From a virus (Duplodnaviria; Caudoviricetes), in IMG/VR virus record IMGVR_UViG_3300049171_000102, positions 1 through 27,914 of that record: DNA of 27,914 bases; one strand, given 5' to 3'. Positions 1-27,914 of this stretch are shown one piece after another; the first letter of the stretch is position 1, and every line of letters starts with the position of its first letter. The translations under genes and the position numbers were made by a program. The notes below the pieces were generated by a model. That model was given only the letters and a program-made list of their open reading frames with translations, did no database searches and was not told the origin of the DNA.

Positions 1-78
1 CCGCCTCCCCCTTGTGGCGGGGGCCGGAGGGGGTGACGCCACGCTACGCCCGGTTGGGGCGGAAAGCGCCCGAGCGGC

Positions 79-128
79 AACTACTAATCTGGGGCCAACT
101 GGTACATCACTGGTAGTTCTGGTAGTTC
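79..128. repeat. Short repeat cluster: CTGGTA x3, tandem CTGGTAGTT x2, inverted AACTAC
   Basis: CTGGTA at 99, 110 and 119; CTGGTAGTT at 110-118 and 119-127; AACTAC at 79-84 is the reverse complement of GTAGTT. Locally AT-richer than the surroundings. Confidence 0.6.
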
Positions 129-336
129 ACGGCGGCAGGGGCTCCCCGGCGTCCACGGCGACGAGCCACCGCGCGCCCCACGCCTCGACCGGCAGCGCGG
201 ACGGGCCCTCCGCGAGCAGCGGCAGGGCCCGCGCCACCTCCTCCACCGTCCACGGCCGCCCCGGGCCGGCGGGGTCCCTGAGTACGGCGACAGCGGCGAC
301 GACCTCATCCATCGGCGGCGCGGTGGTGGTGGCCAT
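127..336 (-). CDS. Hypothetical protein (69 aa), possibly leaderless
   Basis: ORF MATTTAPPMDEVV...GEPLPP with GC-rich third positions. No SD; GATCCT lies 6 nt before the ATG. Divergent from the RHH gene. Confidence 0.45.
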   Translation of the reverse strand: MATTTAPPMDEVVAAVAVLRDPAGPGRPWTVEEVARALPLLAEGPSALPVEAWGARWLVAVDAGEPLPP

Positions 337-386
337 GACGGCAGGATCGCACGGTGGCCCCCGGCGCGAAGGCAAATTCATTCCTC

Positions 387-429
387 AGGTTGACGCATGC
401 GTCTACCTCCCCTATGGTTAACGCATGCG
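387..429 (+). promoter_or_regulatory. Sigma70/HrdB-type promoter overlapped by two operator-like sites
   Basis: TTGACG (390-395), 17 bp, TATGGT (413-418). Near-perfect 22-bp palindrome AGGTtGACGCATGCGTCtACCT (387-408). GGTT(G/A)ACGCATGCG occurs at 388-401 and 416-429. Confidence 0.8.
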
Positions 430-458
430 GAAACGCTCCGCAGCGAAAGGGGAGGGCC

Positions 459-947
459 ATGCCGCGCATCAACATCTACGACCACGCCACCGACGAGTTC
501 GACCAGAGCGAGCCCCAGCTCATCGGCTGGTTCAACCCCGACTCCGCCACCTCCTACGAGGAAGCCACGGAGTGGGACGGCAACAACCACGTCTCCGTCA
601 ACCCCGTCGGCCAGTACGGGCACCAGATGCTCTACCGCACCAAGGGCGGGCGCTGGATCCTCAACACGTGGTCCCAGTACCAAGGTGTCGCGGATCGGTA
701 CGAGTTCATCGACGACGACACCGCCAAGGACTGGTTGATCCGCAACAACGAGGACGACGCCGCCGAGCAGTGGTTCGGCGCGCTGGAGGAGGAGTCCGGG
801 CCTAACCTCGGAGGCCGCCCCGCCGTCGGCACGAAGGTGGAGACGCGCCTGCCGGACGACCTCCTCGCCCGCCTCGACGAGCGCGCCGAGACGGAGGGTG
901 TGGCCCGCGCGGAGATGATCCGCCGCCTCGTCACCGCCGCCCTCTGA
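459..947 (+). CDS. Protein with unknown acidic/aromatic N-terminal domain and C-terminal ribbon-helix-helix (CopG/Arc-like) DNA-binding domain, 162 aa
   Basis: SD GGAGG at 451-455, ATG at 459. C-terminus GRPAVGTKVETRLPDDLLARLDERAETEGVARAEMIRRLV fits the RHH pattern. Confidence 0.85.
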   Translation: MPRINIYDHATDEFDQSEPQLIGWFNPDSATSYEEATEWDGNNHVSVNPVGQYGHQMLYRTKGGRWILNTWSQYQGVADRYEFIDDDTAKDWLIRNNEDDAAEQWFGALEEESGPNLGGRPAVGTKVETRLPDDLLARLDERAETEGVARAEMIRRLVTAAL

Positions 948-958
948 CGACAGCGAAG

Positions 959-994
959 CGCCCCCACTGCCGGCCGAAGCCAGCAGTGGGGGCG
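959..994 (+). terminator. GC-rich stem-loop, probable terminator or attenuator
   Basis: CGCCCCCACTGC-C-GGC / CGAA loop / GCC-A-GCAGTGGGGGCG starting 12 nt after the stop codon. No U-tract. Confidence 0.6.
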
Positions 995-1175
995 AAGCGC
1001 AACCCTCGAAGGGGCGATGAGAGCAACTGCGCTGCTGACCGCGGCCATCAAACGGCAAGTTGCTACCCCGCGTGCGGGGCAATGCGCCCACCGTAGCAGA
1101 GCACCCGCAGTGGCCACTGCCCCCGTTCGTCCATCCGTCTTATGTAGAGACCGCCACGCGGAAAGGACCACTGAC

Positions 1176-1538
1176 GTGATCATCGCCAACCTGACCCCTC
1201 ACCCCGTCACCATCTTCGACGGTGACCGTGCCATCGTCACCCAACCCCCGGACGGCACCATGGCCCGCTGCGTCGAAACCCGTGCCGATCTCGGCACCGT
1301 CGTCCTCTACGGCAACAAGGTCCCCCTGCGTGAGGTCGCGTTCGGGGACGTGGAAGGGCTGCCGGAACCGGCGGACGGCGTCATCGTCGTGGTGTCCCGC
1401 GCTGCTGCCGAGGCCGCCGCCATGCGGTACCCGGAGCGGGACGACATCGTGTACCCCGACGGCCAAGTCCGGGACGGGCAGGGCCGCATCATCGGGTGCA
1501 CCGGCCTCGCCCGCGTGCCCCGGATGTCCACGCGCTGA
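1176..1538 (+). CDS. Conserved small NLTPH-motif protein (120 aa); candidate Crn4-like cyclic oligoadenylate ring nuclease / anti-CRISPR
   Basis: SD AAAGGA then GTG at 1176. Motifs NLTPH, PPDG.MAR, GLPEP..GVIVVVSR, R.DI..P, VRD..GRIIGC. The ORF is solid; the functional link is from recollection and unverified. Confidence 0.6.
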   Translation: MIIANLTPHPVTIFDGDRAIVTQPPDGTMARCVETRADLGTVVLYGNKVPLREVAFGDVEGLPEPADGVIVVVSRAAAEAAAMRYPERDDIVYPDGQVRDGQGRIIGCTGLARVPRMSTR

Positions 1539-1550
1539 CCCCACGCACGC

Positions 1551-1588
1551 CGCAGCGCCCCGCCTCCCGAAGGAGACGGGGCGCTGTG
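1551..1588. terminator. Probable bidirectional terminator between convergent units
   Basis: CGCAGCGCCCCG-C-CTCC / CGAA / GGAG-A-CGGGGCGCTGTG, between the + strand stop at 1538 and the - strand stop at 1664. Confidence 0.75.
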
Positions 1589-1663
1589 CGTGAAGCAGAC
1601 CGGTACGGAACCGGTGCGTTGGTCGCGCTACCGCCAGCATGGCACGCCGCACCGACAATCCAC

Positions 1664-1915
1664 TCAACGGCCGGTGTCTGGCTCCAGCATCAGCGTCACG
1701 TCCGGCCCGCGCTCAGCGTCGAAGTCAGGGCCCATCAGCCACGTGACGCTGCTGACGGCGTACCCGCGGTCCGTCTCCCACTCCGTGCCGTCCTCGTCGG
1801 TGGTGGTGGCGTACCACAGGATCTCGTCACCCACCCGTGGCAGACGCGACGGCTCCATCTCGATGATGGCGTCCTTCACGGACTGGTCGCAGAAATCCAG
1901 CTGTACGCGCAGCAT
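1664..1915 (-). CDS. Small acidic hypothetical protein (83 aa)
   Basis: SD GAGAGGAG upstream of the ATG, GC3-biased codons, LPRVGD motif suggestive of a small beta-barrel. Confidence 0.75.
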   Translation of the reverse strand: MLRVQLDFCDQSVKDAIIEMEPSRLPRVGDEILWYATTTDEDGTEWETDRGYAVSSVTWLMGPDFDAERGPDVTLMLEPDTGR

Positions 1916-2049
1916 GGCGCGCTCCTCTCGCAGACGGTGGTGGACAGCCCGGCCGGGACCGAGAACTAGTCCACCACGCCCCCCAGAGAGGCCACTAACG
2001 TTCCGTTAACGCTGCCCGCTGAGCAGTACAAACGCAGCGCCCCGCCGCC

Positions 2050-2724
2050 TCACCACTGCCGGCGGGACGGGTCCAACGCGGCGAGGTCGAGGATGCCGGA
2101 GTCGTCCGGCGGCGGGTCTTCTGCGGGCGGGGCACCATCTCGCCGGCACAACAGAGCATCCGGATCCCACGCCGGCGCCTGAAGCGAGTAGCCATCCGGG
2201 CAGGACGGACCAGGAGGCCCGACCGGGCCCCGCTCCCCATCCTCACCATCCGCACCCGGTTCGCCAGGGACACCCTGCTGCCCTTGGGCGCCGTCCGCAC
2301 CCGGCTCCCCCGGGGTACCGTCCTGGCCATCGACGCCGGGCTCTCCGGGCTCACCATCGACACCGTCCACCCCCGGCTCCCCGTCCCCCCCGTCCTGCCC
2401 GTCTGCACCGTCACGGCCGGGCTCTCCCGGCTCGCCCCGCGGGCCGGGCACCGGCACCAACTCGACGCCGTCGTCCTCCAACTCGTCGACCGCATCCTCA
2501 GGCGGAGGCGCCGCCGGCTCCTGCCCCAGGCCCTCCAGCTGAGCCCGCAGCGTGCGCACGTCCTCCGCGAGCAGCGCCACCGCCTCGCCCCGGGCATCCG
2601 CCCGGGCGGCCTCGGCCCGGACCTGGAGCAGCGCGAGCGACACCGCACCACCCAGGAACAGCAGTGCCGCCACGATCCACAACAGATGCCGGCGCCGATA
2701 CGTCCATCGCTCCGTGACCGTCAT
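2050..2724 (-). CDS. Membrane-anchored coiled-coil / collagen-like protein (224 aa)
   Basis: N-terminal basic patch plus TM helix, coiled coil, 27 uninterrupted G-X-Y triplets, then CPDGY...C. ATGA overlap with the upstream gene. Confidence 0.9.
   Translation of the reverse strand: MTVTERWTYRRRHLLWIVAALLFLGGAVSLALLQVRAEAARADARGEAVALLAEDVRTLRAQLEGLGQEPAAPPPEDAVDELEDDGVELVPVPGPRGEPGEPGRDGADGQDGGDGEPGVDGVDGEPGEPGVDGQDGTPGEPGADGAQGQQGVPGEPGADGEDGERGPVGPPGPSCPDGYSLQAPAWDPDALLCRRDGAPPAEDPPPDDSGILDLAALDPSRRQW
2203..2445 (-). repeat. Collagen triple-helix repeat (27 x G-X-Y)
   Basis: GPR-GEP-GEP-GRD...GPV-GPP-GPS counted in the translation. Confidence 0.9.
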
Positions 2725-3008
2725 GGCGTCCCCCCGAGTTGCTGCACCATCAGCCGCAGGCGTGCTATCTCTGCTTCCAGGGCGTGAGACTTCGCCTCCG
2801 CCGCAGACGCGCGGGCGTCCGCGGCCTTCTCGTCTGCTTCCGCCTTGTCCCGCTCAGCTACGAGGCGAGACGTCAGGCTGTCGTAACCCGTGATGACTCC
2901 GCCCTCCCGCTGAGCCCTACCCGCGGCGCGATGTCCGTAGATGGCTGCCGCCGCGGGCACCAACGCGCCGCTCAGTGCGGCTATCGCCGTGACCATGGCG
3001 GCGTCCAT
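2721..3008 (-). CDS. Small TM + coiled-coil protein of the lysis cassette (95 aa)
   Basis: SD GGAGG, ATG at 3008. Hydrophobic N-terminus followed by a heptad-rich helix. Confidence 0.8.
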   Translation of the reverse strand: MDAAMVTAIAALSGALVPAAAAIYGHRAAGRAQREGGVITGYDSLTSRLVAERDKAEADEKAADARASAAEAKSHALEAEIARLRLMVQQLGGTP

Positions 3009-3036
3009 ACGCCCCTCCCGCCGCTGGTAGGACAGT

Positions 3037-3351
3037 TCAGCTGGCCACCCGACGGGGTACACCCACGTCCTGCGCGGCACCGGACACCCCGGACGGCTTC
3101 CACAGCCCGAAGTGGCTCGCGACCGCGGTGGCGAACGAGACCAGCCACAGGACGGCGCCGGTCTCCCAGTCGTAGCCCGGTCCGCCGGCCTGCGCCTCGA
3201 CGAGGAACCCGGTCAGCGCGGCCAGCGCCAGCAGCAGCACGGCCTTGACGCCGGCGTGTGTCACGCGGGTGGTCACCAGGCCGACCACTACGGGCAGCAC
3301 CAGCGAGATCACGAGCCCCAGCCAGTAGGCGCCGTTCAGCTCAACATCCAT
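3037..3351 (-). CDS. Putative holin (104 aa, three hydrophobic segments)
   Basis: ATG at 3351 right after the previous stop. Three TM-like stretches, basic C-terminus, downstream of the endolysin. Confidence 0.75.
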   Translation of the reverse strand: MDVELNGAYWLGLVISLVLPVVVGLVTTRVTHAGVKAVLLLALAALTGFLVEAQAGGPGYDWETGAVLWLVSFATAVASHFGLWKPSGVSGAAQDVGVPRRVAS

Positions 3352-3352
3352 T

Positions 3353-3673
3353 TCAGCCTTCTCTCTGCGCCAGGGCGCGTGAATGCCGGTCGAGCCGGCG
3401 ATACTTCTCCTCCGTGCTGTGGCCGTCCCACACCCCGTCACCCACCCGCACATGCGCGAAGAGGTCGAGGTCGCCAGGGCTGATGTGCCACGACGCCTGA
3501 CCGGTGGGCAGCGTCACGAACAGCACCGGCCACTCCGGCTCGGCCGCGTCCGCGCCGTGCACCAGCACCGACGGGTACACCGCCGCGAGGTGCGCGATCA
3601 GGCGCGCCCGCTCCCGGTACACCGCCGTCAACGGATCCGGACCCGCCGACGCGGCCTGACTCGTGTCCGTCAT
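3353..3673 (-). CDS. WDGH-motif phage protein (106 aa)
   Basis: Motifs Y.ER..L, LPTGQASWH, DLF, WDGH...KY.RL. Soluble; tightly packed between endolysin and holin. Confidence 0.8.
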   Translation of the reverse strand: MTDTSQAASAGPDPLTAVYRERARLIAHLAAVYPSVLVHGADAAEPEWPVLFVTLPTGQASWHISPGDLDLFAHVRVGDGVWDGHSTEEKYRRLDRHSRALAQREG

Positions 3674-3675
3674 AG

Positions 3676-4593
3676 TCAGTTCTCCGTGAGTCGGTCGGCG
3701 AGCGCGGCGAGAGCGGCGTCCGCACCCGCCCGGGCCGCGGCCTCTGCCTGCTCGACCGTCAGCCCGCCGCCCTCCGCGACCGCCCGCATCAGCTCCGCCA
3801 GCACGCTGCCCTGCGCCCCCAACAGCGCCACCGCCTCCTGCGCGGCGGCCTTGCCGTTGAGCGCGTTCTCGTAGGAGCGGAGCAGGATCGTGCTCGCCTG
3901 CAACTCCGAGTCACCGCGCTTGATCTTGTGCTTCCACAGGTCGGCAGGGGTGGGCATGTCGTCCTCCTCGGTGGTGGTGTCGCCGGGGCTCCAGCTCGCG
4001 GAGTGCTCGAGGCGCTCGGCGACCCGGGCGCGGAAGGCGTCCATGCTGAAGCTCGGATCGATCTTGCGCGTCGTCGCTTCCTTGTGGCCGATCACGCTGT
4101 CCGCCGACCAGCCATGCGCCCGGCAGAGGGCAGCCGCCCAACGGACCGCCTGGTCGTACTGCACGTTGGGGTACGGGTCCGACCCGTTGCCGAGGTTCTC
4201 CACCTCGAGCCCATACGCGACGTCGTTCCCGTCGATCGGCTCGCTCGAGTCCGGCCGCGGGTGCGTCGAGGACTCCGCCACCATCGCGTCGTAGGCATTC
4301 CGCGCCATCGACCCGCAGTGATTCGTCCGCCCCGCAGAGATCATCGACGCGGTGCCGTCCTTCGCCAGGTGCGTGTGACACAGCGGCCCCGGCAGATCCG
4401 ACCGGCCCTCGTAGCACAGCGCCCTCGAGTCCCGGCCCGCGGTGTGGTGGACGACGAGGCCCTTGACCGGCCCGAACGCACGGCCGGTCTCGTCGTCCCG
4501 TCCATGCGTCCGCCACGAGCGGTACTCGACGACGCGCACACCCTCAGCGTGCAGAACCTCGAGCATCCGGCCAGCCGTCAGCGGTGTCGCCAT
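3676..4593 (-). CDS. Endolysin, N-acetylmuramoyl-L-alanine amidase (Amidase_2 type), 305 aa
   Basis: VVHHTAG, NHCG, GLEVEN and VIGHKE...RKIDP zinc-amidase motifs; helical C-terminal region. Confidence 0.92.
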   Translation of the reverse strand: MATPLTAGRMLEVLHAEGVRVVEYRSWRTHGRDDETGRAFGPVKGLVVHHTAGRDSRALCYEGRSDLPGPLCHTHLAKDGTASMISAGRTNHCGSMARNAYDAMVAESSTHPRPDSSEPIDGNDVAYGLEVENLGNGSDPYPNVQYDQAVRWAAALCRAHGWSADSVIGHKEATTRKIDPSFSMDAFRARVAERLEHSASWSPGDTTTEEDDMPTPADLWKHKIKRGDSELQASTILLRSYENALNGKAAAQEAVALLGAQGSVLAELMRAVAEGGGLTVEQAEAAARAGADAALAALADRLTEN

Positions 4594-4602
4594 GGTCCCC
4601 CC

Positions 4603-5670
4603 TCAGTTCAGCGCGGCCAGCGGCACGCGGATCAGCTCGATGCGCTCGTACAGCGCCATGTCTCCGACCTCGACGAGCATCAGCAGGTCGTCGCCGTCCA
4701 CGGCGAGGTCGCTGTACGCGGCCAACCTGCCGGTGACCTCGTGCCGCAGGGTCCACGTCGATCCGGCGTCCTCGGACACCCACAGGCCGAGGCCTGCGCG
4801 CTCCTCGGGGTGCAGCGGGCCGCTGTGCACGAGGCGACCGTCGGGGAGGGCGTGGACGGCGCCGTGGCAGATCGGCAGGGGCAGCGTCGCCTGCGACCGG
4901 TACGGCATCGTCAGCGTCGCCCCACCGTCCACGCTGTACGCGTCCGCCCGGTTGCCCGGCGACTCGTCGGCCACGCGCCGACAGGTGAAGTAGACGCGGC
5001 CGTCGGCGAGCTCGGCGGCGGTGCTCTCGTTCTCGTTGATCAGGCCGTCAGCTGTCGACGACACGGCGCCGACCTGCCACGACACGCCGCCGTCGTCCGA
5101 GTAGATCGCGTGGCAGCCGTAGTGCTGCGGCTCGGAGCCGTCGTCTGCCCCGGCCGGCACCCTCGTGTGCCAGCACGGCACGACCAGGCGGCCGGCGTGC
5201 GGGGCGGCCGTCAGCGCGATGCCGTGGCCCGGGCCGGTTCCGTAGTGCCGCATCCACGCCGGTCGCGCCGTGGCCGAGATGTCCACTGCCGGGGACCACG
5301 ACTCGCCCTGCGTGCTGCTGCGCTGCACGTAGACGCGCCGCGGCGGATCCTCCCCGGTACGGATGCCGAGGCTGGTGTCCGTCGCGCCGTTGCGGCACGA
5401 CAGCAGCACCGCATCGCCCGACGTGGGGTCGATCAGCGGCGCCGGGTTCGCGGCCGTAGCCGCACCGTGGGACTGCGCGATACGCAGCGGCTCCCACGTC
5501 ACCCCGCCATCCAGCGACCGGCGGGAGACGATGTCCACGTTGCCGTAGTCGCCGGCGCCGTCCACGCGGCCCTCAGCGAAGGCGAGCAGCACGCCGCCGC
5601 CCAAGCTGAGCAGGGCGGGGATGCGGAAGGTGTGGTAGCCGGACGTGCCGGATACGAAGGGAGTGGACAA
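4603..5670 (-). CDS. GH33 sialidase-family (exo-alpha-sialidase/Kdnase-like) beta-propeller, 355 aa
   Basis: TTG start after AGGAGG. FRIP motif, five Asp-boxes (SLDGGVTW, SSTQGESW, SDDGGVSW, SVDGGATL, SEDAGSTW), NENE glutamate, AAYSDL tyrosine. Confidence 0.9.
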   Translation of the reverse strand: MSTPFVSGTSGYHTFRIPALLSLGGGVLLAFAEGRVDGAGDYGNVDIVSRRSLDGGVTWEPLRIAQSHGAATAANPAPLIDPTSGDAVLLSCRNGATDTSLGIRTGEDPPRRVYVQRSSTQGESWSPAVDISATARPAWMRHYGTGPGHGIALTAAPHAGRLVVPCWHTRVPAGADDGSEPQHYGCHAIYSDDGGVSWQVGAVSSTADGLINENESTAAELADGRVYFTCRRVADESPGNRADAYSVDGGATLTMPYRSQATLPLPICHGAVHALPDGRLVHSGPLHPEERAGLGLWVSEDAGSTWTLRHEVTGRLAAYSDLAVDGDDLLMLVEVGDMALYERIELIRVPLAALN

Positions 5671-5678
5671 AGAGCCTC

Positions 5679-6206
5679 CTACGAGAGCGGCCCGGCGTAG
5701 TAGATGGCGATGTGGCAGCGCAGCGAGCCCGTGCCCGTGTTCAGGGCGCCGCCGGTGTTCTGGAACGGCGACAGCTCCACGTAGTCCGAGGAGCCGTCCA
5801 GATCCGTCGGCAGGTTCCGCGCGGGAACCGACAGGGTTTGATTCGTCGGGGTATTCGCGTGCGTCACCGACGTGGCGGCGACAGGGAGCGCCCCGTTTAC
5901 CAGCCACGAACTGCCTCGCCGGGCACCCGACGCCGACCCGGCGAACCCGGCCTCCCCGGTCAGTTGGTACCAGCCCGCCTCTGTCGGGGTGTACCGGGTA
6001 GGTGATCCCGCAGACCATCCGCCGAGCAGGTCCAGAATGACGTTGTCCCAGCTCAGGGCGTTCGCGGTGGTGCCGACCGTAGAGTCTGCGATGGATTGTG
6101 CCGCGTCCCGCGCGGCGAAGAACACGAGGCGGCCGATGGCGGCGGCGGCGTTGAACCGGTCGCCGGTGAGGCGCTGCCCCGGCAGCAGCACGGCAGGGAA
6201 CGACAC
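5679..6206 (-). CDS. Minor tail / putative receptor-binding protein (175 aa, C1q-like jelly-roll pattern)
   Basis: Follows the large tail protein. Beta-rich with YTPTEAGWYQL and DYVEL...QNTGGALN; N-terminal PGQRLT..RFN anchor-like segment. Confidence 0.65.
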   Translation of the reverse strand: MSFPAVLLPGQRLTGDRFNAAAAIGRLVFFAARDAAQSIADSTVGTTANALSWDNVILDLLGGWSAGSPTRYTPTEAGWYQLTGEAGFAGSASGARRGSSWLVNGALPVAATSVTHANTPTNQTLSVPARNLPTDLDGSSDYVELSPFQNTGGALNTGTGSLRCHIAIYYAGPLS

Positions 6207-6216
6207 GGCGTGCCTC

Positions 6217-9200
6217 CTACAGGGCGATGATCATGGGGGTGGCCAGCCGGGCATCGTCCTCGTCGGCGTGCGACGTCGCGACACCGTTGACGCCCCGGGT
6301 GACGGTGAAGTACTGCGGGGTGACGATCTGCCAGCTGTCGAACTGAAAGGCGGGCGACACGTTCGTGTTTCCGGTCGCTCTGGCTGCGGTCACGCCTACC
6401 AGGCCGCTGGCGATGGTCGAGCTGGTGATGGTGTCGGAGATCCGCCACCCCGGCTCGGGCGTGCCGTCCAGCCACGTCTTGCCGTACACGGTCTGATCGA
6501 CGACTTTCATCCGCAGCCACCACTTCGACCCGGCCGTGTACGACTGGCCGACAGACGAGATCGAATCCGTGATGCTGCCGCTGTTGACGATGTCCAAACT
6601 GACGGCGCCGCTTGTAGTGAAGTTCGCCCTCAGCTGGTAGTAGCTCGCGCCGCTGATCCTCATCGCGATCCCGGCCCGAAGGGATCCGCCCGTGGCCAGG
6701 GCCGGCACGGTGACCGCGGTCAGCACCTCCCCGTCCGTCACCGTCGCGACCAGGTACTGGAACCTGATCGAGGTGGTGTCGGGCAGGGTCACCAGCCCTG
6801 CGGAGCCGTTCACGCTGCGGTCGGACGCGGCGCCGCCGGACGTCTGCCATGCCAGCGCGAGCGTGGACGGTGTGCTGCCCCATCCGTTGCTGACCGAGCG
6901 GGTGAACGTGTCCCACAGCAGCGGCTCGATGGCCGTCGCGGTCATGACCTCGCCGCCTACGGTGATGTCGAACGGCAGGTCATCCGCGTCAGCTGTCACC
7001 GCCGGGCCGGCCGTCGTGCACCACGCCGGGCCGGTGGTGGCGAGGACGATCAGGCTCGTGTCGTCGGCGTCAACGTCGGCGTCCAGTTCGGAGCCGTCGG
7101 TGTCGATGCGCGTCGGCCCGGCGTCGTCGTCCGGGTCGTCCTCGCCGATCGTGGCGATCGTCCACGGCGAGGCGGGCGTGCAGTTGAACGTGTACACCCA
7201 CTCGAACTGCTGCCACTCTTCCCGCCAGCCCTGCACCATCAGGTCGACCGGGCCCGGCGGCAGGAAATCCGGCAGATCCGTGAGCCGCAGCACGTCGCCC
7301 TCGGTGAGCGCGGTCACGGCCTCAACCAAGCTGGGGTCCTTCGCAAGGTGCACCGTGACCTGCGGATACCGGGCCTCGTCCCACGTCCCCAGGTGCGCCA
7401 GCCAGCCGGCGGTCCGTTCCGGCTGGGAGTCGTCGTGCAGGTTCAGCGTGCGCGAGTCCGGATACACCCCGACCCCGTCCGGCGGGTCCAGCGTGGACAG
7501 CCGGCCCTCGGTGATGGTGACCCGCCCCGACGAGCCGCCGGAGCGCTGCACCTCGACATCGTTGCGCGTGGCCTGGTCGTCATCCGTCGGCGCCAACTCG
7601 CCGACCAGCACGCCGTCGTCGTAGGAGATCGTGATGGCAGGGGTCTGGTTGTACAGCGTGGCCCGGTCCCGGTAGCTGATGGCGGCGAGCGTCGCCCGCT
7701 CGTACAGGATCCCCAGGTCGGCGTCGGCCACCTCACGCAGCAGGTCCAGGAACGAGTCCGACCCCTGTGGGCCCATCAGCTCGCTGTCCACGGTCAGGTC
7801 GCCGTCGTACCGCGAGGCGGAGATGCCCTGCTCGTTCACCAGCCGACTGAACCGGTTGTTGGCGGTCTCCCCGTCGTAGCCGTCCACGGCCGCGGCGTAC
7901 ACGCCCCCCGCGCTGAGAGCGTCGAAGCACGCGACGTGCCCGATGGCCATGCCGTCGTAGGTGGCGGCGAGGGTGCCGGTGGTGACCGCCCGCACGTTCC
8001 CGCACACGGCGCCGGTGGCGGTGGTCTGAACGAAGAAGCTGTTGGCGCTGTCGAGGACGTTCGCCCACGTCACGGTCACCTCGTGGCCCGAGCCGGTGGT
8101 CTCGCCGGTGATCACGAGCCTGTTCCAGCGGCCGATGAACGCGTTGATCGCGTCCGTGCTGCTGGTCTCGAAGTCGTCGAGGACGTTCTCGTCGCTGTCG
8201 CGGAGCTCGATCCGGATCGCCGTCGTTGAGGCGCGCACCAGGGCGCGGGCCACCGCCGACCCGGAGACGTGGACCTGCCACATGCTGGTGATGCCGACCG
8301 GCAGCGCCGGCAGCTGGTACGCCAACTCCACGCGCCATCCGGCCCCGGAACCGGCCGGCACCGCGCCCTTGAGGTAGCCGCCCGTGGCCAGGGTCGGCAC
8401 CGGACCCGATCCAGCGAGGGTGCTGTCGGCGGCGAATGTCACCTCGCTGGCGACCATCGGGCCCACACCGTCGATCGGGGACGCGGCCCGCGTGGCGGAC
8501 GCCTCATCCTCCAGCGGCCAGTAGGCCAGGATGTTGTCGGCGTCCTCCAGCGTGCGGCGCAGGGGGGACTGGAGCGGCGCCGTGCCCTGCCCGAGGCGAC
8601 GAAGCACGCCGGACGCCTCGATGGGGACGTACACGTCGTGCCCGCCAGTCGACCAACGGGTGGGCCAACTGCTGACCTCGCCGATGAACCGCACCCGGCG
8701 GCCGGTCAGCTCGCCGTTGCCTGCGACGGTCCACGTCCGGCCGGCCGAGTCCGCGAAGCTGGTGGCACCCGATGTCACGTCGGAGAACACCGGGTTGGCC
8801 ACGGCCGTCCCGGCGATGCCGTTTCGCAGCTCGAACGCGTGGATGCGGCCGGTGCCCCCCTTGTAGCCGAGGGCCGAGACATCGCCCACCTCCAGCGCCG
8901 CAGTGCTGCTGAAGATCGACGTCGTGCCGCTGTTGTCGACCGCGTCCCCGAGCTGGGTCCACGGCCCGTCAATGCTGTCGGCGGTGTAGAACGTCGTCGT
9001 GTTGCCCGACGCGCCGTTGTTGACGTCCAGCGTCACCCGCACCGCCTGCCGCCTCGACGGCCGCAGGACGAGCACCTCTGTCGACTCCACCTGCGTCAGG
9101 TTCGTGCCGTCTGCGGACCACTCGAAGCGCAGGTGCTCGTCGGCCATCCCGAGCCACCACGACCTCTGGCCAGCGGCCCCGTACTTCCCGGCGAGTTCGA

Positions 9201-9624
9201 CCGGGGCCGTGTTCATCCAGTTGTCGAGCGTCGCCTCCAACCGGATGTCGATGTCGCCGACGATGTCGAGGGCCGCCACGTCCGGGGTGGTGACGTAACC
9301 GGCGACCTCGCCCGTGGGCGCGCCCGGCAGGTACAGCGCAACCGCCGTCCCCGGGTCCAAGCTGACCCTGATCGGGGTGTTCCGGCCCAACTGCCCGTAG
9401 TGCGGGCTGCCCGGGTTCCTAGGGCTGAACCTGCCGTCGCGGTTGTTCAGCTCCAGCGTGCAGCGCGCCGGGTCGGCTCGGGTGCCCTCGTCCGACCGGC
9501 CGCGGGTGATGGACACGCCGCCGCCCTCGCGGCCGTAGGCGTAGTCCGTGACGTCCGTCCAGTCCGCATCGAACTGCAACTCCACGCGGGTGTCGAGGGG
9601 GTCCTCAGGCCACGCCACAGCCAC
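6217..9624 (-). CDS. Large multidomain tail tip protein with LamG/ConA-like domains (1135 aa)
   Basis: Directly after tape measure. Tail-hub-like motifs (LELNNRDGRFSPRNP; ADADLGILYE; NDVEVQR), LAYWPLED LamG-type start, beta-rich insertions. Confidence 0.85.
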   Translation of the reverse strand: MAVAWPEDPLDTRVELQFDADWTDVTDYAYGREGGGVSITRGRSDEGTRADPARCTLELNNRDGRFSPRNPGSPHYGQLGRNTPIRVSLDPGTAVALYLPGAPTGEVAGYVTTPDVAALDIVGDIDIRLEATLDNWMNTAPVELAGKYGAAGQRSWWLGMADEHLRFEWSADGTNLTQVESTEVLVLRPSRRQAVRVTLDVNNGASGNTTTFYTADSIDGPWTQLGDAVDNSGTTSIFSSTAALEVGDVSALGYKGGTGRIHAFELRNGIAGTAVANPVFSDVTSGATSFADSAGRTWTVAGNGELTGRRVRFIGEVSSWPTRWSTGGHDVYVPIEASGVLRRLGQGTAPLQSPLRRTLEDADNILAYWPLEDEASATRAASPIDGVGPMVASEVTFAADSTLAGSGPVPTLATGGYLKGAVPAGSGAGWRVELAYQLPALPVGITSMWQVHVSGSAVARALVRASTTAIRIELRDSDENVLDDFETSSTDAINAFIGRWNRLVITGETTGSGHEVTVTWANVLDSANSFFVQTTATGAVCGNVRAVTTGTLAATYDGMAIGHVACFDALSAGGVYAAAVDGYDGETANNRFSRLVNEQGISASRYDGDLTVDSELMGPQGSDSFLDLLREVADADLGILYERATLAAISYRDRATLYNQTPAITISYDDGVLVGELAPTDDDQATRNDVEVQRSGGSSGRVTITEGRLSTLDPPDGVGVYPDSRTLNLHDDSQPERTAGWLAHLGTWDEARYPQVTVHLAKDPSLVEAVTALTEGDVLRLTDLPDFLPPGPVDLMVQGWREEWQQFEWVYTFNCTPASPWTIATIGEDDPDDDAGPTRIDTDGSELDADVDADDTSLIVLATTGPAWCTTAGPAVTADADDLPFDITVGGEVMTATAIEPLLWDTFTRSVSNGWGSTPSTLALAWQTSGGAASDRSVNGSAGLVTLPDTTSIRFQYLVATVTDGEVLTAVTVPALATGGSLRAGIAMRISGASYYQLRANFTTSGAVSLDIVNSGSITDSISSVGQSYTAGSKWWLRMKVVDQTVYGKTWLDGTPEPGWRISDTITSSTIASGLVGVTAARATGNTNVSPAFQFDSWQIVTPQYFTVTRGVNGVATSHADEDDARLATPMIIAL

Positions 9625-9627
9625 CCC

Positions 9628-12600
9628 CTACATCCGTCCGAGGGACGCCAGGCCGCCGCGGTCCCGAATCTCGCCCCGCAGGGGGTCGTACAGAACGCGA
9701 GCCAGCACCTTGCCGTCGGGCATCATCACGTTGATCTGGATCGGACGGCCGTCGGCCGCGCCGCCGTAGCCGCCGCCCATGAGGCGGCGGGTGTCCGGGT
9801 TGGACCGCACACGGGACCCGAACGGGAGGTCCGCGATCTCCGGCCCGTGCTCGCCGACCAACGTCCAGCTGGAGCGGGGCCCGCCGCCGGCCGCGCCGGT
9901 GATACCGCCGCTCGCCTTCCGGCCGATCCCGAGGCCCTTCCGCACGGCCCGCTCCAGCGCCTCGGCGAGGTTCTCCATGACGCGCTCGATGCGCCGCTGC
10001 GACTTCTCCAGCCCGCGCACGACGCCCTCGGCGGCACGGATCCCGGCCTTGTACAGGGCGTCCGATGCTTCCTCGCCGGCCCGCGCGGCGTCCGCTCCGA
10101 TCTGCTTCTGGAGGCTGTTGATCTGCGCGATTTCCTTGTCGCTCGCGCGCAGCAGCGCCAGCGCGGTCTCCAGGCCGCCGCCCTCGATCCCGGCCTCGCT
10201 GATGTTGCGCATGGCGGCCTTCCCGAGCCCGCGCTTCTGCAACTTGTCGAGGGCGTCGGCGAAGGTGTCGGCCTGCGCCGCCGAGCCGCTGAGGTTGGAG
10301 ATGACCATGTCGGCGGTGAAAGCCCCGCCCGTGCCGCTGCCCTCGGTGACGTCCCGGGTGTCCAGCACGCCGCCGCGCACGGAGTCGGCGAACTGGGACG
10401 CTGCCTCCCTCAGCCCCTTGAGCTTGTCGCGGGCCTTGTCGAGCTCGGCGGAGATCTTCTCGTGCGCGCGGGCGTTCTTGATCAGCGCCTTCCCGGCGAC
10501 ATCCAGATCCTTCAGCAGCATCCGCTCCGTGGACCCGTGCGTCAGCGCCTTCACGTTGCCGCGCCACTCGTTCAGCGCGCCGATCAAGCTCTTGACGTCC
10601 TTCGGGTCCCCGAACGACTTCTCGAACGCCGTGGACGAGGCGCCGGCCATGGACCCGAAGTGGGACACGCCGAACGCGCTCGCCACGTCGCGGGACTGCC
10701 GCGCCTCCCGCTCGCTCTTGAGCCACTGCTTGCTGGTGTTCGCCGGGATGACCGTCGAGCCGAACGGCAACCTGACGATCTCCGGTCCGCGCTCACCCAC
10801 CAGCGTCGCCGCGCCGCGCACCCCACCGGTGGCCGCGCTGCCGACGACGCCGCCCGACGCACGGGCGATCACACCCGGGATCTGGCTCTCGTCCACCATC
10901 GGCCCGCCGCCGAGGTACCGGGAGACGTAGTCCACCGTCACGGTGACGTTCCGGTCCTGCAAGGAGTTCAGGTCGTTGCGGGCCTCCGCGAGCCGCTGCC
11001 GCAGCTGCGCGATATCGGCCCTGACCTCGGCCTTCCGGGAGTCCGGGACGTTCTGGAGCCGCTCCCGCGCCTCCCGCAGCCGCTCCCGCAGGTCCGAGAT
11101 GTCACCGCGGACCTGCGCCGTCCGGTCCGGAATCTGGAGGATTTGGTCCGCCAGGGCGCGGGCCTGGTCCTTCGTCAGGCCCATCGCCTGCGCGGACTCG
11201 ACCAGCTCCTGCCTGCCGCGGGCGTAGATGTCGTTGACCTCGGACCAGCTACGGCCCTGCTCCCGCGCGGACGCGGCGGCCTCGTCGGTCGCCGCGGCGA
11301 GATCGTTCAGGCTGCCCGCGGCCTCCCGCTGAGCCTCCGAGTTGAGGACCAGCTCGCCGTTGCGCATCCGCAGCACGCCGGCGGAGTCCTCGGCCGCCTT
11401 CGATGCGGCGTCGATCGCATCTTCGAAGGCGATCATCCCGTCGAGACCTTGGCGGTTCACGTCGTTCAGCGCCTGGAGCGACTGCCGCAGGCCGTCCGCG
11501 CTCAGCTTCTGCTGCTCCAGCGCCTCCTGCGTCGCGAGGGCCTGCTCACCGAACAGACCCATCCCCGCCGCAGCCAACTCCTGCTCGACTCTCAACGCCG
11601 CAACGGTGTCCTGGTACTCCGGGAAGCGCTCCCGGATGTCCTCCATAGACTCGCCGTTGGCGAGGAGCGCTTCCCGGAACACCTGGAACGAGTCCGCGGC
11701 CTCCTTCGCATGGCCACCCGACGCCATGGCTGCCAGAGCCTGGTCGAGCGCCTCGAAGTCCTCCTCAAGGGCCCTCGTGGAGTCGCCGCCCTCGACCAAG
11801 TCACTGACCGTGCGGTCCAGCCACTTCGACGCCTCGTACAGGCCCGGGATACGGAAGCTCGTGTCCTCGGCACCGAGCCGCTCCTGAAGCTGCGCGAACT
11901 TCTCGGTCATCTCATCGACGGTGCCGAAGGCGTCCCGCAGTTCCCCGGTGAACTGCCCGGTGTCACTAAGGCGCTTCAGGCTGGTGGTGAGTCGGTCGAT
12001 GTCTGGCGGCGCACCGCGGGCGTGCTCGGCGAGTTCGTCGATCGCGATGCCCACCAAGGCGAGGCCACCCAGCGCCCCGACAGCCTTCTGCACCCGCGTC
12101 ATGCCGGCTGCCATGCCGCTCATGGCCGCCCCGACGCCCGACGTGCGGGCGGTCGTCACGAATGTGGTGAAGCGGGCGATGAACGCGGACGTCATGACGG
12201 CCGACACCGCCCCGACCCCCAGCGCCACCAGCTTCAGCGCGGCGTACATGCTCAGCAGGGTGCCGATCAGCTCCGGCGGCACGGCGCTCGCCAGGCGCGC
12301 CAGCGCGTCCACCAGACCCAGCATGCTGACGCCCGTCTCCGACGCGCCGACCAGCACGTTGGTGAGCGCCGACGCGAGGTTCCCCAGCGCGTCACCCACC
12401 AACGGCGAGTTCTGCTGCGCGTAGTCGAGGAACGCCTCGACGTCCGACCCGACGCCACTGGTCTGCGCGGACTGCACGAACTCGATCAGGCCAATCCGTG
12501 CCTTCGACAGCGACTCGGCCGCGAAGTCGTCGAAGCGGTCCATGAACCCGTCGAACGAATCACTGGACACGCCGCCGGCAGCGACCGCGACGAAACGGTC

Positions 12601-13155
12601 CAGCTCATCCGACACGGCCCGCACCGTCGGCGACATCGGCTCCAAGGTCGCCGCCAGCGTGTCCAGCGAGTGCGTGAACACCGGCATCGTGTCGTCGGCG
12701 AGGCTGTCGGACCACGCGGTGTACTGGTCCTTCAGCGACGACAGCGCGGCCGTGGCGCGCCGCGTCGCCGGCGGCATAGCTTCCAGGTTCCGCTGGAACT
12801 CCAGCTCCGCCTCGTCCGCCTCGGTCGAGGTGCGGCCGTGCTGCCTCACGGCGTCGTCGTACTTCTGCTGAGCCTCGGACGCCTTGGTCATGGCCGAGAT
12901 CTGCTTGCCCACGGCCACGCCGAACACGCCCACCGCCGCAGACGCCGCCCCCAGCGACACGGCGATCGGAGCCGCCGCAGCCGCGACCGGGATCAGGGCT
13001 GGGGCGAGGCTGAGCGCCGTCGCCCTGAGGCTGCCGAACGACTTGTTGGCCCTGTCGGCGTCCTGCGTGAGGCGGGTGATGGAGGCGCGGACAGTGGTGA
13101 TGCCGGCGCCGGTGGCGTCCGTGACGCGGACCGTGATGTTGACGTCGTCGGCCAC
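9628..13155 (-). CDS. Tail tape measure protein (1175 aa)
   Basis: Long Ala/Leu-rich helical ORF after the chaperone; begins ADDVNITVRVTD; C-terminal ASGG...LVGE.GPE motifs. Confidence 0.93.
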   Translation of the reverse strand: MADDVNITVRVTDATGAGITTVRASITRLTQDADRANKSFGSLRATALSLAPALIPVAAAAAPIAVSLGAASAAVGVFGVAVGKQISAMTKASEAQQKYDDAVRQHGRTSTEADEAELEFQRNLEAMPPATRRATAALSSLKDQYTAWSDSLADDTMPVFTHSLDTLAATLEPMSPTVRAVSDELDRFVAVAAGGVSSDSFDGFMDRFDDFAAESLSKARIGLIEFVQSAQTSGVGSDVEAFLDYAQQNSPLVGDALGNLASALTNVLVGASETGVSMLGLVDALARLASAVPPELIGTLLSMYAALKLVALGVGAVSAVMTSAFIARFTTFVTTARTSGVGAAMSGMAAGMTRVQKAVGALGGLALVGIAIDELAEHARGAPPDIDRLTTSLKRLSDTGQFTGELRDAFGTVDEMTEKFAQLQERLGAEDTSFRIPGLYEASKWLDRTVSDLVEGGDSTRALEEDFEALDQALAAMASGGHAKEAADSFQVFREALLANGESMEDIRERFPEYQDTVAALRVEQELAAAGMGLFGEQALATQEALEQQKLSADGLRQSLQALNDVNRQGLDGMIAFEDAIDAASKAAEDSAGVLRMRNGELVLNSEAQREAAGSLNDLAAATDEAAASAREQGRSWSEVNDIYARGRQELVESAQAMGLTKDQARALADQILQIPDRTAQVRGDISDLRERLREARERLQNVPDSRKAEVRADIAQLRQRLAEARNDLNSLQDRNVTVTVDYVSRYLGGGPMVDESQIPGVIARASGGVVGSAATGGVRGAATLVGERGPEIVRLPFGSTVIPANTSKQWLKSEREARQSRDVASAFGVSHFGSMAGASSTAFEKSFGDPKDVKSLIGALNEWRGNVKALTHGSTERMLLKDLDVAGKALIKNARAHEKISAELDKARDKLKGLREAASQFADSVRGGVLDTRDVTEGSGTGGAFTADMVISNLSGSAAQADTFADALDKLQKRGLGKAAMRNISEAGIEGGGLETALALLRASDKEIAQINSLQKQIGADAARAGEEASDALYKAGIRAAEGVVRGLEKSQRRIERVMENLAEALERAVRKGLGIGRKASGGITGAAGGGPRSSWTLVGEHGPEIADLPFGSRVRSNPDTRRLMGGGYGGAADGRPIQINVMMPDGKVLARVLYDPLRGEIRDRGGLASLGRM

Positions 13156-13158
13156 TAC

Positions 13159-13395
13159 TCACCACCCGTCCGAGGAGGCACCCCCGTCCTGCGGGGTGGC
13201 GAGTTCGACGACCTTCAACAGCCGCAGGATCTCCACATCCTCGTCCTCCAGCACGGAGGGGAGGCAGCCGAACCGCTCGCAGAGGCCGAGGATCAGCTCG
13301 GCGCGGGCGAGAGCGCGGGGCTTTCGGACAGGGGTTCCATCGGAATCGAGACCGCCGGGGACGGCTCGCCACCGGGCGAGCTCTCCTCCAAAGGG
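13159..13395 (-). CDS. -1 frame extension of the tail assembly chaperone (gpGT-like C-terminal part)
   Basis: Frame open from the slippery site to a TGA 3 nt before the TMP start; contains LGLCERFGCLPS.L..ED; no good start of its own. Confidence 0.8.
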   Translation of the reverse strand, partial: PFGGELARWRAVPGGLDSDGTPVRKPRALARAELILGLCERFGCLPSVLEDEDVEILRLLKVVELATPQDGGASSDGW

Positions 13396-13712
13396 TCGGC
13401 CTTGTGGACCCCCGAGAGCGCGTCGAGCCACGCCGTGCCGACCTTCAGCATCATGCTGTGGTCCTCGGCGTACACCGCCTCGACTGTGGCGGGGACTGGG
13501 TTCCCGTTCTCGTCTTCGAGGTTCCAGGAGACGAGGGAGTCGGCGAACACGCGCAGCGCCTCGCCGATCCCGGACCGGTCGACATCCCCCATGCCGACCA
13601 GTTCCAGGTACGCGCCGAGGGACATGCCCCGGGTCGTCACCTCCAGCCCGGCCAGTTCGTGGTTGCCGTCGAACTGCACGGTGACCGTCTTGTGCTTGCG
13701 TCGGTATCCCAT
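13293..13712 (-). CDS. Tail assembly chaperone (gpG-like, 139 aa)
   Basis: Position between tail tube and TMP; LVSWNLEDENGNPVP motif. Confidence 0.85.
   Translation of the reverse strand: MGYRRKHKTVTVQFDGNHELAGLEVTTRGMSLGAYLELVGMGDVDRSGIGEALRVFADSLVSWNLEDENGNPVPATVEAVYAEDHSMMLKVGTAWLDALSGVHKADPLEESSPGGEPSPAVSIPMEPLSESPALSPAPS
13389..13395 (-). other. Programmed -1 ribosomal frameshift heptamer C CCT TTG
   Basis: X XXY YYZ heptamer correctly phased in the chaperone ORF (GAC CCT TTG). The -1 frame leads into the ORF ending at 13159, giving a fusion of about 184 aa. Confidence 0.8.
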
Positions 13713-13731
13713 CGGGCGCGGGTCCTCTCTC

Positions 13732-14145
13732 TTACGCGGTGGTCCAGGTCGGCACGGTGCCGTTCGCGAGGACGCCGGGCGCGCTGAACGTGAACGACCC
13801 GTCGTCGCCCCTCGTCAAGGCGTAGTCGGTGTACAGCACCTCGTTCGGGAGGGACTGTCCGGAGACGGTGAGCGTGGTCGTCCGCGGAACGGACGTGGAC
13901 GGCACGGTGCTGAGGGTGGCGTGGCCCATGTTCGCCGCGTCGTTGAACACGCCGTTGAGCGTCACGGAGAAGTCGGCGAGCAGCAGGAGCCGCTCCATGG
14001 CTGACTTGTCGAGGCCCGTGACGTCCTGCACCGCCCGCGGGGTGCTGAACTGGAGGTTCGTGAAGTCGTTGCGCAGTTCGCGCGGGGTGCCGGACGCGTC
14101 GTCGATCGACGCAGAGGTCCACCCGAGCCCGCTCTCCTTGGCCAT
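13732..14145 (-). CDS. Tail tube (major tail) protein, short paralog (137 aa)
   Basis: Directly upstream of the chaperone; beta-rich; DVTGLDKSAMERL and TRGDDGSFTFS motifs. Confidence 0.75.
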   Translation of the reverse strand: MAKESGLGWTSASIDDASGTPRELRNDFTNLQFSTPRAVQDVTGLDKSAMERLLLLADFSVTLNGVFNDAANMGHATLSTVPSTSVPRTTTLTVSGQSLPNEVLYTDYALTRGDDGSFTFSAPGVLANGTVPTWTTA

Positions 14146-14151
14146 GGCCAG

Positions 14152-14586
14152 TTATCCCTTCTGCTGTTGATCGGCGACGCGCTGTTGGTGCTCGCCGAAG
14201 TCCTCGACCCAGTCGGCGGGCCGTGTGTGGCGGCGCAGGACGCCGAGGTTCTGGCGCCAGTCCCCGCGCCGCACGGCGTAGGTCTCCGGGCGCGTCTGGT
14301 GATTGGCGAAGCACCGCTGACCGGCACCGAAGGTGAAGACCGTCAGTCCTGCGTTGGTCTTCTGCTCGCGGAAGGTTCGGCGGGATGCCGTGCGGATCCA
14401 TGTCGCCATGTCACGGAACTGCGGGATGCCTTCGTCGAGCACGGTCTGCCAGCCGTTGCGCCAGGCCGGGCAGCCGACCTGCTCGCACGCCGCCCGCAGC
14501 AGCGTGTCCCGCGGGGAGAAGATCGTGTAAGTCTGGTAGGACCGCACCGGCATGGCCGGGTCGGCGCGGCTGATCGGGCGCTGCAT
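14152..14586 (-). CDS. Hypothetical protein (144 aa) with possible Cys/His metal ligands
   Basis: TGATG coupling to the upstream gene; CEQVGC ... CFANH. Confidence 0.8.
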   Translation of the reverse strand: MQRPISRADPAMPVRSYQTYTIFSPRDTLLRAACEQVGCPAWRNGWQTVLDEGIPQFRDMATWIRTASRRTFREQKTNAGLTVFTFGAGQRCFANHQTRPETYAVRRGDWRQNLGVLRRHTRPADWVEDFGEHQQRVADQQQKG

Positions 14587-15368
14587 CAGAACACCACCGC
14601 CACCGGGTTGCGCGCCACAACCACGGCGAACGACAACTCGGTGAACCCGCCAGTCGTGGTGGTCGTCACCTTCAGGTACCGCTCGACCGTCTGATCGCGC
14701 GCGGTCTGGATCCGCTCCCATGTCGGGCCGGCGGTGATCTCCGTGAACGCGCCGCCGGTGACGTCGGCGAACGCGTCAGCAGCGGCGTCGTCCGACGACT
14801 CCTGAATGGTGATCGTGGCGTCCGTGCCGTCGAAAGACATGACGTGCAGGTACGCCTGCAACCCGAACGCGGTGGAGCCGGTACCGAAGTCGACGCTCGT
14901 GCCGGCGGTCGCCTCGTCGTCGGTACGCACCCCTGCGGTGAGCTGCCGCCCCCACTCCAGCCCGTAGCCGTTGGCCTGCGCCTCAACCGAAAATGTGAAC
15001 GAGCCGTCCTCGCCGCGGGTGCCGTCGTACCCGATCTGCTTCGCGACCAGCGCGGCGGCCGGAGATCCGAGGGACGTGCCCCGCAGGTAGGTCACCAGCG
15101 TGTCGGCCGTGGGCAGCGTGGACAGGACCGCGTGCGCCCGGTCCTCCGTCACGCCAGGGTCGTCAGCGGCGGTCTCGGGGTTGAAGAACGCCGTGAACCC
15201 GAGGCGCCCGTCACGGACGCCGCCCTTCCGCTCGAACGCGCTCTTGCAGATCCCGGTCATGTCGAGCGGGCTGGGCCCGCCGCCGATGTTCTGGGCGCTG
15301 CCGATGTCGCAACTCAGGTCGTGCCCGGCGATGTACAGGTTGTCGCCGAGGCCGGACTGCTTCGCCAT
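14586..15368 (-). CDS. Tail tube-like protein, long paralog with extra C-terminal beta domain (260 aa)
   Basis: SD GGAGG. N-terminal ~140 aa align by eye with 13732-14145 (MAK.SGLG, D.TG..KSA.ER, HA.LST.P, TRG.DGSFTFS). Confidence 0.75.
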   Translation of the reverse strand: MAKQSGLGDNLYIAGHDLSCDIGSAQNIGGGPSPLDMTGICKSAFERKGGVRDGRLGFTAFFNPETAADDPGVTEDRAHAVLSTLPTADTLVTYLRGTSLGSPAAALVAKQIGYDGTRGEDGSFTFSVEAQANGYGLEWGRQLTAGVRTDDEATAGTSVDFGTGSTAFGLQAYLHVMSFDGTDATITIQESSDDAAADAFADVTGGAFTEITAGPTWERIQTARDQTVERYLKVTTTTTGGFTELSFAVVVARNPVAVVF

Positions 15369-15377
15369 GATGCCCTC

Positions 15378-15836
15378 CTACGGCGTCTGCGGCCACAGGT
15401 CATCGACGACGAGTGGCAAGGTGATCGTGTACACACGGAAGATGGCGTCGGCCTGCTCCAGCCAGCCGTCGCGGGCGTCGAGCGACGTCCCGAATTCGCC
15501 GAGGATGTCGACCTTCCGGACGAGGCCGTCCAGCGTGAAGTCCGCGCAGTAGGCGGTGCACAGGACGTCTACGGCGGTCACCAGATGGGGGTCGATGTCG
15601 TCCTGTGGCTCTTGGGTCACTGGCGAGTAGAGCCGCACGGAGAGCGCGAGGAGTGAGCTGGTGGTGGCGAGCCCGGAGCCCCGGATGGCGTGGACCCGGC
15701 CAGGCCAGATCGCGCAGGACAGGCCGTTGCCGGGGGGGTTGGGCGGCTCGTGGCCGCCGACCGCGCGGTCGAAGAGACCGCTGCGCGCGGCGTGCGATTG
15801 GACGGCGTCGAGGATGTCGGTGATCGCGAGCGCCAT
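15378..15836 (-). CDS. Tail terminator / tail completion protein (152 aa)
   Basis: Size, acidity and position just before the tail tube genes; ADFTLDGLV motif. Confidence 0.65.
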   Translation of the reverse strand: MALAITDILDAVQSHAARSGLFDRAVGGHEPPNPPGNGLSCAIWPGRVHAIRGSGLATTSSLLALSVRLYSPVTQEPQDDIDPHLVTAVDVLCTAYCADFTLDGLVRKVDILGEFGTSLDARDGWLEQADAIFRVYTITLPLVVDDLWPQTP

Positions 15837-15839
15837 CGG

Positions 15840-16232
15840 TCACATCCTGCGCGTGTAGCGGGGCAGGATGCGCTGCGCGATCCCGGGCGCCCGGCGATCC
15901 AGGAGCGCCTTCGTGCGGCGGAACGTGGCGTACCCGCGGAAGCGGGTCTCCGGGAAGTTCCTGCTTCCTGTTCCTTCGAGCCACGGCCCGTAGATCACGC
16001 GGGAGTCGTGCACCTCGTAGGCGCTGCCGACCTGGCGCACGGCGATGCGCGACTGGTAGTAGCCGGTCGGGTTGCGCAGCACCTGCCGGAGGCGCTGGTG
16101 CACCATCCGGTACCCCTCGTCGGCGATCTCCCGGCGGGCATGGTCCGCGTACTGGCTCGCAGCGCGCGCGGCGCGGCCGTCGAAGATCGGACCGGAGGTG
16201 GACGAGCTGATGCGAAAGTCCGGCATGGTCAT
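15840..16232 (-). CDS. HK97 gp10-like neck protein (130 aa)
   Basis: ATGA overlap; basic protein with PTGYYQSRI and YGPWLEGTG motifs. Confidence 0.7.
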   Translation of the reverse strand: MTMPDFRISSSTSGPIFDGRAARAASQYADHARREIADEGYRMVHQRLRQVLRNPTGYYQSRIAVRQVGSAYEVHDSRVIYGPWLEGTGSRNFPETRFRGYATFRRTKALLDRRAPGIAQRILPRYTRRM

Positions 16233-17281
16233 ACCCCCCGAAGTCGCGCCTTGCGGCCGTGGCTGGTGTAGACGCGGTCCCGGAGGTCGCGGAGGCCGCG
16301 GCCGGACACCTCGCGCTGCGACTCGGCGGAGCCCGCGGTGCGTGCCCAGCCTGCGCGGCCTTGGAGGAGGACGGTGAGGGCCTCGGCGATGACGAGCTCG
16401 CGCACCGGGCCGGGCGGGTCCCACCGGTGCACGGTGGCGCCGTCGGAGTGCGCTGCGGCGGTGGTGCCGAGCGCGCCCCGGACGACGGTCAGGCTGCGCG
16501 GGGCGTACAGCGTTGCGCCCGTGGCGTGCGCGGCGAGCGTGGAGCCGTCCTGCTCGCGCTTCACGATCAGCGTGTTGCCGGCGATGTCGACGACGTGCAT
16601 CCGCTCGCCGTCGATGAGGATCGTCTCGCCCTCGGCGACCGCCGAGCTGTCCGCGACGGAGACGGCGGTGTTCTTCAGCTGCCCGCCGAGGTCTGCCGCG
16701 AGGGTCTGCCCGGTCGTGGCCATGGCCCGGCCGGTGACGATCACGCGCTCGTCCTCGATGCGCAGCAGCGACCCGACGCCGATCTCGGCGGACGCCTCAG
16801 CGTCCACAGTGACGGTCGTCGTGCTGCCGTCCACCGCGCCGGCGAGCGCGCCCACGGCGGTCTCGTCGTCGCGGAAGCCCCACAGGCCGGCGATGCTGAT
16901 GTCCCGCTGGTGCGTGTCACCGCCGCCGAACACGGCGGAGCTGTCGAGGTCGAGGTCGACGCGGCGGTAGGGCGGCCCCGAGGTGTTGGGCTCCAGGAAG
17001 TAGTCGTCGGCCGAGATCGTCACGCCGCCGCTGGACAGGGCGGTGATGCTGATCAGCTCGTTGTCGTCGAGCCACAGCCGCCACGGCCGCGCCCTCTGCG
17101 GGTTCGGCCAGTCGAAGTAACGGACGCCGATCTCGGGGTAGAACCGGCGGTGCAGCAGGGCCTCCACGTCGCGCGACGCGGACGCGATCACGCGGTCGAT
17201 CCGCCGGAACGCGCGGGCCGTCTCCTTGAAGTCGAGCTCGGAAGCCACGTCCTCGCGGGTCGCGTATGGAGGCTGGAGCAC
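16229..17281 (-). CDS. Head-to-tail adaptor (gp6/gp15-like) with inserted beta-rich repeats (350 aa)
   Basis: N-terminal YATREDV..EL, ASR.VE..L.RRF and C-terminal PGPVREL helix typical of adaptors; large internal insertion. Confidence 0.7.
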   Translation of the reverse strand: MLQPPYATREDVASELDFKETARAFRRIDRVIASASRDVEALLHRRFYPEIGVRYFDWPNPQRARPWRLWLDDNELISITALSSGGVTISADDYFLEPNTSGPPYRRVDLDLDSSAVFGGGDTHQRDISIAGLWGFRDDETAVGALAGAVDGSTTTVTVDAEASAEIGVGSLLRIEDERVIVTGRAMATTGQTLAADLGGQLKNTAVSVADSSAVAEGETILIDGERMHVVDIAGNTLIVKREQDGSTLAAHATGATLYAPRSLTVVRGALGTTAAAHSDGATVHRWDPPGPVRELVIAEALTVLLQGRAGWARTAGSAESQREVSGRGLRDLRDRVYTSHGRKARLRGV

Positions 17282-17297
17282 CGCCGGTCACCCCCTC

Positions 17298-17810
17298 TCA
17301 GGCGTCGCTACTGCCCGACGTAGGTGCCGTCTGGTCGCCAGCCGCAGTACCGGCAGAAGAGGACTGAGTCCGGCCCTTGGCGGAGCGGCTCGCCGTCTTC
17401 CGGGCAGGCTTCGGGGTCGCGGTTTCGCTCGGCTCGGGCTTCGTCTGCAGCTTCTCGGGGGATGTCTCGGAGTTGTTCCCAGGCGATGGCTTCTCGCCTC
17501 CCTCTGTGTCGCTGGCGCCCTCGCGGGGCGCCCTGCGCTTCGGGAGGACCGTCGGCGGGACGTCTTCCCCGACTAGGGGCAACGTGTCGCCGCTGACGAT
17601 GCCGCCCGTGGCGAGCCCTTCCTCGGGCCCGTCCGGCGCCGCCTCGGCGGCGGCGTTGGTCGGCCCGCCGTTGCGGGAGATCTTCGGCATGGAACCCTCC
17701 TCGTGGAACTCCGTGCTGTGGCAGCGGGGGCACCGCGACAGGCCGACCGCGTACAGCACGCCGCAGGGCCGCTCGGTGTGGTCGACGCCGTCGCAGCGCC
17801 AGAGCGTCAT
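17298..17810 (-). CDS. Hypothetical protein with N-terminal Cys cluster (C...C, CPRC) and disordered tail (170 aa)
   Basis: ATGA overlap with the upstream stop; zinc-ribbon-like N-terminus, then low-complexity S/T/P/E/K-rich region. Confidence 0.7.
   Translation of the reverse strand: MTLWRCDGVDHTERPCGVLYAVGLSRCPRCHSTEFHEEGSMPKISRNGGPTNAAAEAAPDGPEEGLATGGIVSGDTLPLVGEDVPPTVLPKRRAPREGASDTEGGEKPSPGNNSETSPEKLQTKPEPSETATPKPARKTASRSAKGRTQSSSAGTAAGDQTAPTSGSSDA
17308..17487 (-). CDS. Putative overprinted 59-aa zinc-ribbon protein with non-canonical ATC start
   Basis: GGAGG (17497-17501) 9 nt before ATC GCC TGG. Product IAWEQLRDI...ACPEDGEPL...LFCRYCGW looks ordered while the host frame is low-complexity. 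Confidence 0.55.
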   Translation of the reverse strand: MAWEQLRDIPREAADEARAERNRDPEACPEDGEPLRQGPDSVLFCRYCGWRPDGTYVGQ

Positions 17811-18283
17811 GCCGCCGCCACCTCCGCGCCGTCGTCCCACGGCACGTAGACGAGGCTCCAGGCGACCGACCCGGTGTTCGACGCGGCGCAGTCCAGCTCG
17901 ATCGCGCCCTCGGACAGGAGTAGCGGCGCGGTGAGCATGGCGTTGCCGATGAGCAGGTCGGAGCGCATCGCGTCGCCGACGGCTCCGGAGATGGTGTAGA
18001 GCTCGCCGACGGGGTCGGCGGTGATGTCGAGGACGGCGCACAGGTCCTGGTCGGCGCCGGTCGCCGTCGGGTTGAACTTGATCTTCGTGTTGTTGGCCTG
18101 GGTCTGGATCACCGTGGTGACCTCGCCGACCAGGCCGACGAGCAGCACCCGGCCGCCGGTGACGTTGAACAGCGCGACGTCGGCGGTCTGCGGCAGGGCC
18201 GCGGTGGCGCGGTCGACCCGGATGCCGGTGGTCAGCTCGCGGGACACCGGGGAGAACTGCGTGGGATCGAGTATGACGGTCAT
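17807..18283 (-). CDS. Virion structural protein, possible head decoration (158 aa)
   Basis: SD GGAGG; beta-rich; lies in the head module. Confidence 0.6.
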   Translation of the reverse strand: MTVILDPTQFSPVSRELTTGIRVDRATAALPQTADVALFNVTGGRVLLVGLVGEVTTVIQTQANNTKIKFNPTATGADQDLCAVLDITADPVGELYTISGAVGDAMRSDLLIGNAMLTAPLLLSEGAIELDCAASNTGSVAWSLVYVPWDDGAEVAAA

Positions 18284-18298
18284 GGGTCAGTCCTCCGT

Positions 18299-18724
18299 TC
18301 AGGCCGAGAGGGCGGGCAGGTTGGCGGGGTCGCGCTGGACGTGGAGGTCGTGCGCGATGGCGGTGACGGTGCCCGTCGAGGTCGAGGCGACCTTGACGTG
18401 CGTGTAGTCGTCGGACAGCTCGGGCGAGTGGATCGTGAACACGCAGGAGTCCTGCGCGGTCGCCGAGGTGGTGACGACGGTCGACGCGGCGGCCTGGGTC
18501 TGGAGCGTCCAGGTGCCGGTGCCGACGCCGGAGCTGGTGTAGTAGCGGGTCACGGTCGCGAGGACCTGCGCGCCGGTGCCGGCGGCGTCCTGCGCCTCGG
18601 TGACGGTGTAGGTGTCGCCGCCGTCGAGGACGCAGAGGAACGAGACGGCGTCGGCGTCGCGGAGGTTGACGTACACGTTGTCCGCGATCGGGACGGTGTT
18701 GAAGTGGTAGCCGAGAGCTTCCAT
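18299..18724 (-). CDS. Virion structural protein, possible capsid decoration/cement (141 aa)
   Basis: Immediately after the capsid gene; Thr/Ala-rich beta protein; strong codon bias. Confidence 0.65.
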   Translation of the reverse strand: MEALGYHFNTVPIADNVYVNLRDADAVSFLCVLDGGDTYTVTEAQDAAGTGAQVLATVTRYYTSSGVGTGTWTLQTQAAASTVVTTSATAQDSCVFTIHSPELSDDYTHVKVASTSTGTVTAIAHDLHVQRDPANLPALSA

Positions 18725-18742
18725 GGTTCAGGTGCCTTCCTG

Positions 18743-18802
18743 GTGGGGTGTGAATGCCACGTCGGGTGCGGGGGCGGCGGGGGTGTGAATGCCCGCCGCC
18801 CC
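18743..18802 (-). repeat. Twin hairpins with identical 10-nt loop CAUUCACACC
   Basis: 14-bp direct repeat at 18745-18758 and 18780-18793; stems GGGGCGGCGGG/CCCGCCGCCCC and GTGG/CCAC. Confidence 0.8.
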
Positions 18803-18809
18803 TGGCGCC

Positions 18810-20264
18810 TCAGGCGCGGGTCGCGACCTTGACGAAGGGCGACAGCGCCGCGCCGCCGTTCTTCGGCGTGATCGCGGACTGGAGCCACGGCCGGCCGTCG
18901 ACGCGCTGGATGATGCGGTAGGCCGTCATGTCGTTGCCGAACTTGAAGTGCGGCGAGCTCATGGCGGACATGACCTGCCGGTCGCCGATGAGGTACATCC
19001 CGAAATCGATGAGGTTGATGTCGCCGGCGGTGCCGAGGACCGGCGCCTTCTCGGTGAAGATCACCGGCCTGCCCAGGATCGTCATCGGCGGGCCCTCGAC
19101 GCCGTTGTTGAGCCAGATCGCCGACCCGCCCGTGCCGACCGACAGGGCCATGGTGGCCAGCTCAGGGAACGTGTCGATCGACGCGACCCACACGGCGCGG
19201 CCGTGGGACTGCGGCAGCATCCGGGCGTAAGCCTTGACGATGTTCTCCCACACGATGCTCGCGGCGGGCTGGCCGGCCTCCTTGGCGACCTCGACGGCCG
19301 CCGGGGCCTTGAGCGCGCCGAGCGGCTCGCCGGTGCCGGAGCCGTTGAGGAACGCGTCGTCCTCGTAGAACCCCAACGCCTCGGGGAAGATGTCGTCGAT
19401 GAACGCCTGGAACGAGATGACGCTGTCGCTGATCAGCTCGTTCGGGGCCTCGGTGTACACCGTGAGCTTCTTGGCGTCCAGCACGACCCGGCCGAACTTC
19501 GCCTGGGACGCGGTGAGCTGACCGCCCTCCTCGGTCCAGTAGCCGACGATCCCGCCGTACACCGAGCTGACGTTGCTGGAGGCGTCGACCGCAGGGAACG
19601 GCACGCGCAGCGTCTCCATGGGGATGACGCGGGCCCGGGGGCGGACGATCGCGGTCTCCAGCGACACCGCGAGCATCTCGGAACGCAGGGTCTCCGGGAT
19701 GAGGAACCCGCCCTCGCTGGGAACGGTGCTGCTGAACGCGTTCCTCATCCTCGACAGCTTCGCCTGCATGGCGGCGTCCCTGGAGGCGTTGTGCCAGATC
19801 GCCTGGAAGTACTCCGCGGAGCTGGTGAACTCGCGGTCGATCGCCGCGCCCATGGCCTTGGAGTTGTACAGGCCGCGCTTCTGCTCCCGGATCGACGCCA
19901 CCGGCGCCGCGGGGTTGAGGTTGAGCCGCTGGACCGCCTCGGGCTGCTCGTCGCGCAGCCAGTTCGCCAGGACCCGCTGGGTCTCCTCCCTCACCTGGGT
20001 GGCGATCTCCTGGTCCTTGTCCAGGCAGACCTTGGCGTACTTGGAGATCAGCTCCCCGAACGCGCTCTTGTCCTGGAACACCTGCTGCATCCGCGTGGAG
20101 TCGCCGAGGAGTTCCTCCAGCGCGGCGGGGGTGTCGGGGATGGTGATCCGCTCCGGGTCGACCTGGGGGGCCGGGGCGCGGTTGAAGGTCCGGCCGACGT
20201 CGGCGGGGCCGTATCCGTACCTGGCCAGCAGTGCGCGCTGCCCACGGGTCGGGGTCTTGATCAT
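18810..20264 (-). CDS. Major capsid protein, HK97 fold (484 aa)
   Basis: EGGFLIPE, WTEEGG, AKKL, GSGTGEPLG, ILGRPVI, R..QRVDG motifs; N-terminal extension. Confidence 0.95.
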   Translation of the reverse strand: MIKTPTRGQRALLARYGYGPADVGRTFNRAPAPQVDPERITIPDTPAALEELLGDSTRMQQVFQDKSAFGELISKYAKVCLDKDQEIATQVREETQRVLANWLRDEQPEAVQRLNLNPAAPVASIREQKRGLYNSKAMGAAIDREFTSSAEYFQAIWHNASRDAAMQAKLSRMRNAFSSTVPSEGGFLIPETLRSEMLAVSLETAIVRPRARVIPMETLRVPFPAVDASSNVSSVYGGIVGYWTEEGGQLTASQAKFGRVVLDAKKLTVYTEAPNELISDSVISFQAFIDDIFPEALGFYEDDAFLNGSGTGEPLGALKAPAAVEVAKEAGQPAASIVWENIVKAYARMLPQSHGRAVWVASIDTFPELATMALSVGTGGSAIWLNNGVEGPPMTILGRPVIFTEKAPVLGTAGDINLIDFGMYLIGDRQVMSAMSSPHFKFGNDMTAYRIIQRVDGRPWLQSAITPKNGGAALSPFVKVATRA

Positions 20265-20326
20265 CGAGATGCCTCCCTAGGCAGTTGCGACAGCGGCCTG
20301 CACCGTGTCGGGGTTGTCACCGAGCT

Positions 20327-21598
20327 TCACGACCGGCCGGCTTCCCGTAGGGCACGTGTCACGACGGTGGCGTCGTACAGGTCGGGCTCCGGCTCGTCCG
20401 GGGTCCGTTCGGTGGGTGCGGGCGCGTTGTTCGCCTGCGTCCGCACAGCGGCCCGGAAGATCTCGCCGAGGCTGAGCGGCTCGGGGTCCGGCTGCCGTGG
20501 CGGCGGTTCCGGCTCCGGGGCTGCGGGTTCGGGATCGGGGTCCGGTTGCCGTGTCGGGGCGGGGGCGTTGTTCGCGTGGGCCTGCACGGCGGAGCGGAGC
20601 ACCTCAGGGTCGTAGGGCCCCTCCGGTGCGGACTCGTCCGGCTCGACCTCGGGTTCGGCGGCGGGCTCCGGATCGGCTGCTGGCTCCGGCGTGGTGGGGG
20701 CGGGGGCGTTGCTGGCCTGCGCGTCCACGGCGTCGCGGAACAGTTCCGGGTCCCAGTCGGCGAGGTGGCCCGTGGCGCGGGCCAAGCCTGCACGGAACAG
20801 CTCCGGGTCCCATCCGCCGGCGAGTTCGGCCGCGGGCGCGGAGGGCTCGTCACCACGGGAGGCCAGCCCGTCGGCCATCGCCACCGGGTCCAGGGGCGTC
20901 TCCCCGTCCGCCGGGGTCGGCGCGGGCGCCTGCTCGCGGCCCTCGTAGCGGAACACGGACAGGTCCCACGACGCGGCCAGCGCATGGGCTGCCGCCGGCT
21001 CCTCCTCAGGGCGACGGGCGGGCTTGGCCACCTCGTCAGCGAGCCCCGCCTCGACCGCCTCCCGCGCGGTGTACCAGGTCTCGGCCTGCATCCGCTTCCG
21101 CCACTGCCCGGCGGTGCCGCCCGCCCGCTCCGCGTAGATCCCTGCGATGTTGTCGGACTGCCGGTCCAGCAGCTCGGCCATCTCCCGCATGTCCTCGGCG
21201 TTCCCGATCGCCAGACCGGACCCGTCGTGGATCATCATCTGGGAGTGGGGGGCCATCACGACCTGGTCGCCCGCCATCGCGATCACGCTCGCGATCGACG
21301 CGGCGAGGGAGTCGACCTGCACGACGACCCGCGCCGTGTGGGAGCGCAGGCAGTTGTGGATCGCGATCCCGTCGAAGATCTCCCCGCCAGGGGAGTTGAC
21401 GTAGAGGTGGATCTCGGCGGCGTCGATCGCGGACAGCTGCGCGACGAAGTCCGAGGCGGTGACGCCGAAGTATCCGATCTCGTCGTAGATGTAGACCGCG
21501 ACCGTGCCGGTGCCCGCGTTGTTCTCGATGCGGTACCAGTCGGTCCGGCCCTGCCGCAGCGCCGCCCGGGGGCGAGCCGACTTACGCTTCGGCGCCAT
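20327..21598 (-). CDS. ClpP-type (S14) head maturation protease with repetitive C-terminal extension (423 aa)
   Basis: VNSPGG, LAASIAS, MMIHD, ETWYTA.EAV..GLAD motifs. Confidence 0.93.
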   Translation of the reverse strand: MAPKRKSARPRAALRQGRTDWYRIENNAGTGTVAVYIYDEIGYFGVTASDFVAQLSAIDAAEIHLYVNSPGGEIFDGIAIHNCLRSHTARVVVQVDSLAASIASVIAMAGDQVVMAPHSQMMIHDGSGLAIGNAEDMREMAELLDRQSDNIAGIYAERAGGTAGQWRKRMQAETWYTAREAVEAGLADEVAKPARRPEEEPAAAHALAASWDLSVFRYEGREQAPAPTPADGETPLDPVAMADGLASRGDEPSAPAAELAGGWDPELFRAGLARATGHLADWDPELFRDAVDAQASNAPAPTTPEPAADPEPAAEPEVEPDESAPEGPYDPEVLRSAVQAHANNAPAPTRQPDPDPEPAAPEPEPPPRQPDPEPLSLGEIFRAAVRTQANNAPAPTERTPDEPEPDLYDATVVTRALREAGRS

Positions 21599-21872
21599 CG
21601 GTCACCTCCTCGGCAGGTGGGGTCCAGCCGAGCCGGACCAGCAGATCCCGCGTCGCGGGGGGCAGGTGCACCTGCGCGTCGTCCGAGTAGGTGGAGATGT
21701 CCAGGGCGATCACGTCGAGCGTCGCCCGCGGCACGTCCCCGGAGTCGAGGCGCAGTGTGAGGCCATGGAGAGCAGCGCTGATGTCCTGGTCGTCCAGGTG
21801 CACGCTGCTTGTCGGCCCGTCGCTGCTGATGCGTAGAGACCGTGGCCCCACCCCGTGCTTACTCATCGCCAT
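21582..21872 (-). CDS. Hypothetical protein (96 aa)
   Basis: SD GGAGG; fills the gap between portal and protease with overlaps at both ends. Confidence 0.7.
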   Translation of the reverse strand: MAMSKHGVGPRSLRISSDGPTSSVHLDDQDISAALHGLTLRLDSGDVPRATLDVIALDISTYSDDAQVHLPPATRDLLVRLGWTPPAEEVTDGAEA

Positions 21873-24093
21873 CCCCGTCCTCCGTCTCCCAGCGGGCCAC
21901 GACCGTGCCGCGGCACCGGACCCCGCCCTCGCACTCCTGATAGCCGCCCGTCCCGTACACCCGCCGCGCCTCAGCCAGGTCGGTGAACTCGGTGCCGTCG
22001 ATCGCGTCGCACGGCGGGCAGGTGTTGCTGTCCAGCACCTCCGTGGCGAAGTACCGCCCCGGCGGGGCCGCCTCCAACGTGGCGAGGCGGCCGAGGTTCT
22101 GCGCCCGGTGCAGCGCCCCGCCGAGCTGGTCCCGGCGGAACCAGTTCTTCAGGCCGCGTAGCCACCCGATGACCGCCCCGGCCACCGCGGCGCCGGCAGC
22201 GCCTGGCGCGTACAGCCGCAGCGCCTCCCGGCCCGCCGCTGCCGCGACGTCGGTCGCCAGCAGGTGCGCCACCGCGACCGCGATGTCCGCCAGTTCCCCG
22301 CCGAACGCGGCCCGCAGGCGCGGCAGCGCGTCCGTCAGGGCCGGGTCGACGCGGGGCGCGGTGACCTCGACGCCCTGCTCGGCGGCCTCGGCCGCCATCT
22401 GCTCAGCCGCCGCCGTGGCCATCGCGCCCAACGCCCGGCGCAGCACGGTCGCCGCGTCGCCGCTGTCTGCCGTGAGGCTGGCCAACGCCTCGGGGTTGGA
22501 GTCATCGACGGCCTGCTCGATCTGCTCGGCGAGCTGTTCGTACTGGGCGTCGGCGACCGGCTCCCAGTCTTCCAGCAGCGCGGTGAGCGCCTCGTTGAAC
22601 AGCGCTCGGACGTCCTCCAGGTCGTCGTTCTGGTTCCGCATGCCGGGGCGCGGCCGTCGGCTTCGGGCCCGCGCGATGTCGAACAGCGACCGGGTGGCCT
22701 GCGGCTCAACCGCGCCCGGCGTGGCGTGGTGATGAATGTCCAGCCGAGCAGCCGGCGGCGCCGCAGGATCCGGGGCCCGTGCGGGCTGGGTGGCCGGTGG
22801 GGGCGACGACAGCGGCACGTCGAACCCGAGCAGCCGAAGGACCGGTTCCGCGACGTGCGCAGGAGCGCGCTTCAGCACGTCGATCAACAGTTCGCGGTCG
22901 AGGTCCGCCCCAGGCTGCCCGAACGACACGGCGGGGAGCCCGAACACCTCCAGTACCTCGGGCCCGTAGGCCCCGGCCTCGATCAGATCTCGCGCTGCCT
23001 GGGTCTTCGCGGTCAGCTCCGCGTTCCGCGCCTCGGGGTCCACCGGCACGGGGTCGCAGTAGTCGAACTCCAGCGCCGCTGCGGCCTTCCCGTACAGCGG
23101 CAGGAGGTCGTTGTTCAGCGCCGCCTTGATGCGCTCCAGGCGCGGCACGGTCAGCTGCTCGGCGAACCACGCCTTGGACGCGTCGGCGGTCGCGCGGTTG
23201 ATGTCCTCGACGTCGCCGACGGCGAACTTCGGCATCCCGAACGCCTCGCGAATGACCTTGCTGCTCACGTCGCGAAGCTCGACGAACTGCATGTCCCGCT
23301 GCGTGTAGCGGCGGTCCACCCACTTGCCGTGCTCCAGGATCGCGACCCTGCCGGCGTTGGATACGCCGCGGTGCTGCTCGTTCCACCGGTCCCGCAGCTC
23401 GTCGAACTCGGCGTCGGACAGGCCGTTGGGCACCTCCAGGATCCCGCCAGGCTCCGCCGAGTTGTGGAAGAAGTTGCGGATCCATTCGGCGGCGAGCCGG
23501 TTCGCGTCCAGGTCCGGCAGGATCGACTGCACCGGCCCCATGCCCCGGTACGGATCCAAAGGGTTCGGCATGCGCAGCTGGATCACGTCTTCCCGGCGCA
23601 GCGCGATCTGCTCCCCGCCCGGCCCGGTGTACATGTAGCCGGTCAGGAACTCCGTCGGGTGCGGGATCGGCTGGATACGGTCCGGGCGCACCGGCCACAG
23701 CTCCAGCGGCAGCGGCGACCGCGGGTTGTGGGCGATCACCAGCCAGCCCTCGCCCGTCAGGTCGACGTGCTGCTGGAACGTCTCGACGAACTCCTGCCGC
23801 GGCATGAACGGGTTCGGCTTGTTCCACAGGTCGAGGGCCGCGTGGCTCGTGACCTCGGTACGGTCCTCGTCCAGCCCGGACGGCGCCTTCCGCCACAGCT
23901 TCCATTCGACCTGCGCGGTCGCGTTGCTGGTGCGGTGCACGATCGCGAAGAGGGTGCCCACGGAGCCCATGGCCCGCATCTGCGCTTCGGCGCCGGTGAG
24001 GGGGCGCCACGGCAGGTGCAGCCCGCGGTTCGCGGTGAAGGGGACGGGCGTCTTGTTCACGAGCGAGCTGAGCGCCCGCAGCGGAGACTTCAC
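21859..24093 (-). CDS. Portal protein (HK97 family) fused to a C-terminal MuF/SPP1 gp7-like head morphogenesis domain (744 aa)
   Basis: GTG at 24093 after GGAGGA. Portal motifs PNPFM, L.PVRPDRI, Y.GMGPV, FFHNSAEPGGIL, FGMP. C-terminal D.NTC..C...DG ... C....RCRG. Confidence 0.9.
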   Translation of the reverse strand: MKSPLRALSSLVNKTPVPFTANRGLHLPWRPLTGAEAQMRAMGSVGTLFAIVHRTSNATAQVEWKLWRKAPSGLDEDRTEVTSHAALDLWNKPNPFMPRQEFVETFQQHVDLTGEGWLVIAHNPRSPLPLELWPVRPDRIQPIPHPTEFLTGYMYTGPGGEQIALRREDVIQLRMPNPLDPYRGMGPVQSILPDLDANRLAAEWIRNFFHNSAEPGGILEVPNGLSDAEFDELRDRWNEQHRGVSNAGRVAILEHGKWVDRRYTQRDMQFVELRDVSSKVIREAFGMPKFAVGDVEDINRATADASKAWFAEQLTVPRLERIKAALNNDLLPLYGKAAAALEFDYCDPVPVDPEARNAELTAKTQAARDLIEAGAYGPEVLEVFGLPAVSFGQPGADLDRELLIDVLKRAPAHVAEPVLRLLGFDVPLSSPPPATQPARAPDPAAPPAARLDIHHHATPGAVEPQATRSLFDIARARSRRPRPGMRNQNDDLEDVRALFNEALTALLEDWEPVADAQYEQLAEQIEQAVDDSNPEALASLTADSGDAATVLRRALGAMATAAAEQMAAEAAEQGVEVTAPRVDPALTDALPRLRAAFGGELADIAVAVAHLLATDVAAAAGREALRLYAPGAAGAAVAGAVIGWLRGLKNWFRRDQLGGALHRAQNLGRLATLEAAPPGRYFATEVLDSNTCPPCDAIDGTEFTDLAEARRVYGTGGYQECEGGVRCRGTVVARWETEDGDGDE

Positions 24094-24275
24094 CCGTCCT
24101 CCCCGGTGAGCGCCTCCAGGATCAGGCAGGACAGGCCGCCTGCGGCGAGTCCTGCGGCGGTACCGAGGGCGTCCCACGCCGCGCCGGTGAGGAGCGTGAA
24201 GCCTGCGACGGTAAGGACGTTGGTGCGGGCGCGGGCCCACAGGGGGGCGAGTCTGCGGAGCTTGCTCACCGCCAT
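24090..24275 (-). CDS. Small membrane protein (about 61 aa)
   Basis: Two hydrophobic segments; GTGA overlap with the portal start. Confidence 0.7.
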   Translation of the reverse strand: MAVSKLRRLAPLWARARTNVLTVAGFTLLTGAAWDALGTAAGLAAGGLSCLILEALTGEDG

Positions 24276-24284
24276 CACCCCCTT

Positions 24285-24491
24285 CTACTCGGCTTGATCG
24301 GTACTCTCCGGCCGGTACACGGCCATCTCCTCGACGGACTCGAAGATCGCAACCTTGACGCCAGGCAGGTACTTCTCGATGTCCGCCCGGAGACATTCGA
24401 TCTCTTCGTCGGTCTGCCGGCCCTTGACGCGGAGGATCAGCGTGTCTCCGGGGCGCACGATCAGCCCGCCAGGCTCGATCTGGTCGTTCAC
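24285..24491 (-). CDS. Hypothetical protein (68-70 aa)
   Basis: GTGA overlap with the terL stop (alternative GTG at 24497); VRPGDTLILRV motif. Confidence 0.7.
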   Translation of the reverse strand: MNDQIEPGGLIVRPGDTLILRVKGRQTDEEIECLRADIEKYLPGVKVAIFESVEEMAVYRPESTDQAE

Positions 24492-25990
24492 ATCCACCTC
24501 ACTCGGGTTCGGCCAGCGGCGTAGTACGCCAAAAGCAGGGCGTCGGCGTTATCCGGACTGCGGCCGAGGCGCTTCCGGATCTCGTCCTTCGGCTCGACCC
24601 GGATGCGGCCCTGCGGGTCGGGGTCCCAGCGCGGTTCGAGGAGCTGCGCGACGGTCGTGTCGGCGTTGTCCATGCCGGACAGGTCCCAGCCCTTCCGCTC
24701 GGACAGGCTGCGGCCGATCTCCCACCAGATCTCGGCGCGGAGATTGGCGAACTTGTCTGGTCTGGACGCCTTCTCGCCGACGTTGACGCCGGTGATGTGC
24801 GCCTTGTGCTCCCCGCGGCTGGCGGCGTTGCGGAGCTCGCCGATGACGCCGAACCCGACACCGATGCTGTCCACCTTCACTGCGGTGGCACCGGTCTCCT
24901 TGATCGCCGCGACGACGAGCGGCGCGATGGTCTCGGGACGGTCGGTGTGGGCGCGCCACTCGCGGCCGGCTTGGATGCCGCGGCGTTCGCGGATGACGGT
25001 CTCGTCGCCGCCGCCGCCGACGTCCACGCCGAGTTCGACAGGGAGCAGCAGGTCGGCGGGGTGCTTCCGGTCGGGGTCGATCCGGCACGCGGCCACGTCG
25101 GACGCGCGGACGACCTGGTTGGGGGCGTCGTCGGAGAACTCGCCGAGCACCTTGGAGCGGTAGAGCGGGTTGTCCTTGCCCCACTCGCGGAGCTTCTCTT
25201 CCACCCACTCCCGGGACACGAGGGCCTGGGCGACGTCGTCCGGGACGTGCTCGCCGGTGAGGTTGGGTGAGTCGAAGGCGCTGATGCCGATGGTGTGCCA
25301 GCCCGACCCGGGCGCGCACACGCGGCGGAAGTGCGAAGCGGGGTTGTCGGGGTTGCCGATCGCGAGGATGCGGCAGTCGGTGTTCGTCGTCAGCGCGTCG
25401 GCGGCGACCCATAGCTGCTCCGGGATGCCGCACGCCTCGTCGAGGATGACGAGGACGTAGCGGGCGTGGATGCCCTGGAACGCGGACTCGTCGTGGTCGG
25501 CGGGTTTCCGGCCGAACGCGACCATCTCGTCGTCGATGTGCCACTCGGTCTGGTTCACCCGGCCGGGGAGTTTCCCGATGCGGTGGACGCGGCGGATGTA
25601 CCGCCACAGGATCGCCCGCACCTGCGCGAACGTCGGCGCCGAGGTGACGACGAACGCCTCACCCGGCGGGTGGGTGTCGAGCCACCACGACGCGATCAGG
25701 CTGGCGACGTGGCTCTTCCCGACGCCATGGCACGAGCGGACCGCCGTGCGGCGGTTGTCCCGGACGGACTCCAGGATCTCCCGCTGTTTCGTCCACACGA
25801 CCTGGTCGAGCCTGCCGTGCACCCACCCTGCGGGGTCGCGCTGGTAGCGGGCGGTGCGCTCGGCGACCCGGCGCCGGTCGAGCTTGCTCTTGAGCTGGTC
25901 GCGGAGCTGCTTCAGCTGGCGGGTGTCGCCGGCGCGGACGAGCTGGTCGATCTGGTGGCGGACGTGGTCAGTTGTCGGCGGGCTCGTCAT
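24488..25990 (-). CDS. terL: Terminase large subunit (500 aa)
   Basis: Walker A RSCHGVGKS, Walker B VILDEA, IGNP, nuclease LGVDVG...DETV and SPDNADAL. Confidence 0.95.
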   Translation of the reverse strand: MTSPPTTDHVRHQIDQLVRAGDTRQLKQLRDQLKSKLDRRRVAERTARYQRDPAGWVHGRLDQVVWTKQREILESVRDNRRTAVRSCHGVGKSHVASLIASWWLDTHPPGEAFVVTSAPTFAQVRAILWRYIRRVHRIGKLPGRVNQTEWHIDDEMVAFGRKPADHDESAFQGIHARYVLVILDEACGIPEQLWVAADALTTNTDCRILAIGNPDNPASHFRRVCAPGSGWHTIGISAFDSPNLTGEHVPDDVAQALVSREWVEEKLREWGKDNPLYRSKVLGEFSDDAPNQVVRASDVAACRIDPDRKHPADLLLPVELGVDVGGGGDETVIRERRGIQAGREWRAHTDRPETIAPLVVAAIKETGATAVKVDSIGVGFGVIGELRNAASRGEHKAHITGVNVGEKASRPDKFANLRAEIWWEIGRSLSERKGWDLSGMDNADTTVAQLLEPRWDPDPQGRIRVEPKDEIRKRLGRSPDNADALLLAYYAAGRTRVRWM

Positions 25991-26489
25991 CGTGGCCCCC
26001 GGTGAGCGCGGTGATCAGGTCCCCGATCTCGCGGCCGAGGTGCTCGGCTTCGACGCTGACCCGGGCCGGGGCGTCCAGGCCCAACAGCTTGCGGCGGGAC
26101 TCGGAGACGCGCAACAGCCGGTCGATGGCCTGGAGCACGGGCGCGTCGTCTTCGAGGGGTTCACCGTTGGCCTGCTTGACGATGCGGCCCTGGGAGACGG
26201 TGACGTGCTGCCGCTCCAGCACCTCCATCGCGGCCCGGTACATGATGTCCAGGCGTTCCAGTTCGAGGCGGCGGACCTCGGCGGCGGGCTCCTCCACGAT
26301 GGCACGCAGCGCGCGCTGCACCATCTCGTGGGCGGACGCCGGGTGGACGTCGAGCTCGGTGGCGATCTGCCGGTACGTCTTGCCGCGCGCCTTCAACTCA
26401 CAGGCGATGGCGTCCCGCTCGGCGGTCTCCCGGGCGCGGGCGAACTTCCCGTGGTGGCCGCGGACCTCTTCGGGGCTGGCCTTCGGCAT
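25968..26489 (-). CDS. terS: Terminase small subunit (173 aa)
   Basis: N-terminal HTH (GKTYRQIATEL), LELERLD, RRKLLGLDAP; overlaps the terL start. Confidence 0.8.
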   Translation of the reverse strand: MPKASPEEVRGHHGKFARARETAERDAIACELKARGKTYRQIATELDVHPASAHEMVQRALRAIVEEPAAEVRRLELERLDIMYRAAMEVLERQHVTVSQGRIVKQANGEPLEDDAPVLQAIDRLLRVSESRRKLLGLDAPARVSVEAEHLGREIGDLITALTGGHDDEPADN

Positions 26490-26506
26490 CGGTCACCCCC
26501 GGTCGG

Positions 26507-26788
26507 TTATGGCAGGTTGTCGAACGCGCCCTCTTGGTCGAGGACCCAGTGCATGTGCACCAGAGTCCAGTTGTCGTCGGTGAGGCCCTGGCAGGCGTCG
26601 GGGCGGCTGGTGTCGCCGTCGGGGCGCTGGTCGAGGGCGTTGGTGCAGCGTTCGGCGATCTCGTCCTGGGTGTCGGTCGCGGCGTCGTAGGCGAGGAGCC
26701 CGCCGACAGCGAGGACGAGGAGCGCGAGGGCGGCGCCGGTGAGGCGTTGCCAGAGTGGGGCGCGGGTGATGCGGGCGCGGAGAGTCAT
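26507..26788 (-). CDS. Membrane-anchored or secreted small protein (93 aa)
   Basis: ATGA overlap; basic N-terminus plus TM helix; acidic ectodomain with two Cys. Confidence 0.75.
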   Translation of the reverse strand: MTLRARITRAPLWQRLTGAALALLVLAVGGLLAYDAATDTQDEIAERCTNALDQRPDGDTSRPDACQGLTDDNWTLVHMHWVLDQEGAFDNLP

Positions 26789-27159
26789 GGGGTCATGGTG
26801 GGTGACGCGCCGGGGAGTGTGCCCGCCATGTGATGGATCTGTGACGGTTGCGGTCGGCGGCCTACGACGGTCGGGGCCGGCTCGCCGTGGGCGTCCAGCA
26901 GGAGACGGCAGCAGGCGCACAGGTAGACCGGTGGGGTGCCCGGGTCGGGGTTGACGTTGGCGGGGGTGTGCTCGCAGATCTGCTGGAGGTGCTGGTGGAA
27001 GACGTGCTCGGCGAACCGGTCGTTGACCATGCCGGTGTCGATGCCGCAGTCGCAGGTGGTTTGGGCGCGGCCGGTGAGTCCGGAGCGGGTCCAGCCGTTG
27101 TCGGTCCACTGGAGGCCGGCTTCGCGGGTGAGTTGCAGGGTGTGCGGGGTGTCGGTCAC
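26785..27159 (-). CDS. Cys/His-rich hypothetical protein (124 aa)
   Basis: SD AAAGGAG, GTG start; CDCG...H, CEH...CACC. Confidence 0.7.
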   Translation of the reverse strand: MTDTPHTLQLTREAGLQWTDNGWTRSGLTGRAQTTCDCGIDTGMVNDRFAEHVFHQHLQQICEHTPANVNPDPGTPPVYLCACCRLLLDAHGEPAPTVVGRRPQPSQIHHMAGTLPGASPTMTP

Positions 27160-27330
27160 GGCGGGCTCCTTTCGTGGTGTGCCGCCCGGGGTGGTGGCCC
27201 CGGGCGGCTCTCCTCCACCGCACCCGCCCTCCGGGTGGTCTAGGTGGCTCCCCGCCGCGGTGCGCCCGTTACTCCGGGCGGGGAGCCTCGGGCGCTCACG
27301 CCGCGCGGGGGCAGCGGCGGAGGCCCGGTC

Positions 27331-27564
27331 TCAGGCGGCGTGGGCGAGGCGCGGGGTGGCCTGTGCCCGTACCGAGAGTTCGGCGGCGGCGATCTGCTGT
27401 TGGGAGTAGACGCGGCGCCCGTACTCGTCCTCGTGCGGGTCGGTGAGGATGCCGCGCCGCTCCCACGAGTAGATCGTGAATGGCGACCGGCCGGTGAAGG
27501 CGGCGGCCTGCTTCACGGTGAACCAGATGGTTCCGTTGGCGTCTTGCCGGTGCGCCTCGTCCAC
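27331..27564 (-). CDS. Small MerR-type winged HTH DNA-binding protein (77 aa)
   Basis: TVKQAAAFTGRSPFTIYSWERRGIL...GRRVYS fits the MerR HTH; GTG after GGGGGAG. Confidence 0.85.
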   Translation of the reverse strand: MDEAHRQDANGTIWFTVKQAAAFTGRSPFTIYSWERRGILTDPHEDEYGRRVYSQQQIAAAELSVRAQATPRLAHAA

Positions 27565-27582
27565 GCTGCTCCCCCGGGAATG

Positions 27583-27610
27583 ACGAAACCCCCGCTCAGG
27601 GCGGGGGCTC
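27583..27610 (-). terminator. Intrinsic terminator
   Basis: Minus strand GAGCCCCCGC-CCTGA-GCGGGGGTTTCGT: 7+ bp GC stem followed by a T-rich tail. Confidence 0.7.
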
Positions 27611-27646
27611 GGCTGGTCTGTGGGCGCACTGGTGGCGCTGTTCGCC

Positions 27647-27675
27647 ATTGTGCGTCGCGGTGATCAGCACGTCAA
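27647..27675 (-). promoter_or_regulatory. Sigma70-type promoter, putative late promoter
   Basis: TTGACG (27675-27670), 17 bp, CACAAT (27652-27647). Confidence 0.7.
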
Positions 27676-27694
27676 GTACGGTGCGTCACGGCGG

Positions 27695-27914
27695 TCACCG
27701 GGTGTCGCGCGCGTCGCGCATGTGGGCGAGTACGACGGTGGTCTGCGCCGCGCGTTCCTGCTCGGTGAGCCTCGCGTCCCGGCGGAGGGAGTACCAGACG
27801 CGGCAGGCGAGTAGGTGCTCGCGGTGGTCGGGGTAGGCGTCTCGTCGCGGCTGCCGGGTGAGCGCGGCGAGCTGGTCGAGGGTGGGGGTGGGGCGGCGCT
27901 GCCCGACGTGGATG
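27695..27914 (-). CDS. 3' end of a hypothetical protein (truncated by the window edge)
   Basis: Open frame ...IHVGQRRPTPTLDQLAALTRQ...AHMRDARDTR* with GC3 bias; stop at 27695-27697. Confidence 0.6.
   Translation of the reverse strand, partial: IHVGQRRPTPTLDQLAALTRQPRRDAYPDHREHLLACRVWYSLRRDARLTEQERAAQTTVVLAHMRDARDTR

Follow-up and report, generated by a model that had tools for sequence, protein, structure and literature searches.

Crn4 proteins (Unk01; PDB 9R7B, 9SMA, 9QS9) are ring nucleases in which H15 and R112 are essential, and Crn4b cuts both cA3 and cA4 (PMC12830947). A total of 11 phage and 10 plasmid copies have been reported, with a proposed anti-CRISPR role. Phage Crn4b is thus already published, and the crn4 gene described here is, taken alone, an ordinary further member. 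The parts of that study consulted refer to neither a flanking repeat unit nor an RHH gene, and no phage copy was assayed in it. Crn4 can also trip type II Panoptes (PMC13577387), a cost that could favour tight control of the gene.

Two kinds of repeat-derived RNA are closest to a second element of our locus. Cracrs (bioRxiv 10.1101/2024.10.29.618823) resemble it in being phage-borne and in combining a degenerate repeat, a spacer-like part and a terminator; the candidates include type I-B and Actinomycetota, and synergy with co-encoded Acr proteins has been described. Cracrs match a cas or toxin promoter, whereas no such match was found for our spacer in six type I-B regions. The terms "ring nuclease", "type III" and "Streptomyces" do not appear in the accessible portion of the preprint. 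Racrs, or solitary repeat units (PMC10651486), are likewise intergenic repeat mimics adjoining acr-type genes. RacrIC1 and AcrIC5 are carried on one RNA, and the single sense repeats that we found before crn4 in loci L038, L263 and L282 would be arranged in the same way. The unit described here differs in having a second partial repeat 64 nt away, in keeping the handle and in being antisense to crn4, and is therefore not solitary.

Precedents also exist for the regulator. Aca14 is an RHH protein that represses a promoter in an anti-defence region through palindromes at the -35 and -10 elements, and controls a csx20 ring-nuclease operon (bioRxiv 10.64898/2026.07.27.740549). AcrIE10 is an effector-RHH fusion (PMC13530269), as is gene 1 of our locus. 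In gene 1 the RHH is C-terminal to a 110-aa beta domain that lacks a Pfam or clear structural match. Literature searches (Crn4/ring nuclease, Racr/type I-B, mini-array/Streptomyces, ring nuclease/Racr) returned no report of a cassette joining crn4 to a CRISPR repeat, although supplementary tables might list elements of the L038 type.

Organization of the locus

The window is an entire virus record of 27,914 bases, from a soil phage. A minus-strand late operon encodes terminase, portal, ClpP, capsid, amidase and holin, with a collagen-like gene ending at 2050, and two plus-strand genes face it (Table 1). Both gene 1 and the lysis genes have relatives in Streptomyces records, and the host is therefore likely to be a streptomycete. 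Positions 16-2600 are identical in a contig of the probable source run, which is not an independent sample.

A sequence-only reading of this DNA had described a self-contained two-gene unit with its own consensus promoter, operator palindromes and closing terminator. Every one of these parts was recovered, namely both open reading frames, a TTGACG-17-TATGGT promoter, two CGCATGCG palindromes and a closing hairpin. The simplicity of the unit was not: the 228-nt gap between the genes holds a second strong hairpin and, on the opposite strand, a CRISPR repeat-spacer-repeat unit absent from that reading. Neither hairpin was listed by the terminator scan because both lack a U tract. Flanked by the lysis terminator (2048-2034) on one side and the closing hairpin on the other is an acidic 83-aa orphan gene (1664-1915, minus strand; weak phrog_14677 match, E = 0.005), probably a further inserted module.

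Table 1. Positions of the elements of the locus in the window.
Feature	Position	Strand	Remarks
Sigma-70-type promoter of gene 1	390..418	+	-35 at 390, -10 ending at 418; layout kept upstream of homologues
Operator palindrome 1, CGCATGCG	394..401		Overlaps end of -35; co-varies with RHH strand
Operator palindrome 2, CGCATGCG	422..429		28 bp from palindrome 1, directly after -10; co-varies with RHH strand
Gene 1	459..947	+	162 aa
Hairpin, likely bidirectional terminator	959..994		G+C-rich, no U tract; z -5.4, 0/200 shuffles
Degenerate CRISPR repeat R1, downstream copy	995..1024	-	19-nt exact core; 21/30 ungapped to Streptomyces repeat
Spacer-like sequence	1025..1058	-	34 nt, between R1 and R2
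Degenerate CRISPR repeat R2, upstream copy	1059..1089	-	23/30 with one inserted base
Candidate extended -10 promoter for repeat RNA	1090..1098	-	Inferred by eye; not listed by promoter scan
crn4 leader and ribosome-binding site	1127..1167	+	Colinear with leader of closest viral crn4 locus, L038
Gene 2 (crn4)	1176..1538	+	120 aa
Closing hairpin, likely bidirectional terminator	1546..1592		Common to crn4 and the 83-aa gene; z -7.4, no U tract

Gene 2 encodes a probable Crn4b

The resemblance of gene 2 to Crn4, which had been proposed from its size and motifs, is borne out by comparison with the solved proteins, and the motifs listed for it are present. Using phmmer, residues 3-115 matched Crn4b (PDB 9R7B) with E = 4.6e-19, and gene 2 matched Crn4a (PDB 9SMA) with E = 1.2e-8. 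H9, R99, T7, S74 and R75 of gene 2 align with H15, R112, T13, S91 and R92 of Crn4a; the position of Crn4a E16 is occupied by Pro. The hairpin insertion of Crn4a (~10 aa) is missing, leaving gaps against 9SMA and none against 9R7B, and the protein thus shares the short hairpin arm of Crn4b as well as its size, NLTPH motif and catalytic His/Arg. Residues N5-H9 and R99 are invariant across 31 gene-2 homologues. We conclude with high confidence that gene 2 is a Crn4b homologue, and it is likely to be a cyclic oligoadenylate-degrading enzyme as predicted from these residues. An alternative start at ATG-1017 was rejected: a ribosome-binding site precedes 1176, homologues begin there and the extension would overlap the repeats.

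Homologue searches returned 30 proteins, matches in 21 of 50,697 phage records, and 140 IMG/VR stretches, 80 of which were kept. All five Streptomyces matches examined (L119-L123; ~1498-1854 in each) lie inside prophage lysis cassettes in the order endolysin-crn4-holin, and crn4 overlaps the endolysin stop in four of them. This placement implies late expression of the ring nuclease. The arrangement in L087 resembles these cassettes. Within the order to which G406 belongs, Crn4 was present in 67 of 301 genomes (30 loci fetched), and several of the crn4 genes in L256-L285 adjoin a conserved 307-aa gene and appear to be chromosomal. A divergent, NTTPH-bearing Crn4-like clade (L142:1125-1475, L147:259-612, L155:1705-2061) occurs in short operons ending with a gene-1 homologue; its match to the Crn4 profile is weak (E = 5e-5 to 3e-4) and its C-terminal half differs.

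A degenerate repeat-spacer-repeat unit lies between the genes

The gap between gene 1 and crn4 shares a 19-mer, in opposite orientation, with L038, the closest viral crn4 locus (59-60% identity). We took this 19-mer to resemble actinobacterial CRISPR repeats, and this was then tested by genome search. The 30-nt repeat of G269, of which 43 of 44 copies are identical, served as reference. Scored against it, 994/995-1024 and 1059-1089 rank highest in the window, at 23 and 22 compared to 20 for the next place; the core at 1003-1021 occurs once in the window. The period from R1 to R2 is 64 nt, against 64-69 nt in host arrays, and the 34-nt spacer compares with 33-39 nt in hosts. The last 11 nt of R2, comprising the handle and 3' stem arm, are exact, and an exact 11-mer at array spacing is expected by chance with a probability of ~7e-6. 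Rfam gave no CRISPR or other real match in the region. Overall, 995-1089 is almost certainly derived from CRISPR repeats, judging from these alignments and the spacing.

The two repeats have degenerated differently. We read the minus strand as sense, on the assumption that the repeats are co-directional with cas1-cas2. In R2 the hairpin is kept, with one U-A pair of the stem replaced by G-C through changes on both sides, whereas R1 keeps its 5' part but has a shortened stem and has lost the 3' handle. The hairpin and 8-nt handle associated with Cas6 processing are therefore complete in R2, where Cas6 would presumably cut to leave the 8-nt handle, as in type I-B systems generally. Between them, R1 and R2 retain the minimum that one crRNA-like product would need.

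We also scored 2,103,936 high-GC positions in loci that had been fetched by protein rather than by repeat, and four distinct matches reached 22/30. Three are the sense repeats at -74, -73 and -76 from the crn4 start in L038, L263 and L282, each a single copy with no partner within 100 bp, which is the single-repeat criterion used for Racrs; the fourth lies ~1 kb before the gene-1 homologue of L144. The repeat-bearing crn4 genes are ~38-60% identical to gene 2 (two of the three measured). Such repeats are not general, as 56 of the 58 high-GC crn4 upstream regions scored gave no more than 18 and contain none; L282 fell outside the motif filter of this scoring and was checked separately. The unit in the window is antisense and has two repeats, as opposed to the lone sense copy of its three relatives, and the two arrangements may differ in function. 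Derivation of the unit from the sense repeat of L038 by a simple inversion was considered and rejected by eye, as the offsets did not fit. The crn4 genes with sense repeats in L263 (1504-2265) and L282 (1504-2541) encode proteins (253 and 345 aa) with a long extension at the C terminus.

The repeat family in host genomes and the search for a spacer target

With at most one mismatch, the 1003-1021 core was found in 17 of 401 Streptomyces genomes, ten of them with 3-90 copies, compared to one match for the reversed control; where places were listed, the period is ~66-67 bp. In G287 and G128, the arrays adjoin a cas6-cas8-like-cas7(Cst2/DevR)-cas5-cas3-cas4-cas1b-cas2 operon. NCBIfam models assign this operon to type I-B: Cas7 (Cst2/DevR) passed the cut-off, Cas1 came nearest to the I-B model, and Cas5b and Cas6 were recognized. 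Cst2/DevR likewise passed it in 5 of 10 further genomes checked. Cas10 is present in 6 of the 401 Streptomyces genomes and in none of the 17 that are repeat-positive, which counts against the model proposed below. A possible explanation for the pairing of a type I-B repeat with a type III antidote comes from G729, an actinomycete in which same-family arrays at 250.3-250.6 and 262.4-262.8 kb flank a Cas10 and RAMP operon at 252.5-258 kb; such arrays were found in two of five Cas10 genomes tested.

The repeat core also occurs in three IMG/VR records. In the IMG/VR record of L245, a gene at 385-1722 resembles by eye the cas8-like genes of the type I-B operons. It is the sole cas gene within 5 kb, and one copy of the repeat (2501-2519) precedes a downstream gene. 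L247 carries a decayed multi-repeat array of the same family (2200-2700) adjoining a prophage lysis cassette. Single degenerate repeats lie upstream of cas6 in the Streptomyces type I-B loci L249 (17777, plus strand) and L287 (3081, minus strand), and are possibly host cas-regulating RNAs.

CRISPR mini-arrays have reportedly been the subject of earlier studies, and the unit could itself function as a mini-array with one spacer, using host Cascade against a rival phage or plasmid or silencing a host promoter as Cracrs do, with a target outside the collections searched. It has the features required of a functional guide, namely an intact handle, a spacer of host-like length and a downstream hairpin. 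In addition, the phage record is a fragment of 27.9 kb, and Streptomyces phages are thinly sampled. However, the best spacer matches are at chance level: E was 1 or worse in phages and 0.07 or worse in plasmids (25/29 on Streptomyces plasmids at E = 0.9), and no seed of at least 9 nt was present in the six type I-B cas regions. Nor did the window contain such a seed; the best of 142 host spacers matched at 16/34, and the exact pattern occurred 0 times in IMG/VR. Just one of these host spacers matched any locus examined, too few to derive a PAM. We consider a targeting mini-array possible but somewhat unlikely.

Gene 1 is an RHH fusion that probably represses itself

Gene 1 had been read as a domain of ~110 aa and no known family joined to an RHH, and this description stands: PF01402 matched residues 130-161 (E = 1.3e-6), and the RHH gave structural matches with Z up to 6.0. 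The N-terminal domain (residues 1-112) is acidic and aromatic-rich, with 23 D/E versus 7 K/R, and is confidently predicted (pLDDT 87 and 85) to adopt a beta-rich fold that includes two helices. Pfam gave no family for the query and none recurring among 27 members; NCBIfam and PHROG matched the RHH alone, except for a weak phrog_23266 match (E = 0.045). Matches of the domain to PDB sequences were at chance level, Foldseek returned nothing at E<=0.001 in PDB and BFVD, and the ESM Atlas gave at best 0.79, to clusters of viral proteins without names. A CYTH-like sheet suggested by VIA-align (best Z 4.9) was not trusted.

The N-terminal domain had no match among INPHARED phages, and a profile search collected 731 family members. 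When the loci were clustered at 90% identity, 69 of the 91 clusters, one of which is the window, showed the RHH fusion. The commonest upstream partners are a DUF5710-like protein (eight clusters) and an HTH_17-like protein (six). Among 132 neighbours scanned with Pfam there was no known Acr or anti-defence family, apart from a below-cut-off DUF5710 match and one Panacea antitoxin, a point against the island proposed below. A type II toxin-antitoxin reading was rejected in view of the lack of a recurring toxin neighbour. The N-terminal domain is most likely a counter-defence effector, which is the weakest step of our explanation.

The promoter of gene 1 was the sole one detected in positions 1-2400, with 0.0 expected in shuffles, and the two copies of CGCATGCG within and beside it are the only ones in the entire 27.9 kb. 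The DNA-binding domain of gene 1 and the matching predicted operator in its own promoter are what an Aca would have. The RHH strand could be called, and sufficient leader was available, in 59 of 91 clusters. Among these, GCATGC was present in the leaders of all seven homologues with a KVE.R strand and in 2 of the 52 others, and both exceptions have similar strands; other RHH strands pair with other palindromes, e.g., GATATC or GGTACC. The association (Fisher p = 1e-7) is overstated because kin are not independent. This co-variation lends good support to autorepression, and the RHH of gene 1 very probably represses its own promoter. RHH control of anti-defence operons had already been described (Aca14/csx20, AcrIE10).

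The linkage of gene 1 and crn4 is loose

The sequence-only reading took gene 1 and crn4 as one acr-aca operon, in which a single 390-418 transcript would cover both genes, the RHH would act as the Aca and the 959-994 hairpin would merely attenuate. The promoter scan found no separate consensus promoter before crn4, and an operator pair precedes an upstream cargo gene in L015, L222 and L126, so the gene-1 family can act Aca-like at the end of a short operon. Furthermore, the gene-1 homologues of L026, L142, L147 and L155 have crn4 or a divergent Crn4-like gene upstream (directly so in the last three), and Aca14 offers a precedent in its repression of the csx20 operon. Against this, the hairpin directly follows gene 1, with similar hairpins after many homologues by eye; no GCATGC operator precedes crn4; and the cargo of the family is upstream rather than downstream. 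The order gene 1-then-crn4 was seen in one of 91 clusters, the window itself (63 had at least 1 kb downstream). The gene-1 domain was found in 0 of 80 viral crn4 loci, and among the 401 Streptomyces genomes crn4 is present in four and gene 1 in eight, with no overlap. The two-gene operon is thus doubtful, and control of crn4 by gene 1 is similarly improbable.

A weaker association did emerge from the neighbourhood survey, in which 31 clusters had 3 kb on both sides. In three of 91 clusters a true crn4 is no more than 3 kb from gene 1. These are the window itself, L026/L214, where it is 2.2 kb upstream, and L174, where it is divergent. L223 has a crn4 remnant 6 kb from gene 1. Gene 1 and crn4 share accessory regions more often than the rarity of crn4 (21/50,697) suggests, and the order in the window is not conserved.

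Proposed mode of action

We propose that the region behind the lysis genes is an inserted anti-CRISPR island of three stacked parts, namely a gene that likely represses itself, a repeat unit giving a crRNA-like decoy, and a Crn4b homologue, so that a cOA-degrading enzyme is combined with a crRNA-mimic RNA; we give this an even chance. The steps of expression, binding and activity are predicted from the anatomy, homology and conservation reported above. Gene 1 would likely be transcribed on entry and then shut off by RHH dimers on the two palindromes, its transcript likely ending at the 959-994 hairpin. From the candidate -10 at 1098-1090, transcription of a minus-strand repeat RNA would begin near 1083, where the 5' end of R2 is degenerate, and would stop, judging by eye, at the same hairpin. 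Host Cas6 would cut the R2 hairpin to give a product of 8-nt handle, 34-nt spacer and repeat hairpin, which may load into host type I-B, possibly also type III, complexes and compete with host crRNAs. A Crn4 dimer would use His9 and Arg99 to cut cA4 and cA3, which would dampen type III signalling and perhaps that of cA3 CBASS; its expression from its own leader or by read-through is more likely than tight gene-1 control.

Whether 995-1089 yields a functional anti-CRISPR RNA is evenly balanced in our view. The lack of a spacer target, the short R1 stem, an RNA promoter found by eye and the many repeat-free crn4 upstream regions all count against the decoy. It is improbable that the repeats are instead decaying remnants acquired with crn4 from a host CRISPR locus, with crn4 alone under selection. 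In favour of this reading, neither repeat is intact, other prophages (L247) and genomes contain decayed arrays, and there is a single known holder of the DNA of the window. Against it, the parts relevant to processing are kept (the R2 handle and its stem with changes on both sides; the R1 5' part and stem) and three unrelated crn4 genes keep a repeat at a matching offset.

The decoy reading, if true, would connect two counter-defence strategies, ring nucleases and repeat-mimic RNAs, that have until now been reported separately, and would provide testable RNA anti-CRISPR candidates for actinomycete type I-B, perhaps type III. Two wider proposals are put forward jointly and tentatively. Crn4 and a mimic of a repeat common to type I-B and III loci may form a recurrent cassette of actinomycete mobile elements, in which one insertion would jam crRNA loading and erase the cOA alarm, and host Cas6 cutting the crn4 leader would sense the presence of CRISPR. 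Gene 1 may in turn be the founder of a large counter-defence family whose members join a new fold to an Aca-like RHH of their own, which would offer a readable operator code and a guilt-by-association marker for anti-defence cargo. Lastly, the crn4 leader contains a perfect 14-bp palindrome (1107-1120), 7 nt of which are common to both arms of the 959-994 hairpin; it is possibly a second operator or an antiterminator.
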